DNA of 64,000 nt from an uncultured Hyphomicrobiales bacterium (GTDB taxonomy: Bacteria > Pseudomonadota > Alphaproteobacteria > Rhizobiales > Rhizobiaceae): positions 16,875 through 80,874 of the forward strand of contig CALTTH010000003.1 of the NCBI GenBank assembly GCA_943908365.1, written 5' to 3'. Below, piece by piece: positions 1 to 64,000 of this stretch (positions are counted from its first letter, which is position 1; each line of letters starts with the position of its first letter). A model generated the notes under the pieces. The model was not told the origin of the DNA and did no database searches. It saw only the letters and a list, made by a program, of their open reading frames with translations. A program made the translations under genes and the position numbers.

Positions 1-192
1 ACGTCCCCCGACGAAAGCTGCGACGCAGGCAATCGCAAAGGAGGCGTAGAGCCCGACTTTGGGATCGACGCCGGCGATGACGGAAAAACCGATCGCTTCT
101 GGAATCAGCGCAAGCGCGACGACGATGCCGGAGAGCACGTCTCCACGAATATTGGAGAACCACTCCTGACGGTAGTGTGAGAAAGTTCGCAT
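1..192 (-). CDS. SulP-family anion transporter, N-terminal part; the gene continues past the window start
   Basis: Reverse-strand translation from an ATG at 192 gives [42 protein letters not shown]..., a typical SulP/SLC26 N-terminus. It is not in the ORF track because no stop codon lies inside the window. Confidence 0.5.
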
Positions 193-550
193 GGATGAGT
201 TACCACAGTTGATGCAACGGGCCGAGCAGAACTCGGTCCTCAAAAGATGAAACAGGTTGCGTTGCTGTGTTGTCTGGCGGATCGGCGGCCAGAAGAGCCA
301 CCCGGATTTTCACCGGGTCCTTGTGGATGATTGCTCTATAATCGAGATGTCGACGTGCTGCAACCGGCATCGTTTTGCTGAAACGCTTGAAGCACTATCG
401 CTGTCCGTTAAAGAAGTCCTACTTGGATCTGCTGTTTTTGATCCATCCCGCCAATCGGAAGATAACCCATTTTCTTAAACGAAAAGAGTATCTTATCGTC
501 TAAAACGTGTTTCCAGGGAGGCCACTTGATGGCAGGCGCTGGGGAGCGTG

Positions 551-667
551 ATGATGAAGTGCTTATTTGTAGTTTTGATCCTGACCGCAACGGTGTTTAC
601 ACCAGCAGAAGCCAAGGCACCTTACATGTTTGGCGCCTCGCTGACACATTTGCACTGGGATAAGTAA
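551..667 (+). CDS. Candidate 38-aa secreted or signal-peptide-bearing small protein
   Basis: ATGATG start lies 7 nt after a GGGGAG Shine-Dalgarno. Translation is MMKCLFVVLILTATVFTPAEA-KAPYMFGASLTHLHWDK: a hydrophobic signal-like N-terminus, an AEA-K cleavage-like site and a short polar tail. It is absent from the ORF track because it is under 60 aa. Confidence 0.25.
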   Translation: MMKCLFVVLILTATVFTPAEAKAPYMFGASLTHLHWDK

Positions 668-673
668 GGCCCG

Positions 674-1399
674 TCAGTCGTTACCGGCGGCGTCGCTCAG
701 CACGTCGAGATCGGGCACGGTGATATGCCGGTTGTTTTCGATTTGAATGATGCCCTCTTTTTTCAGCTTGGTCATCTGACGGCTGACGGTCTCGATCGTA
801 AGACCCAGAAAGTCCGCAATATCGGCGCGTGATAGCGGCAGGTCGAAGCAGGACACGTCACCCTTTTCAGGATCGATGTGCGTGGCGATGAGATGCAGAA
901 AGCTCGCGACCTTCTCCTGCGCGGACTTGCGACCGAGCGTCAGCATCCAGTCCCGCGCCTCGTCAAGTTCCTTCAGTGACTGGCCGTGAAGCTTGCGCTC
1001 CATGTTCGGCACTTCGCCAATCATCCGGTCCACCACACGCCGTGGAAACAAGCAGATTTCTACATCGGTGGCGGCTTCGGCGGTCATGCTGCTTTCGGCA
1101 TTGAAAGGGCGCCCGAGAAAATCGGGTGCAAACTGCAGGCCGACGATCTGCTGACGACCGTCCGACATCATCTTCGACAACTTGATGACGCCACTGAGAA
1201 TATTGGCGTAGTAGGGTACGAGCTCGCCCTGGCCAAGCAGTTCGTTGCCGGTCTCGAATCTCTTGCGGCTGGACTGACGGTTGAGCTCCAGAAGCTGCGC
1301 TGGAGTAAGAACACCGCAAAGGCCGCCATGGCGCGCCTCACAGGAACGGCACACGACGGGCATGTCCGAATTGTGGATAGTTCTCTGCAGCGTGTCCAT
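674..1399 (-). CDS. fnrN: Crp/Fnr-family oxygen-responsive regulator, FnrN type
   Basis: N-terminal Cys cluster CRSCEARHGGLC plus an internal Cys, a cNMP-binding-like fold and a C-terminal HTH (RADIADFLGLTIETVSRQMTKLKKEGII). The MDTLQ start at 1399 was chosen in place of the 353-aa ORF-track start. Confidence 0.8.
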   Translation of the reverse strand: MDTLQRTIHNSDMPVVCRSCEARHGGLCGVLTPAQLLELNRQSSRKRFETGNELLGQGELVPYYANILSGVIKLSKMMSDGRQQIVGLQFAPDFLGRPFNAESSMTAEAATDVEICLFPRRVVDRMIGEVPNMERKLHGQSLKELDEARDWMLTLGRKSAQEKVASFLHLIATHIDPEKGDVSCFDLPLSRADIADFLGLTIETVSRQMTKLKKEGIIQIENNRHITVPDLDVLSDAAGND

Positions 1400-1520
1400 C
1401 GCATCACGTCCAAGTCGAACGGGTCCGATCGCAGGCGCGATCTCAAATATCCCCGTCAAATCAAGCCCCCCGAAGCCCATGTCCCCACATCGCTTCTGAT
1501 ACCTTTGTTTATTAGCTAAT

Positions 1521-1534
1521 TTGATCGAAGTCAA
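1521..1534. promoter_or_regulatory. FNR/FixK anaerobox TTGATCGAAGTCAA upstream of hemN, divergent from fnrN
   Basis: The TTGAT-N4-GTCAA dyad is seen directly in the sequence, about 70 nt upstream of the hemN start. A second weaker dyad, TTGATACATGTCAG at 1575..1587, overlaps the hemN RBS. Confidence 0.6.
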
Positions 1535-1600
1535 AGTTGCAAACTGTCGCAGCATGTATCCGTAAGTCGCAGAATTGATACATGTCAGGAAGTGAACGCG

Positions 1601-2950
1601 ATGGCTGAGCATTTGTTGAAGAAATATTTCGCGGCCGTTCCCCGCTACACGAGTTATCCAACGGCGCCTCACTTCCATCTGGGTATAGGAGCCGGCGAAT
1701 ATTCTTCTTGGCTGCAGGCCCTTGATTCGCAGCATCGCCTGTCACTCTATATCCATATTCCTTATTGCGACCGGCTCTGTTGGTTCTGTGCCTGCCACAC
1801 CAAACACACGCTTCGTTACGAGCCGATTGCCGCTTATCTCAAAGCGCTGCACTGCGAAATTCGAGCGGTCGGGCGGCTGGTGTCGAAAGACGTCCGCGTT
1901 ACCGCCGTGCATTTTGGTGGAGGGTCGCCAACGATGGTCAGGCCGCAGGACCTGACTACGCTGATGGATGCGCTGCGCTCGACGTTCTCATTTTCGGATA
2001 CCGCCGAAATCAGCGTCGAGATGGACCCGAACGATCTCGATCAGGGGCGCTACGATGCCCTGGCCGCAATCGGCATGACGCGGGCAAGCCTTGGCGTGCA
2101 GGATTTTGATCGGAAAGTGCAGAAGACAATCAACCGCATACAGACCTTCGAACAGACGCGATCGGTGGTGGAAGCGGTCAGGGCGCGTTGCGTCCATTCC
2201 GTGAATTGCGACGTGCTCTATGGCCTGCCTTATCAAACGCTCGAAACACTGCGCGATACCGTCGAGAAGATCATCTCTTTGGACCCGGATCGAGTAGCTC
2301 TGTTTGGATACGCGCATGTGCCGTGGATGAAGAAGCACCAGACGATGATCCCGCAAGAGGCGTTGCCGGATGCGATTGCGCGATACAGGCAGATGAAAAC
2401 CGCAGGCGAAATGCTGTTGCAGGCGGGTTATGAGGCGGTCGGCATCGATCACTTCGCCAAGCCAGGGGACACACTGGCGAAAGCGATGGAAGAGGGAGAG
2501 CTTCGCCGCAACTTCCAGGGCTATACCGATGACAGCGCCGACGCCCTGATCGGGCTTGGCGCATCGTCGATTGGCAAGTTGCCGCAAGGCTACGTCCAGA
2601 ACATGGTGGCGACGGGGGAGTATGAACGCATGGCTGAAGCCGATGGTCTCTGCATCGCTCGTGGCATTGCACTTTCTGTCGAAGACCGGGTGAGGGCCTT
2701 CGTGATTGAAAGGATCATGTGCGATTTCTCGCTCGATCTCTCGGCGCTCGCCGCGCTCTTCGGTCCGGCGTCTCTTCCAGCCGTTGAAGAAGCCCAGCAA
2801 TTTGCAGAAGGTGATCGCGACGGGCTTGTGCATCTCGAGGCCGGTCGTTTTGCCCTGACGGAAACGGGCAAGCCGTTTGCTCGCAGCATTGCCGCAACTT
2901 TCGATACCTATCTCTCCAACGGGCGAGGTCGTCATTCTCTGGCGGTTTGA
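1601..2950 (+). CDS. hemN: Oxygen-independent coproporphyrinogen III oxidase (radical SAM)
   Basis: CxxxCxxC radical-SAM motif (CDRLCWFCAC) and HemN-like length. The ATG at 1601 is preferred because it has an AGGAAG RBS 8 nt upstream; the ORF-track GTG at 1592 abuts that RBS. Confidence 0.9.
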   Translation: MAEHLLKKYFAAVPRYTSYPTAPHFHLGIGAGEYSSWLQALDSQHRLSLYIHIPYCDRLCWFCACHTKHTLRYEPIAAYLKALHCEIRAVGRLVSKDVRVTAVHFGGGSPTMVRPQDLTTLMDALRSTFSFSDTAEISVEMDPNDLDQGRYDALAAIGMTRASLGVQDFDRKVQKTINRIQTFEQTRSVVEAVRARCVHSVNCDVLYGLPYQTLETLRDTVEKIISLDPDRVALFGYAHVPWMKKHQTMIPQEALPDAIARYRQMKTAGEMLLQAGYEAVGIDHFAKPGDTLAKAMEEGELRRNFQGYTDDSADALIGLGASSIGKLPQGYVQNMVATGEYERMAEADGLCIARGIALSVEDRVRAFVIERIMCDFSLDLSALAALFGPASLPAVEEAQQFAEGDRDGLVHLEAGRFALTETGKPFARSIAATFDTYLSNGRGRHSLAV

Positions 2951-3083
2951 GTGTAGGGTGTAGGCAACACACATCGGCCAAAATAGAGCGAAGCATCACG
3001 AAAGCATTGGCTTTTTGGTGCAACTTCCCTATGTGGTGCGTCTGAAGAGACCTTTATAATTAAGAACACAAAGGATTACGGGC

Positions 3084-3362
3084 GTGACAGCTACATTCGA
3101 TAAGGTTGCCGACATCATCGCTGATACCAGCGAAATCGATCGCGAAACCATTACGCCGGAAAGCCATACGATTGACGACCTCGGCATCGACAGCCTCGAC
3201 TTCCTCGATATCGTTTTCGCCATCGACAAGGAATTCGGCATCAAGATCCCGCTCGAGCAGTGGACGCAGGAAGTCAACGAAGGCAAGGTTTCGACCGAAG
3301 AATACTTCGTTCTGAAGAACCTCTGCGCCAAGATTGACGAGTTGAAGGCAGCCAAGGGCTGA
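3084..3362 (+). CDS. acpXL: Specialised acyl carrier protein for lipid A very-long-chain fatty acid
   Basis: 92 aa with the ACP phosphopantetheine site [14 protein letters not shown]. It is the first gene of the conserved acpXL-fabZ-fabF2-fabF1-adh-lpxXL order. Confidence 0.85.
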
Positions 3363-3511
3363 TCTTTTCGTTCCGCTTCTGCGGGTTCCAGCAAAATGGG
3401 ACCTGCATGCTGCTTTTTGACAGAGCTCGATCTTCAGGACTTGCCTGAGGACGTTTGCCCATCTGACGCTGTCTTGGGGCGAAACAGCCTGGCCTATTTC
3501 ACGGACAAGAT

Positions 3512-3991
3512 ATGCTTCTCGAATATTTCCAGATGGTGGACCGAATCGAGTCTATCGACAGATCAGCCCGCACCTTGAAGGCGCGATCGGTCGTGCCGGA
3601 CAAGAGCCCGGTTTTCGAGGGGCATTTTCCCGGTATGCCGCTGGTTCCAGGCGTGCTGTTGATCGAAACCATGGCGCAGACGTCCGGGATGCTGGTTCTC
3701 GCCATGACGGATTTTGCCGCCATGCCATTCCTGATGTCGGTCGACAGTGCCAAGATGCGGACCTTTGTCGAGCCAAATGCCGTGCTCGATATCGAGGCCT
3801 ATCTCGAGCATGATGGATCGGGCTTTGCCGTCACCAAGGCGAAGATTACCTCAGGCGGCAAGAAGGTCTGCGACGCGCAGCTGAAGCTTCGCACCATGCC
3901 TTTCTCTGAAATTCCGCTTGCGCCGATCGTCAAGAAGCGCGCCGAGGAAATAGGCCTTATGGCGGCGATCGCTGCCGATACCTCCGCCTGA
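3512..3991 (+). CDS. fabZXL: FabA/FabZ-type 3-hydroxyacyl-ACP dehydratase
   Basis: Hotdog-fold motif FEGHFPGMPLVPGVLLIETMAQ; 159 aa. Confidence 0.8.
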   Translation: MLLEYFQMVDRIESIDRSARTLKARSVVPDKSPVFEGHFPGMPLVPGVLLIETMAQTSGMLVLAMTDFAAMPFLMSVDSAKMRTFVEPNAVLDIEAYLEHDGSGFAVTKAKITSGGKKVCDAQLKLRTMPFSEIPLAPIVKKRAEEIGLMAAIAADTSA

Positions 3992-4173
3992 TCGAAAAAG
4001 CGCTATCTTCGCGTTCAAAATGCTGAAAAGTCATGCGGTGCGGAAGGTCCGATAGGCTTTCGCCATTGCAAAGCCGCATCGCGCGCATTATTCCGCATGG
4101 CAAGTGCGGCGTCCCTGCCGTTTTTGAGAGCTGGCCCGGGACTGCGTTCCGAAAAAGCGACGAAGGATCACGG

Positions 4174-5370
4174 ATGATGAAGTCTGACAATGATGTGGTG
4201 ATTACCGGGGTCGGTATCGTGACCTGTCATGGTGTCGGTAAGGATGCCCATATTGCGCTGCTTTCCAGCGCCACGACGCCAGAGGCGATCGTCGAGACGG
4301 AAAAATTTGCGCCTTATCCCATCCATCCGCTGCCGGAGATTGACTGGTCTGCGCAAATCGGTCGCAAGGATCAGCGCCAGATGGAAAACTGGCAGCGCCT
4401 CGGCGTGTTTGCAGCCGGTCTTGCGCTGGACGATGCCGGTTTGAAAGAAGAAGCGGAAGCCTGTGGGACGATGGACATGATCGTTGCTGCCGGTGGTGGC
4501 GAACGCGACATCAATGTCGATACGCTGATTGTAGACGAAGGCCTAAAGCGCAACGACCGCGAAGTGATGCTCAATGAAAAGCTGACGACGGAGCTTCGCC
4601 CGACGCTGTTTCTTGCCCAGCTTTCCAACCTGATGGCTGGCAATATTTCGATCGTGCATAAGGTTACCGGCTCCTCACGCACCTTCATGGGTGAAGAAGG
4701 TGCCGGTATCTCGGCTGTCGAGACCGCATTTTATCGTATTCGCTCAGGCGAATCGAGCCATGCCCTCGTGGGCGGTGCATTTGCGGCCGAACGTCCGGAC
4801 ATGACGCTGCTTTTCGAAGCCGTTGGCGCGCATGCTCAAGGTGGCTGGCAGCCGCTTTGGTCGCGCACGCAAGGCGAGGGCGGCGGCATGATCACCGGAT
4901 CCGTCGGCGCCTTCCTCGTGCTGGAATCGCGCAAGCGCGCCGAAGCGCGTGGCGCGAAGATTTACGCGCGTATCGACGCGATCGAAGGCGATCGTGGCAA
5001 CCGCGACGATGGCAAGCTTGAGGCGCGTCTCGAACGCCTCCTCGCGCCTGCCAAGGACGCGGTTGAAACCGTCGTCTTCTCCGGTGCCAGCGGTTATGAC
5101 GGCTTGACGTCCCGCGAAAAGGACATTCTCGAAAAGACCTTGCCACATGCTGCAATTCGCGGCTTTGGCGGTGTTACCGGTCATGGACTTGAAGCGCAGT
5201 TTCCGCTGGGTCTTGCGCTTGCAGCCCTTGTGCTTGAAAGCGGTGCGATGGTTCCGACCTTTGACAGCGCTGTCGAAAAGCCGATGGCGGCTGCCGCGAC
5301 GGAAGCGGTCGTGACAACGGTTGGCCATGTGCGCGGCGAAGGTGTCGCCGTTCTTTCCAAAGACGCTTGA
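4174..5370 (+). CDS. fabF2XL: Beta-ketoacyl-ACP synthase-like protein lacking the active-site Cys and one His
   Basis: KAS fold throughout. Start moved to MMKSDNDVV, which has an AGGA RBS. At the nucleophile elbow the sequence reads MGEEGAG where KAS II has ATACxSG, and the first catalytic His motif reads VFSGASG instead of VNAHGTS. Confidence 0.75.
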   Translation: MMKSDNDVVITGVGIVTCHGVGKDAHIALLSSATTPEAIVETEKFAPYPIHPLPEIDWSAQIGRKDQRQMENWQRLGVFAAGLALDDAGLKEEAEACGTMDMIVAAGGGERDINVDTLIVDEGLKRNDREVMLNEKLTTELRPTLFLAQLSNLMAGNISIVHKVTGSSRTFMGEEGAGISAVETAFYRIRSGESSHALVGGAFAAERPDMTLLFEAVGAHAQGGWQPLWSRTQGEGGGMITGSVGAFLVLESRKRAEARGAKIYARIDAIEGDRGNRDDGKLEARLERLLAPAKDAVETVVFSGASGYDGLTSREKDILEKTLPHAAIRGFGGVTGHGLEAQFPLGLALAALVLESGAMVPTFDSAVEKPMAAAATEAVVTTVGHVRGEGVAVLSKDA

Positions 5371-5382
5371 GGAGTTCAGACC

Positions 5383-6669
5383 ATGGCATCCAGCAATTTC
5401 AAGGATCACCTTGGACGGCCCATCGTTGCCGTCACCGGTATGGGCATCATCACCTCCTTGGGGCAGGGGCTCTCGGATAACTGGGCGGCTTTGACCTCCG
5501 GCAAATCCGGCATCCACAAGATCACCCGCTTCCCGACCGACAATCTCTCCACGAAGATTTGCGGCACGGTCGATTTCATCGATATTCCGGTTCCGAACTC
5601 CGTCGAGCGCTCCTTTGCGTTCGCGCGCGAAACCACGATCGAAGCTTTAGCTCAAGCAGGACTATCCGGCGATTTCAACGGTCCGCTGTTTCTCGCTGCG
5701 CCGCCGATCGAACCGGAATGGAGCGCCCGCTTCGAGCTTGCCGATCGGTCTCCACCTGCTGCGAAGCCGGGCGACGCCTATGATCGCTTCATGTCCGCTC
5801 TTCGTCAGCGCCCCGATCCAGCCTTTCAGGAGGCCGCGCTCTTTGGTGCAATCTCGGAGCGTCTATCCGATCAGTTCGGTACACGCGGCCTCCCGGTTAC
5901 GCTTTCGACGGCCTGCGCTTCGGGTGCGACGGCCATCCAACTCGGTGTTGAAGCCATCCGCCAGGGCCGCACCGATCGCGCGCTAACCGTTGCGACGGAC
6001 GGATCCGTCAGCGCCGAAGCGCTGATCCGCTTTTCGCTTCTGTCTGCTTTGTCCACACAGAACGATCCACCGGAAAAGGCGTCCAAGCCGTTCAGCAAGG
6101 ACCGCGATGGCTTCGTGATTGCAGAAGGTGCGGCGACCCTGGTTCTGGAATCGCTGGAAGCAGCGGTTGCCCGTGGTGCAAAGGTGCTCGGCATTATCAA
6201 GGGCGCAGGCGAAAAGGCAGACAGCTTCCACCGTACGCGCTCGTCGCCCGATGGCGGCCCGGCAATTGCCACCATCCGCGCAGCGCTTGCCGATGCTGGC
6301 TTCTCCGAAAGCGATATAGGCTACGTCAACGCACATGGCACGTCCACGCCGGAAAATGACAAGATGGAATACAGCTCCATGCTTGCGGTCTTCGGTGAAG
6401 GTCTGAAGGCGATCCCGGTCTCTTCCAACAAGTCGATGATCGGCCATACGCTGACAGCAGCAGGTGCAGTCGAAGCCGTTTTCTCATTGCAGACGATGCT
6501 GACTGGCACCCTTCCGCCCACGATAAACTACACCAATCCCGATCCGACCATCGCGCTGGATGTCGTGCCGAATGTGAAGCGTGATGCTCAGGTCAGCGCC
6601 GTGCTGTCGAACTCCTTCGGCTTTGGTGGCCAGAACGCAAGCCTTGTCATGACGCGGGAACCGGCTTAA
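5383..6669 (+). CDS. fabF1XL: Beta-ketoacyl-ACP synthase II, canonical
   Basis: Intact Cys (LSTACASGATAI) and both His motifs (VNAHGTSTPEND, SNKSMIGHTLTAAG); GAGGAG RBS. Confidence 0.85.
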   Translation: MASSNFKDHLGRPIVAVTGMGIITSLGQGLSDNWAALTSGKSGIHKITRFPTDNLSTKICGTVDFIDIPVPNSVERSFAFARETTIEALAQAGLSGDFNGPLFLAAPPIEPEWSARFELADRSPPAAKPGDAYDRFMSALRQRPDPAFQEAALFGAISERLSDQFGTRGLPVTLSTACASGATAIQLGVEAIRQGRTDRALTVATDGSVSAEALIRFSLLSALSTQNDPPEKASKPFSKDRDGFVIAEGAATLVLESLEAAVARGAKVLGIIKGAGEKADSFHRTRSSPDGGPAIATIRAALADAGFSESDIGYVNAHGTSTPENDKMEYSSMLAVFGEGLKAIPVSSNKSMIGHTLTAAGAVEAVFSLQTMLTGTLPPTINYTNPDPTIALDVVPNVKRDAQVSAVLSNSFGFGGQNASLVMTREPA

Positions 6670-6806
6670 GCGGTTCCCGAACGCATCTGTCCGGAAGCGG
6701 GCGATGTCTATTTGGGTGAAGGAGAGCCGTTTTCGCGTGTCCCAGTTGGATGAGCGGCGCTCTCAATCGAAAACGCTTTAACGCCTTCGGGCGAAGGACT
6801 TCTATT

Positions 6807-7835
6807 ATGCGCGCTCTTCAACTCGTCGACGACCGTAAGCTCGAGAAAGTGGATCTGCCGGAGCCGGAAGCGCCGGCACCGGGTGAGGTCACGCTGCGCG
6901 TAAAAGCCGTTGCGCTGAACCACATCGACGTTTGGGGCTGGCGCGGCATGGCCTTTGCCAAGCGCAAGATGCCCTTGACGATTGGTGCCGAAGCCTCGGG
7001 CGTGGTGGAAGCCATCGGTCCTGGTGTTTCCAACGTTCTTCCCGGTCAGCTTGTCTCCATTTACGGCGCGCGCATCTGTGGTCGTTGCCACCACTGTGTC
7101 GCCGGTCGAGACAACCTTTGTGAGAATGTCGGCGGCGTTCACGGTTTCCATCTGGATGGCTTCGCGCAGGAGAAGATCAACATTCCGGCCCGCCAGCTGG
7201 TGCTGGCTCCGCCCGGCGTCGATGCCGTGGCGGCCGCCCTCGCACCTGTGACCTTCGGTACCGTCGAACACATGCTTTTCGACAATGCCAAACTTCAGCC
7301 CGGTGAAACGATCCTCGTCCATGCCGGCGGTTCCGGTATTGGCTCAGCCGCCATTCAGCTGGCGAAGAAGATGGGCTGCACGGTCATCACCACGGTCGGT
7401 TCGGACGACAAGATCGAACGCGCCAAGGCGTTGGGTGCCGATCACGTCATCAACTACCGCGTGGACCGCTTCGAGGGCGTTGTGCGCAAGATTACCAAGA
7501 AGAAGGGCGTCGATGTCGTTTTCGAGCATGTCGGCAAGGATACCTGGGCAGGTTCCATGTTCTCGCTGAAGCGCGGCGGTCGTCTCGTCACCTGCGGCTC
7601 GACCTCCGGTGTCTCGACCGAAATCAACCTGATGATGCTTTTCCAGCAGCAGCTCAAGTTGCTCGGCTCTTTTGGCTGCCGCATGCAGAACATGGCCGAT
7701 GCCATGCAGAAAATGGCGCGCGGTCTTGTACACCCGGTGATCGATACCGAAGTAACCTTCGACGATATCGACAAGGCTCTGGAACGCATGGAGACCCGTC
7801 AGGTCTTCGGTAAGATCGTTCTGCGGATGGATTGA
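6807..7835 (+). CDS. Zinc-dependent medium-chain alcohol dehydrogenase/reductase of the VLCFA cluster
   Basis: MDR-family motifs, including a GHE-like region and GGSGIGSAAIQLAKKMG Rossmann fold. Start moved to MRALQLVDD, which has a GAAGGA RBS. Confidence 0.8.
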   Translation: MRALQLVDDRKLEKVDLPEPEAPAPGEVTLRVKAVALNHIDVWGWRGMAFAKRKMPLTIGAEASGVVEAIGPGVSNVLPGQLVSIYGARICGRCHHCVAGRDNLCENVGGVHGFHLDGFAQEKINIPARQLVLAPPGVDAVAAALAPVTFGTVEHMLFDNAKLQPGETILVHAGGSGIGSAAIQLAKKMGCTVITTVGSDDKIERAKALGADHVINYRVDRFEGVVRKITKKKGVDVVFEHVGKDTWAGSMFSLKRGGRLVTCGSTSGVSTEINLMMLFQQQLKLLGSFGCRMQNMADAMQKMARGLVHPVIDTEVTFDDIDKALERMETRQVFGKIVLRMD

Positions 7836-7838
7836 TCA

Positions 7839-8780
7839 GTGAAGCTTTTGATTACGCGCATTGTTCTGGCGCTTGAGAACTTTCGCCAGTGGCTGAACGC
7901 GACCATTGCGTTCGGCTTTCTGAACATGCTGAAATTGTTGCCGGCCGATCCAGCAATTCACTTCGCAGATCGCCTCGCGCGTAAACTCGGACCCAAGACA
8001 CCGCGTCATAAGCTGATGCTCTTCAACCTCGCTCGCGCCTATCCGGAAAAAACCGAAGACGAGCGTCTGGAGATTGCGCTCGACAGCTGGGGGAACATGG
8101 GGCGTCTCGCCGCCGAATATGTTTTCCTCGACCGCCTGTTCGATTACGACCCGGAGCAGACGAAGCCCGGTCGCATCGAAGTCGTCGGCATCGACAACTT
8201 TCTGGAGCTGCGCGACAATCCGCGTCCATTCATCGTCTTTACGGCCCATACCGGAAACTTCGAGCTTCTGCCTGTGGCGGGATCCGCTTTCGGCCTAGAT
8301 GTGACGGTGCTGTTCCGCCCACCGAACAATCCTTACGTGGCAGAGAAGATCTATAATTTCCGCAAGGAGCGCATGGGCAAGCTCGTTCCCTCGCATGCGG
8401 GCTCGTCTTTAGCGCTTGCGCGACAGTTGGAGCGTGGTGCGGGCGTCGGCGTGCTTGTCGATCAGAAGTTCCGTAAGGGTCTCCTCACCAAGTTTTTCGG
8501 ACATAATGTCCAGACTAATCCTCTGCTTGCCAAGCTAGTGCGCCAATTTGGCTGCGACGTCTATCCGGCAAGATGTATCCGACTTCCTGACAATCGCTAC
8601 CGTCTGGAAATCGAACCCAAGGTCGAGATACCGCTCAACGACAAAGGCAGTGTCGATATCCAAAAGACCGCACAGCTTTTGAACGACAAGGTCGAGAGCT
8701 GGGTGCGCGAGTATCCCGGTCAGTGGCTTTGGTACCACGACCGTTGGCATATCAAGGACCAGGTCAAGACAGACGGTTGA
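7839..8780 (+). CDS. lpxXL: Lipid A very-long-chain-fatty-acid acyltransferase (HtrB/LpxL family)
   Basis: 313-aa LpxL/HtrB-like acyltransferase in the terminal position of the acpXL cluster. Confidence 0.75.
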   Translation: MKLLITRIVLALENFRQWLNATIAFGFLNMLKLLPADPAIHFADRLARKLGPKTPRHKLMLFNLARAYPEKTEDERLEIALDSWGNMGRLAAEYVFLDRLFDYDPEQTKPGRIEVVGIDNFLELRDNPRPFIVFTAHTGNFELLPVAGSAFGLDVTVLFRPPNNPYVAEKIYNFRKERMGKLVPSHAGSSLALARQLERGAGVGVLVDQKFRKGLLTKFFGHNVQTNPLLAKLVRQFGCDVYPARCIRLPDNRYRLEIEPKVEIPLNDKGSVDIQKTAQLLNDKVESWVREYPGQWLWYHDRWHIKDQVKTDG

Positions 8781-9084
8781 AGACTATACGATACATTTTA
8801 ACAACGTTGATCGATCGGTGGGGTATTATTAAACCACACAATATCGGCCGGTTGACGTAATGCGATGATTTAGTCGGCGTGTCGCGAGACAATACCGTGC
8901 TTGTTCTTCCTTACTATTTCTCGGATTTGTAATAACATAGCCGATTGTGATATGGGTGAATGTGCTGGTGTGGTGATCTTGCAACTCCTTACATCATGCT
9001 TTACGGGCACATTGTGCAGATAGTCGCGCGTGCGCCCGGGGAGGATTGGGCAACTGGAATGCCTGCGTCTCGGGAGTGTTTGGG

Positions 9085-9777
9085 TTGAAAAGAAAAATCG
9101 AATTGTTCTGGCAGAACTATGCGGAACTGAAAAGCGCAGTCATTCGCAATGAAGCGCCCAAGGTTGCAGCTCTTGATAAAGAGCTCGAAACTCTGCTCGA
9201 TAGTATCATCGGCAGAAAGAACGCTTCGTCGTCGGAAATTCTCGAACAGTTTCGTTTCGCCATAGACCTCCTGAACGAGGAAGCTGAGGACGTCGGCTGT
9301 GTCCAGCGAAACGCAGATGTCCTGCGCAAGCTTGTCGATCGCTATATCGGCGCTGGGCTGCCACGCGACGGCAGCACTCCGGATGGCGGGGATGCGCTGT
9401 GGGGGCCCTATATCATTCTGGATGAAGACCGGTTGGAAGACCTGGACGATCGCGTCGTCGTCGTGTCTCCCGGTTACCGCATCAACTATACCAACTCCGC
9501 AAATGCCGCATCGCTCCACTCGGATCGCAGTGAGATCATCGGCAAGCATATTGCTGAGTTTGTCGGCATCCATCACTTCCAGCAGGCATTTCGTGCGAAA
9601 CTCGACGCGTGCTTCAAGGGGGAGGCTGAGAAGTATACCTATGCCGAGGACGCCCTTGGGCATACGGTGGTCAAATCTTTCGAGATGTCGCCGTGCTATT
9701 CGCCCTCCTACAAACTCGTTGGCGCTATCGTGGTGGTCAAGGAGTTGGAAGATCGTCGCACACGCGTGGTTGCGTAG
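9085..9777 (+). CDS. PAS-domain protein, paralog 1 (helical N-terminal domain plus C-terminal PAS)
   Basis: C-terminal PAS-like fold (VVVVSPGYRINYTNSANA...VGAIVVVKELEDRR). Start uncertain: the ORF-track 9046 is a TTG; the TTG at 9085 matches the N-terminus of the downstream paralog. Confidence 0.55.
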   Translation: MKRKIELFWQNYAELKSAVIRNEAPKVAALDKELETLLDSIIGRKNASSSEILEQFRFAIDLLNEEAEDVGCVQRNADVLRKLVDRYIGAGLPRDGSTPDGGDALWGPYIILDEDRLEDLDDRVVVVSPGYRINYTNSANAASLHSDRSEIIGKHIAEFVGIHHFQQAFRAKLDACFKGEAEKYTYAEDALGHTVVKSFEMSPCYSPSYKLVGAIVVVKELEDRRTRVVA

Positions 9778-9946
9778 TACGCAAAATGTGCCTCGAATGC
9801 CGCATTGCAGTCCCCATTGCGCTTTTTATCGCGGCACTACTATAAATCGTATATTGACGGCGGCGAAACGCTCGGTACTGGTGTACCGTGGTTGTACGGC
9901 CTGAGTTTGGCCGGGGGATAGTTCCGGTTTTTCGGAGTAAGCGTGG

Positions 9947-10675
9947 ATGGACACTGTGCTCCAGGATTTTTTTCAAGCTTTCGCGATCAAAAGCAGTCAA
10001 TTGCGACACGCCATCAACCAAAATGAGGATGAACTGGTTCAGTTGTTTGACAGGGAGTTCCAGGCGATCGTCAACGATATTCTGGCCTACCAAGCGTCTA
10101 ACCGCGAAGAGCTCTACAGACAATTCCAGTTTCTCTGCACGCTGGTTCGCGACGAAGCAGACGACCGGCTGGCGGTTGTGCGCCGAAGCGTGATGATGTC
10201 CGGGCTGATCGACCGATATTTCGGTGATCACTTAGATTCGTCTGATGTGGATTTGTCTCCGGCAATCGCGCGACCGGCCAAGGCTCCGGCACCAGCCTTT
10301 TACGAGCAGCCGCTTTTCAACGAAGCAATCCTCGATAGTCTGGATGATCAGATCATCGTCGTCACAATCGATTATCGCTATCTTTATACCAATAATGCCT
10401 ACGCAAAGTTGAAGAACCGGACGCGCTTATCGCTGATCGGTTGCCATGTGACCGAGTTCATCGGTGAAGATGAGTTTTTCCTTCAGGCAAAGCCGGCCCT
10501 CGATCGTTGCTTTGCCGGTGAGGAGATCGGATACATTCATCAAGCGCACCGGGAAGGGCAGAGATTCGCCACCCGATGCAGGATGACGCCGCTGCGCGGA
10601 CCCAAGAATCACGTCATGGGTGCCGTTGTGGTGCTAAGGAATGTCGATGAGATGGCGACACTGGAATGTGGTTGA
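9947..10675 (+). CDS. PAS-domain protein, paralog 2
   Basis: Colinear similarity to 9085..9777 (LFWQNYAELKS versus DFFQAFAIKSS; IG.H..EF.G....F.........CF.GE; VVV..EL/VVVL.NV); ATG with a GGAG RBS. Confidence 0.6.
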   Translation: MDTVLQDFFQAFAIKSSQLRHAINQNEDELVQLFDREFQAIVNDILAYQASNREELYRQFQFLCTLVRDEADDRLAVVRRSVMMSGLIDRYFGDHLDSSDVDLSPAIARPAKAPAPAFYEQPLFNEAILDSLDDQIIVVTIDYRYLYTNNAYAKLKNRTRLSLIGCHVTEFIGEDEFFLQAKPALDRCFAGEEIGYIHQAHREGQRFATRCRMTPLRGPKNHVMGAVVVLRNVDEMATLECG

Positions 10676-10708
10676 GAGAGGGCCTTGAGCTCTCGCTTTG
10701 CGTCGTGT

Positions 10709-11512
10709 TTACACGCCGCTGAGCTTACCGATGATCCAACCGAGCGAGTAGGGCGCACTCGTATCCAGAATGAGCCTGGCCGCCATGGCAAGGCAGGATA
10801 TCACCAGCAGCGGGCGAATGATCTTTGCACCATTCCTCATAGCCAGTCTGGACCCGATCTGGGCTCCCAGGAACTGTCCAAAACCCATGACCAGCCCGAG
10901 CTTCCAAAGAATCGCACCATTGAGCGTGAACACTAGGAAGCCACCGAAATTCGAACCCAGGTTCAATAGCTTCGTATGCGCAGTCGCCTTCAGCATGCCG
11001 AAGCCGGCAAGCGCAACGAATGACAGCATATAGAAGGAACCGGCTCCCGGACCGAAAATGCCATCGTAAAAACCGATCAATGGAACCACCGTCAGACCGA
11101 AGACGAACGGCGTGATACGACGGTGGCTGTCAATGTCGCTGAGGTTGGGCTTGAAGGCGAAGTAGATGGCGATGGCGACGAGCAGGAACGGCATGATTGC
11201 CCTCAAAACGTCGGCCGGAACAAAGGACGCGGTAAATGCTCCAGCCATCCCCCCGAGCAGGGCCATCAGCGCCATCGGAAATTGTTCTCTGAGATTGACG
11301 TGGCCTTTACGCGCATAGGCAATGGTTGCCGAAGCGGAGCCGAACTGAGCCTGCAGCTTATTGGTCCCTAGCGCCTCCAGCGGCGGTATGCCCATGATCA
11401 GCATGGCCGGCAGCACGATCAATCCTCCGCCGCCAGCGATAGAATCGACGAAGCCGGCGAAGACGGCAACAAAAAACAGTATGATGAAAAGCTGGAGAGC
11501 GACGTCTTGCAC
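10709..11512 (-). CDS. TSUP (TauE/SafE) family membrane permease
   Basis: Two-repeat polytopic membrane protein with GGGG and PLEALGTNK motifs. The GTG start at 11512 is preferred over the N-terminal extension in the track. Confidence 0.65.
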   Translation of the reverse strand: MQDVALQLFIILFFVAVFAGFVDSIAGGGGLIVLPAMLIMGIPPLEALGTNKLQAQFGSASATIAYARKGHVNLREQFPMALMALLGGMAGAFTASFVPADVLRAIMPFLLVAIAIYFAFKPNLSDIDSHRRITPFVFGLTVVPLIGFYDGIFGPGAGSFYMLSFVALAGFGMLKATAHTKLLNLGSNFGGFLVFTLNGAILWKLGLVMGFGQFLGAQIGSRLAMRNGAKIIRPLLVISCLAMAARLILDTSAPYSLGWIIGKLSGV

Positions 11513-11787
11513 TGGGGAGGAATCCGGAGGGTTTTGCTGGCCGCTTGTGGCACCGAATGCCTTGCCCCGCAACCGCTTTTGCAGGCAAGGCTACAGCATC
11601 GGCCCGAAAATCCGACTCGATTTTCGGAAAGCAAGATGCCTAGATTCAAAAGGTAAAGCGCTGTGCGTCCGATGGGACGCACAGCGCTTTATTGGTCGGA
11701 TGGAAAAGATTGCGCAGCGCGCACAGGAAGCTATTGTGCGCCGAACGCTACCGCGAAGCATGCAGCCCTATTTGAATGAGGACACAT

Positions 11788-12747
11788 ATGCATAAAGTAA
11801 TTTTCGACACGGATCCGGGTATTGACGATGCAATGGCGCTACTTTTTCTGCATCGCCACCCTGATATCGATCTTATCGGGGTCACGACCGTTTTCGGCAA
11901 TGCGCCGATCGAGATTACGACTCGCAATGCGCAGTTTCTCAAACAACAATGGATGATCGATGCGCCCGTAGCACAGGGCGCCGGAAAGACGTTTGACCCC
12001 TCGCGCCCCGACGGACACTTCCCCACCTTCATCCACGGCGATGATGGACTTGGCAATATCGGCGTGCCTGAAACGGTCGATGTGCCGCTCGATCCGCGCG
12101 CGGCGCATCATTTCATCATCGACACGGTCAAGGCCAATCCCGGTGAAGTGACTCTGATTGCGGTCGGCCGCATGACCAATCTGGCGCTCGCCCTGAAGAC
12201 CGATCCCGATTTTGCTACTCTGGTGAAAGAGGTTATCATCATGGGGGGCGCCTTTGACATCAATGGCAATGTCAGCCCTGCGGCAGAGGCAAATATTCAC
12301 GGTGATCCGGAGGCGGCTGATCTCGTCTTCACCGCAGCTTGGCCGGTCACCGTCATAGGCCTGGACGTCACGACGAAAACCGTGATGACCTCCGGTTTCC
12401 TGGCGGACATGGTCAAGGAGAATGGCGCTGCTGTGCAGCTTCTGTCGGACCTCTCGCAGTTCTATATCAACTTCTACAATATGCGCACCGGCGACGGCAT
12501 GGTGGTTCACGATTCCTGTGCCTGCGTCTATCTGACGAATCCTGAATTGTTCGAAACACGAAGCGGCGCAATTCGTGTTGTGTGTGGCGGTCTTGCAGAC
12601 GGGCAGACCATCCAGAAGCCGGACGGCGTCACCTTCCCACCGGGCAAATGGGACGGTTATCCAAGCCAGAAAGTCTGCACCAGGATCGAGCCGGATCGTG
12701 TGCTGTCGGTCATTCGCTCTGCAATTGTGCGGGGTGAACGTGGCTGA
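11788..12747 (+). CDS. Inosine-uridine-preferring nucleoside hydrolase
   Basis: N-terminal DTDPGIDDAMAL aspartate-cluster motif; TGAGGA RBS before the ATG at 11788. Confidence 0.85.
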   Translation: MHKVIFDTDPGIDDAMALLFLHRHPDIDLIGVTTVFGNAPIEITTRNAQFLKQQWMIDAPVAQGAGKTFDPSRPDGHFPTFIHGDDGLGNIGVPETVDVPLDPRAAHHFIIDTVKANPGEVTLIAVGRMTNLALALKTDPDFATLVKEVIIMGGAFDINGNVSPAAEANIHGDPEAADLVFTAAWPVTVIGLDVTTKTVMTSGFLADMVKENGAAVQLLSDLSQFYINFYNMRTGDGMVVHDSCACVYLTNPELFETRSGAIRVVCGGLADGQTIQKPDGVTFPPGKWDGYPSQKVCTRIEPDRVLSVIRSAIVRGERG

Positions 12748-13037
12748 TTGAATTGAGCTGCCGTTCGCGCGGCGGCTTTGCCTTGCATTTTATCAGAATC
12801 TGGCGTTATGCAGGCACAACTGGCGCAAGCCGCGTTCTGCGCCAAACTCGTCACGACAAATGTTTCGGCGAAGTACGGTGATCGCGTGACGTTTCGGGAA
12901 AACCAATTCGTGTTTTCCGGCGCTTGCGCTACAATAAACAGCACAGGTCCGATTTGTTCGTGTCGGCTTATGTTTCAAATCAAAAAACGAACGCTACTAT
13001 GGGCCGGACGATCCGGTCCATTTCCATGAGGAAAGAG

Positions 13038-14258
13038 ATGGAAGAGTTTCACAAGGTCAAGCGTCTGCCGCAATACGTCTTCGAACAGGTCAACCGTTTG
13101 AAAGCGAGCGCGCGAGCGGGTGGCGCGGATATCATTGACCTTGGCATGGGCAATCCAGATCTGCCGACACCCAAGGCAATCGTCGACAAGCTTTGCGAAG
13201 TCGTCCAGGACCCACGCACGCATCGTTACTCCTCCTCCAAGGGCATCCCAGGCCTTCGCCGCGCCCAGGCCGCCTATTATGCGCGCCGTTTTGGCGTGAA
13301 GCTGAACCCGGATACACAGGTGGTTGCCACGCTCGGTTCAAAGGAAGGCTTCGCCAATATGGCGCAGGCAATCACCGCGCCAGGCGACGTGATCCTGTGT
13401 CCGAACCCGACCTATCCGATCCATGCCTTCGGCTTCCTGATGGCAGGCGGCGTCATTCGTTCGATGAATGTCGAGCCGGATGAAACCTTCTTCGGCCCGC
13501 TTGAGCGCGCCGTGCGCCATTCGATCCCCAAGCCGCTGGCACTGATCATCAACTACCCATCCAACCCGACGGCGCATGTGGCGTCTCTGGATTTCTACAA
13601 GGACGTGATCGCTTTTGCGAAGAAGCACGACCTGATCGTGCTGTCCGACCTTGCCTATTCGGAAATCTATTTCGATGAAAAGAACCCGCCGCCATCGGTC
13701 CTTGAAGTGCCGGGTGCCATGGATGTATCGGTGGAATTCACCTCCATGTCGAAGACCTTCTCCATGCCCGGCTGGCGCATGGGCTTTGCCGTCGGCAACG
13801 AACGTTTGATCGCTGCATTGACACGCGTAAAGTCCTATCTCGATTACGGCGCATTTACGCCGATCCAGGTTGCTGCCACGCACGCTCTGAACGGCGATGG
13901 CTCTGATATTGCAGAAGTGCGCAATGTCTATCGCCGCCGTCGCGACGTCATGGTCGATACATTCGGCAAGGCCGGCTTCGAAGTTCCGCCTCCGGCCGCC
14001 ACCATGTTCGCCTGGGCGAAAATCCCGGAGAAATTCCGTCATCTCGGTTCGCTTGAATTTTCCAAGCTGTTGATCGAGAAGGCCGACATTGCGGTTGCTC
14101 CGGGTGTCGGCTTCGGCGAGATGGGTGACGATTACGTTCGCCTCGCGCTCGTCGAGAACGAGCACAGAATTCGTCAGGCCGCGCGCAATCTCAAGCGCTT
14201 CCTGTCGACTGCGGACGATACGTTGCACAACGTCGTCTCGCTCAACGCCCACAGATAA
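13038..14258 (+). CDS. Class I pyridoxal-phosphate aminotransferase (AlaA/AspC-like)
   Basis: MEEFHKVKRLPQYVFEQV N-terminus; SMSKTFSMPGWRMGFA contains the PLP lysine; GAGGAAAG RBS. Confidence 0.8.
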   Translation: MEEFHKVKRLPQYVFEQVNRLKASARAGGADIIDLGMGNPDLPTPKAIVDKLCEVVQDPRTHRYSSSKGIPGLRRAQAAYYARRFGVKLNPDTQVVATLGSKEGFANMAQAITAPGDVILCPNPTYPIHAFGFLMAGGVIRSMNVEPDETFFGPLERAVRHSIPKPLALIINYPSNPTAHVASLDFYKDVIAFAKKHDLIVLSDLAYSEIYFDEKNPPPSVLEVPGAMDVSVEFTSMSKTFSMPGWRMGFAVGNERLIAALTRVKSYLDYGAFTPIQVAATHALNGDGSDIAEVRNVYRRRRDVMVDTFGKAGFEVPPPAATMFAWAKIPEKFRHLGSLEFSKLLIEKADIAVAPGVGFGEMGDDYVRLALVENEHRIRQAARNLKRFLSTADDTLHNVVSLNAHR

Positions 14259-14323
14259 GGGCAACCCGCCAAGGTGGCCGGTTCCGGCCACCTCTTTCAT
14301 TAAAGCAAATCAGGAATATACCC

Positions 14324-15634
14324 ATGGCAGATTCATTGAGAATCGGCATAGCGGGACTCGGCACTGTCGGCTCTTCGCTCGTGCGCATCCTCCAGCAGAG
14401 AAGCAACGAACTTGCGATTACCTGCGGACGCGCAATTGAGATTATTGCTGTTTCCGCGCGCGACCGCTCGCGCGATCGCGGCATTGATATCTCGGGTATT
14501 ACCTGGTTTGATACGCCGGAAGAGATGGCCGAGAAGGCCGACATCGATGTCTTCGTCGAGCTGGTCGGTGGCGCCTCAGGTGCTGCGGAAAAAGCCGTTC
14601 GGACAGCGCTTTCGCGCGGTCTACATGTGGTGACAGCCAACAAAGCGCTGCTGGCCAAGCATGGTGTAGAACTGGCAAAGATGGCCGAAGAAAAGGGCGC
14701 TCTGCTCAACTTCGAAGCGGCTGTCGCCGGCGGGATCCCCATCATCAAGGCGCTGCGTGAATCCCTGACCGGCAACCACGTGTCGCGCATCTACGGTATC
14801 ATGAACGGCACCTGCAACTACATCCTGACTAAGATGGAGAAGGAAGGGCTGTCTTTCGAAGTCTGCCTGAAGGAAGCGCAGCGGCTTGGCTACGCGGAGG
14901 CGGACCCGGCTTTCGATATCGAGGGCAACGACACGGCGCATAAGCTTGCGATCCTGACGACGCTCGCCTTCGGCTCCAAGATCGCCGCCGATGATATCTA
15001 TCTCGAAGGCATCACCAATATCTCCATCGAGGATATTCAGGCAGCCGCCGATCTCGGCTATCGCATCAAGCTTCTCGGTGTGGCGCAATTGACCGAATCT
15101 GGCATCGAGCAGCGCGTCCACCCGACCATGGTGCCGCTCGATTCCGTCATCGCTCAGGTCGATGGCGTCACCAATGCAGTCGCAGTGGAATCCGATATTC
15201 TGGGTGAATTGCTGATGGTTGGTCCAGGTGCTGGCGGTAATGCGACGGCGTCCGCGGTGCTGGGTGATGTCGCCGATATCGCCAAGAGCCGCCCAGGTGC
15301 TCAGCAGGTGCCGGTTCTCGGTCGACCAGCCAAGTCACTGACGGATTATCGCCGTGCCAAGATGAAGAGCCACGAAGGCGGCTACTTCATCCGTCTGACG
15401 GTCAAGGACAAGGCTGGCGTATTTGCTTCCATCGCGACCCGCATGGCGGAAAACAATATCTCGCTCGAATCGATCGTTCAGCGCTCTCAGGTGCCGATGG
15501 AGGAGGGCGCTCAGACCATCATCCTCGTCACCCACGCCACCATGGAAGATGCGATCCGCAAGGCGGTCAAAGCGATCAAGAGCGAAAAGTATCTGGTTAG
15601 CGAACCACAGGTGATCCGTATCGAGCGCACGTGA
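14324..15634 (+). CDS. hom: Homoserine dehydrogenase with C-terminal ACT domain
   Basis: Rossmann N-terminus IGIAGLGTVGSSL, the catalytic region and an ACT domain; 436 aa. Confidence 0.9.
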   Translation: MADSLRIGIAGLGTVGSSLVRILQQRSNELAITCGRAIEIIAVSARDRSRDRGIDISGITWFDTPEEMAEKADIDVFVELVGGASGAAEKAVRTALSRGLHVVTANKALLAKHGVELAKMAEEKGALLNFEAAVAGGIPIIKALRESLTGNHVSRIYGIMNGTCNYILTKMEKEGLSFEVCLKEAQRLGYAEADPAFDIEGNDTAHKLAILTTLAFGSKIAADDIYLEGITNISIEDIQAAADLGYRIKLLGVAQLTESGIEQRVHPTMVPLDSVIAQVDGVTNAVAVESDILGELLMVGPGAGGNATASAVLGDVADIAKSRPGAQQVPVLGRPAKSLTDYRRAKMKSHEGGYFIRLTVKDKAGVFASIATRMAENNISLESIVQRSQVPMEEGAQTIILVTHATMEDAIRKAVKAIKSEKYLVSEPQVIRIERT

Positions 15635-15767
15635 GGCCTAGCGCCTGGCTTCGCTGAAGCATGGCGCGCAAAAGTGTTCACCGGTTTTGCGATAAAGCGT
15701 AATGAGCGAATCTGAAAGATCGTGACACACTTTAAGGCTGTGCCAGTGATACAGACATTTTGATAGA

Positions 15768-15803
15768 AAGCCCGGAGGCGTATGCTCCCCGGGCTTTTTC
15801 TAT
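15768..15803 (+). terminator. Rho-independent terminator downstream of hom
   Basis: GC-rich stem AAGCCCGGAGG...CCCCGGGC followed by TTTTTCTATTT. Confidence 0.5.
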
Positions 15804-15881
15804 TTCATACACGTTGCTTAGGAGAGTGAGAAAAGTAGCGCACGCCTGCGCCCCTGCCGCTCGGCTGTGAAGATGTCGACC

Positions 15882-15916
15882 GAAAAAGATCTTGGCAAAA
15901 TTTGATCGCCAAGATC
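15882..15916 (-). terminator. Rho-independent terminator of the 77-aa minus-strand gene
   Basis: Perfect 9-bp inverted repeat GATCTTGGC/GCCAAGATC, with a T-run on the minus strand. Confidence 0.5.
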
Positions 15917-15941
15917 GATTCAGGTCAGCGTCGCCGTCCGC

Positions 15942-16175
15942 TTACGACGCGTAGGCTGGAGTGCGATAGCTTGGGTCCGAGGCAATCGCGTATGTCGCGC
16001 GGCTGGCGTCTGCCTCATCATCCGAAGCAATGCTCTGGTTTGCGACACGACCCTGGGAGAGGGTTCCTCCCTCGATCAGCGCCATCTGAATGAGATAGGT
16101 TAGAAACGTGCTCTCCTTTGGCGTGGCAAGCAAGGCTGCGCGCAAATGGTCCATCACGATATTGGTGTCACTCAT
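15942..16175 (-). CDS. Hypothetical 77-aa protein
   Basis: GAGGG RBS 5 nt before the ATG and its own terminator; no recognisable family. Confidence 0.45.
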   Translation of the reverse strand: MSDTNIVMDHLRAALLATPKESTFLTYLIQMALIEGGTLSQGRVANQSIASDDEADASRATYAIASDPSYRTPAYAS

Positions 16176-16265
16176 AGTCTGCCCTCATATGTCTTAACGC
16201 GCTAAAATTAGCGCATCATCGTGATTGCAGCGTGAATCAACTAAGGGTGTCAGGGGTATGTGAGC

Positions 16266-17855
16266 TTACACGGGAATAGTGTCGATCAATCGGATGCGCC
16301 GCATCGTGGTGACAGGATAATCGTCGTCGAGAAAGCGAGCTGGCGTAAAGTCTGGCTCAAGCAACCGCAACTGATCGATCGCTCGCTCCGCATGCGCCGT
16401 CATCCCCTTTTGAATGTAGAGGGCAACCAGGTAGCGCAACGGTGCGCGGAAGGCGGGTCGCAGAATGAGCGCGGCCTCCGCATGGCCGATGGCTGCATCA
16501 TAGTCACTGACAGCGGCGGCTGACATGCAGCAAAAGAACTCGACGAATGCCCGATGTTCGCCACCTCCGGTCAATTCCAACGCCTTTGTTGCAGACCTGC
16601 GGCTTGCCTTCAACTTGTCGAGAACGAGTTCGGCATTGGACAGGATCGCCAGGTTGATTGGGTTGAGCGGATCAAGCTCAGCGGCCCGCTCAGCGAGCTT
16701 CAGAGATCCGCGGCTGGATCCCCCACCCAGATATTCCAGGTGCGCACCGATACTGAGGATGCCCGGGCTGTTGCCATCCTGGCGCAATGCCTCCTGTACG
16801 AGTTCCGTGGAGGTAATTTCGTCACCCAGGAATGCCGTGCTGCGATGCTGGAATTGCGCCATGTTGCGCAGGAAAGCCCGCCAAGCGACATATTGCGGAC
16901 GAGGATCGTGCTCATAGGCATAGCTCAGATGCCTGTCCGCCTCGGACAGGCTTTGACGGTCGAAGCGGAAGATGAGGTTGCGAGCGTTGCTTGCCAGAAG
17001 CGCTGCGCAGTTCGAAATGGCGAGGTCGTCTTTTCTTTCGCGCAAGGTGATGAGAATGGCCTGAACCAACGTTCCGCACCAATGATGCAACGCCTCTTGC
17101 GAGGAACTCACGAGCTTTTCAGTACGTGAAGCATAGAGCCTGCCGGTCTCCGCATGGCTGATCGTGAAGGTGATATGGCTATGCCGCCCGATCGTCGCGG
17201 TCCGGATTGAGACGGCAAGACCGCTGACAGGCTGACGCGCGACAGCTAGTGATGCATGTGGGATATGGGGAAAGATTTGAAAGTCGTCCAAGTCATGAAG
17301 CGACGCCGTCGTCAGCGTCATCATGCGGGCGTTGATCAACTCGCTCGCCGACTGATTGTCGGAATGAAACTGAAAGAAGATGGCTGGCTTCGGCGGTGCT
17401 GATTGACGCGGCGCCTGAAAAGCGCTGACAAGGGCCTTTTCAGCAAGTGACGACCGAGTATCGCGAATCCATTCCTCGAACTCCGGATCTGGGACGTCGA
17501 TATCGGCGAAGGCGTCCTGCTCGTCGCTCCAATCGCCCGGTGACTCGACAAGGCGGTAACTGACTTTGAACCGTGACGAGTCGAGCGCGACCTTTTCGCG
17601 GTCGGCCTGCAAGATGTCCTGATATGGCCCAAACGCCTTTCGAATTTCGACAAGCGTTTGACGCAGGCTGTCCGAACCCTTTTTGGCGTCGCGATCGCTC
17701 CACAACTTGTCCTGCAGCGATACTCGGCTTCGGGAGTAATGTGGTGCCGACGCCAGAAGAACAAGGAGACCGCGAGCCTTGGCCGATCGCGGACCCCGGT
17801 CGTTCCCATCCGGATCAGCGATCCGGAATCGACCAAAGACGTTTAACGACAGCAT
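16266..17855 (-). CDS. Transcriptional regulator with an N-terminal OmpR/PhoB-type (CadC/SARP-like) winged-helix domain and a C-terminal TPR-like region
   Basis: N-terminus LSLNVFGRFRIADPDG...LLVLLASAPHYSRSRVSLQDKLWSD...LRQTLVEIRKA resembles the trans_reg_C fold; the helical-repeat C-terminus carries LALYIQKG and AERAIDQL motifs. Confidence 0.5.
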   Translation of the reverse strand: MLSLNVFGRFRIADPDGNDRGPRSAKARGLLVLLASAPHYSRSRVSLQDKLWSDRDAKKGSDSLRQTLVEIRKAFGPYQDILQADREKVALDSSRFKVSYRLVESPGDWSDEQDAFADIDVPDPEFEEWIRDTRSSLAEKALVSAFQAPRQSAPPKPAIFFQFHSDNQSASELINARMMTLTTASLHDLDDFQIFPHIPHASLAVARQPVSGLAVSIRTATIGRHSHITFTISHAETGRLYASRTEKLVSSSQEALHHWCGTLVQAILITLRERKDDLAISNCAALLASNARNLIFRFDRQSLSEADRHLSYAYEHDPRPQYVAWRAFLRNMAQFQHRSTAFLGDEITSTELVQEALRQDGNSPGILSIGAHLEYLGGGSSRGSLKLAERAAELDPLNPINLAILSNAELVLDKLKASRRSATKALELTGGGEHRAFVEFFCCMSAAAVSDYDAAIGHAEAALILRPAFRAPLRYLVALYIQKGMTAHAERAIDQLRLLEPDFTPARFLDDDYPVTTMRRIRLIDTIPV

Positions 17856-17902
17856 AGGCGCGCCCTCCGAAGGCAAATCACACCTATGCATATCAGGTCA
17901 TA

Positions 17903-19261
17903 TTAGCGAAGGAAAAGCCTTCCCGTTGGATCCTGTTCATTTTCGTCTGGACGTGCGGTATTGGCATCGGCTGGTGCCATCAGGTGCGCGTCAGCCGGCT
18001 TGAACGGGTAGGGCGTGACATCGGTCGTCGACGCAGCGTGATCGGGGAAATCGGTTTTCACCCAGTTGCGAAATGCCGCAATTCCCTTTGAGACCTGCAG
18101 CACGTAGTCGAGCGACTGCGTGTTCGCGACTGGCGAGTTCGTTCCAATGTTGCGGAAGTAGGCGGCAATGGCCGCGTCGTCGTAAGGGTTGGCTGGCACA
18201 TCAGGCAAAAGTGCTGCCGCTTGAGTCGCTTCCGGCGTATCCGGCAGCACCGCCGTGCCCCAGTCATTGGCACGCTGGTGACAGGTGATACATGCCGAGG
18301 TGGGATTATCGACAGGGCCATTTGCGCGACCGAAGAGTCCCAGGTTCTGGCGGGGAAGGGCGTAGAACATGGAGGCGACATCCGGATTGACCCAACTTTC
18401 TTTCGGCGTTGCTGCCTGCTCCAGATAAGCCCTGGCGTTGAGCCCCGGGTCGCTACCCCAGATCAGCCCGACAGGCACTAATCGCTCATAAGGCATGTTG
18501 CCCGGCTGCATGGCGTTGTACATGAAGGTCCCAAAGAACCAGCCGTTCGGCGAGCGCTTGTCCTTGACCGAAAGGTCCAACTGGAGAAGGCGCATGGTCA
18601 TTACCCCGCCATCCTTCTCCCCGGCGACATCCCATTCTTTCGAGCCCGCAAGATAGGGAACGCTGGAGGGTGTGGCAGTGGTGAACAGCATTTTCGCAGA
18701 CACCGCACCTTCCGCAAATGCAAAATCCCGGGTCTTGGGGAAGGCGGGATCACCCCAGATCTGACCGAAGCCATAGCACGCCACATCATTATAGATGCCG
18801 ACCGCGAAATTGCGCTCCCAGTCCATTTGTAGCGCGTGAAGCTCCTTCGGCCGGGACCATCGCTCGGTCGTCATCCCACGCAGGGGCTCGCGCAACATGA
18901 AGAACCACGGCGCATCACACCACTGCTCTTCCTTATTGTCCTCGATCCGCCAATCCACATCCGGCCGCGCATTGACCTTGATGACGTAGTTGAGGACCGA
19001 CTGCATATAGTCACCTGGATTCTTGAACGGATCGACCGTCAACCACGGGAGCTTGCTGTTGTCTGGCAAGGTCTTGGGAAAATCATAATGGATCTGAAAC
19101 TTGCGATCCGTCTCATGCCCCTTGAGCGGCAGGCTACTGGAACAGTCGAACTTGGCCTTGGCGGCGGCTGCAAAGCTGCTGTCTGCAGGCGCCGGACAGT
19201 CAGCCAACGCGGCGGAGGCCGGGAAGAAAAGAAGAGCGAAACTAAGGAGGCGTGCTTTCAT
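17903..19261 (-). CDS. Secreted hypothetical protein with a C-terminal CxxCH heme-binding motif
   Basis: Sec signal peptide MKARLLSFALLFFPASAALA; a single CITCH motif near residue 375; start at 19261 with a GGAG RBS. It sits immediately upstream of the regulator on the same strand. Confidence 0.55.
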   Translation of the reverse strand: MKARLLSFALLFFPASAALADCPAPADSSFAAAAKAKFDCSSSLPLKGHETDRKFQIHYDFPKTLPDNSKLPWLTVDPFKNPGDYMQSVLNYVIKVNARPDVDWRIEDNKEEQWCDAPWFFMLREPLRGMTTERWSRPKELHALQMDWERNFAVGIYNDVACYGFGQIWGDPAFPKTRDFAFAEGAVSAKMLFTTATPSSVPYLAGSKEWDVAGEKDGGVMTMRLLQLDLSVKDKRSPNGWFFGTFMYNAMQPGNMPYERLVPVGLIWGSDPGLNARAYLEQAATPKESWVNPDVASMFYALPRQNLGLFGRANGPVDNPTSACITCHQRANDWGTAVLPDTPEATQAAALLPDVPANPYDDAAIAAYFRNIGTNSPVANTQSLDYVLQVSKGIAAFRNWVKTDFPDHAASTTDVTPYPFKPADAHLMAPADANTARPDENEQDPTGRLFLR

Positions 19262-19609
19262 CAGTGAGTCTCCAGCAGACGGACGGGAGGTTGATGTAAA
19301 GTGAAGGATTTGGGATTGTAAATACGCAACCTGAAACACGTTAGGCGAGTATTGAGGAGGATTCCGATGATGGCGGGGACGACCAGAATCAGATGTCACA
19401 CCCGCTGGATGGTCTTCAGTAAGAACCAAATGTGCGGCTTCAGACAGGCTTGAAAATGAGGCTCTAAAGTGTCCTGATAGCTGACCGGTTGGTGAGATAG
19501 AACCACGTCAAGCTTTGCCCGAGGCGAGTCTCCATCATGACTCTTCGATGCCGAAAGCCCGAAAAGATAGTCATGATCTCTTAAATAACTGATTTTTATC
19601 GAGAATTAT

Positions 19610-19685
19610 TGGTGAGAGCGCAGGGATTCGAACCCTGGACCTACTGATTAAAAGTCAGTTGCTCTACCGGCTGAGCTACGCTCTC
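19610..19685 (-). tRNA. tRNA-Lys (anticodon UUU)
   Basis: The reverse complement, GAGAGCGTAGCTCAGCCGGTAGAGCAACTGACTTTTAATCAGTAGGTCCAGGGTTCGAATCCCTGCGCTCTCACCA, folds as a cloverleaf with a CTTTTAA anticodon loop and a GGTTCGAATCC T-arm. Confidence 0.85.
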
Positions 19686-19868
19686 CCAAATGGGGGCGAA
19701 GCGCCCCTCGGAAGTGGGCGGAACATAGGTAGAGGCACGTTTGCGGTCAACCCAAAAAAACAGGATTACATCATCTTTCCGCGTTTTTTTGCCGCAACCG
19801 CAAAAAGGTGATTGGTGGCAAGGGTTTGGTGGAGCTACAAGGCATCGTGAACCGTCCGGAGTGCAGCA

Positions 19869-20615
19869 TTGACCATCGCCGATATTTCCCTCCTCACAGC
19901 GCTTTTCGCCGGTGCTTTGTCGTTCCTGTCTCCCTGTGTGCTGCCGCTCGTGCCGCCCTATCTTTGCTACATGGCGGGTATCTCGGTCGAGCAGTTCAGG
20001 GATGAGCGCTTCGAAGCAAAGCCGCAGGTTCGCAAGGCGGTGCTTATGGCGGCCCTGTTTTTCACGCTAGGCTTCGCCACGGTCTTCGTGGCGCTCGGTG
20101 CCGGTGCGTCCACCATTGGAATGGTGCTGCGCCAAAATCTCGACATTCTTGCCAAGATCGGCGGTCTGATCATCATCCTGATGGGCCTCAATTTCCTCGG
20201 AGTTTTTCGGATTGGCGTCTTCTCCCGCGAGGCGCGTTTCCAAAGCGGCGGCAAACCCGCCACGCTTTCAGGCGCCTATGTTATGGGACTGGCTTTTGCC
20301 TTTGGCTGGACACCTTGCATCGGTCCGGTACTTGGCGCGATCTTGGGTGTTGCGGCCTCGCGCAACACGGTCGGCGAAGGCGCGATGCTGCTTGCCGTCT
20401 ACTCTGCGGGTCTTGCCATCCCATTCTGGATCGCTGCAGCTTTTTCCGGCGGTTTCATGCGCTTTCTCGCTCGTTTCCGCCGCCATCTGGGGCTTGTTGA
20501 GAAAGTCATGGGCGTCCTGCTGATCCTGACCGGTATCGCCTTCATGTCCGGCTTCATCACCCATGTGGCGATCTGGTTTCAGGAGAGCTTTCCAATCCTG
20601 ATGAAAATCGGCTAG
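19869..20615 (+). CDS. ccdA: Cytochrome c-type biogenesis thiol-disulfide transporter CcdA/DsbD-like
   Basis: LSFLSPCVLPLVPPYL conserved Cys motif and a second conserved Cys in a later TM segment; TTG start. Confidence 0.75.
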   Translation: MTIADISLLTALFAGALSFLSPCVLPLVPPYLCYMAGISVEQFRDERFEAKPQVRKAVLMAALFFTLGFATVFVALGAGASTIGMVLRQNLDILAKIGGLIIILMGLNFLGVFRIGVFSREARFQSGGKPATLSGAYVMGLAFAFGWTPCIGPVLGAILGVAASRNTVGEGAMLLAVYSAGLAIPFWIAAAFSGGFMRFLARFRRHLGLVEKVMGVLLILTGIAFMSGFITHVAIWFQESFPILMKIG

Positions 20616-20650
20616 ACCCTCTTGGAGACGACGAGCACGGCGAGGGGGCC

Positions 20651-21595
20651 ATGGCTGAAATCGCCGGATTGCTGTTTCCGTTCTTTGGGCTGATCCTGAT
20701 CGGCTATGTGGCGGCGCGGGTTACGCGCCAGCCCGCCGAAGCGCTCGGTTGGCTGAACACCTTCATCATTTATGCCGCACTTCCGGCACTGTTCTTCAAG
20801 CTCGTTGCTCGCACGCCGGTTGATCAATTGGCGCGGATGGATTTTGTGGTGCTGAGTCTAGCCGCCACCTACACGATCTTTCTTTGCCTCTTCCTGATCG
20901 GCTACTACGTGCGGCGCAACGGTTTTGCCGATTGCACAATCCAGAGCTTTGCCGGGGCCTACGGCAACATCGGTTATATGGGGCCAGGGCTGGCGCTGCT
21001 GGCGCTCGGCGAGCGCGCTGCCGTTCCCGTCGCATTGATTGTCTGTCTGGAAAACGCCGCGCATTTCGTTGCCGCACCGGCGCTGATGGCGATTGCTGGC
21101 GGCGACAAAAGGTCCCGTCTGACGCTCGCGGGCGATGTCGCCCGTAAAGTGCTGACGCATCCGTTTATTCTGTCGGTTCTCGTTGGCTTCCTGGCCGCCG
21201 TGTTGTCCTGGCAGCCGCCTCAGCCTGTGCAGCAACTCGTGGATTATCTGGCGCAGTCAGCGGCACCCTGCGCGCTGTTTGCCATGGGCGTGACACTCGC
21301 GCTCCGACCCTTGAAGCGTGTGCCGATGGAGATCAGTTACATCGTGCCGGCAAAGCTGATCATTCATCCGCTGCTGGCTTATGTCCTGATGTCAGCCTTC
21401 GGAAACTTCGATCCAGTCTGGGTATCGACAGCGGTTCTTCTGGCGGCGCTGCCCACTGCGACAAACGTCTTCGTCATCGGCCAGCACTACCAGGTTTGGC
21501 AGGAGCGGGCGTCGGCGACGATCCTCATCTCTACTGTGCTTTCCGTCTTTACGGTCACGCTCGTGCTTTATTTTATTCGCGCAACGAGCGTCTAA
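20651..21595 (+). CDS. AEC (auxin efflux carrier) family membrane transporter
   Basis: Ten-TM pattern with a GAGGGGG RBS; 314 aa. Confidence 0.65.
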   Translation: MAEIAGLLFPFFGLILIGYVAARVTRQPAEALGWLNTFIIYAALPALFFKLVARTPVDQLARMDFVVLSLAATYTIFLCLFLIGYYVRRNGFADCTIQSFAGAYGNIGYMGPGLALLALGERAAVPVALIVCLENAAHFVAAPALMAIAGGDKRSRLTLAGDVARKVLTHPFILSVLVGFLAAVLSWQPPQPVQQLVDYLAQSAAPCALFAMGVTLALRPLKRVPMEISYIVPAKLIIHPLLAYVLMSAFGNFDPVWVSTAVLLAALPTATNVFVIGQHYQVWQERASATILISTVLSVFTVTLVLYFIRATSV

Positions 21596-22787
21596 GGCTC
21601 CCGACGATCAGTGAGGGAAGCGCCTTGATGCCACGGCCAGGTTCGATGCCCTCGCGCATTACAAGACCACTAAGTGGCCCTACATTGCCGAGAACATGAA
21701 GGCCCGCCGCACGGGCCATCTGCATCGGCAGCATACCGGAGAGGAGCGACCGGTTGAGAAGATCGACACTCAGCGTGCGGCTGAAAACGTCCGCACGGCG
21801 ACGACGATCAAATGTCGCGCCGGCATCTGCCGGGATCGCGCCACCGGTCAATGTGCCGAGCATGTCGGTCAAGACGATGATGTCGCGAAGGCTGAGATTG
21901 AGACCCTGCGCGCCGATTGGCGGAAAGCCGTGCCCCGCCTCGCCAATGAGCGCGACGCGTCCCTTGCCGAAGGCGCGGGCCGTCATGCTGGAAAGCGGCC
22001 ATGTCTGCACGCCATCTTCGACGGAAACCTTGCCGAGCATGGACTGCATGCGTTCCTCTACGCGCGCGCTTAACGCTTCCAGCGGCAAGGCTGCAAGTTC
22101 GGCCGCCTGCTCTGGTTTGACGACCCAGACAAGGCTGGAGCGATCGCCGGGTAGCGGAACCTGGGTGAAGGGTCCGGTCGGCGTATGAAACTCTGTTGAG
22201 ATGTTGCCATGCGGGCGGGTGTGCGAGAAATTAAGAACGACGGCAGTCTGCGGATAGGACCAACTGCGAACTCCGATCCCTGCCGCCTCGCGAACCTTGG
22301 AATGTCTGCCATCCGCGCCGATGACAAAGCTGCTCGAAACCGTCTCCCCGTTCGTCAGCATGAGTGAGACCTCATGAGGTCCGACTTCCACAGCATCGAC
22401 ACTCGCATCGACGAGGGTGATGTTGTTCTCCTGCGCAACAGCTTGCGAAAGAACGCTGAGCAGTGCGCTATTCGGCATATTCCACCCAAAGGCGGCAAGC
22501 CCGATCTCCGACGAGCGGAAGGCGACCGTCGGCGCGCGTAGCAAACGGTCCGTGCCATCGATGATCTGCATCGTAGAGAGCCGCGCAGCGGATGGTTCGA
22601 TTTTGGACCAAACGCCAAGCCGATCGAGAAAGCGGATGGACTGATCCATCAGAGCCGTCGTGCGGCGATCGGTCCTGTCGGTTTGGGGCGCTATGAGCGC
22701 GACGTTCCGGCCAGCGCGTGCAATGGCAAGAGCTGCGATTTGTCCTGCAAGTCCAGCGCCGACAACGGCAACTTCGAAGTTCTTCAT
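21573..22787 (-). CDS. FAD-dependent monooxygenase, UbiH/UbiF/VisC family
   Basis: FAD-binding N-terminus VAVVGAGLAGQIAALAIARAG. Start moved to MKNFEV. Confidence 0.75.
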   Translation of the reverse strand: MKNFEVAVVGAGLAGQIAALAIARAGRNVALIAPQTDRTDRRTTALMDQSIRFLDRLGVWSKIEPSAARLSTMQIIDGTDRLLRAPTVAFRSSEIGLAAFGWNMPNSALLSVLSQAVAQENNITLVDASVDAVEVGPHEVSLMLTNGETVSSSFVIGADGRHSKVREAAGIGVRSWSYPQTAVVLNFSHTRPHGNISTEFHTPTGPFTQVPLPGDRSSLVWVVKPEQAAELAALPLEALSARVEERMQSMLGKVSVEDGVQTWPLSSMTARAFGKGRVALIGEAGHGFPPIGAQGLNLSLRDIIVLTDMLGTLTGGAIPADAGATFDRRRRADVFSRTLSVDLLNRSLLSGMLPMQMARAAGLHVLGNVGPLSGLVMREGIEPGRGIKALPSLIVGSLRRSLRE

Positions 22788-22994
22788 CGTCCTGTTCCAT
22801 TCCTGCAGTCGAGGCTCAACACATAGTGGCTTTGCGCCGTCGAATCCAGAAGCCATCTGGTCAGAGATCGCCATATCGGCGCAACCGGATGCTGATTAAG
22901 TTCGAGGATAAGCATTCCCGCATGGTTGCAAAGAGCGGTGAATGGTCGCATATCGGATAAAGAGAACGAATAAGAGCGGGGCCGTTACGCTGTC

Positions 22995-23726
22995 ATGAAG
23001 ATCTTCAACTACAGACGCGTACCCTATGCCGAAATCCGGGCGTTCTCCGTTCACATCCTCACAGCCTCAGGTTCCTTTCTTGCATTTCTTGGTGTCGTTG
23101 CCGCTGCTGAACATCGTTTTGTCGATATGTTCTGGTGGCTCGGCCTCGCGCTTCTCGTCGATGGCATCGACGGGCCAATCGCCCGCAAGGTTCAGGTCAA
23201 GGAAGTCTTGCCCAACTGGTCCGGTGATACGCTGGATAACATTATCGATTACGTCACCTATGTGCTGCTTCCTGCCTTTGCTCTCTATCAGAGTGGCATG
23301 ATCGGGGAGCCCTGGTCCTTCGTCGCCGCCGGCATGATCGTGGTCTCCAGTGCGATCTATTACGCCGATATGGGCATGAAAACCGATGAGTACTTCTTTT
23401 CGGGCTTCCCGGTCGTCTGGAACATGGTGGTGTTCACGCTCTTCGTCATCGATGCCAGCGCCACCACGGCCATGATCATCGTGACGGTGTCGGTGATTCT
23501 GACGTTCCTGCCGATCAACTTCCTGCATCCCGTTAGGGTCAAGCGGCTCCGGTGGCTGAACATGGCTGTCTTCCTGCTCTGGTGCGTGCTGAGCGGATAC
23601 TCGCTTCTGTTGCATTTTCAGTCGCCTGACTGGCTTATTGCCGGGGTCGTCATAACGGGCATTTACCTCTATTGCATCGGCGGTATCATGCAGTTTGCTC
23701 CCTCCCTCGGGGCGAAAACCCGCTGA
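22995..23726 (+). CDS. pcs: Phosphatidylcholine synthase (CDP-alcohol phosphatidyltransferase family)
   Basis: CDP-OH phosphatidyltransferase motif DGIDGPIARK...GDTLDNIID and an eight-TM layout; 243 aa, matching the known size of rhizobial Pcs. Confidence 0.7.
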   Translation: MKIFNYRRVPYAEIRAFSVHILTASGSFLAFLGVVAAAEHRFVDMFWWLGLALLVDGIDGPIARKVQVKEVLPNWSGDTLDNIIDYVTYVLLPAFALYQSGMIGEPWSFVAAGMIVVSSAIYYADMGMKTDEYFFSGFPVVWNMVVFTLFVIDASATTAMIIVTVSVILTFLPINFLHPVRVKRLRWLNMAVFLLWCVLSGYSLLLHFQSPDWLIAGVVITGIYLYCIGGIMQFAPSLGAKTR

Positions 23727-23892
23727 GAAAAACAGTGGTTCAAAAGCATGTTTGGATCGTTGTTTTTCAGTTGTACAGCGTCACAAAAAAGGATTTAGTA
23801 CGCATAAAGAGCAGTGCTCAATTTTAGTGCAAGGGTGTCGATCCGCTCGTTAAGCCTCATAGAAGTGCGGCGATCGGTGAAAAGGGGAACAG

Positions 23893-25482
23893 GTGACGGA
23901 AACGGTTGCGTCTGGGGCTTTGCCCCTCTTGTCCGTGCGCCAGCTGACCAAGCTGTTTGGAACATTCGCCGCATGCAATGCGATCGATCTCGATATTGCA
24001 CCTGGCGAGATTCACGCTCTTCTCGGTGAGAACGGTGCCGGAAAATCCACCCTCGTCAAAATGCTCTTTGGCGTGCTGGAACCCTCCAGCGGTGAGATCG
24101 TCTGGAACGGAAATTCTGTGCGGATCGGTTCGCCGCGAGAAGCCCGCAAGCTGGGCATCGGCATGGTATTCCAGCATTTCTCCCTTTTCGAGGCGCTGAC
24201 CGTCGCTGAAAACATTGCACTCTCGCTCGATCCCAAGATTTCTCTGAAGGAAATTGCGCGGGAAGCTGAAACACTCTCCAAGGCCTACGGCCTGCCGCTC
24301 GACCCTTACGCCCACGTTGCCGATCTTTCGGTGGGCGAGCGCCAGCGCATCGAGATCGTTCGCGCTCTTTTGCAGAACCCAAAGCTTATCATTCTGGATG
24401 AACCGACCTCCGTGCTGACGCCGCAGGAAGCGGACCGCCTGTTCGAAACGCTGGAGAAGCTGAAAGCAGAGGGCCGGTCGGTGCTTTATATCAGCCATCG
24501 TCTGGAAGAGGTGCAGCGCATCTGCGATCGCGCCACTGTGTTGCGCCACGGCAAAGTGACTGGGGCCTGCGACCCGCGCCAGGAAACGCCCGCCTCTCTG
24601 GCGCGCATGATGGTCGGTTCCGATGTCGCTGGCATTCAGCGCGACGACGAATGCACCATCGGTGACGTGGCCGTTGAAATCATCGGCCTTTCTGTTCCGG
24701 CACGCACGCCCTTTGCTGTGTCGCTCAAGAATATCGCCATGAAGGTGCGCGCAGGCGAGGTTCTGACCATCGCAGGTATTGCAGGCAACGGGCAGGGCGA
24801 GTTGTTCGATGCGCTGTCCGGTGAATATCCCGTCTCGAAGGACGACGCGATCTTCCTGCGCGGCAAGCCCGTCGGTCACATGGGCATCAATGGCCGCCGG
24901 TTGCTAGGGGCAGGCTTCGTCCCGGAAGAGCGCCATGGCCATGCAGCCGTGCCGAGTATGAGCCTCTCTGATAATCTTCTCCTGGCGCGCTGTCGATCCG
25001 ACAAGAAGGCATTCTTAAGCGGCGGTTTCCTGAAAGTCGTCCGTCATTCGGTGATCAAGAACGCCGCCAAACGCATCTCCGAACACATGGATGTGCGCAA
25101 GAGCGGCGAAGACCCGCTCGCCGGTTCGCTCTCCGGCGGCAATCTTCAGAAATTCATCGTCGGTCGGGAGCTCGATCGACAGCCATCGGTTCTCGTCGTC
25201 AATCAGCCGACATGGGGCGTGGATGCGGGGGCGGCAAGCCGTATTCGCCAGGCACTCGTGGACATGGCGAAGGCCGGATCGGCGGTCATCGTGATCAGCC
25301 AGGATCTCGACGAGATCTTCGAGGTTGCGTCAAGCATTGCCGTTATTTCCGACGGTCAACTGTCCAGCGCCTATCCGGCAAAGGAGATGACGCGTGAGAA
25401 GATCGGCCTGTTAATGGGTGGCGTTCACGCAGGAAGCACAGGGCAGGCAGGGCATACGGAGCAGGTCGTTCATGCGCATTGA
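23893..25482 (+). CDS. ABC transporter ATP-binding protein with duplicated NBDs (BMP/nucleoside type)
   Basis: Two Walker A motifs (GENGAGKST; GIAGNGQGE), LSGGNLQKF signatures and two Walker B motifs. Confidence 0.85.
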   Translation: MTETVASGALPLLSVRQLTKLFGTFAACNAIDLDIAPGEIHALLGENGAGKSTLVKMLFGVLEPSSGEIVWNGNSVRIGSPREARKLGIGMVFQHFSLFEALTVAENIALSLDPKISLKEIAREAETLSKAYGLPLDPYAHVADLSVGERQRIEIVRALLQNPKLIILDEPTSVLTPQEADRLFETLEKLKAEGRSVLYISHRLEEVQRICDRATVLRHGKVTGACDPRQETPASLARMMVGSDVAGIQRDDECTIGDVAVEIIGLSVPARTPFAVSLKNIAMKVRAGEVLTIAGIAGNGQGELFDALSGEYPVSKDDAIFLRGKPVGHMGINGRRLLGAGFVPEERHGHAAVPSMSLSDNLLLARCRSDKKAFLSGGFLKVVRHSVIKNAAKRISEHMDVRKSGEDPLAGSLSGGNLQKFIVGRELDRQPSVLVVNQPTWGVDAGAASRIRQALVDMAKAGSAVIVISQDLDEIFEVASSIAVISDGQLSSAYPAKEMTREKIGLLMGGVHAGSTGQAGHTEQVVHAH

Positions 25483-26560
25483 ACTGGAAAAACGCGCAGG
25501 GGTCTCCAAGCTCTTTGCCATTCTCTCGCCGCTCCTGGCTCTGGTGCTAACGCTTATCGTCGGTGCCATCATCTTCGCAGCGCTTGGCAAAGAGCCCATC
25601 GGCGCGCTCTACAGCTTCTTCATCGAGCCGTTGCTGGAAGTCTGGTCCTTGCATGAACTCGCGGTCAAGGCAGCGCCGCTGATCCTGATCGCGGTCGGGC
25701 TTGCCATTTGTTATCGGTCGAACAACTGGAATATCGGCGCGGAAGGTCAGTTCACCATCGGCGCAATCACCGGCTCCATCCTGCCTGTGCTGAACCCCGA
25801 TTGGCAGTCGCCGATGATCCTGCCGCTGATGCTTGTCATGGGGGCCGCAGGCGGCGCGCTTTACGCAGGTATTCCAGCGCTTTTGAAGACGCGGTTCAAC
25901 ACCAATGAGATCCTGACCAGCCTCATGCTGGTCTATGTCGCGCAGCTCTTTCTCGACTGGCTGGTGCGCGGCGCCTGGCGCGATCCGCAGGGCTACAACT
26001 TCCCGCAGACCAAGCCTTTCAACGAAAGCGCCGTCTTGCCTGAGCTACTGGATTCGGGGCGTGCCCATTGGGGCGTCGTCTTCGCGCTCGTCGCCGCCGT
26101 CGCGCTCTGGTTCATGATGCGCTACATGCTGAAGGGCTTCGAGGTGACCGTGCTCGGCCAATCGGCGCGGGCAGGGCGCTTTGCCGGTTTTTCCTCTCGC
26201 GGGATGGTGTGGTTTTCGCTGCTTCTGTCCGGCGCACTGGCAGGCCTTGCCGGAATTTCGGAAGTTTCCGGCTCCATCGGCCATTTGCAGCCCTCGATTT
26301 CGCCGGGCTACGGCTTCACCGCCATCATTGTTGCCTTTCTCGGCAGACTGAACCCACTCGGCATCATTGCCTCAGGGCTGGTTCTCTCGCTGACTTATCT
26401 TGGCGGTGAGGCGGTGCAGATGTCGCTGCAGATTTCAGACAAGGTCGTGCGGGTCTTCCAGGGACTGCTGCTCTTCTTCGTTCTGTCTTGCGATACGCTG
26501 ATCCTCTACAAAATCCGCATCCGCTGGTCGCGCAGCGCTGCCCGTGAAGGAGCCGCATGA
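25472..26560 (+). CDS. ABC transporter permease, BMP-type, first
   Basis: Polytopic membrane protein. Start moved to MRIELEK; overlaps the ATPase stop by 11 nt. Confidence 0.75.
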   Translation: MRIELEKRAGVSKLFAILSPLLALVLTLIVGAIIFAALGKEPIGALYSFFIEPLLEVWSLHELAVKAAPLILIAVGLAICYRSNNWNIGAEGQFTIGAITGSILPVLNPDWQSPMILPLMLVMGAAGGALYAGIPALLKTRFNTNEILTSLMLVYVAQLFLDWLVRGAWRDPQGYNFPQTKPFNESAVLPELLDSGRAHWGVVFALVAAVALWFMMRYMLKGFEVTVLGQSARAGRFAGFSSRGMVWFSLLLSGALAGLAGISEVSGSIGHLQPSISPGYGFTAIIVAFLGRLNPLGIIASGLVLSLTYLGGEAVQMSLQISDKVVRVFQGLLLFFVLSCDTLILYKIRIRWSRSAAREGAA

Positions 26561-27480
26561 TGGATATGTTTCAGGCGATCCTTCTCACCGTCATTACCGC
26601 TGCAACGCCGCTGGTCATCGCTGCGCTTGGTGAACTCGTCACCGAGCGCGCCGGCGTCCTCAACCTCGGTGTCGAAGGCATGATCGTCATTGGTGCGGTC
26701 TGCGCCTTCGCCGCCGCACATCTGAGTGGTTCGCCCTATATCGGCATTCTCGCCGGGATCGCGGCGGGTGCGCTGTTCTCGCTGCTCTTCGGTTTCCTGA
26801 CGCTCACGCTGGTCACCAACCAGGTGGCGACCGGTCTAGCGCTCACCATTCTAGGTCTTGGCGTCTCCGGCATGTTGGGAGAAAGCTTCGTCGGCGTTCC
26901 CGGCGTCAAGCTGCCGAACATCGTTTTTCCCGTGCTTTCGGATATTCCGTTTATCGGGCCGATTCTCTTCCGCCAGGATCTGATCTTCTACATCTCGATT
27001 GCGCTCGTCTTTGGTATCAGCTGGTTCCTGTTCAAAAGCCGCACCGGGCTAAAAATCCGCGCGATCGGTGACAGCCATTCGTCAGCCCATGCGCTAGGCA
27101 TCAACGTCATCCGCACGCGCTATTTCGCTGTGATGTTTGGCGGCGCCTGTGCGGGTCTTGCGGGCGCGCAACTCTCGCTGGTCTACACGCCGCAATGGGT
27201 GGAAAACATGTCTGCCGGTCGTGGCTGGATTGCGCTGGCACTCGTCGTCTTCGCATCCTGGCGGCCATGGCGGGTGCTGGCGGGCGGCTATCTCTTCGGC
27301 GCAGTGACGATCGGCCAGTTGCATGCGCAGGCCTTCGGCATTGGTGTGCCATCACAGCTACTTTCAGCGCTTCCTTATGTAGCAACTATTGTGGTGTTGA
27401 TTATCATCTCCCATAATCGGCGCACGACGCTGATCAATACACCGGCATCGCTCGGCAAACCTTTCGTGCCGGATCGCTAA
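26557..27480 (+). CDS. ABC transporter permease, BMP-type, second
   Basis: Polytopic membrane protein; ATGA start/stop overlap with the upstream permease. Confidence 0.75.
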   Translation: MMDMFQAILLTVITAATPLVIAALGELVTERAGVLNLGVEGMIVIGAVCAFAAAHLSGSPYIGILAGIAAGALFSLLFGFLTLTLVTNQVATGLALTILGLGVSGMLGESFVGVPGVKLPNIVFPVLSDIPFIGPILFRQDLIFYISIALVFGISWFLFKSRTGLKIRAIGDSHSSAHALGINVIRTRYFAVMFGGACAGLAGAQLSLVYTPQWVENMSAGRGWIALALVVFASWRPWRVLAGGYLFGAVTIGQLHAQAFGIGVPSQLLSALPYVATIVVLIIISHNRRTTLINTPASLGKPFVPDR

Positions 27481-27517
27481 AAATCCAAAAGTCATGCCTA
27501 ACCAAGCAGGGGTAAAA

Positions 27518-28591
27518 ATGAAAAGACTCATCATCGCATTGGCCGCGTCCGCTGCGGCCATCATCGGCGTCGTTCCCGTAGCGCAAGCTGCCGACGCCAA
27601 GAAAGTCTGCTTCGTCTATGTCGGTACGCGTACGGATGGCGGTTGGACGCAGGCGCATGATATCGGCCGTCAGGAATTGCAGAAGCATTTCGGCGACAAG
27701 ATCGAGACGCCGTTCCTGGAAAGCGTCCCGGAAGGCCCTGATGCCGAACGCGCCATCGAGCGCATGGCCCGTTCCGGCTGCGACCTGATCTTCACCACGT
27801 CGTTTGGCTTCATGGATGCCACGGTCAAGGTCGCGCAGAAGTTCCCCAAGGTGAAGTTCGAACACGCAACCGGTTTCAAGACGGCGGCAAACCTTGCGAC
27901 CTATAACTCTCGTTTCTACGAAGGCCGTTACATTCAGGGCCAGATCGCTGCGAAGATGTCGCAGAAGGGTGTGGCCGGCTACATCGCTTCCTTCCCGATC
28001 CCGGAAGTCGTGATGGGCATCGACGCCTTCCTGCTCGGCGCACGTTCCGTCAATCCGGACTTCAAGGTCAAGGTTGTCTGGGCCAACACCTGGTTCGACC
28101 CCGGCAAGGAAGCCGATGCGGCCAAGGCTCTGATCGACCAGGGCGTCGATATCCTGACGCAGCACACCGACACAACGGCACCTATGCAGGTTGCTGCAGA
28201 GCGCGGTATCAAGGCATTCGGCCAGGCTTCAGACATGATCAAGGCTGGTCCTAACACACAGCTGACCGCGATCGTCGACACCTGGGGCGCCTATTACATC
28301 AAGCGCACACAGGCGCTTCTTGATGGCACCTGGAAGTCGGAGTCGGTTTGGGATGGTCTGAAAGACGGCATCCTGACGATGGCGCCCTACACCAACATGC
28401 CGGACGACGTGAAGAAGATGGCTGAAGACACCGAGGCGAAGATCAAGTCCGGCGAGCTTCACCCCTTCACCGGTCCTGTGAAGAAGCAGGATGGAACGGA
28501 GTGGCTTAAGGCTGGCGAGAAGGCTGAAGACGGCGTTCTGCTCGGTCTTAACTTCTACGTGCAAGGCGTAGACGACAAGCTTCCGCAATAA
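27518..28591 (+). CDS. BMP-family (basic membrane protein) ABC substrate-binding lipoprotein
   Basis: Signal peptide MKRLIIALAASAAAIIGVVPVAQA followed by a PnrA/Med-like fold; AGGGG RBS. Confidence 0.8.
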   Translation: MKRLIIALAASAAAIIGVVPVAQAADAKKVCFVYVGTRTDGGWTQAHDIGRQELQKHFGDKIETPFLESVPEGPDAERAIERMARSGCDLIFTTSFGFMDATVKVAQKFPKVKFEHATGFKTAANLATYNSRFYEGRYIQGQIAAKMSQKGVAGYIASFPIPEVVMGIDAFLLGARSVNPDFKVKVVWANTWFDPGKEADAAKALIDQGVDILTQHTDTTAPMQVAAERGIKAFGQASDMIKAGPNTQLTAIVDTWGAYYIKRTQALLDGTWKSESVWDGLKDGILTMAPYTNMPDDVKKMAEDTEAKIKSGELHPFTGPVKKQDGTEWLKAGEKAEDGVLLGLNFYVQGVDDKLPQ

Positions 28592-28609
28592 GTCGAGAAT
28601 TTTACACGA

Positions 28610-28648
28610 GAAAGGGCGCGCAATCCGTTTTGCGCGCCCTTTCTTATT
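28610..28648 (+). terminator. Rho-independent terminator after the ABC operon
   Basis: GAAAGGGCGCGCA...TGCGCGCCCTTTC stem followed by TTATT. Confidence 0.55.
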
Positions 28649-28663
28649 GCGGCGCAATCCTCG

Positions 28664-28704
28664 AAGCTCATGCCGAAAAAGCAAAAAGCCCGCCGATGGA
28701 GCGA
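28664..28704 (-). terminator. Rho-independent terminator of the 55-aa membrane protein gene
   Basis: AAGCCCGCCG/CGACGGGCTT stem with a T-run on the minus strand. Confidence 0.45.
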
Positions 28705-28762
28705 CGGGCTTTTCCAAGTCTTGACCGCGCATATGGATGCAGCGGATCGGACAAAATCGTTA

Positions 28763-28930
28763 TCAGAAGACTGCGAGATACTTCAGCAGCGAGATAATAC
28801 CGATGATGATCACGATGACCTGAGCGATCTGCTTTGCACTGCCGCCAACCGGCAGGCGAGCGATAAGCCACAGCACCAGTACGATGACCAGAAAGGTGAT
28901 CAGAATGCTGACTAGCGTCGAGGTAACCAT
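28763..28930 (-). CDS. 55-aa hydrophobic small membrane protein
   Basis: GGAG RBS; translation MVTSTLVSILITFLVIVLVLWLIARLPVGGSAKQIAQVIVIIIGIISLLKYLAVF; roughly 70% GC3; followed by its own terminator. Absent from the ORF track because it is under 60 aa. Confidence 0.45.
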   Translation of the reverse strand: MVTSTLVSILITFLVIVLVLWLIARLPVGGSAKQIAQVIVIIIGIISLLKYLAVF

Positions 28931-29162
28931 ATGTCCCAGCTCCTATTTCCGTTTCGATGAACGGCCCGATCACCGTTACGTGAGTAAAAGCCGCAATTTA
29001 GAATTTGGTTCCATTGTGCAAAATGAATTTGCGGGAAATGGAGATTGAGAGCATGTCGCGCAAAATGTCTGCGCGGTCTTTCAATACCAACACGTGACAG
29101 GACACAGATGGAAGCGGTGGAAGCGATTCTGAAAGATCATAACACCGCATAAGGAGGATGGT

Positions 29163-29585
29163 GTGAGCGAGCTACGGGTTAAGAAGCGGGACGTCGGCGC
29201 GACAGCCCTTTTGGGACGCAATGGTCATCCGCACATTGCAACACCGACCGGCGGAAATCTCTCAGTGGTCACGGCCGTTTCGGAGCCTGGCTTCAATCCG
29301 CTCGACCTTCTGTACTCCTCGCTCGCCGCTTGCCTAGCCTTGAGTGCGCGCATTGCCGCAAGCCGCATGGGCGTGCTCAACAGGTTCGAGGCGGTCGAGG
29401 CGAAGGTGACGGGAGAAAAGTCTGAGGGTGAACCCGCCCGCATTCTCCGCTTCGACATGCGGCTGACGATCAGCGGTGATTTTGACGAGGCGACGAAGCA
29501 GGCCATTGCCCATGAAGCGGAGAGAATTTGCACCGTCAGCAATACGCTGCGCGGCGAGGCGGACTTTCATCTGTCTATCGCCTGA
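29163..29585 (+). CDS. OsmC/Ohr-family peroxiredoxin-like protein
   Basis: GFNPLDLLYSSLAACLA motif with the conserved Cys; AAGGAGGA RBS before the GTG start. Confidence 0.7.
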   Translation: MSELRVKKRDVGATALLGRNGHPHIATPTGGNLSVVTAVSEPGFNPLDLLYSSLAACLALSARIAASRMGVLNRFEAVEAKVTGEKSEGEPARILRFDMRLTISGDFDEATKQAIAHEAERICTVSNTLRGEADFHLSIA

Positions 29586-29613
29586 TACCGTTCCGAACTG
29601 CGCTGGCCATTAA

Positions 29614-30105
29614 TCAGCGCTGCATCTTTTCCCATTTGCGGATCAGCCGGTCGCGCTTGAGCTTCGATAGGCGCTTGATCCAGAAGATGCCGTCGAGCTG
29701 ATCGGTCTCATGCTGAATGCAGACGGCGTGAAAACCATCCGCGATCTCCTCCTGCTCAGCGCCCGTCAAATCCTGAAACCGCAACGTCACCCGCCGGGGA
29801 CGTTCCAGTTCCTCTGTGACTCCCGGCATGGAAACGCTGCCCTCGATATGGCGCATCGTCTCTGTCGAGATATGGATAATCTCAGGATTGACGTAGGTCA
29901 GGATCTTGCCGGGCTCAAGCTCCAGTACGAAAACCCTCTGAAAGACGCCGATATGTGCCGCCGTGATCCCCACACCAGGTGCTGCGCGCATGGTGTCGAC
30001 AAGGTCCTGCTGCAGGGTGGCGAGATCTGGGCCAAACGTCGCGACCGGCTCGCATGGGGTGGCAAGGGCAGGGGCTGGGTATCGGACGATGGTGCGAACG
30101 GTCAT
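29614..30105 (-). CDS. Peptide-deformylase-like protein with degenerate metal-binding motifs
   Basis: Def fold and length (163 aa). Motif I reads GVGITAAHIG (Q changed to H), motif II reads EGSVS instead of EGCLS (Cys ligand lost), and motif III reads QHETDQ instead of HExxH (second His lost). Confidence 0.6.
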   Translation of the reverse strand: MTVRTIVRYPAPALATPCEPVATFGPDLATLQQDLVDTMRAAPGVGITAAHIGVFQRVFVLELEPGKILTYVNPEIIHISTETMRHIEGSVSMPGVTEELERPRRVTLRFQDLTGAEQEEIADGFHAVCIQHETDQLDGIFWIKRLSKLKRDRLIRKWEKMQR

Positions 30106-30437
30106 GACGTCTGGGAACTCAAAGATGCAGGCTTCAGAGCGTTGGATGCGGTGGTCGCAAGCGCTCTTGCCTTTTCCGTCAATTCTACGAAGGTCCGCTG
30201 TGTTCGGGCTTCGCGGCGAAGGATATGGAGCAGTGTGCCGGAAAGCGCGCTGATCTCCCGCAGCACCAAAGCATGGGCAATACCAAGTTTGTTTGAAAGG
30301 CTGCGACTGTCACTTCCGAGACCGATATGGACCGCCACAATGAGCGCAGCGCCTGTCGGTTGAAGTCCAGCCGGCGCGATCTGCAGCAGTCTGTCCACCG
30401 CGGCCATGAAGCGCGTTGCGGTGTCTTCCTCGTCCAT
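30102..30437 (-). CDS. Short MarR-like winged-helix protein (111 aa)
   Basis: HTH-like segment SRSLSNKLGIAHALVLREISALSG...RTFVELTEKARAL; both its start and its stop overlap the neighbouring genes. Confidence 0.4.
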   Translation of the reverse strand: MDEEDTATRFMAAVDRLLQIAPAGLQPTGAALIVAVHIGLGSDSRSLSNKLGIAHALVLREISALSGTLLHILRREARTQRTFVELTEKARALATTASNALKPASLSSQTS

Positions 30438-32743
30438 TATGCCGCCGCGGCCTCGCCCCGCAATCGCACCGACACCAGCACGGATTTGGAGGTTGGGGTG
30501 AAGCTGCCTTCGCCATAACTGTGTAGCGGCACGAGAACGTTGAGCTCTGGGTAGTAACCGCCGACGCTGCCCTGCGGTATGTCGTACGGCGCCAGACGGA
30601 AATCCTTCGCGATCCGTTCGACGCCATCGCCATATTCGCCGATCACATCGACCCGCTGTTTGGCGTGGGCGCCGAGCGTCTCCATATCCTTTGGGTTCAT
30701 GAAGATCACCTGACGTTCGCCGTAAACGCCGCGGTAGCGGTCATCGAGGCCGTAGATGGTGGTGTTGTACTGGTCGTGGCTGCGGAAAGTCTGGAGCACG
30801 AACAAACCGTCTTTCGACAATGCCGCCTGATGCTCCGTCATTTCCGGCAGAGGGCCGGTAAAGAAGACCGCTTTCTTTTCCGGTGTTTGCCATTCACGCT
30901 CAGCTGCCGCGTTGCGAAGATGGAAGCCGCGTGGCACCCGCACGCGCTCGTTGAACTCGTGGAAGCCTGGAATGACCCGCTCGATCATGTCTCGAATCAG
31001 ATCGTAATCATCCGCAAGGGCGTTCCAGTTGACGCGGTCACTGCCAAGCGTGGCTTCCGCGATACCCGCAATGATGGCAACTTCGGAACGCAGTTCGGGC
31101 GATGCCGGCTCATTTATCCCGCCAGAACCATGGACCATGCTCATGGAATCCTCGACCGTCACGATCTGCGGCAGGCCTGCGGAATTGCGGTCGATCTCGG
31201 TGCGGCCGAGGCATGGCAGGATGAACGAGGTTTCTCCAGGCACCAGATGCGAATGGTTGAGCTTGGTCGCGATGTTGACGGTCAGCTTCTGCTTTTTGAA
31301 CGCTTCGATGATCAGCGGGCTGTCGGGCGTGGCGCGCAGGAAGTTGCCGCCAAGCGCGATAAAGGCCTGAGCGTGGCCATCCAGCATGGCGCTGATCGCT
31401 TCCACCGTGTTGTGCCCACGGTTGCGCGGCATCGTCACGCCGAGTTCCTTTTCGAGCGCATCAAGCAGGGCAGGCGGTGCCTTCTCGTCGATGCCAACAG
31501 TGCGATCGCCTTGCACGTTCGAATGGCCGCGGACAGGGCAGAGGCCAGCACCGGGCCGCCCGACATTGCCCCGAAGCAGCATCAGATTGGTGATCTCGCG
31601 AACGATAGCGACGGAGTGCTTGTGCTGAGTGACACCCATCGCCCATGTGGCGATGACGGAACTGGCATTCATGTAGATGGAGGCCGCTTCCTCGATCGCC
31701 TCACGTGTCAAACCCGACTGGTCGAGAATGGTCTCCCAGCTCGTTGCATCCACGGCAGCGCGGTATGCCTCGAATTCCACGGCATGGCTGGCGAGGAAGT
31801 CATAGTCGATGATGGCTGGCTGACCCGCGGCGCGCGCCGCCTCATCGGCCGCGAACACCACCTTGCTGATACCGCGAATAGCGGCCATGTCGCCGCCCTG
31901 GCGTGGCTGGTAGTAATTGGTGGCAATCTTCGTGTTACTGCCGCTGATCATCTCCAGCTTGTCCTGCGGATCACTGAAGCGCTGCAGACCTTTTTCCTTG
32001 ATCGGATTGAAGACGGCAATGCGCGCGCCACGAAGTGCCGCTCGCCTTAGATCGCCCAGCATGCGTGGATGGTTGGTGCCGGGATTCTGGCCAATGACGA
32101 AGATCGCATCGGTCTTCTCGAAATCCTCCAGAAGCACGGTACCCTTGCCGACACCGATCGAGGCTTTCAGACCGACGCCGCTCGCCTCATGGCACATGTT
32201 GGAGCAGTCGGGAAAATTGTTGGTGCCGTAAAGTCGGACCATCAGCTGATAGAGGAAGGCAGCTTCATTGGAGGCCCGACCGGATGTGTAGAACTCGGCG
32301 CGATCCGGGCTGTCGAGTCCGCGCAGGATGGTCCCGATCTCGCGGAATGCATCGTCCCAGGACACAGGCACGTATTGGTCGGAGGAACGATCGTAACGCA
32401 GTGGGTTCGTCAGGCGGCCTTGTTTCTCAAGCTCGTAATCCGACCATTGCCTCAGCGCGGAGACCGTATGCGCAGCGAAGAACTCCGGCGGAACGCGGGC
32501 CTCCGTGGCTTCCCAGGATACGGCCTTTACACCGTTTTCGCAAAATTCGAAGGATGAGCCATGCTCCGGGTCGCCCCAGGCGCAGCCAGGGCAATCGAAG
32601 CCATCGGGCTGATTGGTCTTGAGAAGCGCCTTCGCATTGGAGAGGGGTGCTCCGGATTCCAGCAGGCGCTTGCCAACACTTTTCAGCGCGCCCCAGCCGC
32701 CGGCCGCGGATGAGGGCTTACCGATGAAATCCATCTTACCCAT
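30437..32743 (-). CDS. Molybdopterin oxidoreductase alpha subunit, FdhF-like YdeP family
   Basis: N-terminal Cys cluster (DCPGCAWGDPEHGSSFEFC) and bis-MGD domains; 768 aa. Start moved to MGKMDFIG, which has an AAGGAG RBS. Confidence 0.75.
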   Translation of the reverse strand: MGKMDFIGKPSSAAGGWGALKSVGKRLLESGAPLSNAKALLKTNQPDGFDCPGCAWGDPEHGSSFEFCENGVKAVSWEATEARVPPEFFAAHTVSALRQWSDYELEKQGRLTNPLRYDRSSDQYVPVSWDDAFREIGTILRGLDSPDRAEFYTSGRASNEAAFLYQLMVRLYGTNNFPDCSNMCHEASGVGLKASIGVGKGTVLLEDFEKTDAIFVIGQNPGTNHPRMLGDLRRAALRGARIAVFNPIKEKGLQRFSDPQDKLEMISGSNTKIATNYYQPRQGGDMAAIRGISKVVFAADEAARAAGQPAIIDYDFLASHAVEFEAYRAAVDATSWETILDQSGLTREAIEEAASIYMNASSVIATWAMGVTQHKHSVAIVREITNLMLLRGNVGRPGAGLCPVRGHSNVQGDRTVGIDEKAPPALLDALEKELGVTMPRNRGHNTVEAISAMLDGHAQAFIALGGNFLRATPDSPLIIEAFKKQKLTVNIATKLNHSHLVPGETSFILPCLGRTEIDRNSAGLPQIVTVEDSMSMVHGSGGINEPASPELRSEVAIIAGIAEATLGSDRVNWNALADDYDLIRDMIERVIPGFHEFNERVRVPRGFHLRNAAAEREWQTPEKKAVFFTGPLPEMTEHQAALSKDGLFVLQTFRSHDQYNTTIYGLDDRYRGVYGERQVIFMNPKDMETLGAHAKQRVDVIGEYGDGVERIAKDFRLAPYDIPQGSVGGYYPELNVLVPLHSYGEGSFTPTSKSVLVSVRLRGEAAAA

Positions 32744-33072
32744 TATAACATCTCTCCTTGAAGGCTTTGTCTCGATCGGTGCCAAAAAAAGACTCACCCG
32801 ATCCTTGGTTTGCACTGCAGCATAACTGTTCAGATAGGCGCTTACCTAGCATATATCAATTCTCTGCGTTGCACGGATGCGCGTTTCGTTTTCCCATTAG
32901 CGACACCCCGTCCGTGTGTTGACGACACGGAGCCACCCGTCGCTGCGGTGCGATGATGGCGAGGAAGACGATGAAACCAGTTCTTGCCTAACGGGTTGTT
33001 GACATTGTTGTTCTAAACGACAATCTCCAGCCCGTTGCAAAGCAGGCCAATGACCGGAGAAGGGGGCGCAAG

Positions 33073-34500
33073 TTGACACAAGCCGACCACGATCATCCCG
33101 CAACGGAAGAGGCCAAGCGTCCGGAAGTGATGGCCGACATCTATGCCGAAGACGGCTCGATCCGGTCAGACTTTCTCGCCATGGTCGGCGCGGCGATCGC
33201 CGATCGCGACGTGCTCTTCCTGCGCGAAAACGTCGCCCGCCTGCATGAATCCGAACTGGGCGACCTCCTGGAATCGATCCAGCCGGAGCAGCGCCACGCA
33301 CTTGTGCGTCTGCTAGGCACCGACTTCGACATGACCGCACTGACCGAGGTGGATGAAGCAATCCGCCTCGATATCGTCGAGCAGATGCCAAACGAGCAGA
33401 TCGCTGCCGGTATCGGCGAACTCGATTCGGACGACGCGGTCTACATTCTGGAAGACCTCGACCGCGAGGACCGCGAAGACATTCTCTCGCAGATGCCGTT
33501 CACCGAACGTGTCAGGCTCATGCGGGCGCTGGACTATCCGGAAAGCTCTGCCGGTCGCCGTATGCAGACCGAGTTCGTCGCGGTGCCGCCGTTCTGGACG
33601 GTCGGCCAGACGATCGACTACCTGCGTGAAGAGGAGGAGTTGCCCGAATCCTTCTCCCAGATTTTCGTTATCGATCCCACCTTCAAGCTTGTCGGCGCGC
33701 TCGACCTCGATCGGCTGCTCCGCTCAAAGCGGCAGGTGAAGATCGAAACCATCATGCACGAAACAAACCATCCCATTCCCGCGGAGATGGACCAGGAAGA
33801 GGCAGCCCAGCTCTTCGAGCAATATGACCTTCTGTCTGCGGCGGTCGTGGACAGCAACGGTCGCCTCGTCGGCGTGCTGACCATCGATGACGTGGTGGAC
33901 GTTATCCAGGAAGAGGCGGAGGAAGACTTGCTTCGCCTCGGCGGCGTTGGCGATGAAGAACTGTCCGATAGTATCGCCAGCACGTCCAAATCCCGTGTGC
34001 CGTGGCTTGGCATCAATCTGATGACGGCTTTCCTTGCAGCCTCGGTGATCGAACTTTTCGACGCCACGATTCAGCAGGTCGTGGCACTTGCCATCCTGAT
34101 GCCCATCGTCGCGGGCATGGGCGGCAACGCTGGATCGCAGACGATGACCGTTTCGGTGCGCGCTCTCGCCACCAAAAACCTCGATATCCACAACGCGGCG
34201 CGCATCATCCGACGTGAGGCCGGTGTGGGCCTTTTGAACGGCGCGCTCTTCGGCTGTGCAATCGGAATTATTGCTGGCATCTGGTTTCACGACGTCAACA
34301 TCGGCGGCATCATCGCAACAGCCATGCTGATCAACATGCTCGCCGCGGCTCTGGCTGGTATATTGATTCCTCTGTTTCTCGATAAGTTCGGCGCCGATCC
34401 GGCCGTTTCATCCGCCGTCTTCGTCACGGCGGTGACAGATATCGTCGGCTTCTTCTCATTCCTTGGCTTGGCAACATGGTGGTTCGGCATATCAGGATGA
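33073..34500 (+). CDS. mgtE: Magnesium transporter MgtE
   Basis: MgtE N-domain, tandem CBS domains and the C-terminal MgtE TM domain; TTG start with an AAGGGGG RBS. Confidence 0.85.
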   Translation: MTQADHDHPATEEAKRPEVMADIYAEDGSIRSDFLAMVGAAIADRDVLFLRENVARLHESELGDLLESIQPEQRHALVRLLGTDFDMTALTEVDEAIRLDIVEQMPNEQIAAGIGELDSDDAVYILEDLDREDREDILSQMPFTERVRLMRALDYPESSAGRRMQTEFVAVPPFWTVGQTIDYLREEEELPESFSQIFVIDPTFKLVGALDLDRLLRSKRQVKIETIMHETNHPIPAEMDQEEAAQLFEQYDLLSAAVVDSNGRLVGVLTIDDVVDVIQEEAEEDLLRLGGVGDEELSDSIASTSKSRVPWLGINLMTAFLAASVIELFDATIQQVVALAILMPIVAGMGGNAGSQTMTVSVRALATKNLDIHNAARIIRREAGVGLLNGALFGCAIGIIAGIWFHDVNIGGIIATAMLINMLAAALAGILIPLFLDKFGADPAVSSAVFVTAVTDIVGFFSFLGLATWWFGISG

Positions 34501-34521
34501 GGATCGAAAATTGACTTTTAC

Positions 34522-34953
34522 GTGAAGGTCAAACATAATGTCCGGCAGCCAGAATCGGACAAAGCCTTGAATAAGTATTATAGCATCACGGAACTGACGC
34601 GCGAATTCGGTGTATCCACCCGTACTCTTCGTTTTTACGAGGATGAGGGCCTGATCCACCCCGAGCGCCGCGGCCGTACACGCTTGTTCCGCGCCGCCGA
34701 TCGTAGGCTCATTCAGGAGATTCTCCGTGGCCGCCGCATCGGCTTTACGATCGCCGAAATCCGCGAAATCATTCAGGTGTACAAAGAGCCGCCGGGTGAA
34801 TCCGGCCAGCTCGAACTTCTGATGAAGAAGGTCGATGAGAAGCGCGCCGACCTTCGTCAGAAGCGCCGCGACATTGAAGAGACGCTTGCCGAACTCGACA
34901 ATGTTGAGGAAGCTTGCCTCACACGATTGGCAGAAATCGGCGTCGGAACCTGA
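34522..34953 (+). CDS. MerR-family transcriptional regulator
   Basis: N-terminal HTH YSITELTREFGVSTRTLRFYEDEGLI plus a coiled-coil C-terminus; exact start uncertain. Confidence 0.65.
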   Translation: MKVKHNVRQPESDKALNKYYSITELTREFGVSTRTLRFYEDEGLIHPERRGRTRLFRAADRRLIQEILRGRRIGFTIAEIREIIQVYKEPPGESGQLELLMKKVDEKRADLRQKRRDIEETLAELDNVEEACLTRLAEIGVGT

Positions 34954-35286
34954 CGGACCGCTTCGCCTTTTGCTGTTGAGAGTTGGGCACTGAAATCTGT
35001 CAGTAGCCTCAATCTGGCGCCCACCTTCATTCTAGCCTTGTGCTCCCACCGTCGTAATTTAATCCTTTGCTAACCACGCTTGAAGACCCTTTGGAACGGT
35101 TAAGTCATAAAACTGTTTTATGGCGTTAGTTTCAAATCGCATCTTCAAGCCCGGGCATGATGCTCGCAATGGTGACTGCAACCGACCGTGTTTGTCGGTT
35201 CGCGTGACGCAGGGCTGATAAAAAATGTTTCCCTGATCAACGGCGACGCCGCGCCATCCTCGTGCGTGGCATGGGTATATAGAGTT

Positions 35287-37065
35287 ATGTTGGACGAGCA
35301 TGCGCGTATTTCCGCGCTTAAGAATATGCGCTTACTCGATACTATGCCGAGTGAGAATTTCGACCGTATCACGCGGCTGGTGGCAAATTACTTTGGGTTA
35401 CCGATCGCAGCCATTTCTTTGACGGATACGGACCGTCAATGGTTCAAGTCGAAAGTGGGCGTCGAACACAACGAGATACCTCGACACAAGGCGCCCTGTT
35501 CGCAGGTCGCGGAAAACAAGCAGTCTTTGGTCGTGAAGGATCTGCAGAAAGACGACTACTATGCCGACAGTACGCTAGGTCAGGCCGGAATTCGTTTCTA
35601 TTGCGGCGTTCCACTGGTAACACCGGATGGTTACGGCCTTGGTGCACTCTGTGTCTTGGGGATCGAGCCTTTCGAAGTCACAGATGAACAGATGGCGACC
35701 CTCTCCGATCTTGCTGCTATGGTCATGGATCAGATTGAGTTGCACCATTCGATGGGACGGATTGATCCGTCGAGCGGATTGCCGAACCGTCACCAGTTGA
35801 TGAGTGATCTCTCTGACCTTGCTCTTCACGAAAAAGGTTCAGAGCAGATCATCAGCCTGATTGACCTTGCCCAGACAACGCAGTTCGACCGAATGATGCG
35901 CGTCGTCGGCATTTCCTATCTCGATGGTCTGATGACCAAGGTGGCGCGCATTCTAAGGAAGCATCTGGATGGGGGAACATTCGCCTATCATATCGGCCCC
36001 ACGCAATTCGCATTCATTGTCGCCAAGGGTACGAAGGTTGAAGACTATCGACCGTTTCTAGAGCAGATCATGCGTGCGCTTTATAACGAGGTCGAGTTCC
36101 AGATCACCATGACGCCTTCCATCGGCTCCATGGTTTTCCGCCCTGGCGAGACCAGTGCCGAGGAAATTTTACGGTCGTTGCAAAGTGCCGTGCAGGACGC
36201 GCGTATTCATCCATCGAAAATCGCCTTTTTTTGCCCCTCTCTCGATGTGCAACATCAGCGCAACTTCATGATCCAGCGTGAGTTTCCACGGGCGATTGTC
36301 GACGACGCGCAGCTGTCGCTCGTATTTCAGCCGCGGGTGGACGCCGCCAATGGTCTTTTCAAGAGTGCGGAAGTTCTGTTGCGCTGGACCCACCCGGAGC
36401 TCGGGCCAATTTCGCCTGCCGAATTCATTCCGGTTATCGAAGCGTCAGCCTATGCTCGTGAATTGACCATGTGGGTCATCGCGACATCCCTACAGCAACT
36501 TTCCGAATGGAATTACACAGGTTTTCCTATCAAGCTTTCCATCAACCTGTCAGCCACCAATCTTCAGGAGGCCGACTTCTGGGATCGGCTCAGCGTCGAT
36601 CTGGCTCGCTTCGGCGTCGATCACGATCAGATCGAATTCGAAATAACCGAGACGGCGATGATGATGGAAACGAAAGGGTCGCAGGACCTGCTCGAAACGC
36701 TTGCCGCATCGGGCATTCAGCTATCAATTGACGATTTCGGCACTGGTTACAGCAGCCTATCCTATCTGCAAAAGCTGCCGGTCAAAACCGTCAAGATCGA
36801 TCGCAGCTTCATCAACGATATGCAGGAAGGCAATCGAGAGCGCGTCCTCGTTCAGTCCATGATCACGCTCTGCCACTCGCTCGGTTACGAGGTCGTGGCG
36901 GAAGGTGTGGAGACGCGCGAGCAAGCCGAACTGCTGACCGTCATGGGATGCGATGAGCTCCAGGGCTACTGGTTGTCAAAGCCGATTGCTGCGGACGCTC
37001 TTATCCGTTGGATGTCGGAGCGTCACGCTGCCCAGCATTACCGTCTTGAAGCGATCAGCGCCTGA
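35287..37065 (+). CDS. GAF, degenerate GGDEF and EAL domain protein (c-di-GMP phosphodiesterase type)
   Basis: EAL motifs ELEITE...QLSIDDFGTGYSSLSYL...KIDRSF; the GGDEF position reads HIGPTQF; the N-terminal GAF-like domain carries FYCGVPL. Confidence 0.75.
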   Translation: MLDEHARISALKNMRLLDTMPSENFDRITRLVANYFGLPIAAISLTDTDRQWFKSKVGVEHNEIPRHKAPCSQVAENKQSLVVKDLQKDDYYADSTLGQAGIRFYCGVPLVTPDGYGLGALCVLGIEPFEVTDEQMATLSDLAAMVMDQIELHHSMGRIDPSSGLPNRHQLMSDLSDLALHEKGSEQIISLIDLAQTTQFDRMMRVVGISYLDGLMTKVARILRKHLDGGTFAYHIGPTQFAFIVAKGTKVEDYRPFLEQIMRALYNEVEFQITMTPSIGSMVFRPGETSAEEILRSLQSAVQDARIHPSKIAFFCPSLDVQHQRNFMIQREFPRAIVDDAQLSLVFQPRVDAANGLFKSAEVLLRWTHPELGPISPAEFIPVIEASAYARELTMWVIATSLQQLSEWNYTGFPIKLSINLSATNLQEADFWDRLSVDLARFGVDHDQIEFEITETAMMMETKGSQDLLETLAASGIQLSIDDFGTGYSSLSYLQKLPVKTVKIDRSFINDMQEGNRERVLVQSMITLCHSLGYEVVAEGVETREQAELLTVMGCDELQGYWLSKPIAADALIRWMSERHAAQHYRLEAISA

Positions 37066-37089
37066 CTGCGACCTCAAGCTCACCCCGGA

Positions 37090-38049
37090 TTATTGAACCT
37101 CCGCCGAGCACTGGGCTGCGACATCCCTGATCTTGCTCTGCTGCTCGATACTGGCTGTATTCGCCATCATCGCGTCGAAGACATTCTCGCTGTGCAGTTT
37201 CTCCAAGGTGCAGCCACAAAAGCTTTGGCAGAGATCGAGGTTGTTTTGGGTCTGCATGCAGCTCGCTTCGCAGCTCTTCTTGTAAGCCTCCACCTGATCC
37301 ACCGGCGGGGGCGGGAAAGTGATCGATCCCAAATAGACCAGCGCGATCAGCACCGGCTGGTGAATGAGGTAGAAGGACAGGCTGTGGCGGCCGAAGAAGG
37401 CAAGCAGATTGCGCTTGCCGCTGGGCTTGCGATACCGATCCAGCCACCCGCGCGGCACGGCGATTTGCGCGACACCAAGACCGACAAGAAACGGCGCCAG
37501 AAACGGTAACACCGGCACATAGTCGTTGGAGCGGGGAGGTGCCGTGGCAAATCCGATCCAGGACAGCCAGATCGAGTTGAAGGCATCCGACGAGAAATAG
37601 ATCGGCGCGAGAAAGGCCAGAACAGCGACGGCCAACGTCACGACCGCAGGCAAGCGCAGAAATATGAGACCGATCAGGCTCGCGACGGCGATATTGTGCA
37701 GGATGCCGAAGAAGATCCAGCCACCCGGAACGGCGAAGAATGTCGCAACCGAGATCAGCAGCGCCGCGCCCGCAACCATCGCAAAACGCTTGCCGAAGGC
37801 CGGCCAGTTTATACCCTTTCGATGCGCCAGAAACAGGCTGAAACCTGCGAGAAACAGAAACGAACTGGCAATCGCCCGCGCATAAAGACGCCACAAACCC
37901 TCGGTCGGCGTTTCCGGCGGGATATAGCCGAACATCGCAAGATCCCAGGTAAAGTGGTAACTCGCCATGGCGATGAGCGCGATGCCGCGCCATGCGTCGA
38001 GAAAGCCGATGCGGCCGGACTTGGTAACCGTTGCGGTTGCCTCATTCAT
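37090..38049 (-). CDS. DUF1624/acyltransferase-3-like membrane protein with a Cys-rich C-terminal extension
   Basis: GFLDAWRGIALIAMASYHF N-terminus, multiple TM segments and a C-terminal CEASC...CQSFCGC...QC tail. Start moved to MNEATATV, which has a GAAGGA RBS. Confidence 0.6.
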   Translation of the reverse strand: MNEATATVTKSGRIGFLDAWRGIALIAMASYHFTWDLAMFGYIPPETPTEGLWRLYARAIASSFLFLAGFSLFLAHRKGINWPAFGKRFAMVAGAALLISVATFFAVPGGWIFFGILHNIAVASLIGLIFLRLPAVVTLAVAVLAFLAPIYFSSDAFNSIWLSWIGFATAPPRSNDYVPVLPFLAPFLVGLGVAQIAVPRGWLDRYRKPSGKRNLLAFFGRHSLSFYLIHQPVLIALVYLGSITFPPPPVDQVEAYKKSCEASCMQTQNNLDLCQSFCGCTLEKLHSENVFDAMMANTASIEQQSKIRDVAAQCSAEVQ

Positions 38050-38128
38050 TCTGTGATTTCCTTCGCAACGGTGAGGGGGGCTTTGCCTGCGCTTCGCCCA
38101 CAAAGTGGGGCGATTTCATGACAGGCGA

Positions 38129-38815
38129 TTAATGATCGTCCATGATGGCGAGACGCGCTTCCGAGTAGAACTGGCGTCTCAACAGCGCGACGATGATGAT
38201 CACGGTCATGACGATGAAGACATAGGCGTTGATAAACCAGCCAAGATAACCGATCGACAGAAAGAAGGTCCTGAGGCCATCATTGAAATTCTTCGCCGCA
38301 ATGACATTCATGCGGATGACGTTTTCCGCCGCGCGCTCGGCCGCTTTTCTATCCGCATTCGCCTCATGCATCATCGGCATTCCACCGAAAAGGATGGTGC
38401 AATAGTTGAACAACCGGTACGACCAGCCGAATTTGAAGAAGGCATAGCCGAAAAGACAGGTCAGCCCGATAACCTTCAGCTCGAAAGCGGTTCGTCCGCC
38501 ATAATAGACGAATGGCATGTCGCGAAACACCGATTCGACTCGGTCGGTGGCGCCGAGGAGCGCGAAGCACCCGCCGATCGCGAAAATCGAGGTCGACGCG
38601 AAGAAGGCCGTGCCGTTTTGAAGGCCTGCCATGATCTGCGTGTCGATCATCTTCAGATCGCGCGACAGAGAGTTGTAGATCCACCGTCTGCGCCGGTCGG
38701 CCATGGCTTGATTGAGGCTGGTTCTGCCAAATGGCGATCGTGCGGTGGTGATATAGGCGTAGGACACCCACAGAACCAGGAATATGACGAGCGCGATGTA
38801 GTCCATTGTCGTCAT
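38129..38815 (-). CDS. DUF599-family membrane protein
   Basis: Composition and size match DUF599. Start moved to MTTMDYIAL. Confidence 0.5.
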   Translation of the reverse strand: MTTMDYIALVIFLVLWVSYAYITTARSPFGRTSLNQAMADRRRRWIYNSLSRDLKMIDTQIMAGLQNGTAFFASTSIFAIGGCFALLGATDRVESVFRDMPFVYYGGRTAFELKVIGLTCLFGYAFFKFGWSYRLFNYCTILFGGMPMMHEANADRKAAERAAENVIRMNVIAAKNFNDGLRTFFLSIGYLGWFINAYVFIVMTVIIIVALLRRQFYSEARLAIMDDH

Positions 38816-39357
38816 GTCCGTCCCGCCCCGTAACCCGCTTCTCGCCTTTTCCGCCAGGCGATGACCTGGCGTGTTTTCGAAGGTTGTCATACCAAGAAAT
38901 GATTGCAAGGCAATCGAGACATGCCGGCGGAAAAATCCGATCCATTTTAGCGCGCGCTAACCATCCGGTAAGCTTATACCATTAGACAGATCGGCGAGGC
39001 TCCGGAGCGGGTATTGAGTACCGGGCCTCTTCTTCTCATTTCCGTTCATTCCAGGAGAGGAAGGCGTGCCTTCAGCGGTTTTTTCCTCTCTCGAAATTTG
39101 ACAAGAGCCGCATCGCATCCTACCTTGATTTTAGCGATCCGACGCTTTCCCCATGAGAGCCGATGTCGACTTGACCGCGAAGTGCGGACGGGCATCAGTC
39201 TTTTGTGACGGTTACCGCGACGATCCAGCATGATCGACCGGGAGAACGCCTCCATATCTACGAATCGTTCTCTTTTCATGTCTGGCGCCTCAAGGCTTTT
39301 GGCACAGTCCGAACTGGCGGTCGGATCGCTCTCAATTTTTCTCCCTGCAGGTTCTGA

Positions 39358-39882
39358 ATGAGCGAGATATCTCGTGCCGTCCTGGTGCTCGGCGGCGCGC
39401 GCTCGGGCAAGTCCGCTTTTGCTGAACGGCTGGTGCTCTCGTCTGAGGGGGCCGCTCATTACGTGGCGACAGGCCGCGCCTGGGATGAGGAAATGAAATC
39501 TCGTATCGCCAGCCACCGTCTTCAGCGCGGGGATCAATGGATCACGCATGAGGAACCGTTGCATCTGGTGGAGACGTTGGAACGTCTCGATGACGCGTCC
39601 AACACCATCCTCGTTGATTGCTTGACCCTTTGGGTCACGAACCTGATGATGGAAGAGGGGCGGGACGTTGAAGCAGCTTTTCTGCCACTTGTTGAACACG
39701 TGGCGAAAGCCAAAGCGAAGATTGTCTTCGTTTCGAACGAGGTAGGCCTCGGCATCGTGCCCGAGAATCGCATGGCGCGAGACTTTCGCGATCATGCTGG
39801 CCGGCTGCATCAGAGGATCGCCGCTGCTGCCTCGGAAGTCTATTTCATCGCGGCCGGCTTGCCGTTGAAGATGAAAGGGTAG
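39358..39882 (+). CDS. cobU: Adenosylcobinamide kinase / adenosylcobinamide-phosphate guanylyltransferase
   Basis: P-loop [16 protein letters not shown] and CobU/CobP length (174 aa). Confidence 0.85.
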
Positions 39883-40113
39883 GTCGCCCATCGCACGCCC
39901 GGATTTGCCTCGGCGCGGCCCTCCAACTCTTTAAATCTACGCGTCGTGCTGATCCGAAAATCGAGTTCTATTTTCGGGCCTATGCTGTCGTGTCTCTCTG
40001 GGCCTCCCACAAATCCGCCACAGAGGCATCGTGATTTGCTGCGTCTGCATCGTTTTGATGCCGAATGCTTGATGCGATTTTATCCAGTCAAATCGATCCG
40101 GAGCCAGCAGCAC

Positions 40114-40791
40114 ATGTCATCCTCCGTCTTCAAAGCCATTCTCTGCGGCCTAGCCATCTCCATCTCCGGGAAAGCCCTTGCCGCGCAAGCGAGTTGGCCG
40201 GATACACCTGTCGGCCGTCTCGCGGCGCTGGCCACCGTTCAGGATCTGAGCGTCCAGCTGCTCAGCGAGGACAGCGCGACATTGACACTGGAGCATTGGT
40301 GCGCAGACCATAAGCTCGCTGAACCCGCGAAAATCTCGGCGGTCCGCCTCAAGGACATGAAGACAGCACCGGATGAGGTGCGCCACCAATTGAACGTTTC
40401 CGCCTCCGACCCGCTCGGCTACCGGCACGTTTTGCTGAAATGCGGCAATCTGGTGCTTTCGGAAGCGGATAACTGGTATGTGCCGGATCGGTTGACGACG
40501 GACATGAACCAGACGCTGGACACCACGGATACGCCCTTCGGCAAGGTCGTGCTACCACTTCATTTCCAGCGTCACACCAACTCCTCCGAGCTGATCTGGC
40601 AGCCTCTTCCAGAGCAGTGGGAAATGGGACAGGCAATTCCGCCCGGCCACAGCACCGCACTGAATATCCCTCAAACTCTGATCACCAATGAAGCCGTTCT
40701 TACAAAGCCGGATGGGAGCCCGATCAGCTTTGTCATCGAGAACTACAAGGCCGCGCTCCTGAGCTTCCCGCCGCCCGCTATCGCTCGCTGA
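40114..40791 (+). CDS. Periplasmic hypothetical protein (225 aa, signal peptide)
   Basis: Signal peptide MSSSVFKAILCGLAISISGKALAAQA; GGAG RBS; no recognisable family. Confidence 0.5.
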   Translation: MSSSVFKAILCGLAISISGKALAAQASWPDTPVGRLAALATVQDLSVQLLSEDSATLTLEHWCADHKLAEPAKISAVRLKDMKTAPDEVRHQLNVSASDPLGYRHVLLKCGNLVLSEADNWYVPDRLTTDMNQTLDTTDTPFGKVVLPLHFQRHTNSSELIWQPLPEQWEMGQAIPPGHSTALNIPQTLITNEAVLTKPDGSPISFVIENYKAALLSFPPPAIAR

Positions 40792-40827
40792 TCGGGCGAC
40801 CGCGCGCGGTCCTTTGAGGCCTCGGTC

Positions 40828-40841
40828 TTGATTTGGATCAA
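40828..40841. promoter_or_regulatory. Perfect FNR/FixK anaerobox TTGATTTGGATCAA upstream of ccoN
   Basis: Exact TTGAT-N4-ATCAA palindrome about 120 nt upstream of the ccoN start. Confidence 0.7.
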
Positions 40842-40957
40842 GGTCGCTTGCCGTAGCGGGTGGCAAAGCTGCAAACGACGCGAAAGCATGTTTGCCGCTG
40901 TGATTCCGGTTCCTTCGCTCCGCGTCATATCTGATGTGACGTTGGGGGAAGCCAACA

Positions 40958-42580
40958 ATGAACTCTACTTTAGGAATAGCGATGGTGGCCGCGGGGGCCT
41001 TCCTCGCGTTGCTCGGGGCGGCCTTCGCTCACGACAATCTCTTTGCCGCCCATATGTGGGTGCTGTTCTTCGTGCTCCTGGTTGGCACGGTCGTGATGCT
41101 GCGCCGCGTCTCCTTCGCGCCTGTCGATCCGGCAGTCCAGGCACGCAGGAAGACCGAATATTTCGATGACGTGATCCGCTATGGCGTAGTCGCCACGGTC
41201 TTCTGGGGCGTGGTCGGTTTTCTGGTGGGCGTGATCGTCGCGCTTCAGCTTGCCTATCCGGACCTGAACATCCAGCCATGGTTCAATTTCGGCCGCGTTC
41301 GTCCGCTGCATACCTCCGCCGTCATTTTCGCCTTTGGTGGAAATGCGCTGATCGCAACCTCCTTTTACGTGGTGCAGCGCACCTGTCGCGCACGCCTGTT
41401 CGGCGGCGACCTCGGCTGGTTCGTCTTCTGGGGCTACAATCTCTTCATCGTCATGGCAGCGACCGGTTACCTGCTCGGCATCACGCAGGGCAGGGAATAT
41501 GCCGAGCCTGAATGGTATGTCGATATCTGGCTCACCATTGTCTGGGTGGCCTATCTGATCACCTTCCTTGGCACCATCTTCGTGCGCAAGGAGCCGCATA
41601 TCTATGTGGCGAACTGGTTCTACCTTTCCTTCATCGTTACCATCGCGATGCTCCACATCGTCAACAATCTGGCGGTGCCGGTGTCGTTCCTCGGCGTGAA
41701 GAGCTATTCGGCCTTCTCGGGCGTCCAGGACGCGTTGACGCAATGGTGGTACGGCCACAATGCCGTCGGCTTCTTCCTGACCGCCGGCTTCCTAGGGATG
41801 ATGTACTACTTCATTCCCAAGCAGGTGAACCGCCCGGTCTATTCCTACCGCCTGTCGATCATCCACTTCTGGGCGCTGATCTTCATGTATATCTGGGCGG
41901 GTCCCCACCACCTGCATTACACGGCACTTCCCGACTGGGCACAGACGCTTGGCATGGTGTTCTCGATCATGCTTTGGATGCCTTCATGGGGCGGTATGAT
42001 CAACGGTCTGATGACGCTCTCTGGCGCATGGGACAAGCTGCGCACCGACCCGATCCTGCGCATGATGATCATGGCCGTTGCCTTCTACGGCATGGCGACC
42101 TTCGAAGGGCCGATGATGTCGATCAAGGCCGTCAATTCTCTCAGCCACTATACGGACTGGACCATCGGCCACGTGCATTCAGGCGCGCTTGGATGGAACG
42201 GCATGATCACCTTCGGCGCGGTCTATTTCCTTGTCCCGAAACTGTGGCATCGCGAACGGCTCTACAGCCTGGTGTTGGTCAACTGGCACTTCTGGCTCGC
42301 CACGCTTGGTATCGTCGTCTACGCCGCTTCCATGTGGGTTGCCGGCATCCAGCAGGGCCTGATGTGGCGTGAGTATGATGCGCAGGGCTTCCTCGTCTAT
42401 TCCTTCGCCGAAACCGTCGCTGCAATGTTCCCATACTATCTGCTGCGCGCGATGGGCGGCCTGCTGTTCCTCAGTGGCGCAATCGTCATGGCCTACAACA
42501 TCACCAGAACCATTCTCGGCCATATGCGCGAAGAGAACACCGGCAAGGCTGCAGCGCCCAAGCTGCAACCGGCAGAGTAA
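40958..42580 (+). CDS. ccoN: cbb3-type cytochrome c oxidase subunit I
   Basis: Twelve or more TM heme-copper oxidase with conserved His ligands; 540 aa. Confidence 0.9.
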
Positions 42581-42591
42581 GGAGATCGATC

Positions 42592-43323
42592 ATGTCTATT
42601 CTGGACAAACACGGCATTATCGAACGCAACGCCACCTTGCTTCTCGTCGGATCGCTGGCGGTCGTCTCGGTCGGCGGCATCGTGGAGATCGCGCCGCTTT
42701 TCTATCTGGAAAACACAATCGAGAAGGTGGAGGGCATGCGGCCTTACTCGCCGCTCGAGCTTGCGGGTCGCAACATCTACATCCGCGAAGGTTGCTACGT
42801 CTGCCATAGCCAGATGATCCGCCCCTTCCGCGATGAGGTGGAGCGATACGGTCATTACAGCCTTGCGGCAGAAAGCATGTACGACCATCCATTCCAGTGG
42901 GGTTCGAAAAGAACCGGACCGGATCTGGCGCGCGTGGGGGATCGCTATTCGAACGAATGGCATGTCCAGCATTTGAGCGCGCCACGTTCCGTCGTGCCGG
43001 AATCGATCATGCCAAGCTACGCCTTCCTGAAGACGACACCGCTGCAGGTGACGAATATGGCGATGGAGTTGAAAGCCAACCGGGACGTCGGCGTGCCCTA
43101 TAGCGACGACATGCTGCAGAACGCCGAGGCCGACATGAAGACGCAGGCAGATCCGAACGCCGACACGACGGCGCTGGAGGCGCGGTATCCCAAGGCAAAG
43201 ATCGGAGATTTCGACGGTGATCCGACGAAGCTGACCGAAATGGACGCGCTGGTCGCCTATTTGCAGATGCTCGGCACGTTGGTCGATTTTTCGACCTACG
43301 ACGACGCTGCCGGTTACCGATAG
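42592..43323 (+). CDS. ccoO: cbb3-type cytochrome c oxidase subunit II (monoheme)
   Basis: N-terminal TM segment and a CYVCH heme motif. Confidence 0.9.
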
Positions 43324-43335
43324 GAGGACCACGAG

Positions 43336-43488
43336 ATGGAAACCTACACCGCCATGCGCCACTTTGCCGATAGCTGGGGCCTGCTCGTTATGACGCTCTT
43401 CTTCCTCTGCGTCGTCCTTTTCACCTTGCGTCCCGGTGGCGGAAAGGCCGCCAGCGACGCCGCCAAGATTCCTCTCAAGGAGGATTGA
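43336..43488 (+). CDS. ccoQ: cbb3-type oxidase small subunit CcoQ/FixQ
   Basis: 50-aa single-TM peptide METYTAMRHFADSWGLLVMTLFFLCVVLFTLRPGG... lying between ccoO and ccoP with a GGAGG RBS. Absent from the ORF track because it is under 60 aa. Confidence 0.7.
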   Translation: METYTAMRHFADSWGLLVMTLFFLCVVLFTLRPGGGKAASDAAKIPLKED

Positions 43489-43492
43489 TACC

Positions 43493-44356
43493 ATGTCGGA
43501 CAAACACATAGACCAGATCAGCGGCGTCGAAACCACCGGCCATGAGTGGGACGGCATTCGCGAGCTGAACAACCCCATGCCCCGCTGGTGGGTGTGGACG
43601 TTTTACGCCACTATCGTCTGGGCCATCGGCTACACGATTGCCTTTCCGGCCTGGCCGCTGATCAGCGGTGCGACGCAAGGCGTACTCGGCTGGAGCAGCC
43701 GCGCCACTGTGGCAACCGAGATGGCCAATGCCAAGGCAGGCCAGAACGCCTACCTCGACAAGATCGCATCCTCGTCACTGGAGGATATCCAGACCGACAG
43801 CGAACTCATGCAGTTTGCCGTTGCCGGTGGCGCCGCGGCCTTCAAGGTCAACTGCATCCAATGCCACGGCTCTGGTGCTGAGGGCGGCAACGGATATCCC
43901 AACCTCAACGACGATGACTGGCTGTGGGGTGGTAAGGCAGAGGATGTCTACACGACCATCACCCACGGCATACGCTTCACCGAGGATCCGGAAACGCGCG
44001 TGTCGGAAATGCCGGCTTTTGCCGATGTGCTAAAGAGCGATGAAATCCGTGCCGTCGCGGCCTATGTCGTCAGCCTGACAGGAACGCCGCATGATCCGGG
44101 AATGATCGAACCGGGCAAGCAGATATTCGCCGACAACTGCGCTTCGTGTCACGGGGACGATGCCAGGGGCAACCGCGATATGGGCGCTCCAAACCTCGCT
44201 GATGCAATCTGGCTGAAGGCCCATGGCGAAGAGGGCATCGTGGCCCAGATTCGGGCACCAAAGCATGGTGTCATGCCCGCTTGGGGCGAACGTCTGGGAG
44301 ATACCACGGTCAAGCAACTGGCGCTCTTCGTCCACTCACTGGGTGGTGGTGAATAG
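43493..44356 (+). CDS. ccoP: cbb3-type cytochrome c oxidase subunit III (diheme)
   Basis: Two CxxCH motifs (CIQCH, CASCH). Start moved to MSDKHIDQ, which has an AAGGAGG RBS. Confidence 0.9.
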   Translation: MSDKHIDQISGVETTGHEWDGIRELNNPMPRWWVWTFYATIVWAIGYTIAFPAWPLISGATQGVLGWSSRATVATEMANAKAGQNAYLDKIASSSLEDIQTDSELMQFAVAGGAAAFKVNCIQCHGSGAEGGNGYPNLNDDDWLWGGKAEDVYTTITHGIRFTEDPETRVSEMPAFADVLKSDEIRAVAAYVVSLTGTPHDPGMIEPGKQIFADNCASCHGDDARGNRDMGAPNLADAIWLKAHGEEGIVAQIRAPKHGVMPAWGERLGDTTVKQLALFVHSLGGGE

Positions 44357-44398
44357 CGCGACTGAAAAGGCAATTGGGGCCGCGTCGTGCGGCCCTTT

Positions 44399-44803
44399 TC
44401 ATTGATGCTCCAGAAGGCTTCTCAAAGTCTTCAAATCCGCCGACACGGCGGCGGCATCCCGATCGTGATCCTCTTCCGTCATGCCCGGCAGTCGTAAAAC
44501 GGTAAAGGCGATTTCCGCCCCGTCACCATTCGGTGTCACCCGAAGCGCATTGTAGACCTGCATCCCATCCGGCAGCGTCACTACATGGTCGACGACGCCA
44601 AAATCATTCGGCTCAGCAAAGCGCACGCGCACGTCTCCCAGCGGCCCTGAAGCGATCCAGTCTTTACCATCCTGTCGCAATCCATTTGCCAGACCCGCCG
44701 CCCAGCGCGGCATCCTGTTGGGATCTGAAGCAAAGGCGTAGACCTCCCGCCATGGCCGATCGATTGTCACGTGCACGATCCGCGAGATCATCGTCGCCAT
44801 CAT
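44399..44803 (-). CDS. SRPBCC (START/polyketide-cyclase-like) family protein
   Basis: 134 aa; a fold-level call based on the VHVTIDRPWREVYAFASDP-like N-terminus. Confidence 0.5.
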   Translation of the reverse strand: MMATMISRIVHVTIDRPWREVYAFASDPNRMPRWAAGLANGLRQDGKDWIASGPLGDVRVRFAEPNDFGVVDHVVTLPDGMQVYNALRVTPNGDGAEIAFTVLRLPGMTEEDHDRDAAAVSADLKTLRSLLEHQ

Positions 44804-44843
44804 TCTTCTCCCGTGCGCAGCGCCTGCGCCACATTGTCCCGAC

Positions 44844-44857
44844 TTGACCTAAGTCAA
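44844..44857. promoter_or_regulatory. Perfect FNR/FixK anaerobox TTGACCTAAGTCAA between the SRPBCC gene and ccoG
   Basis: Exact TTGAC-N4-GTCAA dyad about 60 nt upstream of ccoG; symmetric, so it could also serve the divergent gene. Confidence 0.7.
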
Positions 44858-44912
44858 GGATGATGGACCTCCGAGATGTCAAAACGCAAGGACAGAAACG
44901 GACCTTGCGATC

Positions 44913-46496
44913 ATGAACCTTTATACCGCCCGCGACCCCGGCAATGGCTCCGAGCCTGTCGAGAGATTGAATGCCGAACCGGTCAATTCTGCGAAAAACA
45001 GGAAGCCGCTTTACGAGGCGCGCAAGAAGATTTTCCCGAAGCGGGCAGAGGGGCGGTTTCGTCGTTTCAAATGGATCGTGATGCTGATCACGCTCGGCAT
45101 CTACTATCTGACACCCTGGATCCGCTGGGACCGTGGTCCCTATGCGCCCGATCAGGCGGTGCTCGTCGATATTGCCAGCAGGCGTTTCTACTTCTTCTTC
45201 ATCGAGATATGGCCGCAGGAATTCTACTACGTTGCCGGGCTTCTGGTCATGGCAGGTTTCGGCCTCTTCCTCATCACGTCAGCAATTGGCCGCGCGTGGT
45301 GCGGCTATACCTGTCCTCAAACCGTGTGGGTCGATCTCTTCCTCGTGGTAGAGCGCGCCATCGAAGGCGACCGAAACGCGCGCATAAAGCTCGAGGCCGC
45401 GCCGTGGAATTTCGACAAGCTGCAAAAGCGCGTCTCCAAGCATCTCATCTGGCTGGCGATCGGTGTGATGACGGGCGGTGCGTGGATATTCTACTTCGCC
45501 GATGCTCCGACACTGCTGAAGCAGTTCGTGACGGGCGAGGCGCCGATGGTCGCCTATTACACCGTGGCGATCCTGACGGCGACGACGTACGTCTTTGGCG
45601 GTCTGATGCGCGAGCAGGTGTGCACCTATATGTGCCCCTGGCCCCGCATCCAAGGCGCGATGCTGGACGAGCATTCGTTGGTGGTGACCTATAACGACTG
45701 GCGCGGCGAACCCCGCTCGCGTCACACCAAAAAGGCGGTTGCCGCAGACGAGCCGGTGGGCGACTGCGTGGACTGCAATGCCTGTATTGCCGTCTGTCCC
45801 ATGGGCATTGATATCCGCGACGGGCAGCAGATGGAGTGCATCACCTGCGCGCTGTGCATCGATGCCTGCGATGGCGTCATGGACAAGGTCGGTAAGTCGC
45901 GCGGCCTGATCGCCTATGCCACGCTTCAGGAATATGATGCAAACATGGCGCTAGCGACCGGCAATGGCGCGCATGCCATTCAGCCGAGCGCTGTCCGCGA
46001 TCTCGATGGCAGCTTCGTCAATGCCATACGCCATTTCAATTGGCGGATCATTTCGCGTCCGCGCACGATCTTTTACATGACCGTCTGGTGCCTGGTCGGT
46101 GTCGTCATGCTGGTGACGCTGGCCACCCGCGAGCGCCTTGCCGTCAACGTCATTCACGATCGCAATCCGCAATTTGTGCTGGAATCGGATGGCTCGATCC
46201 GCAACGGATATACCGTCCGGCTTCTCAATATGATCGCGCAGCCGCGCACCATCACCTTGTCACTGGAAGGGTTGCCGGGCGCCGTGATGAAGATCAACGG
46301 TCTGGTCGATCAGCCTGCACGAAGCTTCGACATCAAGGTCAAGCCCGACGAAGTCACAAGCCTCAAGCTCTTTGTCACCACGCCCGCCGCTGCCAACAAA
46401 ACAGCAAGCGATTTCACCTTCCTCGCGTCGGACGCTGAAAACTCAGAGACCGCACACTACAAGGCCGTCTTCAATGGGCCGGGAGTAAAGAAATGA
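44913..46496 (+). CDS. ccoG: cbb3 oxidase assembly ferredoxin-like membrane protein CcoG/FixG
   Basis: Two 4Fe-4S ferredoxin motifs (CTYMCPWPR; CVDCNACIAVCP) plus TM segments. Confidence 0.85.
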   Translation: MNLYTARDPGNGSEPVERLNAEPVNSAKNRKPLYEARKKIFPKRAEGRFRRFKWIVMLITLGIYYLTPWIRWDRGPYAPDQAVLVDIASRRFYFFFIEIWPQEFYYVAGLLVMAGFGLFLITSAIGRAWCGYTCPQTVWVDLFLVVERAIEGDRNARIKLEAAPWNFDKLQKRVSKHLIWLAIGVMTGGAWIFYFADAPTLLKQFVTGEAPMVAYYTVAILTATTYVFGGLMREQVCTYMCPWPRIQGAMLDEHSLVVTYNDWRGEPRSRHTKKAVAADEPVGDCVDCNACIAVCPMGIDIRDGQQMECITCALCIDACDGVMDKVGKSRGLIAYATLQEYDANMALATGNGAHAIQPSAVRDLDGSFVNAIRHFNWRIISRPRTIFYMTVWCLVGVVMLVTLATRERLAVNVIHDRNPQFVLESDGSIRNGYTVRLLNMIAQPRTITLSLEGLPGAVMKINGLVDQPARSFDIKVKPDEVTSLKLFVTTPAAANKTASDFTFLASDAENSETAHYKAVFNGPGVKK

Positions 46497-46993
46497 CGAT
46501 CGAGCGACAGGAAAAGCCAGGCTTTGTCTTCACCGGTTGGCACATGCTCACCATCATGCTGCTGTTCTTCGGTACGGTGATTGCGGTCAATGTCACCATG
46601 GCGTGGAACGCGGTTTCGAGTTGGAGCGGGCTTGTGGTGCAAAACACCTATGTTGCCAGCCAGCAGTTCAACGGCAAGGCGGAAGCCGCCAAGGCGCGTG
46701 CGGCAAGCGGCATCGTGGGCAAGCTCAAACTCGACGGCGATACCATCGCTTACGAGGTGACCCACCCCACCCAGGGTCCCGTCGCGACCGATGCCGTGAC
46801 GCTCAATTTTCGCCGCCCGGTTGGAGAGAAACAGGATTTCTCTCTGGTTCTGGACAAACAATCGGTGAATGGATTTGCGGCCCATCACAAATTGGCGCCA
46901 GGAGACTGGATCGTCGAGGCTGTCGCGGTGAAGGATGGCAAGATCATCGTTCATGAAGGCACCCGCATCGATATTGCCGGGGGCGTCAGATGA
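46493..46993 (+). CDS. ccoH: CcoH/FixH
   Basis: 166 aa with an N-terminal TM segment; ATGA overlap with ccoG. Confidence 0.75.
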   Translation: MTIERQEKPGFVFTGWHMLTIMLLFFGTVIAVNVTMAWNAVSSWSGLVVQNTYVASQQFNGKAEAAKARAASGIVGKLKLDGDTIAYEVTHPTQGPVATDAVTLNFRRPVGEKQDFSLVLDKQSVNGFAAHHKLAPGDWIVEAVAVKDGKIIVHEGTRIDIAGGVR

Positions 46994-49290
46994 GCTGCTG
47001 CGCGCCTGGGACCGAAAGTGCTCTCGACCGTGTGGGATTGAGGAAGGCCTTGCCGTCGTCGGAAGAGATGATGCTCGCCAGTCGTCATCTGGGGCAGGGG
47101 CTGCGACAGATCGATCTCTCGGTGCCCGGCGTCTATTGCGGTACCTGCATCACCACGATCGAAACCTGTTTGAACAGACTGCCCGAGGTGGAGCGCGCCC
47201 GTATCAACCTGTCCTCGAAACGCGTTTCTATCGTCTGGCGGGAGGAACTCGCTGGCGTTCGCACAGATCCGGGCATCCTTGCAAGGGCAGTCGCCTCGAC
47301 GGGATACGCCACCCATCTCTTTACCAGTGCCGAAGAAGCCTCCGACGAACTCAAGAACCAGTTGATCCGGGCGGTCGGTCTGACGGGTTTTGCAGCCGCA
47401 AACATCATGTTGCTGTCTGTGTCGGTCTGGTCTGGCGCGGATGCTTCCACACGCGACATGTTTCACTGGATATCCGCCCTGATCGCGGCACCTGCGCTGA
47501 TCTATGGTGGGCGTTTCTTCTATCAGTCTGCTTATCGTGCTTTGAAGCACGGCCGAACCAACATGGATGTGCCCATCGCTCTTGCAATCACGCTGTCCTA
47601 TGCAGTCTCGCTTTGGGAAACGATGCATAGCGGCAGCCACGCATGGTTCGATGCGACCGTCTCGCTGCTGTTCTTTCTGCTGATCGGTCGCACGCTCGAT
47701 CATGTCATGCGTGACCGGGCCCGTTCAGCCGTTGCTGGTCTTGCAAGACTGTCACCGCACGGTGCCATGGTCCTTCTCAAAGATGGAGAGCGCGAATACC
47801 GGGCGATTGCCGAGTTGGGTCCGGGAGACGTCATCCTCGTTGCGGCGGGCGAAAGAGTGCCGGTGGATGGCGTGATCATGACCGGCTCCAGCGACATGGA
47901 TATGTCCATCGTCAATGGTGAAAGTGCCACCCGCACTGTGCAGCCGGGCGAAAGTGTTCAGGCGGGTACCCTGAACCTCACGGGTCCACTGACCCTCAAG
48001 GCAACGGCGCTTGCGCGTGAGTCCTTCCTGGCGGAGATTATCGGCTTGATGGAAGCGGCCGAAGGGGGCAGGGCGCGTTATCGGCGCCTGGCCGATCGCG
48101 CTGCGCAATACTATTCGCCAGTGGTTCACCTCCTGGCGCTCATATCCTTCATTGCCTGGGGCGTGTTTGGCGGAGACTGGAAACAGGCGATGCTGATTGC
48201 GATTGCCGTTCTGATCATTACCTGCCCGTGTGCCCTTGGCCTTGCTGTTCCTGTCGTGCAGGTTGTTGCAGCGGGGGAACTGTTTAAGACCGGTGTCATG
48301 GTCAAGGATGGCTCGGCCATGGAGCGGCTCGCCGAAGCCGATACCGTGCTCTTCGACAAGACCGGTACATTGACGCTCGGCGAGCCCCGTCTGCTCGATA
48401 TGGCGGATGTGCCGGACGATGCCTTTTTGCTTGCCGCAGGCCTTGCCGCCAATTCTCGTCACCCTCTTTCCCAGGCACTCTACCGATCGGTTCGCGGCGC
48501 GCTCCCGGTTTTCGACGCTGTCAGCGAGATACCCGGATGCGGCGTGGAGGCAAGGACAGACAAAGGCGCATACCGGCTCGGCAACAGACGCTTTTGCTGC
48601 CCGACGAAGGCGCCACGAAGCGAGGGAGACACCGCGTCGGAGGTGGTGTTGTCACTGGAAGGTGAAGAAGTTGCCTGCTTCCGCTTCGAGGACCAGACGA
48701 GGCCCGGCACGAGCGAAGCTATCAAAATCCTAAAACGCTTCGGGTTCAGCGCAGAGATCGTCTCCGGAGACCGACCATCCGCCGTCGAGGCGTTGGCGGG
48801 CAAGCTCCGGCTCGCAAGCTGGCACGCCGGCTTCGCCCCGGCGGACAAGGCGCGGCGCTGCGAGGAGCTTGTCGCCGAAGGTCGCAAGGTGCTGATGGTA
48901 GGCGACGGGATCAATGACGCTCCGGCGCTGGCCGCGGCACATGTGTCCATAGCCCCGGCATCGGCAGCCGACATTGGCCGCCAATCCGCAGACTTCGTCT
49001 TCGTGCGAGAGGATCTAAGGTCCGTGGCCTTTACTGTCGATATTTCACGACGGGCAGGGCGGCTGATCCGGCAGAATTTCGCGCTGGCGATTGGCTATAA
49101 CGTCATCGCTGTTCCGATTGCGCTTGCAGGTTTCGCCACGCCCATGATTGCCGCCATTGCCATGTCGACGTCCTCGATCATCGTGGTCACCAACGCGCTT
49201 CGCCTCAGTGGCTTCGAAAGGAAAGCGACACGGAAGCTTGAGCAGCGGAATGCCGAGATTGAGATAGTGACTGGAGCGCAGACCGCATGA
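46990..49290 (+). CDS. ccoI: Copper-translocating P1B-type ATPase CcoI/FixI
   Basis: N-terminal metal-binding CGTC, TM CPC motif, DKTGTLT phosphorylation site and GDGINDAP. Confidence 0.9.
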   Translation: MSCCAPGTESALDRVGLRKALPSSEEMMLASRHLGQGLRQIDLSVPGVYCGTCITTIETCLNRLPEVERARINLSSKRVSIVWREELAGVRTDPGILARAVASTGYATHLFTSAEEASDELKNQLIRAVGLTGFAAANIMLLSVSVWSGADASTRDMFHWISALIAAPALIYGGRFFYQSAYRALKHGRTNMDVPIALAITLSYAVSLWETMHSGSHAWFDATVSLLFFLLIGRTLDHVMRDRARSAVAGLARLSPHGAMVLLKDGEREYRAIAELGPGDVILVAAGERVPVDGVIMTGSSDMDMSIVNGESATRTVQPGESVQAGTLNLTGPLTLKATALARESFLAEIIGLMEAAEGGRARYRRLADRAAQYYSPVVHLLALISFIAWGVFGGDWKQAMLIAIAVLIITCPCALGLAVPVVQVVAAGELFKTGVMVKDGSAMERLAEADTVLFDKTGTLTLGEPRLLDMADVPDDAFLLAAGLAANSRHPLSQALYRSVRGALPVFDAVSEIPGCGVEARTDKGAYRLGNRRFCCPTKAPRSEGDTASEVVLSLEGEEVACFRFEDQTRPGTSEAIKILKRFGFSAEIVSGDRPSAVEALAGKLRLASWHAGFAPADKARRCEELVAEGRKVLMVGDGINDAPALAAAHVSIAPASAADIGRQSADFVFVREDLRSVAFTVDISRRAGRLIRQNFALAIGYNVIAVPIALAGFATPMIAAIAMSTSSIIVVTNALRLSGFERKATRKLEQRNAEIEIVTGAQTA

Positions 49291-49442
49291 ACATGCTGGT
49301 GTTCCTCATACCCGTCGCGCTGCTTCTCGGCGCACTCGGTTTGTTCGCCTTCCTCTGGTCGCTGAAAAGCGGTCAGTATGAGGACATGGATGGCTCGGCC
49401 TGGCGGGCGCTGGAGGATGGTGACGACAAACCTTCCGCTTGA
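49287..49442 (+). CDS. ccoS: CcoS/FixS small membrane protein
   Basis: 51-aa peptide MNMLVFLIPVALLLGALGLFAFLWSLKSGQYEDMDG...; ATGA overlap with ccoI. Absent from the ORF track because it is under 60 aa. Confidence 0.7.
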   Translation: MNMLVFLIPVALLLGALGLFAFLWSLKSGQYEDMDGSAWRALEDGDDKPSA

Positions 49443-49575
49443 AGATTTTGGGAACGGCGACACCAAAGGTGACCGCTGTCATCAAAATTTAACCGTTTCA
49501 ATTGGGTCTCACCTTGCCGTTTGAAAGCTGGAGTGCCAAAACAGGCGCCATCAAATGCAAAATGGAGACACATCC

Positions 49576-51012
49576 GTGGAACAGGCAGAAATCGGTTTGA
49601 TCGGTCTTGGCGTCATGGGCTCGAACCTGGCGCTCAACATCGCGGAAAAAGGCAACAAGATTGCCGTTTTCAACCGGACCCCGGAAGCGACGAAGAAGTT
49701 TTACGCCGAAGCCGGCGAATTGCAGGGACAGATCATCCCTTGCGAAACCATTGAAGACTTCGTTGCCGCCATTCGCCCGCCGCGCCCGATCATCATCATG
49801 ATCAAGGCCGGCGATCCCGTCGATCAGCAGATGGAAATTCTCAAGCCCTATCTCGAAAACGGCGACATCATGATCGATGCGGGCAACGCCAACTTCCGTG
49901 ACACGATCCGTCGTTTTGACACTCTGAAAGACAGCGGCCTCACGTTCATTGGCATGGGTGTTTCCGGTGGCGAAGAGGGCGCTCGCCATGGTCCGTCCAT
50001 CATGGTCGGCGGCACCGAAGAGAGCTGGAAGCGCGTCGAAAAGGTGCTGACCTCGATCTCGGCCAAATATGATAACGACCCATGCGTTGCCTGGCTTGGA
50101 AATGATGGCGCGGGACACTTCGTCAAGACCATCCATAACGGCATCGAATATGCCGATATGCAGATGATCGCCGAAATCTACGGTATCTTGCGCGATGGTC
50201 TGAAGCTCAGCGCCGGTGAAATTGCCGATGTCTTCGGCAAGTGGAACAAGGGCCGCCTGAATTCCTATCTGATCGAGATCACCGAGAAGGTGCTGCGCGC
50301 CGCCGATCCAGTCACCGGCAAGCCGATGGTGGATCTGATCCTCGACAAGGCAGGTCAGAAAGGTACGGGCAAGTGGTCCGTCATCGAGGCCCAGAACATG
50401 GGTGTCGCGGCAACGGCTATCGAAGCCGCCGTCGCTGCCCGTATTCTTTCGTCTCAGAAGGACGAACGCGAAGCCGCTGAGAAGATCTTCGGCGTTCCGA
50501 AGGCACTTGCCGCACCCGCGGACAAGCAGGCCTTCATCGACGATCTGGAAAACGCACTTCTTGCTGCAAAGATCGGCGACTATGCGCAAGGCTTCGCCGT
50601 GATGGCTGCGGCTTCCAAGGAGTTCAACTGGGACCTGCCGATGCCCACCATCGCCCGCATCTGGCGCGCTGGTTGCATCATCCGCTCGCAGTTCCTCGAT
50701 GAAATCACCTCGGCCTTCACCAAGGATCCGCATGTGGCAAACCTGATCGTGACGCCTGCCTTCTCCAAGATGGTTCAGGACACGGACGCACCGCTGCGCC
50801 ATGTCGTTTCGCACGCGATCCTGTCCGGCCTGCCGGTTCCGGCTCTTGCATCCGCGCTCGGCTATTTCGATGCCTACCGCCGCGGCCGCGGCACGGCCAA
50901 CCTCATCCAGGCGCAGCGCGACTTCTTCGGCGCGCATGGCTTTGAGCGGACCGATGGCGTCGACAAACCACACGGCCCTTGGGGCAGCGGCCTCGATATC
51001 TTCTCGAAGTAA
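49576..51012 (+). CDS. gnd: 6-phosphogluconate dehydrogenase (decarboxylating)
   Basis: IGLIGLGVMGSNLALN Rossmann motif and full Gnd length. GTG at 49576 with a GGAGA RBS is preferred over the upstream ATG. Confidence 0.9.
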   Translation: MEQAEIGLIGLGVMGSNLALNIAEKGNKIAVFNRTPEATKKFYAEAGELQGQIIPCETIEDFVAAIRPPRPIIIMIKAGDPVDQQMEILKPYLENGDIMIDAGNANFRDTIRRFDTLKDSGLTFIGMGVSGGEEGARHGPSIMVGGTEESWKRVEKVLTSISAKYDNDPCVAWLGNDGAGHFVKTIHNGIEYADMQMIAEIYGILRDGLKLSAGEIADVFGKWNKGRLNSYLIEITEKVLRAADPVTGKPMVDLILDKAGQKGTGKWSVIEAQNMGVAATAIEAAVAARILSSQKDEREAAEKIFGVPKALAAPADKQAFIDDLENALLAAKIGDYAQGFAVMAAASKEFNWDLPMPTIARIWRAGCIIRSQFLDEITSAFTKDPHVANLIVTPAFSKMVQDTDAPLRHVVSHAILSGLPVPALASALGYFDAYRRGRGTANLIQAQRDFFGAHGFERTDGVDKPHGPWGSGLDIFSK

Positions 51013-51037
51013 CGAACAAAGGCCCGCTTCGGCGGGC
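51008..51037 (+). terminator. Rho-independent terminator after gnd
   Basis: AAAGGCCCGC-TTCG-GCGGGCCTTT stem followed by TTTTT. Confidence 0.7.
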
Positions 51038-51220
51038 CTTTTTTTCGGGGCGATGAACGGTTGACGCGGTCTCAGGCATCATGGCCGGGGTTAACCCGAC
51101 CATCGATCTTTCAATGGATTGCCGGTCCCGACACCCGGTCGAAAATTTGGGCTCTCTTACTTTTTTGAAGCGACCGACAACGCCCGCGCTGACGTAGCGC
51201 GGCGCGTGCTAACGGCAAAT

Positions 51221-52255
51221 TCAATGTGCGGCTTTGCCTTGGCTGGCTGCAAGCATTCTCGACGCGCTGATCACGAGTTTGCGCTCTGCTCGCTCCTGTT
51301 GCGGCGTGCGGTTGTAGATTTCGCGATAACACTTGGAAAAGTGCGAGGCCGAGACGAAGCCACAGGCGACCGCGACTTCCACGACCGGCATGGCCGATTG
51401 CACCAGAAGGTGACGCGCCCGATCCAGCCTGATCTCAAGATAGTAGCGTGCGGGTGAACGGCCCATTTCCTGGCGAAACAATCGCTCCACCTGCCTGCGG
51501 GAAAGGTCGGCACCTTCGGCAATATCGAGAAGCGAAAGAGGCTCGGAGAGATTGCTTTCCATCAGCTCAATGATCGACAGAACCTTGTCGTTCTGCACGC
51601 CAAGACGGGCGCGGAGCGGCAGACGCTGGCGATCGTGTGGATTGCGCACACGGTCCGTCAACTGCTGTTCGCACACGCGGTTCACGAGGTTTTCGCCGAA
51701 ATCCTGACCGATCAGGTTCAGCATCATGTCGAGCGAAGCCGTTCCGCCGGCACAGGTATAAATATTGCCGTCCACTTCGTAGAGATCGGCATAGACTTCG
51801 ACTTGCGGAAAAGCCTCGGAGAAACCCGGGAGATTTTCCCAGTGGATCGCACAGCGCTTGCCATTCAGCAGTCCCGCCTGGGCAAGCACATGTGCGCCCG
51901 TACAGAGACTACCGACAGCAATGCCGCGATTGTTGACTTCACGCAGCCAGGCATTGACCGACTTGTTCACATATTGATCTATGTCGATCCCGGAACAGAC
52001 CAGCACCATGCTTGGGCGGTTCTCGCCGCCGATGCATTTGCGCTCTTCAGCAAGAGAGGTGTTCGCCTCGAGCGCAATACCGCTGGAGGAGGTCACTTTG
52101 AGGCCGTCAATGGAAGCAAGGCGCCATTCATAGGCATCGTAGCCGAGCATGCGGTTGGCGATACGCAACGTTTCCACCGCCGCCGTAAACGGAAGCATGG
52201 TGAACTGAGGAACCATGAAAAATACGATTGAACGTTTCTTGGGAGTTTTGCTCAT
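51221..52255 (-). CDS. GlxA-type regulator (DJ-1/PfpI domain plus AraC HTH)
   Basis: N-terminal DJ-1-like domain and C-terminal AraC-type HTH; start chosen at MSKTPKK, which has a GGAG RBS. Confidence 0.75.
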   Translation of the reverse strand: MSKTPKKRSIVFFMVPQFTMLPFTAAVETLRIANRMLGYDAYEWRLASIDGLKVTSSSGIALEANTSLAEERKCIGGENRPSMVLVCSGIDIDQYVNKSVNAWLREVNNRGIAVGSLCTGAHVLAQAGLLNGKRCAIHWENLPGFSEAFPQVEVYADLYEVDGNIYTCAGGTASLDMMLNLIGQDFGENLVNRVCEQQLTDRVRNPHDRQRLPLRARLGVQNDKVLSIIELMESNLSEPLSLLDIAEGADLSRRQVERLFRQEMGRSPARYYLEIRLDRARHLLVQSAMPVVEVAVACGFVSASHFSKCYREIYNRTPQQERAERKLVISASRMLAASQGKAAH

Positions 52256-52620
52256 CACGACCATGCTCCATTTTGCGGAAAAGCAATTTCTTGCTTGGAA
52301 ACTATCATCTGTATGTTCTGAATGCGACGGCCTGAGGGAGAAATACGACGCGGCTTCTTCCACGTCAAAAAAACAATCCGTGAGACCGGCTTGACAAACG
52401 GCAATATCTAATTTGCGACATGCCGTTTCGAGATATTTTGCATTTTATTAATATTGTTTTCAATTTTGTCCCGCATGCTCTCATCAAGTCGCCGAATTGC
52501 GCGTTCTGTTGGAAAGATGGAATGGCGGACGTCGAAGCCACCGCCACCCATCGGGTGCCACAGCACGTGAACCGCCAAGTCTTGTGTACGGCGGTCCAGG
52601 CTTAAAGCGGAGTATTTCGT

Positions 52621-53046
52621 ATGCAGGAAGCTGGCGTGACGGTATTGGTCGTCGAAGACGAACCAATCATTCGATTTGCCCTTGTGGATGCCTTGGAAGA
52701 GAAGGGCTACCGCGTTTTGGAAGCATCCAATGTGCTGGAAGCCGTGGGTGTGATCGGCAAGAACGAGCAGATCGCTGCCGTGGTGACCGATATCGACATG
52801 CCGGGCGGTTTGTCCGGTCTCGATCTCGTCGAGACCTTAGACAAGTCTCAACATCACATTGCAGTCGTCGTCACTTCCGGGGGACATGCATCTGAATCGT
52901 TGGACCTTCCAGCAGACGCCCGCTTCTTCAGCAAGCCCTATCATTTCGACGACATTCTCTTCGCCGTGCGCTCCGCTATCGCCGCCAAGGCAAAGCTGTT
53001 GAAGAAGCGCCGCGGCTTGCGCCTCGTCGGCGCCGCGGCGCAGTGA
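52621..53046 (+). CDS. Single-domain CheY-like response regulator receiver
   Basis: VLVVEDEPIIRFAL...VTDIDMPG with the conserved Asp. Confidence 0.75.
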   Translation: MQEAGVTVLVVEDEPIIRFALVDALEEKGYRVLEASNVLEAVGVIGKNEQIAAVVTDIDMPGGLSGLDLVETLDKSQHHIAVVVTSGGHASESLDLPADARFFSKPYHFDDILFAVRSAIAAKAKLLKKRRGLRLVGAAAQ

Positions 53047-53093
53047 CCCTTGAAGGTGCCGCGCCGGTCTTGGAACGACCGGTTCTGCCCATA

Positions 53094-53121
53094 TAGAAAA
53101 AGCCGGAGGGTCACTCCGGCT
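53094..53121 (-). terminator. Rho-independent terminator downstream of glgX
   Basis: GCCGGAG-GGTCA-CTCCGGC stem with a T-run on the minus strand. Confidence 0.55.
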
Positions 53122-53153
53122 TTCATTCTCACATCAGCTTCTGCCACCGATGA

Positions 53154-55229
53154 TTACGCGGCGCGCAGCAAGACCAGGCTTCGGGCTTCCATCGTATAGT
53201 TCTGCGCGTTGGCAATCTGGTTGCCAGTCACGGTTGGGTCGGCTGTGGTCAGTTCCGTCATCCAGCCGTGCTCGACTTCAGGAAGCTTGAACTCGACATC
53301 GCCCTCATGCGGATTGAAGAGAATGAGGACATCATTCCATTCGTCACCTTCCGGGCCGCCTTCTCGGGTCATGCGCAGGCCAAGCGATGTGCTTCCCGCG
53401 TCCGCCCAATGTTCCGGCGTCTGCTCTCCACCGCCTGGGTTCAGCCAGGTTACATGCGTGCCGTCATGCCAGCTGTCGCGACGAAGCACGGAATGGGTCT
53501 GCCTCAGCTCGATCAGGCGGCGGGTGAACTCGCGCAACGTCTCGGCACTTTCCGGCAGCCCTTCCCAGTGGACCCAGCTCAGATCGCTATCCTGGCAATA
53601 GCCGTTGTTGTTGCCCATCTGGCTGCGGCCGAACTCGTCGCCTGCAAGGATCATCGGCGTGCCATGAGAAAGCAGAAGGGTTGCGAGGAAATTGCGCTTC
53701 TGGCGATCACGAACGGCGTTGATGCCTTCGTCATCCGTCGGGCCTTCAACGCCGTAGTTGAAGCTTCGATTGTCGCTGTGACCGTCCTTGTTGTCTTCGC
53801 CGTTCGCCTCGTTGTGCTTCTCATTGTAGGACACGAGGTCGTTTAGGGTGAAGCCGTCATGCGCAGTGATGAAGTTCACACTTGCCCAGGTCTTGCGGCC
53901 GCGAAGATCGTAGACATCGCCGGAACCGAGAACGCGCGCAGCAAAGTCACCGGCCGTGCCATCCTCATCCTTCCAGTATTCGCGCACCGTGTCGCGATAC
54001 TTGTCGTTCCACTCCGCCCAGCCGGGCGGGAAGCCGCCGGCCTGATAACCGCCAGGGCCGATATCCCAGGGCTCACCAACGAGCTTCAGGCGAGACAGCA
54101 CTGGATCCTGGCCGACAGCATCAAAGAAACCGCTGCGCTGGTCGAACCCTTCCGGCTCGCGACCCAGAATGGTGCCGAGGTCGAAGCGGAAGCCGTCAAC
54201 ATGCATATCTTCGGCCCAGTAGCGCAACGAGTCCGTCACCATCTGCAGCACGCGCGGGTGAGAGGTATTAACGGTGTTTCCCGTTCCCGTGTCGTTGATG
54301 TAATAGCGGGGCTGATCGGGCAGGGTGCGGTAATAGGAGAAGTTGTCGATTCCCTTGAAGGAGAGGGTCGGTCCGAGCTCATTGCCTTCTGCCGTGTGGT
54401 TATAGACCACGTCGAGAATGACTTCGATGCCGCCATCGTGGAAAGCCCGCACCATATCGCGGAAACCTGCCATGGCACGCGGGCCGTAGTAACGCGATGC
54501 CGGTGCAAAGAAGGCAAGAGAGTTATAGCCCCAGAAGTTCTTCAGCCCCTTGTCGAGTAGATGCGAATCGTCGGGGAAGTAGTGAATCGGAAGAAGCTCG
54601 ATCGACGTGATGCCGAGGCTTTTGATGTAAGAAACGACATCCTTGTGGCCGAGCCCTTCGTAGGTACCCTTGAGCTCCTCGGGCAGGGCAGGGTGAAGCT
54701 TGGTAAAGCCCTTGACGTGCGTTTCGTAGAAGATGGTCTTCGACCACGGAATGTTCGGCCGCTTGTCGCCGCTCCAGTCGTAGTCTTTTGGATCGATCAC
54801 GCGGCACTTGGGCATCTTGGAGGCGCTGTCGGCCTCGTTGAAGGACAGATCCTTCTCCTCGCTGTTCAGATCGTAGCCGAATTGCTCCTGGCCCCACTGG
54901 ATGTCGCCCACCAGTTCGCGCGCGTAAGGGTCGACCAGCAGCTTGTTGGGGTTGAAGCGGTGGCCGTTCTCCGGATCATAGGGGCCGTGGACGCGATATC
55001 CATAAAGGGCACCGGGCTTCAGTCCCGGAACATAGCCGTGCCAGATTTCGTTGGTGAACTCCGGCAGAGTGATGCGCTCGATTTCGGTGTTGCCCGTCTC
55101 ATCGAAAAGACAAAGTTCGACCCGTTGTGCACATGCGCTGAAGATTGCAAAATTTACGCCGTCGCCATCGAAATTGGCGCCCAGACGTGTGAAATCGCCG
55201 GGCTGAATGCTAGAGCCGAACTTGGACAT
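53154..55229 (-). CDS. glgX: Glycogen debranching enzyme GlgX (GH13)
   Basis: GH13 catalytic regions and full length (691 aa). Confidence 0.9.
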   Translation of the reverse strand: MSKFGSSIQPGDFTRLGANFDGDGVNFAIFSACAQRVELCLFDETGNTEIERITLPEFTNEIWHGYVPGLKPGALYGYRVHGPYDPENGHRFNPNKLLVDPYARELVGDIQWGQEQFGYDLNSEEKDLSFNEADSASKMPKCRVIDPKDYDWSGDKRPNIPWSKTIFYETHVKGFTKLHPALPEELKGTYEGLGHKDVVSYIKSLGITSIELLPIHYFPDDSHLLDKGLKNFWGYNSLAFFAPASRYYGPRAMAGFRDMVRAFHDGGIEVILDVVYNHTAEGNELGPTLSFKGIDNFSYYRTLPDQPRYYINDTGTGNTVNTSHPRVLQMVTDSLRYWAEDMHVDGFRFDLGTILGREPEGFDQRSGFFDAVGQDPVLSRLKLVGEPWDIGPGGYQAGGFPPGWAEWNDKYRDTVREYWKDEDGTAGDFAARVLGSGDVYDLRGRKTWASVNFITAHDGFTLNDLVSYNEKHNEANGEDNKDGHSDNRSFNYGVEGPTDDEGINAVRDRQKRNFLATLLLSHGTPMILAGDEFGRSQMGNNNGYCQDSDLSWVHWEGLPESAETLREFTRRLIELRQTHSVLRRDSWHDGTHVTWLNPGGGEQTPEHWADAGSTSLGLRMTREGGPEGDEWNDVLILFNPHEGDVEFKLPEVEHGWMTELTTADPTVTGNQIANAQNYTMEARSLVLLRAA

Positions 55230-55290
55230 GGGTTTCCTCTTGATGAAGTGACCGAGTGAAACTGGCTTGTCTGTGGTTTGTTCCGCAGCG

Positions 55291-55328
55291 CAAAAAAATG
55301 GCCCGCCGGAATATCCTGGCGAGCCATT
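55291..55328 (-). terminator. Rho-independent terminator of the DUF1127 gene
   Basis: AATGGCCCGCC...GGCGAGCCATT stem with TTTTTTT on the minus strand. Confidence 0.55.
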
Positions 55329-55365
55329 TACTCATTTATCTCGACGCAGCGTCGACAGCATTTGT

Positions 55366-55566
55366 TCACTTGCGGATGGTGTCGTTGGCAGGCCATCCAA
55401 TGTCCTTCAATGTGTCTGCGGGCAGGCTCTCGAGAATGCGCAGGTTTCGTCTGCGTTGCCAGGAAGCACAAAGCTCGAACCCAGCGGTGACCACGCTAGA
55501 TATCCAGGATGGCGGGCGTAGCCGAAGCCAGCTACCGGTCTCCTCATGTGCGATTATCATAGTCAT
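55366..55566 (-). CDS. DUF1127-family small protein (66 aa)
   Basis: AAGGAGC RBS; C-terminal L..L.ADTLKDIGW..D motif typical of DUF1127; own terminator. Confidence 0.55.
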   Translation of the reverse strand: MTMIIAHEETGSWLRLRPPSWISSVVTAGFELCASWQRRRNLRILESLPADTLKDIGWPANDTIRK

Positions 55567-55804
55567 TTTTAACGCTCCTTCCTTTTTGTTTCAGCGCCTG
55601 TCGTCAATGCGACACGACACCTATGCGCTCGCCAAAATCATCAATCAATGGAATGGCAGTGATGGTATCCATGACATTTTGTGTTGCTTTCTCCTTATGG
55701 AAAATGTGATCGTTTCTGCATGTAAGGGAGCATGGACGTCGCTTGACATTCAATCAAACGAAATGATATCGATCTATCATTCAGAAAAATTGACGGACAC
55801 GGTC

Positions 55805-56713
55805 ATGACTGTTTCATTTCGCCAGCCTCTTCCCTTGCTTGATAACGATATCCTCCGCACCTTCGTCGCAATCGCCGAGACGGGCAATTTTTCGACGGCT
55901 GCCGAGGCGGTTTTTCGAACGCCCTCCGCAGTGTCCATGCAGATCAAGAAACTCGAAGAGCAGTTGAAGACGACGCTGTTCCTGCGGGATGCACGTTCGG
56001 TGACGCTGACTGCGCATGGCGAGACCCTGCTGACCTATGCCAGACGAATGATCGCGCTGTCGAACGAGGCCGTGTCTCGCTTCGTCATGCCGGAACTGTC
56101 CGGCGTCGTGAAGCTGGGTGCGCCAGATGATCTCGGTCAGCGCGGATTGCTACCCGGCATCCTCAAGCGCTTTGCGGAAGCTTTTCCCGCAATCATGGTG
56201 GACGTCACGATCGACTCCAGTTCGCAACTTTACAAGCGCATCGATGAGCAGCGGCTTGATCTGGCGCTGGTCAATTGCGCTTCCCATCCCTTGCGCGATA
56301 CCGGCGAAGTCTTAATGCGGGAACGGCTGGTCTGGGCGGGTGCGAAATGCGGCACCGCGCATTTGCGCGATCCATTGCCGATCTCGATCTGGGAGGATGG
56401 CTGCATTTGGCGGTCAGAAGCGATCAACGCGCTGGATAAGCGCAATCGTCCGTATCGGGTTGCCTATCTCAGCGGTCACACGATGGCGCAAAGAGCGGCA
56501 ATCGAAGCCGATCTGGCGATTGCGCCGCTTCCGCGCTCCTACGTCCATAACGACATGGTCATTCTTGGAGAAAAGGAGGGACTGCCGCCGCTTGGCAGTT
56601 TCGATATCCGCCTGATCATGAACGACAAAGTGTCCCGTCCGATCCAGGCCGTTGCAGACAGTATTCGGAATGCGTTTCGCGATGTCGCGCAGGTTGGCGC
56701 AGATCGTGGGTGA
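55805..56713 (+). CDS. LysR-family transcriptional regulator
   Basis: N-terminal HTH LRTFVAIAETGNFSTAAEAVFRTPSAVSMQIKKLEEQL. The 184-aa N-terminal extension in the ORF track is not believable; start moved to MTVSF. Confidence 0.75.
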   Translation: MTVSFRQPLPLLDNDILRTFVAIAETGNFSTAAEAVFRTPSAVSMQIKKLEEQLKTTLFLRDARSVTLTAHGETLLTYARRMIALSNEAVSRFVMPELSGVVKLGAPDDLGQRGLLPGILKRFAEAFPAIMVDVTIDSSSQLYKRIDEQRLDLALVNCASHPLRDTGEVLMRERLVWAGAKCGTAHLRDPLPISIWEDGCIWRSEAINALDKRNRPYRVAYLSGHTMAQRAAIEADLAIAPLPRSYVHNDMVILGEKEGLPPLGSFDIRLIMNDKVSRPIQAVADSIRNAFRDVAQVGADRG

Positions 56714-56829
56714 AATAGGTTGCGCCCTCACGTTTTTTTGAAAACGCGTGGAACCTGAGCAAGTTTGCGGCGTTTTTCGTGCGTCACGGATCACGCCTGC
56801 AGGTGCAGGCTCAAGGGGAGTTTTGAAAT

Positions 56830-56991
56830 ATGACGACACGTGCACTCGCAACCGTTGCTGCCATTCTCGTTACGGTCGCTAGCCTTAGCTCTTGCGGCAA
56901 CACAATTCGCGGCGTCGGCCGTGACACAGCGAATGCCGTGGATGCAACGCAGGATGCAGGACGCAGCGTGGACCGCGCAGCGCGCCGTTGA
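56830..56991 (+). CDS. Entericidin EcnA/B-family lipoprotein
   Basis: MTTRALATVAAILVTVASLSSCGNTIRGVGRDTANAVDATQDAG: lipobox LSSC and the entericidin pattern CNTxRGxGxD; AGGGGAG RBS. Missing from the ORF track. Confidence 0.7.
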   Translation: MTTRALATVAAILVTVASLSSCGNTIRGVGRDTANAVDATQDAGRSVDRAARR

Positions 56992-57035
56992 CACGATCAT
57001 GGCACCGCCGCGTGCCGTAGGTTGACGAAAATGAT

Positions 57036-57069
57036 GAAGCCGACGAGCAATCGTCGGCTTTTCTGTTTT
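57036..57069 (+). terminator. Rho-independent terminator after the entericidin gene
   Basis: GAAGCCGACG...CGTCGGCTT stem followed by TTCTGTTTT. Confidence 0.6.
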
Positions 57070-57194
57070 CAGCAAGTGCCAAGCTGGCTTTTCAAGCGTG
57101 TCGCGATCTTTCAGATTCGCTCCCCACGCTTTCGATCCCTGTATTGTCGCATGTCGTTACCGCAAGACCGTTTCGCACTTTTGCGCGACATGCT

Positions 57195-57932
57195 TCAGGC
57201 CGCTTTCTTAGCCGGCTTCGTAGCGACGGCCTTTGCACCCGCAGCCTTGGCGGATTTGGCCGCAGCGGTCTTTGCAGGAACGATGCTTAGGACGTCGAGG
57301 GCAAGCGCATGCGCATTCTCACACGCCTTGTCCAGGTTGCTGACGCGCTCGGGATCCATCATATGCGGGGCACCGCCAGTCACGAACATATCGCGATAGG
57401 CAGCGCGTTCTACCAAAGGCGTTCCCAGCACGTGCACCATCTTCTCCGCCAGCAAAGACTTCACAGCCTGCATGGAGCGGGTAGTGATGATTGGGCTGAT
57501 GCGCGTCAGAATGACCGAATGCGGAATATGGATGTCACAACGCTCGGCAAGGTCCTTCAGAAGACCGAGAACTTCGGCGCCGCCCACAGCATCCATGGCG
57601 CAGCCTTGCACAGGAATAAGCACGTGATTGGCAAAGCCAATGGCCTTCGCCATGAGCGGTGACCGCCCACCGGGAAGATCGACGATAACATAACCGCCGC
57701 GCTTCTTGCTGCCCTTGATATGGCCTTCGATGGTCTCATCGCTCACGTCCGAAATGACCGAAAGGTTTTTCTGGGCTTTCGTCAGCCCGTACCACCTGGA
57801 CGTCCACTGTTGCGGATCCGCATCCAGCAACGTGACGCGGTGTCCCAGTCGGGCAAGCTCGCTGGCAATGATGACGGCAGCCGTCGTTTTTCCCGCTCCG
57901 CCTTTGGTATTTGCAAATGTAATGACTGGCAC
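57195..57932 (-). CDS. Orphan ParA/MinD-like ATPase with a Lys/Ala-rich C-terminal tail
   Basis: Deviant Walker A motif KGGAGKT; GTG start with an AGGGG RBS. The C-terminus ends AKTAAAKSAKAAGAKAVATKPAKKAA. Confidence 0.7.
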   Translation of the reverse strand: MPVITFANTKGGAGKTTAAVIIASELARLGHRVTLLDADPQQWTSRWYGLTKAQKNLSVISDVSDETIEGHIKGSKKRGGYVIVDLPGGRSPLMAKAIGFANHVLIPVQGCAMDAVGGAEVLGLLKDLAERCDIHIPHSVILTRISPIITTRSMQAVKSLLAEKMVHVLGTPLVERAAYRDMFVTGGAPHMMDPERVSNLDKACENAHALALDVLSIVPAKTAAAKSAKAAGAKAVATKPAKKAA

Positions 57933-58167
57933 TGTCTGAACCCCTGATCTTGTGTTCGAGCCGTATCATCGCCCGCAATCGACAACCGCTTCATCATGAA
58001 ACGGAACGTGTTTTCTTATTTGATTGTAGTGCTGCGGCCTCAATTCAGACGGAAAGTCCGTCTGGAAAGAAGGTGGCCTCGTCTCAGATCTTTTGAATCT
58101 TGCTTATGCGGCGCACCGGCGCCCACCCAATAGAAACGATGATTCTTTACTTCCGCCAAGGGGAAAT

Positions 58168-58923
58168 ATGCGCCGCTTTGTAATATATTTTTTGTCATTG
58201 CTTTTCGCAACACAAGTACGCGGTAGTGAATTACCTTCCTACTGTCTCAGAATGGAACACGCCCGCGCGGCTTATACGGTTTGCAGCTTTGATCCAAGCA
58301 AAGTCGATATCCGGCTTTTTAGCCGTGACGACGCCACGGGCGCCTCCTATGGCGGCTTTGCTGCATTGTCGTCGGCCCTGTGGCGGCAGCATCAGTTCAT
58401 CGTCTTCGCCATGAATGGCGGCATGTACCACCGCGATCTCTCTCCAGTCGGGCTCTACATAGACAACAAGATCGAGAAGACACCGATCAGCACTGCCGGA
58501 GGCTGGGGCAATTTCCACATGCAGCCGAATGGCGTTTTCTTCATTGCCGAGGGGAAAGCGGGCGTGCGCGAAACCAGCGCTTACCTAAATGCCAATCTCA
58601 AACCCGATCTTGCCACGCAATCAGGGCCAATGCTCGTCATCGATGGAAAACTCCATCCGCGCTTCCTTGCCGACAGCGACAGTTTCAAACGCCGAAACGG
58701 CGTCGGCGTCTCATCCGACGGCATCGTCCATTTCGTCATCTCGGAAGACCCGGTGCGCTTCTATGATTTCGCCACGCTGTTCCGCGACAGGTTGAAGACC
58801 GACAACGCTCTTTATCTGGATGGCACGATCTCGAGCGTCGACATTCCCGCGGCGGGCAGGCGCGATAGTCTTTTCCCTATGGGGCCAATCATCGCTGTCG
58901 TGGAACGGGTGCCGGACTTATAG
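58168..58923 (+). CDS. DUF2233 (phosphodiester glycosidase-like) secreted protein
   Basis: Signal peptide MRRFVIYFLSLLFATQVRG; the central region and C-terminus fit DUF2233. Start moved to the ATG that has an AGGGGA RBS. Confidence 0.55.
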   Translation: MRRFVIYFLSLLFATQVRGSELPSYCLRMEHARAAYTVCSFDPSKVDIRLFSRDDATGASYGGFAALSSALWRQHQFIVFAMNGGMYHRDLSPVGLYIDNKIEKTPISTAGGWGNFHMQPNGVFFIAEGKAGVRETSAYLNANLKPDLATQSGPMLVIDGKLHPRFLADSDSFKRRNGVGVSSDGIVHFVISEDPVRFYDFATLFRDRLKTDNALYLDGTISSVDIPAAGRRDSLFPMGPIIAVVERVPDL

Positions 58924-59271
58924 AGGTGACTTGGGATAGGCTTTTTCAAGCCCGCCAGATTTGGCGAACCCGCTTTTAAACGCGTTATAGGCAGGGTGCT
59001 GGCTACTCTTGGCGACCTCGTGAAGGCGGATCTGCAGGCGGGCAGGGGCATTGTCACCAAACCACCTACCGCACTTTTCCAGCTTCAGAGCATTCAGAAA
59101 GCGCGACTCAGATTCCCTGTCGAGAAAAACGAGAAGGCCTTCCAGCAGCGCTTCGTCCTGTTGTGGATTTTCTAAGAGAAGTCTCAACCAGGCCTCGTCG
59201 TCTGCGCTGAGCGTCGAAATCTTCGAGGCCACGGTATCCCGGTCTGGAAAAGCTGATGAAGCGCTCTGCAT
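58918..59271 (-). CDS. Hypothetical 117-aa protein
   Basis: GGGGG RBS; convergent with the DUF2233 gene and overlapping it by 6 nt; no recognisable family. Confidence 0.4.
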   Translation of the reverse strand: MQSASSAFPDRDTVASKISTLSADDEAWLRLLLENPQQDEALLEGLLVFLDRESESRFLNALKLEKCGRWFGDNAPARLQIRLHEVAKSSQHPAYNAFKSGFAKSGGLEKAYPKSPL

Positions 59272-59783
59272 GATTCCCCCGCTCTGCTTGAGTGTCCTTC
59301 CGGTAGTGCAGTGATAGGTGCTTTTCAAGCAGTCTTTGCGAACTCGCGCAGTACGCCAAGTCGAGCGCCTCTTCAACGACAGAAAAGCTTCCAAGGTAGG
59401 CGTGTCTTGCAGTGTTTACACTCGTGTCCGAATTGAGGTCACAAAGCTGACAGCACCTCGCTGACCATCACCTGGTAAGCACTTGTTTTTTCATATACCT
59501 ATGCGCTGGACGTATGGCAGGTCGCAGGATTCGCCTTGGTTTAGCCTCTTTTTGCATTTGCGTTCGTCATATATTTTTAATAAATGGTTGCGCCACGGGA
59601 CGCGCTGCAAGAGCCGCCCGAAGAGTGAACACGCTGGAGTCATCATGGAAGAAACCGCTCAGAAATCCTGCTGGGGTGTTACGTTACGCGCACTTGCAGG
59701 CTTCGCTGCTTTTCTCGCATTGACCTATCTTTTTGGTACGCCGTAAGCATCTCACTTTTTAAAAATATTTTTTCGCAAAACAG

Positions 59784-59816
59784 CGCGGCCTCTCCCGAGA
59801 GCCGCGTTGTTTTTGT
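59784..59816 (+). terminator. Rho-independent terminator upstream of sdaA
   Basis: CGCGGCCTCTC...GAGAGCCGCG stem followed by TTGTTTTTGT. Confidence 0.5.
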
Positions 59817-60038
59817 CTGGCGATCCCCTCGAGCGCCGTGCGTCCCTTTGGAGGCACAGAGGACGCTCCATCGCTTTAAACTCCACGCATCGCGCTTTCC
59901 CGAAATTGGTCCCGATTTCGGGTCGATGCTGTCATTGCCACAGCGCTACCGACACAGTTTTGGCCGCTTTTTGATATGGTTCGCGCCGTGCGCTTCCGGT
60001 AGAGTCGCGCAATAGGTCTATACATAGGGCATCCCAGA

Positions 60039-61442
60039 ATGTTTCTTTCCGTCTTCGACGTGTTCAAAATCGGCATCGGACCTTCCAGCTCCCACACAAT
60101 GGGACCCATGTCGGCTGCCAACCGCTTTCTTGAACTGATCCTGTCGGATGACTGGCCCCGGCCGTCAGGCGCCGCCGTATCTGCCATCAAGGTCAGCCTG
60201 CACGGCTCGCTTGCCTTTACAGGTATCGGGCATGGATCGGGTAAGGCTGTGGTTTTGGGGCTGACGGGCGAAAAACCCGACCAGGTCGATCCCGACGCGA
60301 TGGACGGTATTATTGCTGAAGTGGAGCGCACGGGCCGCGTGACACCGCCCGGTCATGCGTCCTATGCCTTTCGTCCAGACGAAGACCTCGTTTTCGACAA
60401 GAAGAACCCGCTTCCCGGTCACGCCAACGGCATGACCTTCTCCGCCTACGACAATCAGGGCAGGATGCTGTTGAAGCGCATCTATTACTCAGTGGGCGGC
60501 GGCTTCGTGGTCACAGACACCGAACTCGACGCCATGCGCCAGCGCGGCAAGACCGTCGATAACGGCCCCAAGGTTCCTTATCCCTTTGCCACGGCAAAGG
60601 AGATGTTGGACATGGCAGCCCGCTCTGGCCGTACCATTGCCCAGATGAAGCGCGCCAACGAAGAGACGGTTATGAGCCGCGACGCGCTGAACAGTCGCCT
60701 TGACCAGATCTGGGAGGCTATGAACGGCTGTATCGAACGTGGTCTGAAGGGCGAGGGCATCATGCCGGGCGGTCTGAAGGTTCGCCGACGTGCGCGCTCA
60801 ATCCACGATAAGCTCAACGCCGAATGGCGCAGCAATCGGCTGAACCCCGTTCTCGCCAATGACTGGCTGAGCGTTTACGCCATGGCGGTCAATGAAGAGA
60901 ACGCAGTCGGCGGTCGTGTCGTGACCGCTCCGACCAATGGAGCGGCAGGCGTCGTGCCCGCCACCGTTCGCTACTTCCGCCACTTCCACGAGGATGCCTC
61001 GGTCGATGACGTTCGTGACTTCCTGCTGACGGCGGCGGCGATCGGCGGGATCATCAAGCACAATGCGTCGATTTCCGGCGCCGAAGTGGGCTGTCAGGGT
61101 GAGGTTGGCTCCGCGGCGGCTATGGCGGCGGCGGGTCTTGCTGCGGTGATGGGCGGCTCGCCGGCGCAGGTGGAAAATGCTGCCGAAATCGCGCTCGAAC
61201 ACCATCTTGGCATGACATGCGATCCGGTTGCGGGTCTGGTGCAGGTGCCCTGTATCGAGCGCAACGCGCTTGGCGCAGTGAAAGCCGTGACGGCCGCCTC
61301 GCTCGCGTTGAAGGGGGATGGAGAACATTTCGTGCCGCTCGACGCCTGTATCGAAACCATGCGCCAGACCGGCAATGATATGAGCGAGAAATACAAGGAA
61401 ACCTCCACCGGCGGCCTCGCCGTCAATGTCGTGGAATGTTGA
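60039..61442 (+). CDS. sdaA: L-serine dehydratase, single-chain Fe-S type
   Basis: [25 protein letters not shown]-terminus and full alpha-plus-beta domain length (467 aa). Confidence 0.9.
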
Positions 61443-61506
61443 TATTTGATGGCGCGATTGTTTGACGGGCGCTTGACGCGTCCGTCGAAACGGCATTGAT
61501 AGCGGC

Positions 61507-61941
61507 ATGGCTCTACATCTGATCAAGCTCTGCGTCGGCGCGGATTCCATCGAGGATCTGCGCGAATGGGTCTCCCAACGTTCGCTAACCGCGATGGCGG
61601 CTGGCCTGGAACCGCACAGCGTCCACACCACTCGAATGATCCCGAAGCGCATGGAAGAGTTGCTCGATGGTGGCTCTCTTTATTGGGTGATCAAGGGACA
61701 GTTACAGGCGCGTCAAAAGCTTCTAGATATCCGTTCCTTTACCGGTGGCGATGGCATCACGCGGTGTGATCTGGTTCTGGGACCGGAAGTCATCGAGACT
61801 TCGCCTGCGCCAAAGCGTCCCTTCCAGGGCTGGCGTTATCTTAAAGATGAGGAAGCCCCGCGCGATCTGGGCGGCTCAGGCCTCGCGGACGACATGCCTT
61901 CCGATCTCCGACGGGAACTTGCAGAACTCGGACTTCTCTAG
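61507..61941 (+). CDS. DUF1489-family protein
   Basis: MALHLIKLCVGADSIEDLREW N-terminus, characteristic of this alphaproteobacterial family. Confidence 0.5.
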   Translation: MALHLIKLCVGADSIEDLREWVSQRSLTAMAAGLEPHSVHTTRMIPKRMEELLDGGSLYWVIKGQLQARQKLLDIRSFTGGDGITRCDLVLGPEVIETSPAPKRPFQGWRYLKDEEAPRDLGGSGLADDMPSDLRRELAELGLL

Positions 61942-62156
61942 CGCTACCTTCGAAGTTCTTAAGCGCCGGCACATTTCAAAATAGAAAAACCGGCTCCGGG
62001 GGCAACGGAACCGGTTCTGCGGCAAGATCGACACGGGGTAGAGCGACCTGCCTAAACCTTGGAAGCACTTGCGACGAACGTCTCTGCAGTCACGACTTCC
62101 GCTTATTGAACCGTGCCGTGCTGCGGGGAGGCGTTCCGGCGCTCAGTCCCTTGCAA

Positions 62157-62768
62157 TCAGTTCTTGATGCCGGCGACGGCGCTGACGTTGCGGCCGTCCT
62201 GAACCTTGACCCAGCGGCCTGGATTGTTCGAATCCTGGCGCTTGAGATAGGTGTATTCGGTATCCGACCAGTCCATGACCTTGTTGCGGAGGTTGTCGAG
62301 AATAAAGTCGCCGCGGTCGGTCCGGACGGTCAGCACTGCATGGCCCGAGCCATTCGGCTGCAGCACGACGGTGATCAACAGGTTGGAGGCGGAGATGCCT
62401 TTGTTCATCAGCATCTTGCGCTTCAAGAGCACGAAGTCTTCACAGTCGCCCGCCGTCGTCGGATAGGCCCAACGCTCCTCCACGCCGTAAATCTCCATAT
62501 CGGTCGCTGGCGTGATGGTGGTGTTGACCGTGTAGTTCACGTCGAGCATCGTCTTCCAGGTTTCTTCCGTCAACCGAAGCGGGCCCATATCGGCCGAGGT
62601 TGGCTGGCATTCGCTCTGATAGGTTTGGCAGAATTCGTAATGCCCGATCGGAGGATTGGCCTTTCCGATGATGCGCATTGCTGCTCCCGGCGAGGCCTCT
62701 GCCTGCGGGCCGAATGCGCCAATTGCCAGTGCTGCGATGATCAGTCCCAAACGGCTGTGTTTTTTCAT
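62157..62768 (-). CDS. Periplasmic transglutaminase-like cysteine peptidase (BTLCP, LapG-like)
   Basis: Signal peptide; Cys-His-Asp elements AGDCEDFVLLKRKML and GHAVLTVRTDRGDFILDN; GGGGAGA RBS. Confidence 0.6.
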   Translation of the reverse strand: MKKHSRLGLIIAALAIGAFGPQAEASPGAAMRIIGKANPPIGHYEFCQTYQSECQPTSADMGPLRLTEETWKTMLDVNYTVNTTITPATDMEIYGVEERWAYPTTAGDCEDFVLLKRKMLMNKGISASNLLITVVLQPNGSGHAVLTVRTDRGDFILDNLRNKVMDWSDTEYTYLKRQDSNNPGRWVKVQDGRNVSAVAGIKN

Positions 62769-63352
62769 TTCTTGTCTCCCCGTTGTGAGGAGGACAATGC
62801 CAGCGACACTTTGATCGCACGCAAAAAAGCGCGCTCAAATTCGAGCTTAAATTAAGCAAAAACAACAGCTTATTTGATTCATGTTTGAATGGAATTTGAA
62901 TAGAATTTTATCGATCCGATTAGCTCGTCAGTCGACCGAAGGCTGCAAACCGCCCACATTCCGGCACCCTGTGAATGGAGTAGGGTTAACGAGCACGGTG
63001 ATTTCAGCCAGTGTTGAGCAACACTCAACCATTCATTCACTTTGTTTTGGAGCCGAAAGCCCGCTCAAAACGGTTGAAAGCGGCGAAAATTCCTGTTTTG
63101 ATTGCAGAAAAAATCGTACTTCAACCGTCTTTTTCTGCGCTTTTCTCTGAAATTTCTTTTGAATCCCGCTTTGGAACAGGCTGATCCCAGCCTCTGGGAG
63201 GTCTTTGGCCAAGCGTACTTACGCAGCATGGATGGAATTCGACCGATAAATCGTTGGAAACAAGGCTCGGGACTCACGAGCGCACTCAAGATGGTGATTG
63301 CCTGTCACACATGTGCGCAAGATCGACAGCGGAAACCGACGATCGAGAGGCA

Positions 63353-63384
63353 ATAAAAAACCGGCGAACGCTTGGCGTCGCCGG
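63353..63384 (-). terminator. Rho-independent terminator downstream of the PilZ gene
   Basis: CCGGCGAACGC-TTG-GCGTCGCCGG stem with TTTTTTATT on the minus strand. Confidence 0.6.
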
Positions 63385-63410
63385 TCGTAAAATTCGATCG
63401 TGGAAAAGTG

Positions 63411-63926
63411 TCAGAGAAATTCTATCAACGCGTCCTTAGACTGAACACTGTCGAACTCTATTGCAACGCCTTCCATGAAATGGCGAACAATGCGCCCACC
63501 CATATTGCCGAGGCGGACGGTGGTGCCGAGTGCTGGCCGAGGGTCGATCTCGATAGCGGCACCGGAGAGCGAAAGGTCGATGATGCGGCAGCCGACCGTA
63601 TTGCCGTCATTCAGAAGAAGTGAGGCATTTGGGTTGCGCGGAGTCAGACGATCATGCCGCCGGTCCTCCGGCAGGCCGAGCGCCTGGCGTTTCGCAATCC
63701 ACGCCAATTGTGCGGCGAGTTTCTCACGCTTGCGTTCTGTCGCTGCAATAGCGATCGAAAAACCGTCGCCAGTGAGATGCGTGACCTTGCCTTCGACGCG
63801 ACCGATATGCTGCAGATAGATGATGATCCGGTCATTCCGGTTCGGTCTGGCAAAGCACGTCAGCCGCGCACTTTCCGCGGTCATTTCTGTGGCAGTACAG
63901 TCAAATTCATCTTCAGTCGGCAACAT
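63411..63926 (-). CDS. PilZ-domain protein (putative c-di-GMP receptor)
   Basis: RRHDR...DLSLSGAAIE matches the PilZ RxxxR/DxSxxG motifs; an N-terminal half-domain with YLQHIGRVEGKV suggests a tandem arrangement. Confidence 0.6.
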   Translation of the reverse strand: MLPTEDEFDCTATEMTAESARLTCFARPNRNDRIIIYLQHIGRVEGKVTHLTGDGFSIAIAATERKREKLAAQLAWIAKRQALGLPEDRRHDRLTPRNPNASLLLNDGNTVGCRIIDLSLSGAAIEIDPRPALGTTVRLGNMGGRIVRHFMEGVAIEFDSVQSKDALIEFL

Positions 63927-64000
63927 AAGACGTCCGGAAAGACCGACGGTAACCGGCGGTTCGGCGGTATCGACTGACTTTGAAACGTGGGTGTGTGCGA

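What the first reader, a model, noticed from the sequence alone, without database searches (positions are those of the whole stretch)
8781..10675. Tandem duplicated PAS-domain proteins flanked by unusually AT-rich spacers, with a conserved His/Cys pair
Two adjacent genes of about 230-240 aa are clear paralogs over their whole length: a helical N-terminal domain followed by a PAS fold. Both keep an IG-x-H-x2-EF-x-G ... CF-x-GE pattern, possibly cofactor or heme/redox ligands. They sit in spacers at 8781..9084 and 9778..9946 whose GC is visibly below the local 57%. Neither has an output domain. The locus lies between the lipid A VLCFA cluster and a TSUP permease, in a window otherwise rich in FnrN/FixK microoxic genes. 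Stand-alone PAS pairs like this are poorly characterised. They could be an oxygen or redox sensor-antagonist pair.
Basis: partly seen in the sequence, partly recalled or inferred. Interest (0 to 1): 0.55.

Follow-up and report, generated by a model that had tools for sequence, protein, structure and literature searches.

The report
Uncharacterised PAS protein pair beside lpxXL

Summary
Gene A (9085-9777, TTG start, 230 aa) and gene B (9947-10675, 242 aa) are homologous along their whole length (E 9e-33). The N-domains alone give E 4e-15 and the PAS domains alone E 7e-22. Each protein has a four-helix N-domain with no Pfam or PDB relative, a disordered linker and a C-terminal PAS fold.

Three points need correction.
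- The pair is an old duplication, not a recent tandem copy. A-type and B-type never group as sisters (0 of 100 bootstraps).
- Only the first spacer is clearly AT-rich (48% GC). The second has 53%, the same as the genes.
- Most genera carry one copy and A. tumefaciens keeps only A at this locus, so the pair is not an obligate two-part system.

New here: in all 84 loci fetched, plus two more distant ones, the gene lies directly after lpxXL. In other distant relatives it lies divergent from acpXL or directly after a Crp/Fnr regulator gene.

Databases give no function, and the one paper that mentions Atu1592 gives it none. My best reading is a ligand- or redox-sensing PAS protein that signals through its N-domain by protein contacts. 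The "oxygen sensor-antagonist" idea is neither tested nor excluded.

The parts
9085..9777 (+). Gene A: 230-aa A-type protein with a four-helix N-domain, a variable linker and a PAS domain. TTG start.
   Evidence: ORF. The TTG start and RBS are conserved in 12 loci. The exact protein is in public collections as 'PAS domain-containing protein', 230 aa. dN/dS is 0.03-0.05 against close relatives.
9947..10675 (+). Gene B: 242-aa B-type paralogue. N-domain residues 1-92, disordered linker 95-122, PAS 126-232.
   Evidence: ORF. Pfam PAS_4 5.1e-11. AlphaFold2 model with pLDDT 79.9. dN/dS is 0.08-0.16.
9947..10222 (+). N-terminal four-helix domain of B (helices 4-24, 28-47, 53-69, 74-92), with no known family.
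   Evidence: The domain model has pLDDT 90.8 and pTM 0.79. No PDB match is better than E 0.63 and there is no Pfam hit. A profile search finds only 76 relatives among 1.84 billion representatives.
9547..9549 (+). His155 codon of A (IGKHIAEFVG).
9610..9612 (+). Cys176 codon of A (CFKGE).
10445..10447 (+). His167 codon of B, in the loop just before helix E-alpha of the PAS fold.
   Evidence: Invariant in 91 of 91 sequences. Position read from the model's secondary structure.
10508..10510 (+). Cys188 codon of B, at the C-terminal end of PAS helix F-alpha.
   Evidence: Invariant in 91 of 91 sequences. It aligns with a Cys of HIF-2alpha PAS-B in the profile match.
8781..9084 (+). lpxXL-A spacer, 304 nt, 48% GC. 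The first ~115 nt are variable and rich in indels. 8897-9010 is a block conserved within Agrobacterium.
8927..8956 (+). Candidate promoter of A: -35 TTGTAA (8927-8932), 18-nt spacer including the TG motif, extended -10 TGaTATGGG (8948-8956).
   Evidence: The invariant columns of alignment A4 fall on TTG, TG and TA. The sequence was checked. It is below the threshold of the consensus scan, so this is inference only.
9072..9076 (+). Ribosome-binding site GGGAG of A, 8 nt before the TTG start.
9778..9946 (+). A-B spacer, 169 nt here and up to about 620 nt in the A. rubi clade, 53.3% GC.
9854..9859 (+). Candidate -35 element TTGACG of gene B's own promoter.
   Evidence: TTGAC is invariant in 11 loci although the rest of the spacer varies. 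The -10 element is ambiguous.
7839..8780 (+). lpxXL (lipid A very-long-chain acyltransferase), the conserved upstream neighbour.
   Evidence: Pfam Lip_A_acyltrans 1.2e-40. It is adjacent in 84 of 84 fetched loci.

Best explanation
A and B are two old paralogues of a Rhizobiaceae-restricted family of small cytoplasmic signalling proteins.

Each has a C-terminal PAS domain, which I take to be the input. Its pocket region carries an invariant His and an invariant Cys, which would bind a small ligand or cofactor or act as a thiol redox switch. Each also has an N-terminal four-helix domain, which I take to be the output. It would act by binding a partner protein, not by catalysis or DNA binding.

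The gene is a separate transcription unit with its own promoter. [quoted passage not shown] In this Agrobacterium clade both paralogues are retained under purifying selection. They probably have diverged inputs or partners, and could form heterodimers.

Shown: homology, architecture, invariant residues, gene linkage, selection. Inferred: the input and output roles, the promoters, the target pathway.
For: Architecture:
- PAS is the only Pfam or NCBIfam hit.
- AlphaFold2 gives a confident four-helix N-domain (pLDDT 90.8), a disordered linker and a PAS fold.
- The PAS part matches LOV, DosP and NifL PAS structures at E about 1e-7.
- The N-domain has no PDB or Pfam relative.

N-domain as a portable module:
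- It is also found fused to a receiver domain in P0164 (Response_reg 1.9e-17) and, more weakly, as stand-alone proteins of about 100 aa.
- A module that is paired with PAS in one protein and with REC in another looks like the regulated part.

Pocket residues:
- His and Cys are invariant in 91 of 91 orthologues.
- In the best profile match to a solved structure (HIF-2alpha PAS-B, E 5e-4), they fall beside positions that line that domain's cavity (the cavity residues are from my own knowledge of HIF-2alpha).

Linkage:
- The gene lies directly after lpxXL in 84 of 84 fetched loci from four genera, and in L093 and L097.
- It is divergent from acpXL in Neohoeflea and in another lineage.
- The downstream neighbour changes: TauE, hemerythrin plus fixNOQP, or ETF-QO.

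Separate transcription:
- Promoter-like blocks are conserved in front of both A and B.
- RT-PCR in A. fabrum showed that flanking gene Atu1592 is not co-transcribed with lpxXL (PMC11901934).

Real genes:
- dN/dS is 0.03-0.16.
Against: - No experiment of any kind bears on function, ligand or partner.
- The loci were collected through the PAS gene, so the linkage is one-directional. It shows that the PAS gene sits by the cluster, not that every cluster has a PAS gene.
- In S. meliloti 1021 the locus tag next to lpxXL (SMc04268 by my recollection) is SMc04267, annotated as lpsS. I did not check adjacency.
- All members lie within one family of bacteria, where linkage by descent is hard to separate from functional linkage.
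- Genetic studies of the VLCFA cluster never needed this gene.
- The full-length model has pTM 0.48, so nothing is known about contact between the domains.
- The His is replaced by Pro in one diverged member, P0157.
- Input-output polarity is argued from one REC fusion found in a metagenome.
Confidence: 0.45

Rival explanations
1. Heme-based (or other metal-cofactor) oxygen or redox sensor. His and Cys would be axial ligands of a heme held in the PAS pocket, with a thiolate/imidazole ligand switch on reduction. The protein would feed into the FnrN/FixK microoxic network. In this clade one paralogue would antagonise the other.
For: - His and Cys are invariant.
- Distant homologues lie directly after a Crp/Fnr regulator gene, with hemN on the other side.
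- In Sinorhizobium and Shinella the next genes are a hemerythrin and fixNOQP.
- fnrN and hemN flank the VLCFA cluster in the window.
- His167 lies just before helix E-alpha. By my own knowledge, the Aer2 class of heme-PAS domains places its heme His in that region.
Against: - There is no His on helix F-alpha, as FixL and DOS have (read from the alignment).
- There is no sequence match to any heme-PAS structure.
- Structural matches do not distinguish heme, flavin and empty PAS domains.
- Anaeroboxes are not enriched in front of the gene, and neither window spacer had one at <=2 mismatches (for lpxXL-A; A-B read by eye).
- Single-copy genomes and the A-only A. tumefaciens locus argue against an obligate sensor-antagonist pair.
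- The Cys position also holds a Cys in HIF-2alpha PAS-B, where it is not a ligand.
Confidence: 0.2
2. Dedicated accessory or regulator of very-long-chain fatty acid lipid A. The PAS pocket would bind a fatty acyl species or acyl-AcpXL intermediate, and the protein would tune the activity or expression of LpxXL or the FabF-XL enzymes.
For: - The gene is linked to the cluster in three different arrangements: after lpxXL, divergent from acpXL, and as the A-B pair after lpxXL.
- The downstream neighbours vary.
- ETF-QO, an enzyme of fatty-acid oxidation electron transfer, is the downstream neighbour in the distant lineages.
Against: - The gene is not co-transcribed with lpxXL in A. fabrum (PMC11901934).
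- Two distant homologues lie next to fnr and hemN, with no cluster gene visible on contigs that are only 2-3 kb long.
- No lipid-binding signature can be tested with these tools.
Confidence: 0.2
3. The position is a historical accident. It would be a generic stand-alone PAS protein whose place beside lpxXL reflects conserved chromosome order in Rhizobiaceae, with a function unrelated to its neighbours.
For: - All named members belong to one bacterial family.
- The gene has its own promoter and a spacer of about 280 nt.
- An IS element sits in the spacer in Ensifer sp. BR816, and the PAS ORF there is still detected.
Against: Adjacency survives an inversion of the whole cluster (Neohoeflea) and repeated turnover of the downstream neighbour.
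Confidence: 0.15

Closest known systems
Short LOV proteins (PpSB1-LOV, PpSB2-LOV, W619_1-LOV)
   Same: These are the best structural matches for the PAS part (Foldseek E about 2e-7, TM-score to target about 0.65). They are also small stand-alone PAS proteins with helical extensions and no enzymatic output, and are thought to signal through protein contacts.
   Different: The flavin-binding motif GXNCRFLQ is absent. The extension here is a separate 92-residue four-helix domain at the N-terminus, joined by a disordered linker, not an N-cap or J-alpha helix.
HIF-2alpha / NPAS3 PAS-B (bHLH-PAS family)
   Same: This is the best sequence-profile match among solved structures (E 5e-4 and 0.011). A Cys sits at the same place at the end of helix F-alpha. 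It is a PAS domain with an internal cavity and no obligate cofactor.
   Different: The match is marginal and confined to about 60-80 residues. There is no bHLH domain, the proteins are bacterial, and the architecture differs. This is resemblance only.
Heme-PAS sensors (FixL, DosP/EcDOS, Aer2)
   Same: PAS fold. DosP is among the top structural matches. The genomic surroundings are microoxic (fnrN, hemN, fixNOQP).
   Different: There is no His on helix F-alpha, no kinase, phosphodiesterase or MCP output, and no sequence similarity.
PhyR (N-terminal output domain plus C-terminal receiver)
   Same: The domain order is comparable: a helical N-terminal module that could bind a partner, followed by a C-terminal input domain. 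One relative (P0164) has a receiver domain in place of PAS.
   Different: The N-domain has four helices and 92 residues, and no detectable similarity to sigma-factor regions. This is an analogy of logic only and was not tested.

Membership tests
PAS domain superfamily (Pfam PAS_4, PF08448) | Score above the Pfam gathering threshold. | tested here: met
   B scores 43.2 bits and A 23.8 bits against a cutoff of 23.1.
PAS domain superfamily (Pfam PAS_4, PF08448) | Five-stranded antiparallel sheet flanked by helices C-alpha to F-alpha. | tested here: met
   The AlphaFold2 model of B has strands 135-140, 144-148, 194-202, 205-217 and 223-232, and helices 150-155, 160-163, 169-172 and 174-189. 551 PDB matches have E <= 0.001, and the 50 listed are PAS-type domains (LOV, DosP, NifL, WalK PAS).
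LOV (flavin) photosensor PAS | The motif GXNCRFLQ, with the adduct-forming Cys in helix E-alpha. | tested here: not met
   The corresponding stretch is IGCHVTEFIG in B and IGKHIAEFVG in A. Cys166 of B is Arg or Lys in most orthologues.
FixL/DOS-type heme PAS | Proximal His on helix F-alpha. | tested here: not met
   Helix F-alpha of B (174-189, DEFFLQAKPALDRCFA) has no His, and the family consensus has none. A-type proteins have a His at the very start of the helix, but it is not conserved outside that clade.
FixL/DOS-type heme PAS | Bound heme. | not testable with these tools
   This needs spectroscopy of purified protein.
Aer2-type heme PAS | Heme His on the short E helix, plus a distal Trp on strand I-beta. 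| tested here: inconclusive
   His167 lies two residues before helix E-alpha. No alignment to Aer2 could be obtained.
Histidine phosphotransfer (Hpt) four-helix bundle, considered for the N-domain | Conserved phospho-accepting His on the second helix. | tested here: not met
   The invariant N-domain residues are F12, A22, Q59, D73, V77, L87 and Y91. None is a His.
acpXL-lpxXL VLCFA gene cluster, as a possible seventh member | Conserved adjacency to the cluster. | tested here: met
   84 of 84 fetched loci, plus L093, L096, L090-92 and L097. Sampling was through the PAS gene only.
acpXL-lpxXL VLCFA gene cluster, as a possible seventh member | Co-transcription with the cluster, or a role in VLCFA lipid A synthesis. 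| tested here: not met
   RT-PCR in A. fabrum C58 found that flanking gene Atu1592 is not co-transcribed (PMC11901934). That Atu1592 is the A-type orthologue is inferred from its position. A biochemical role cannot be tested here.

The most novel reading that the evidence does not exclude
The family would be a previously unrecognised regulator that couples a redox or small-ligand signal to remodelling of the outer membrane's very-long-chain lipid A in Rhizobiaceae. The signal would be read by the invariant His and Cys of the PAS pocket. The output would be a new four-helix protein-binding domain that evolution has also attached to receiver domains. In the clade with both paralogues, A and B would form a heteromeric switch.
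Probability: 0.2. Interest if true: 0.65.

Novelty: new variant of a known kind. Interest (0 to 1): 0.42.

Why it matters
Very-long-chain fatty acid lipid A is needed for envelope robustness, symbiosis and plant infection in rhizobia and agrobacteria. How its synthesis is adjusted to conditions such as the low-oxygen nodule is not understood.

A sensor-like gene that stays attached to the cluster across Rhizobiaceae is an obvious and easily tested candidate. It has been overlooked: the cluster is described in the literature as six genes.

The N-terminal domain also appears to be an undescribed signalling module. It has no Pfam family and no relative in the PDB.

Tried and rejected
- **LOV or flavin sensor:** rejected because the motif is absent.
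- **FixL/DOS-type heme sensor:** rejected because there is no His on helix F-alpha.
- **Hpt-like N-domain:** rejected because there is no conserved His.
- **FnrN/FixK control of the genes:** the anaerobox scan of 84 spacers shows no enrichment.
- **Riboswitch or structured leader:** Rfam finds nothing in the region. RNAalifold finds no conserved pairs in the 140-nt leader of 11 loci.
- **Terminators and strong sigma-70 promoters:** the consensus scan finds none in 8600-10900 apart from one weak site after gene B.
- **Fold search with the N-domain:** nothing significant.
- **Sequence and profile searches of the PDB:** only marginal PAS hits.
- **Literature:** searches for lpxXL or acpXL with PAS, and for Atu1592, SMc04267, RL2811 and neighbouring tags, found only one passing mention of Atu1592.
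- **Context of the stand-alone proteins that resemble the N-domain:** uninformative.
- **Recent tandem duplication:** rejected by the tree.
- **Longer ORF for A starting at 9046:** rejected, because that stretch is not conserved in frame in relatives.
- **A-B heterodimer:** could not be modelled.
Full report
**What is there**

The region holds two same-strand ORFs between lpxXL (7839-8780, Lip_A_acyltrans 1.2e-40) and a convergent TauE/TSUP permease gene (10709-11572, minus strand). Gene B runs 9947-10675 (ATG start, 242 aa). Gene A is listed mechanically from 9046. An alignment of the upstream region from 12 Agrobacterium loci shows that only the TTG at 9085, preceded by GGGAG at 9072-9076, is conserved, and that the stretch 9046-9084 has indels that break the frame. 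NCBI models of the identical protein are 230 aa. The window is from Agrobacterium cavarae or a very close relative: B is 94% and A 97% identical to strain RZME10, locus L005.

- A and B align over their whole length: 29% identity, E 9e-33.
- The N-terminal parts alone give E 4e-15 and the PAS parts alone E 7e-22.
- Pfam and NCBIfam see only a PAS domain.
- AlphaFold2 models B as four helices (3-24, 28-47, 53-69, 74-92), a disordered linker (95-122) and a canonical PAS fold (126-232).
- Modelled alone, the N-domain is confident: pLDDT 90.8, pTM 0.79.
- The His and Cys in IG-x-H-x2-EF-x-G and CF-x-GE (A: H155 and C176; B: H167 and C188) are invariant in 91 of 91 distinct orthologues from four genera.
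- Both genes are under purifying selection. dN/dS is 0.03-0.05 for A and 0.08-0.16 for B, and B accumulates amino-acid changes three to four times faster.

**The spacers**

The lpxXL-A spacer has 48% GC. The A-B spacer has 53.3%, which is no lower than the genes themselves (54.5% and 52.7%). The window average is 57.4%. Across 85 loci the spacer after lpxXL has a median length of 279 nt and 49% GC. This is ordinary promoter-bearing intergenic DNA.

Within Agrobacterium the distal half of the first spacer (about 8897-9010) is conserved. The invariant columns fit a -35 TTGTAA (8927-8932) and an extended -10 TGaTATGGG (8948-8956). In front of B an invariant TTGAC (9854-9858) survives in a spacer that otherwise varies from 169 to about 620 nt. 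These are inferences: the consensus scan does not call them. There is no Rfam hit and no conserved RNA structure in the leader. RT-PCR in A. fabrum C58 showed that Atu1592, the gene flanking the lpxXL end of the cluster, is not co-transcribed with lpxXL (PMC11901934). By position Atu1592 is the A-type orthologue, but I could not check the sequence.

**History of the pair**

- B-type relatives occur in Agrobacterium, Shinella, Sinorhizobium/Ensifer and Rhizobium.
- A-type relatives were found only in Agrobacterium and a few metagenomic lineages.
- In a neighbour-joining tree the A-type sequences form a clade (100/100), the Agrobacterium B-type sequences form another (100/100), and the two are never sisters (0/100).
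- The same order, lpxXL then A-like then B-like, is found in a MAG (L015) and in a metagenomic lineage (L097). In both, the downstream genes are hemerythrin followed by a further '+' gene (confirmed as fixN in L015; unannotated in L097), as in Shinella.
- The duplication is therefore old. One copy has been lost in most genera, and B has been lost at this locus in A. tumefaciens. This argues against an obligate two-protein system, but it also shows that the pair has been kept for a long time in several lineages.

**Gene linkage, the strongest lead**

All 84 loci fetched through the PAS protein have the gene directly downstream of lpxXL on the same strand. The next gene downstream differs: TauE in Agrobacterium, hemerythrin and fixNOQP in Sinorhizobium and Shinella, other genes in Rhizobium.

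More distant full-length homologues came from a profile of the N-domain searched against 1.84 billion representatives. Only 76 hits were found, nearly all of 220-250 aa.
- P0151 again follows lpxXL.
- In Neohoeflea coraliihabitans and in another lineage the gene is divergent from acpXL at the other end of the cluster, and is followed by ETF-QO.
- In two lineages it directly follows a Crp/Fnr regulator gene, with hemN on the far side in the one lineage whose contig reaches that far, and is again followed by ETF-QO.

In the window, fnrN and hemN sit immediately upstream of acpXL. The gene therefore always lives at the border of the fnrN-hemN / VLCFA neighbourhood. The test is one-directional, because loci were found through the PAS gene, and all named members are Rhizobiaceae, so inheritance of gene order cannot be fully separated from functional coupling. 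Anaeroboxes are not enriched in the spacers (13 of 84 against 9.2 +/- 2.6 in shuffles), although the window has clear ones at 1521 and 40828.

**What kind of protein**

The PAS part resembles short LOV proteins, DosP, NifL and WalK PAS domains about equally (Foldseek E about 1e-7). Its best sequence-profile match to a solved structure is HIF-2alpha PAS-B at E 5e-4. In that alignment His167 falls next to, and Cys188 one helical turn from, residues that line the HIF-2alpha cavity. The cavity residues are from my own knowledge of that protein, and the alignment is weak. The LOV motif is absent, and so is a His on helix F-alpha of the FixL/DOS type. His167 lies just before helix E-alpha, roughly where Aer2-type heme PAS domains carry their His. 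That could not be tested.

The N-domain has no significant PDB neighbour (best E 0.63) and no Pfam family. It also occurs fused to a receiver domain in P0164 and perhaps alone in proteins of about 100 aa with weak E-values. The same module sits in front of either a PAS or a REC domain, so I read it as the regulated output part, acting through protein contacts.

**Mechanism and confidence**

Most likely (0.45) this is a cytoplasmic PAS sensor. Its pocket, with the invariant His and Cys, would bind a ligand or cofactor or act as a thiol switch, and would control partner binding by the N-terminal four-helix domain. The target would lie in envelope lipid or respiratory-redox physiology.

The rivals:
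- Fatty-acyl-sensing accessory of VLCFA lipid A synthesis (0.2).
- Linkage that is merely historical (0.15).

The first two rivals are specific versions of the main reading and are not excluded by it. None can be separated without experiments.

**Novelty**

Databases call these proteins only "PAS domain-containing" or "hypothetical". The literature library holds one passing mention of Atu1592. PAS sensors are a known kind. What is new is the architecture, with an undescribed N-terminal domain, the invariant His and Cys, and the conserved attachment to the lpxXL cluster. I rate it a new variant of a known kind, of moderate interest (0.42). It is a good, cheap target for experiment, but nothing yet shows an unusual mechanism.

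Noticed in passing
window 268-323 (-): Rfam sul1 RNA motif (RF03058), 76.8 bits against a gathering score of 36.2, upstream of the fnrN-like gene region.
   Followed up: no
window 16266-17891 (-) and 17903-19429 (-): Two adjacent large ORFs (541 and 508 aa) with no Pfam family at E <= 1e-5. A tRNA gene follows at 19613-19685 (-).
   Followed up: partly
window 40828-40841 and 1521-1534: A perfect FixK/FnrN anaerobox, TTGATTTGGATCAA, lies 130 nt upstream of fixN (40958). A one-mismatch box lies in the overlap of the listed fnrN-like ORF (674-1735, -; probably over-extended at its start) and hemN ORF (from 1592), i.e. their likely divergent promoter region. Two further one-mismatch boxes are at 42113 and 46284.
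   Followed up: partly
window 39046-39891 (-) and 39946-40791 (+): Two divergent ORFs of about 280 aa immediately upstream of fixNOQP have no Pfam family at E <= 1e-5.
   Followed up: no
L082 (Ensifer sp. BR816), between lpxXL (ends 3411) and the PAS gene (6001): The spacer is about 2.6 kb instead of about 280 nt and contains coding-like sequence, probably an insertion element. The PAS ORF is still detected.
   Followed up: no
P0164 / L085 6001-6756 (JGI metagenome 3300002516): The N-terminal four-helix domain of this family is fused to a response-regulator receiver domain in place of PAS (Response_reg 1.9e-17).
   Followed up: partly
L097 5490-6212 (P0157): In another lpxXL-A-B tandem, the second copy is highly diverged and has Pro in place of the otherwise invariant His, but keeps the Cys.
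   Followed up: partly
Start codons: window 9085; L003, L005-L014; Rhizobium and Sinorhizobium loci: A-type genes, and many single-copy orthologues in other genera, begin with TTG after a good RBS. The Agrobacterium B-type genes use an invariant ATG. A conserved weak start codon may limit translation.
   Followed up: partly
P0112 (4665 aa) and P0159 (3945 aa), hits of the N-domain profile: Two giant proteins match the N-domain profile through 50 and 13 short stretches. This is probably helical-repeat similarity, not homology.
   Followed up: no
window 35188-37065 (+): A GAF-GGDEF-EAL protein (cyclic-di-GMP turnover) lies between the molybdopterin oxidoreductase gene and the fix cluster.
   Followed up: no

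What the first reader, a model, noticed from the sequence alone, without database searches (positions are those of the whole stretch)
29614..32743. Operon coupling a YdeP-type molybdoenzyme, a short winged-helix protein and a peptide-deformylase paralog that has lost its metal ligands
Three minus-strand genes are translationally coupled: their stops and starts overlap at 30437 and at 30102..30105. The last gene has the full Def fold and length. Motif II reads EGSVS instead of EGCLS, so the Cys metal ligand is missing. Motif III reads QHETDQ instead of HExxH, so the second His ligand is missing. Motif I is altered from Q to H. A deformylase without its metal centre cannot deformylate. Its tight coupling to an FdhF-like molybdopterin oxidoreductase and a truncated MarR-like protein suggests it has been repurposed as a non-catalytic binder or chaperone for the molybdoenzyme or its substrate. 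I do not recognise this arrangement as a described system.
Basis: partly seen in the sequence, partly recalled or inferred. Interest (0 to 1): 0.6.

Follow-up and report, generated by a model that had tools for sequence, protein, structure and literature searches.

The report
Deformylase look-alike behind a formate-dehydrogenase-type gene pair
A conserved but uncharacterised copy of peptide deformylase with a rebuilt active site sits, in Agrobacterium only, directly behind a known two-gene formate-dehydrogenase-type module, so the neighbourhood is a lineage-specific accident and gives no evidence of a new molybdoenzyme–chaperone system.

Summary
Three minus-strand genes (YdeP/FdhF-family molybdoenzyme, a 111-aa protein, a 163-aa Def paralog) overlap at TAATG (30437) and ATGA (30102-30105). 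The Def paralog has Q50H, C90S and H136Q and keeps H132 and E133.

- **The paralog ("DefL") is a catalogued family.** It passes NCBIfam NF009484, and UniRef calls members "Peptide deformylase-like". At least 544 species genomes encode it, mainly Hyphomicrobiales. The H/S/H/E/Q signature is invariant in 81/81 sequences, and dN/dS is 0.08-0.33.
- **The synteny is lineage-specific.** Only 14 of 80 sampled species, all but one named Agrobacterium (or Rhizobium nepotum), have ydeP upstream of defL. In 45 others defL lies divergent from mgtE. In the remaining 21 the neighbours are unrelated.
- **The other two genes are a separate module.** YdeP plus the small protein occurs without defL on Rhizobium, Shinella and Sinorhizobium plasmids. 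It resembles Fdh4AB of Methylobacterium. The small protein models confidently as a short MarR-like winged helix.

The operon is therefore a module inserted between mgtE and defL. DefL's function is unknown. Its conserved peptide groove and C-terminal helix suggest a ribosome or nascent-chain binder, or a hydrolase with non-canonical chemistry.

The parts
30437..32743 (-). FdhF/YdeP-family (Fdh4A-like) molybdopterin oxidoreductase, 768 aa from the ATG at 32743. The longest ORF starts at the GTG at 32815.
   Evidence: TIGR01701 950.9 bits (cutoff 582); the E. coli YdeP equivalog NF007406 scores 846.6, below its cutoff of 1473. PF00384 and PF01568 match. The closest solved structures are formate dehydrogenases. 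In the top hit (7qv7 FdhF), SNMCHEAS aligns with ARLCHAPT and GRPGAGLCPVRGHSNVQG aligns with GRPGAGICPLRGQNNVQG. Family-model matches begin at residue 35-38 of the 792-aa ORF, which favours the ATG start.
30102..30437 (-). Small MarR-like winged-helix protein (111 aa), candidate Fdh4B-like partner or regulator. Its start overlaps the ydeP stop (TAATG).
   Evidence: No Pfam hit. AF2 pLDDT 89.9 with topology H-H-H-H-beta-beta-H and a disordered tail at 105-111. Foldseek top hits are MarR-family repressors. Homologs at 43-50% identity lie directly after YdeP homologs on Rhizobium, Shinella and Sinorhizobium plasmids. Some UniRef entries are named 'Formate dehydrogenase F4B subunit'.
29614..30105 (-). 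DefL: a peptide-deformylase-like paralog (163 aa) with a rebuilt active site. H51 is at 29955-29953, S90 at 29838-29836, H132 at 29712-29710, E133 at 29709-29707 and Q136 at 29700-29698.
   Evidence: PF01327 E 9e-42. NF009484 254.6 bits (cutoff 190). Full-length alignment to PDB deformylases. Signature invariant in 120/120 close homologs, in all full-length subfamily representatives down to 36% identity and in 81/81 species orthologs. dN/dS 0.08-0.33.
32744..33072 (.). Intergenic region between ydeP and divergent mgtE; presumed to hold the operon promoter.
   Evidence: No sigma-70 consensus site was found and there was no Rfam match. Only a roughly 45-nt mgtE-proximal element (32987-33031) is shared with the mgtE-defL intergenic regions of other Rhizobiaceae.
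33073..34500 (+). mgtE (context): the ancestral divergent neighbour of defL in Rhizobiaceae.
   Evidence: In 45 of 80 species loci mgtE lies 164-354 nt from defL, divergently oriented. In the 14 Agrobacterium-type loci ydeP plus the small gene lies between them. S. meliloti is annotated merR-mgtE<>peptide deformylase.
29163..29585 (+). OsmC/Ohr-like gene, convergent with defL (context only).
   Evidence: PF02566 E 4e-17. A plus-strand terminator-like hairpin lies at 29600-29620 between the two convergent genes.

Best explanation
The three genes are two independent, already-catalogued modules that became one probable transcription unit in the Agrobacterium lineage.

Module 1 is an Fdh4AB-type pair. 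It comprises a cytoplasmic FdhF/YdeP-family molybdopterin oxidoreductase that keeps the Cys-His and Arg active-site motifs of formate dehydrogenases, and a translationally coupled short MarR-like winged-helix protein. The small protein most likely binds DNA and regulates the unit; this is inferred from its fold and its conserved wing and recognition-helix arginines.

Module 2 is defL, a stand-alone paralog of type-1B peptide deformylase found mainly in Hyphomicrobiales. Its catalytic centre was rebuilt once (Q50H, C90S, H136Q, also A47T; H132 and E133 kept) and has been held fixed by purifying selection since. In other Rhizobiaceae defL is transcribed divergently from mgtE. In Agrobacterium the ydeP-small module sits between mgtE and defL, so defL now reads through from it.

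DefL is therefore not a dedicated partner of the molybdoenzyme. It keeps the substrate-groove residues (G43, G45, E88, G89, C129, R102) and the basic C-terminal helix that docks E. coli deformylase on the ribosome. It most likely still engages nascent N-termini at the ribosome without the canonical Cys-His-His metal centre. It could do so as a non-catalytic binder, or as a hydrolase using a different (Ser/His or hard-metal) centre. This last step is inference, not shown.
For: - Gene calls and overlaps.
- Family assignments.
- DefL signature invariant across the subfamily.
- Purifying selection, dN/dS 0.08-0.33.
- At least 544 species genomes encode a DefL relative carrying QHE[IT]DQ.
- Synteny split of 14 (ydeP+small upstream), 45 (mgtE divergent) and 21 (other).
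- Unrelated neighbours elsewhere (Bosea fadA/fadB, Bradyrhizobium MarR-GNAT, Mesorhizobium MucR and RecQ, Acuticoccus aldo/keto reductase, Tistrella DMT/SDR).
- The ydeP+small pair without defL on Rhizobium, Shinella and Sinorhizobium plasmids, and a decayed copy in Aminobacter.
- The small protein is MarR-like.
- Fdh4A is a YdeP-family protein involved in formate oxidation and is functionally coupled to the adjacent Fdh4B: PMC10308882.
- The ATGA overlap of the small gene with defL occurs only in the window and its two closest relatives. Other Agrobacterium species have 13-40-nt gaps with GGAG.
- No minus-strand terminator lies inside the unit.
Against: - Co-transcription is inferred from spacing only; there are no expression data.
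- The arrangement is retained in all 14 sampled Agrobacterium-type species, so a secondarily acquired functional link in that genus cannot be excluded.
- Only the 80 closest of at least 544 DefL loci were inspected.
- Homology of the small protein to M. extorquens Fdh4B rests on database names, not on a direct alignment.
- The DefL structural model was poor (pLDDT 68.5), so active-site geometry could not be assessed.
- Ribosome binding is inferred from sequence conservation of the C-terminal helix.
Confidence: 0.62

Rival explanations
1. One reading: DefL is a catalytically dead deformylase fold repurposed as a non-catalytic binder or chaperone for the YdeP molybdoenzyme or its substrate, which would explain the tight translational coupling.
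For: Tight coupling in the window. The arrangement is retained in 14 Agrobacterium-type species. Canonical metal ligands C90 and H136 are absent.
Against: 66 of 80 sampled species carry DefL with no YdeP within 6 kb, as do S. meliloti, Mesorhizobium, Acuticoccus and Tistrella. The YdeP-small modules on plasmids lack DefL. The 4-nt overlap is confined to the window's closest relatives. DefL sequence and signature are the same whether or not YdeP is adjacent.
Confidence: 0.07
2. DefL is an active deformylase or formyl-amide hydrolase with a non-canonical centre. In Agrobacterium the operon then makes metabolic sense: DefL releases formate and the Fdh4A/YdeP-type enzyme oxidises it.
For: H51, S90, H132, E133 and Q136 are all invariant, as are the groove and second-shell residues. 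This is the pattern of a working site and not of a relaxed one. E133 and H132, the catalytic base and one ligand, are kept. YdeP retains formate-dehydrogenase active-site motifs. Fdh4A homologs are implicated in formate oxidation (PMC10308882). Accessory PDFs with altered motifs can retain activity, for example the T. brucei type 3 enzymes cited in PMC12690207.
Against: No activity data exist. From established knowledge of E. coli Def mutagenesis (recalled from memory, not checked here), substitutions of C90 or H136 abolish metal binding and activity. The genomic link to formate oxidation is confined to one genus. Inactive accessory PDFs with substituted motifs are documented in S. aureus and S. 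pneumoniae (PMC12690207).
Confidence: 0.15
3. DefL is a decaying relic (pseudogene in progress) of a duplicated def gene with no function.
For: It lacks two of the three canonical metal ligands.
Against: The ORF is intact in at least 544 species genomes. dN/dS is 0.08-0.33. 30 of 160 columns are invariant, including every substituted active-site position. The family is recognised by a dedicated NCBIfam model.
Confidence: 0.02

Closest known systems
NCBIfam NF009484 (PRK12846.1-5, annotated 'peptide deformylase') and proteins that UniRef names 'Peptide deformylase-like'
   Same: The window protein scores 254.6 bits against a cutoff of 190. Close homologs from Agrobacterium and Rhizobium carry the UniRef name 'Peptide deformylase-like'. 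They have the same length and the same H/S/H/E/Q signature.
   Different: None at the sequence level; this is a member. The family has a name but I found no tested function. PGAP labels it simply 'peptide deformylase', which is probably misleading.
Inactive or low-activity accessory peptide deformylases (type 3 PDFs; the S. aureus and S. pneumoniae second copies)
   Same: It is a second def-like gene alongside an essential canonical def, with substitutions in the catalytic motifs (PMC12690207).
   Different: DefL is closest to type-1B enzymes (best PDB hits are P. aeruginosa and other proteobacterial PDFs, with a C-terminal helix), not to type 3. Its substitutions hit two metal ligands plus Q50, and they are a fixed, invariant set across an order of Alphaproteobacteria.
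Fdh4AB of Methylobacterium (Methylorubrum) extorquens AM1
   Same: Both have a YdeP/FdhF-family large subunit followed directly by a small gene. Fdh4A is involved in formate oxidation and Fdh4B is reported as functionally coupled (PMC10308882; PMC12797532). Rhizobium members of the small-protein family are named 'Formate dehydrogenase F4B subunit' in UniRef.
   Different: Direct alignment to M. extorquens Fdh4B could not be done. Here the small protein models as a MarR-like DNA-binding fold, which fits a regulator better than an enzyme subunit. A third gene (defL) follows only in Agrobacterium.
E. coli YdeP (acid-resistance putative oxidoreductase)
   Same: Same TIGR01701 family and a similar length, with alignment over 748 residues.
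   Different: The score is below the YdeP equivalog cutoff (846.6 against 1473), so it is not an ortholog by NCBI's criterion. The genomic context also differs.
MarR-family transcriptional repressors (MexR, MarR, OhrR-type)
   Same: Winged-helix topology, with best Foldseek hits to MexR, MarR and MepR. It has conserved wing arginines and an E-x-R...L-T wing motif (the motif resemblance is from my own reading).
   Different: It is only 90-111 aa against about 140, and lacks the last dimerisation helix. There is no Pfam MarR hit. It is encoded downstream of, and translationally coupled to, an enzyme gene.

Membership tests
Peptide deformylase, active enzyme (PF01327 / EC 3.5.1.88) | Full-length Pep_deformylase domain | tested here: met
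   PF01327 E 9.4e-42, profile positions 2-155 of 156. Aligns over residues 1-163 to 1n5n.
Peptide deformylase, active enzyme (PF01327 / EC 3.5.1.88) | Motif I G-phi-G-phi-A-A-x-Q, with Gln50 | tested here: not met
   GVGITAAH: His replaces Gln50 and Thr replaces Ala47.
Peptide deformylase, active enzyme (PF01327 / EC 3.5.1.88) | Motif II EGCLS, with the metal ligand Cys90 | tested here: not met
   EGSVS: Ser at position 90, invariant in 81/81 orthologs.
Peptide deformylase, active enzyme (PF01327 / EC 3.5.1.88) | Motif III HExxH (ligands His132 and His136, catalytic Glu133) | tested here: not met
   HETDQ: H132 and E133 are present, H136 is replaced by Gln.
Peptide deformylase, active enzyme (PF01327 / EC 3.5.1.88) | Deformylase activity on fMet-peptides and a bound Fe/Zn/Ni ion | not testable with these tools
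   Needs purified protein, metal analysis and an activity assay.
DefL / NCBIfam NF009484 ('Peptide deformylase-like') | Score above the curated cutoff of the family model | tested here: met
   254.6 bits against a cutoff of 190, model positions 1-164 of 165.
DefL / NCBIfam NF009484 ('Peptide deformylase-like') | Shared H50/S90/H132/E133/Q136 signature (my operational definition) | tested here: met
   Present in the window protein and in all 120 close homologs, in the full-length 50%-cluster representatives, and in 81/81 species orthologs.
FdhF/YdeP family oxidoreductase (TIGR01701) | Score above the family cutoff, with molybdopterin and MGD-binding domains | tested here: met
   950.9 bits against 582. 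PF00384 and PF01568 match.
FdhF/YdeP family oxidoreductase (TIGR01701) | Formate-dehydrogenase-type Cys/Sec-His pair and conserved Arg | tested here: met
   SNMCHEAS aligns with ARLCHAPT, and PVRGHSNVQG aligns with PLRGQNNVQG, in FdhF 7qv7. Assigning these as the catalytic residues relies on established FDH-H knowledge.
E. coli YdeP ortholog (NF007406 equivalog) | Score above the equivalog cutoff | tested here: not met
   846.6 bits against a cutoff of 1473.
Fdh4AB-type pair (M. extorquens) | A YdeP-family large gene followed immediately by a small, coupled gene | tested here: met
   TAATG overlap in the window. A 4-nt overlap in R. lentis and Shinella. The same order in Sinorhizobium sp. RAC02.
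Fdh4AB-type pair (M. extorquens) | Small protein homologous to M. extorquens Fdh4B | not tested
   Only indirect evidence: UniRef names 'Formate dehydrogenase F4B subunit' on Rhizobium family members, and one Methylobacterium plasmid tblastn hit counted but not inspected. The Fdh4B sequence and the 2007 paper could not be retrieved.
Fdh4AB-type pair (M. extorquens) | Formate oxidation activity | not testable with these tools
   Needs an enzyme assay or genetics.
MarR family transcriptional regulator | Pfam MarR/MarR_2 sequence match | tested here: not met
   No Pfam hit at E<0.1 apart from a spurious PEX6_vert_N match.
MarR family transcriptional regulator | Winged-helix fold with the MarR topology | tested here: met
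   AF2 pLDDT 89.9. The top 30 Foldseek PDB hits are all MarR-family regulators, TMq 0.5-0.62.
MarR family transcriptional regulator | About 140 aa with C-terminal dimerisation helices; binds DNA | tested here: inconclusive
   The family is 90-111 aa, and the model ends after one post-wing helix. DNA binding was not testable.

The most novel reading that the evidence does not exclude
DefL is not a dead enzyme. It would be a deformylase-fold hydrolase that swapped the oxidation-sensitive Cys-His-His Fe(II) centre for a Ser/His-based or hard-metal (His-His-Gln/Glu) centre. That would give Hyphomicrobiales an iron-independent, peroxide-resistant way to process formylated N-termini at the ribosome. 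In Agrobacterium it would have been wired to a formate-oxidising enzyme so that the released formate is removed.
Probability: 0.12. Interest if true: 0.7.

Novelty: new member of a known kind. Interest (0 to 1): 0.3.

Why it matters
As a "new molybdoenzyme-chaperone system" the finding does not hold up. The three-gene operon is a genus-level juxtaposition of two known modules.

What remains of value is narrower:
- A deformylase paralog found mainly in one order, with a rebuilt and strictly frozen active site, is annotated everywhere as plain "peptide deformylase" and has no known function. Working it out would bear on co-translational N-terminal processing. It would also affect how accessory PDFs are counted when deformylase inhibitors are considered.
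- The so-called B subunit of Fdh4-type formate dehydrogenases looks like a MarR-type DNA-binding protein. This would change how that enzyme system is described.

Tried and rejected
- **DefL structure.** The AlphaFold model built from 35 close homologs was poor (pLDDT 68.5, with the HExxH helix not modelled as a helix). I did not use it for geometry or fold search.
- **Fdh4 paper and sequence.** I tried to read the original Fdh4 paper by DOI and by PMC id; it is not held. No M. extorquens Fdh4B sequence could be obtained, so that homology stays untested.
- **Regulatory signals.** Promoter and terminator scans of 29000-33400 found no sigma-70-like site and no minus-strand terminator. Rfam found nothing in the ydeP-mgtE intergenic region, and only a tRNA and a sul1 RNA elsewhere in the window.
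- **Literature.** Searches for 'peptide deformylase-like' and for Agrobacterium + deformylase + ydeP found nothing on this family or arrangement.
- **Conserved DefL partner outside Rhizobiaceae.** Rejected, because the neighbours differ in every family examined.
- **mgtE as a functional partner.** Considered on the basis of a possible hard-metal link. The adjacency is confined to Rhizobiaceae and is broken in the R. tropici group, so I leave it as a lead only.
- **Pseudogene reading.** Rejected on dN/dS and invariance.
Full report
**1. Observation**

The window holds three consecutive minus-strand ORFs: 30437..32815 (792 aa from a GTG), 30102..30437 (111 aa) and 29614..30105 (163 aa). The junctions read ...gcATAATGg... 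and ...gtcATGAcc... The first stop overlaps the second start by one base at 30437. The second stop overlaps the third start by four bases at 30102-30105. No terminator-like hairpin lies on the minus strand inside the unit.

The large protein belongs to the FdhF/YdeP family. It scores 950.9 bits against TIGR01701 (cutoff 582) and matches PF00384 and PF01568.

The 163-aa protein matches PF01327 over almost the whole profile (E 9e-42). It aligns end to end with solved type-1B deformylases (1n5n, E 8e-32). In those alignments, and against E. coli Def, motif I is GVGITAAH (Q50->H). Motif II is EGSVS (C90->S). Motif III is QHETDQ (H132 and E133 kept, H136->Q).

**2. The Def paralog is a conserved, catalogued family, not a local oddity**

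The protein passes the curated cutoff of a dedicated NCBIfam model, NF009484 (254.6 bits against 190). UniRef names several close homologs "Peptide deformylase-like".

- All 120 closest database homologs carry G[VL]GITAAH (118 GVGITAAH, one GLGITAAH, one not matched by the pattern), EGSVS and QHExxQ.
- In a search of 1.84 billion cluster representatives, every full-length member of the subfamily, down to 36-45% identity, has H/S/H/E/Q at the five catalytic positions. The next-best hits are canonical Q/C/H/E/H deformylases.
- A scan of one genome per species found at least 544 genomes encoding a relative with QHE[IT]DQ. The named members are Rhizobiaceae, Bosea, Bradyrhizobium, Mesorhizobium, Phyllobacterium, Microvirga, Xanthobacter, Ensifer and Acuticoccus. 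One is a Tistrella plasmid, outside Hyphomicrobiales.
- Across the window protein and 80 species orthologs, the positions corresponding to H50, S90, H132, E133 and Q136 are invariant (81/81). So are T47, G43, G45, E88, G89, S92, R102, Q131 and D135; C129 is conserved in 80 of 81. The C-terminal helix is also highly conserved.
- Pairwise dN/dS against orthologs is 0.08-0.33.

This is a gene under purifying selection whose substituted site is itself constrained. The pseudogene option named in the finding's "would refute" clause is excluded.

**3. The synteny test**

I examined 80 species loci with 6 kb on each side.

- **14 loci** have a YdeP homolog (84-97% identity) and the small gene directly upstream of defL. 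Thirteen are named Agrobacterium or Rhizobium nepotum, and one is an unnamed "Rhizobiales bacterium" isolate.
- **45 loci** (Neorhizobium, Rhizobium, Pseudorhizobium, Ciceribacter, Allorhizobium and others) have defL 164-354 nt from a divergently transcribed mgtE, with a merR-family gene behind it. The annotated S. meliloti record shows the same order.
- **21 loci** have other contexts.

In the 14 Agrobacterium-type loci, mgtE and merR are still present, on the far side of ydeP. The simplest history is that a ydeP-small module came to lie between mgtE and defL. Only a roughly 45-nt mgtE-proximal element of the old intergenic region is still recognisable.

Outside Rhizobiaceae the neighbours of defL are unrelated from family to family:

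- Bosea: thiolase and a FadB-type enzyme.
- Bradyrhizobium: a MarR-GNAT fusion and a beta-lactamase-fold protein.
- Mesorhizobium: MucR and RecQ.
- Aquamicrobium: a methyltransferase.
- Acuticoccus: an aldo/keto reductase.
- Tistrella: DMT and SDR genes.

The four-base overlap between the small gene and defL occurs only in the window and its two closest relatives. The other Agrobacterium species have 13-40-nt gaps containing GGAG.

**4. The other two genes are a module of their own**

On Rhizobium lentis, Shinella and Sinorhizobium sp. RAC02 plasmids, a YdeP homolog (71-74% identity) is followed by a 90-101-aa homolog of the small protein (43-50% identity). The two genes overlap by four bases in R. 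lentis and Shinella, and no def-like gene follows. An Aminobacter plasmid keeps the small gene behind a truncated YdeP remnant.

The small-protein family has about 315 database members, almost all Rhizobiaceae. It has no Pfam domain. Some UniRef entries name members "Formate dehydrogenase F4B subunit" and others "MarR family transcriptional regulator".

Its AlphaFold model is confident (pLDDT 89.9), with helix-helix-helix-helix-hairpin-helix topology and a disordered Agrobacterium-specific tail. The best structural matches are all MarR-family repressors.

In the literature, M. extorquens FDH4 is encoded by fdh4A and an adjacent small fdh4B. Fdh4A is a YdeP-family protein implicated in formate oxidation, and fdh4B is reported as functionally coupled (PMC10308882; PMC12797532). 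The window's large protein aligns best with solved formate dehydrogenases. It keeps the Cys-His and Arg motifs at the positions of the FDH catalytic residues. I could not align the small protein directly with Fdh4B, so that link rests on database names.

**5. How it most likely works**

- **Shown:** two modules, each conserved on its own, are adjacent and probably co-transcribed only in Agrobacterium.
- **Inferred for module 1:** the large subunit is a cytoplasmic formate-type (or related) molybdenum oxidoreductase. The small protein is a DNA-binding autoregulator and not a catalytic subunit, judging from its fold and its conserved wing and recognition-helix arginines.
- **Inferred for DefL:** it has lost the canonical Cys-His-His site but keeps the peptide groove, Glu133, His132 and the basic C-terminal helix. 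In E. coli that helix inserts between uL22 and uL32 on the ribosome (as summarised in PMC12690207). The likeliest activity is binding nascent N-termini at the ribosome.

Whether DefL is a pseudoenzyme or a hydrolase with a new centre cannot be decided here. The strict invariance of the replacement residues (His, Ser, Gln, plus Thr47) favours a working site over a relaxed one. On the other hand, documented accessory PDFs with altered motifs include both inactive (S. aureus, S. pneumoniae) and active (T. brucei) cases.

The chaperone-for-YdeP idea is disfavoured by the distribution data. It could still be a secondary, genus-specific co-option.

**6. Comparison and novelty**

DefL is a member of NF009484, the "Peptide deformylase-like" family. 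It fails the membership test for an active canonical deformylase on three defining residues. The large protein is a TIGR01701 member but not an E. coli YdeP equivalog (846.6 bits against a cutoff of 1473). The pair resembles Fdh4AB.

I found no paper describing the three-gene arrangement. It is nonetheless a lineage-specific juxtaposition of catalogued parts, so I rate it "new member of a known kind".

Interest is modest (0.3). The operon-level claim dissolves. What is left is an unexplained, well-conserved deformylase paralog and a probable mislabelling of Fdh4B-type proteins as enzyme subunits.

Noticed in passing
window 30102-30437 (-); L001 3653-3925, L002 3623-3928, L084 4001-4279: The small gene that follows YdeP/Fdh4A-type genes is named 'Formate dehydrogenase F4B subunit' in some databases and treated as FDH4 subunit B in the literature. 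It models confidently as a short MarR-like winged-helix DNA-binding protein. It may therefore be a regulator and not an enzyme subunit.
   Followed up: partly
window 32987-33031 (42-86 nt upstream of the mgtE start at 33073): A roughly 45-nt element (GTCGTTTAGAACAACAATGTCAACAACCCGTTAGGCAAGAACTGG on the minus strand) is conserved upstream of mgtE in several other Rhizobiaceae (73-81% over 36-49 nt; the best five E-values are 4e-5 to 2e-3). It has no Rfam match. It could be an mgtE leader or operator.
   Followed up: partly
L083 3447-4243 (Aminobacter sp. SS-2016 plasmid pANY103a): Only the C-terminal 175 residues of a YdeP homolog remain (unannotated remnant), directly upstream of an intact small-protein gene. 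The small gene therefore outlives the enzyme gene here.
   Followed up: partly
L086 4001-4585 (Tistrella mobilis plasmid pTM2): This DefL ortholog lies outside Hyphomicrobiales and carries an in-frame GDAEA tandem-repeat insertion in the loop after strand 2. The H/S/H/E/Q signature is intact.
   Followed up: no
P0361 (Kordiimonadaceae MAG): A different degenerate deformylase lineage has M/S/H/E/Y at the five catalytic positions (EASLS, HEMDY). Cys90-to-Ser replacement has therefore happened more than once in Alphaproteobacteria.
   Followed up: no
L078 5220-5906 and L087 3447-3929 (Mesorhizobium): In two Mesorhizobium replicons defL lies directly downstream of a Ros/MucR-family regulator gene on the same strand. 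This is a second lineage-specific pairing of defL with a small DNA-binding protein.
   Followed up: no
window 268-323 (-) and 19613-19685 (-): Rfam gathering-level hits to a sul1 RNA (RF03058, 76.8 bits) and a tRNA. Both are unrelated to the finding.
   Followed up: no
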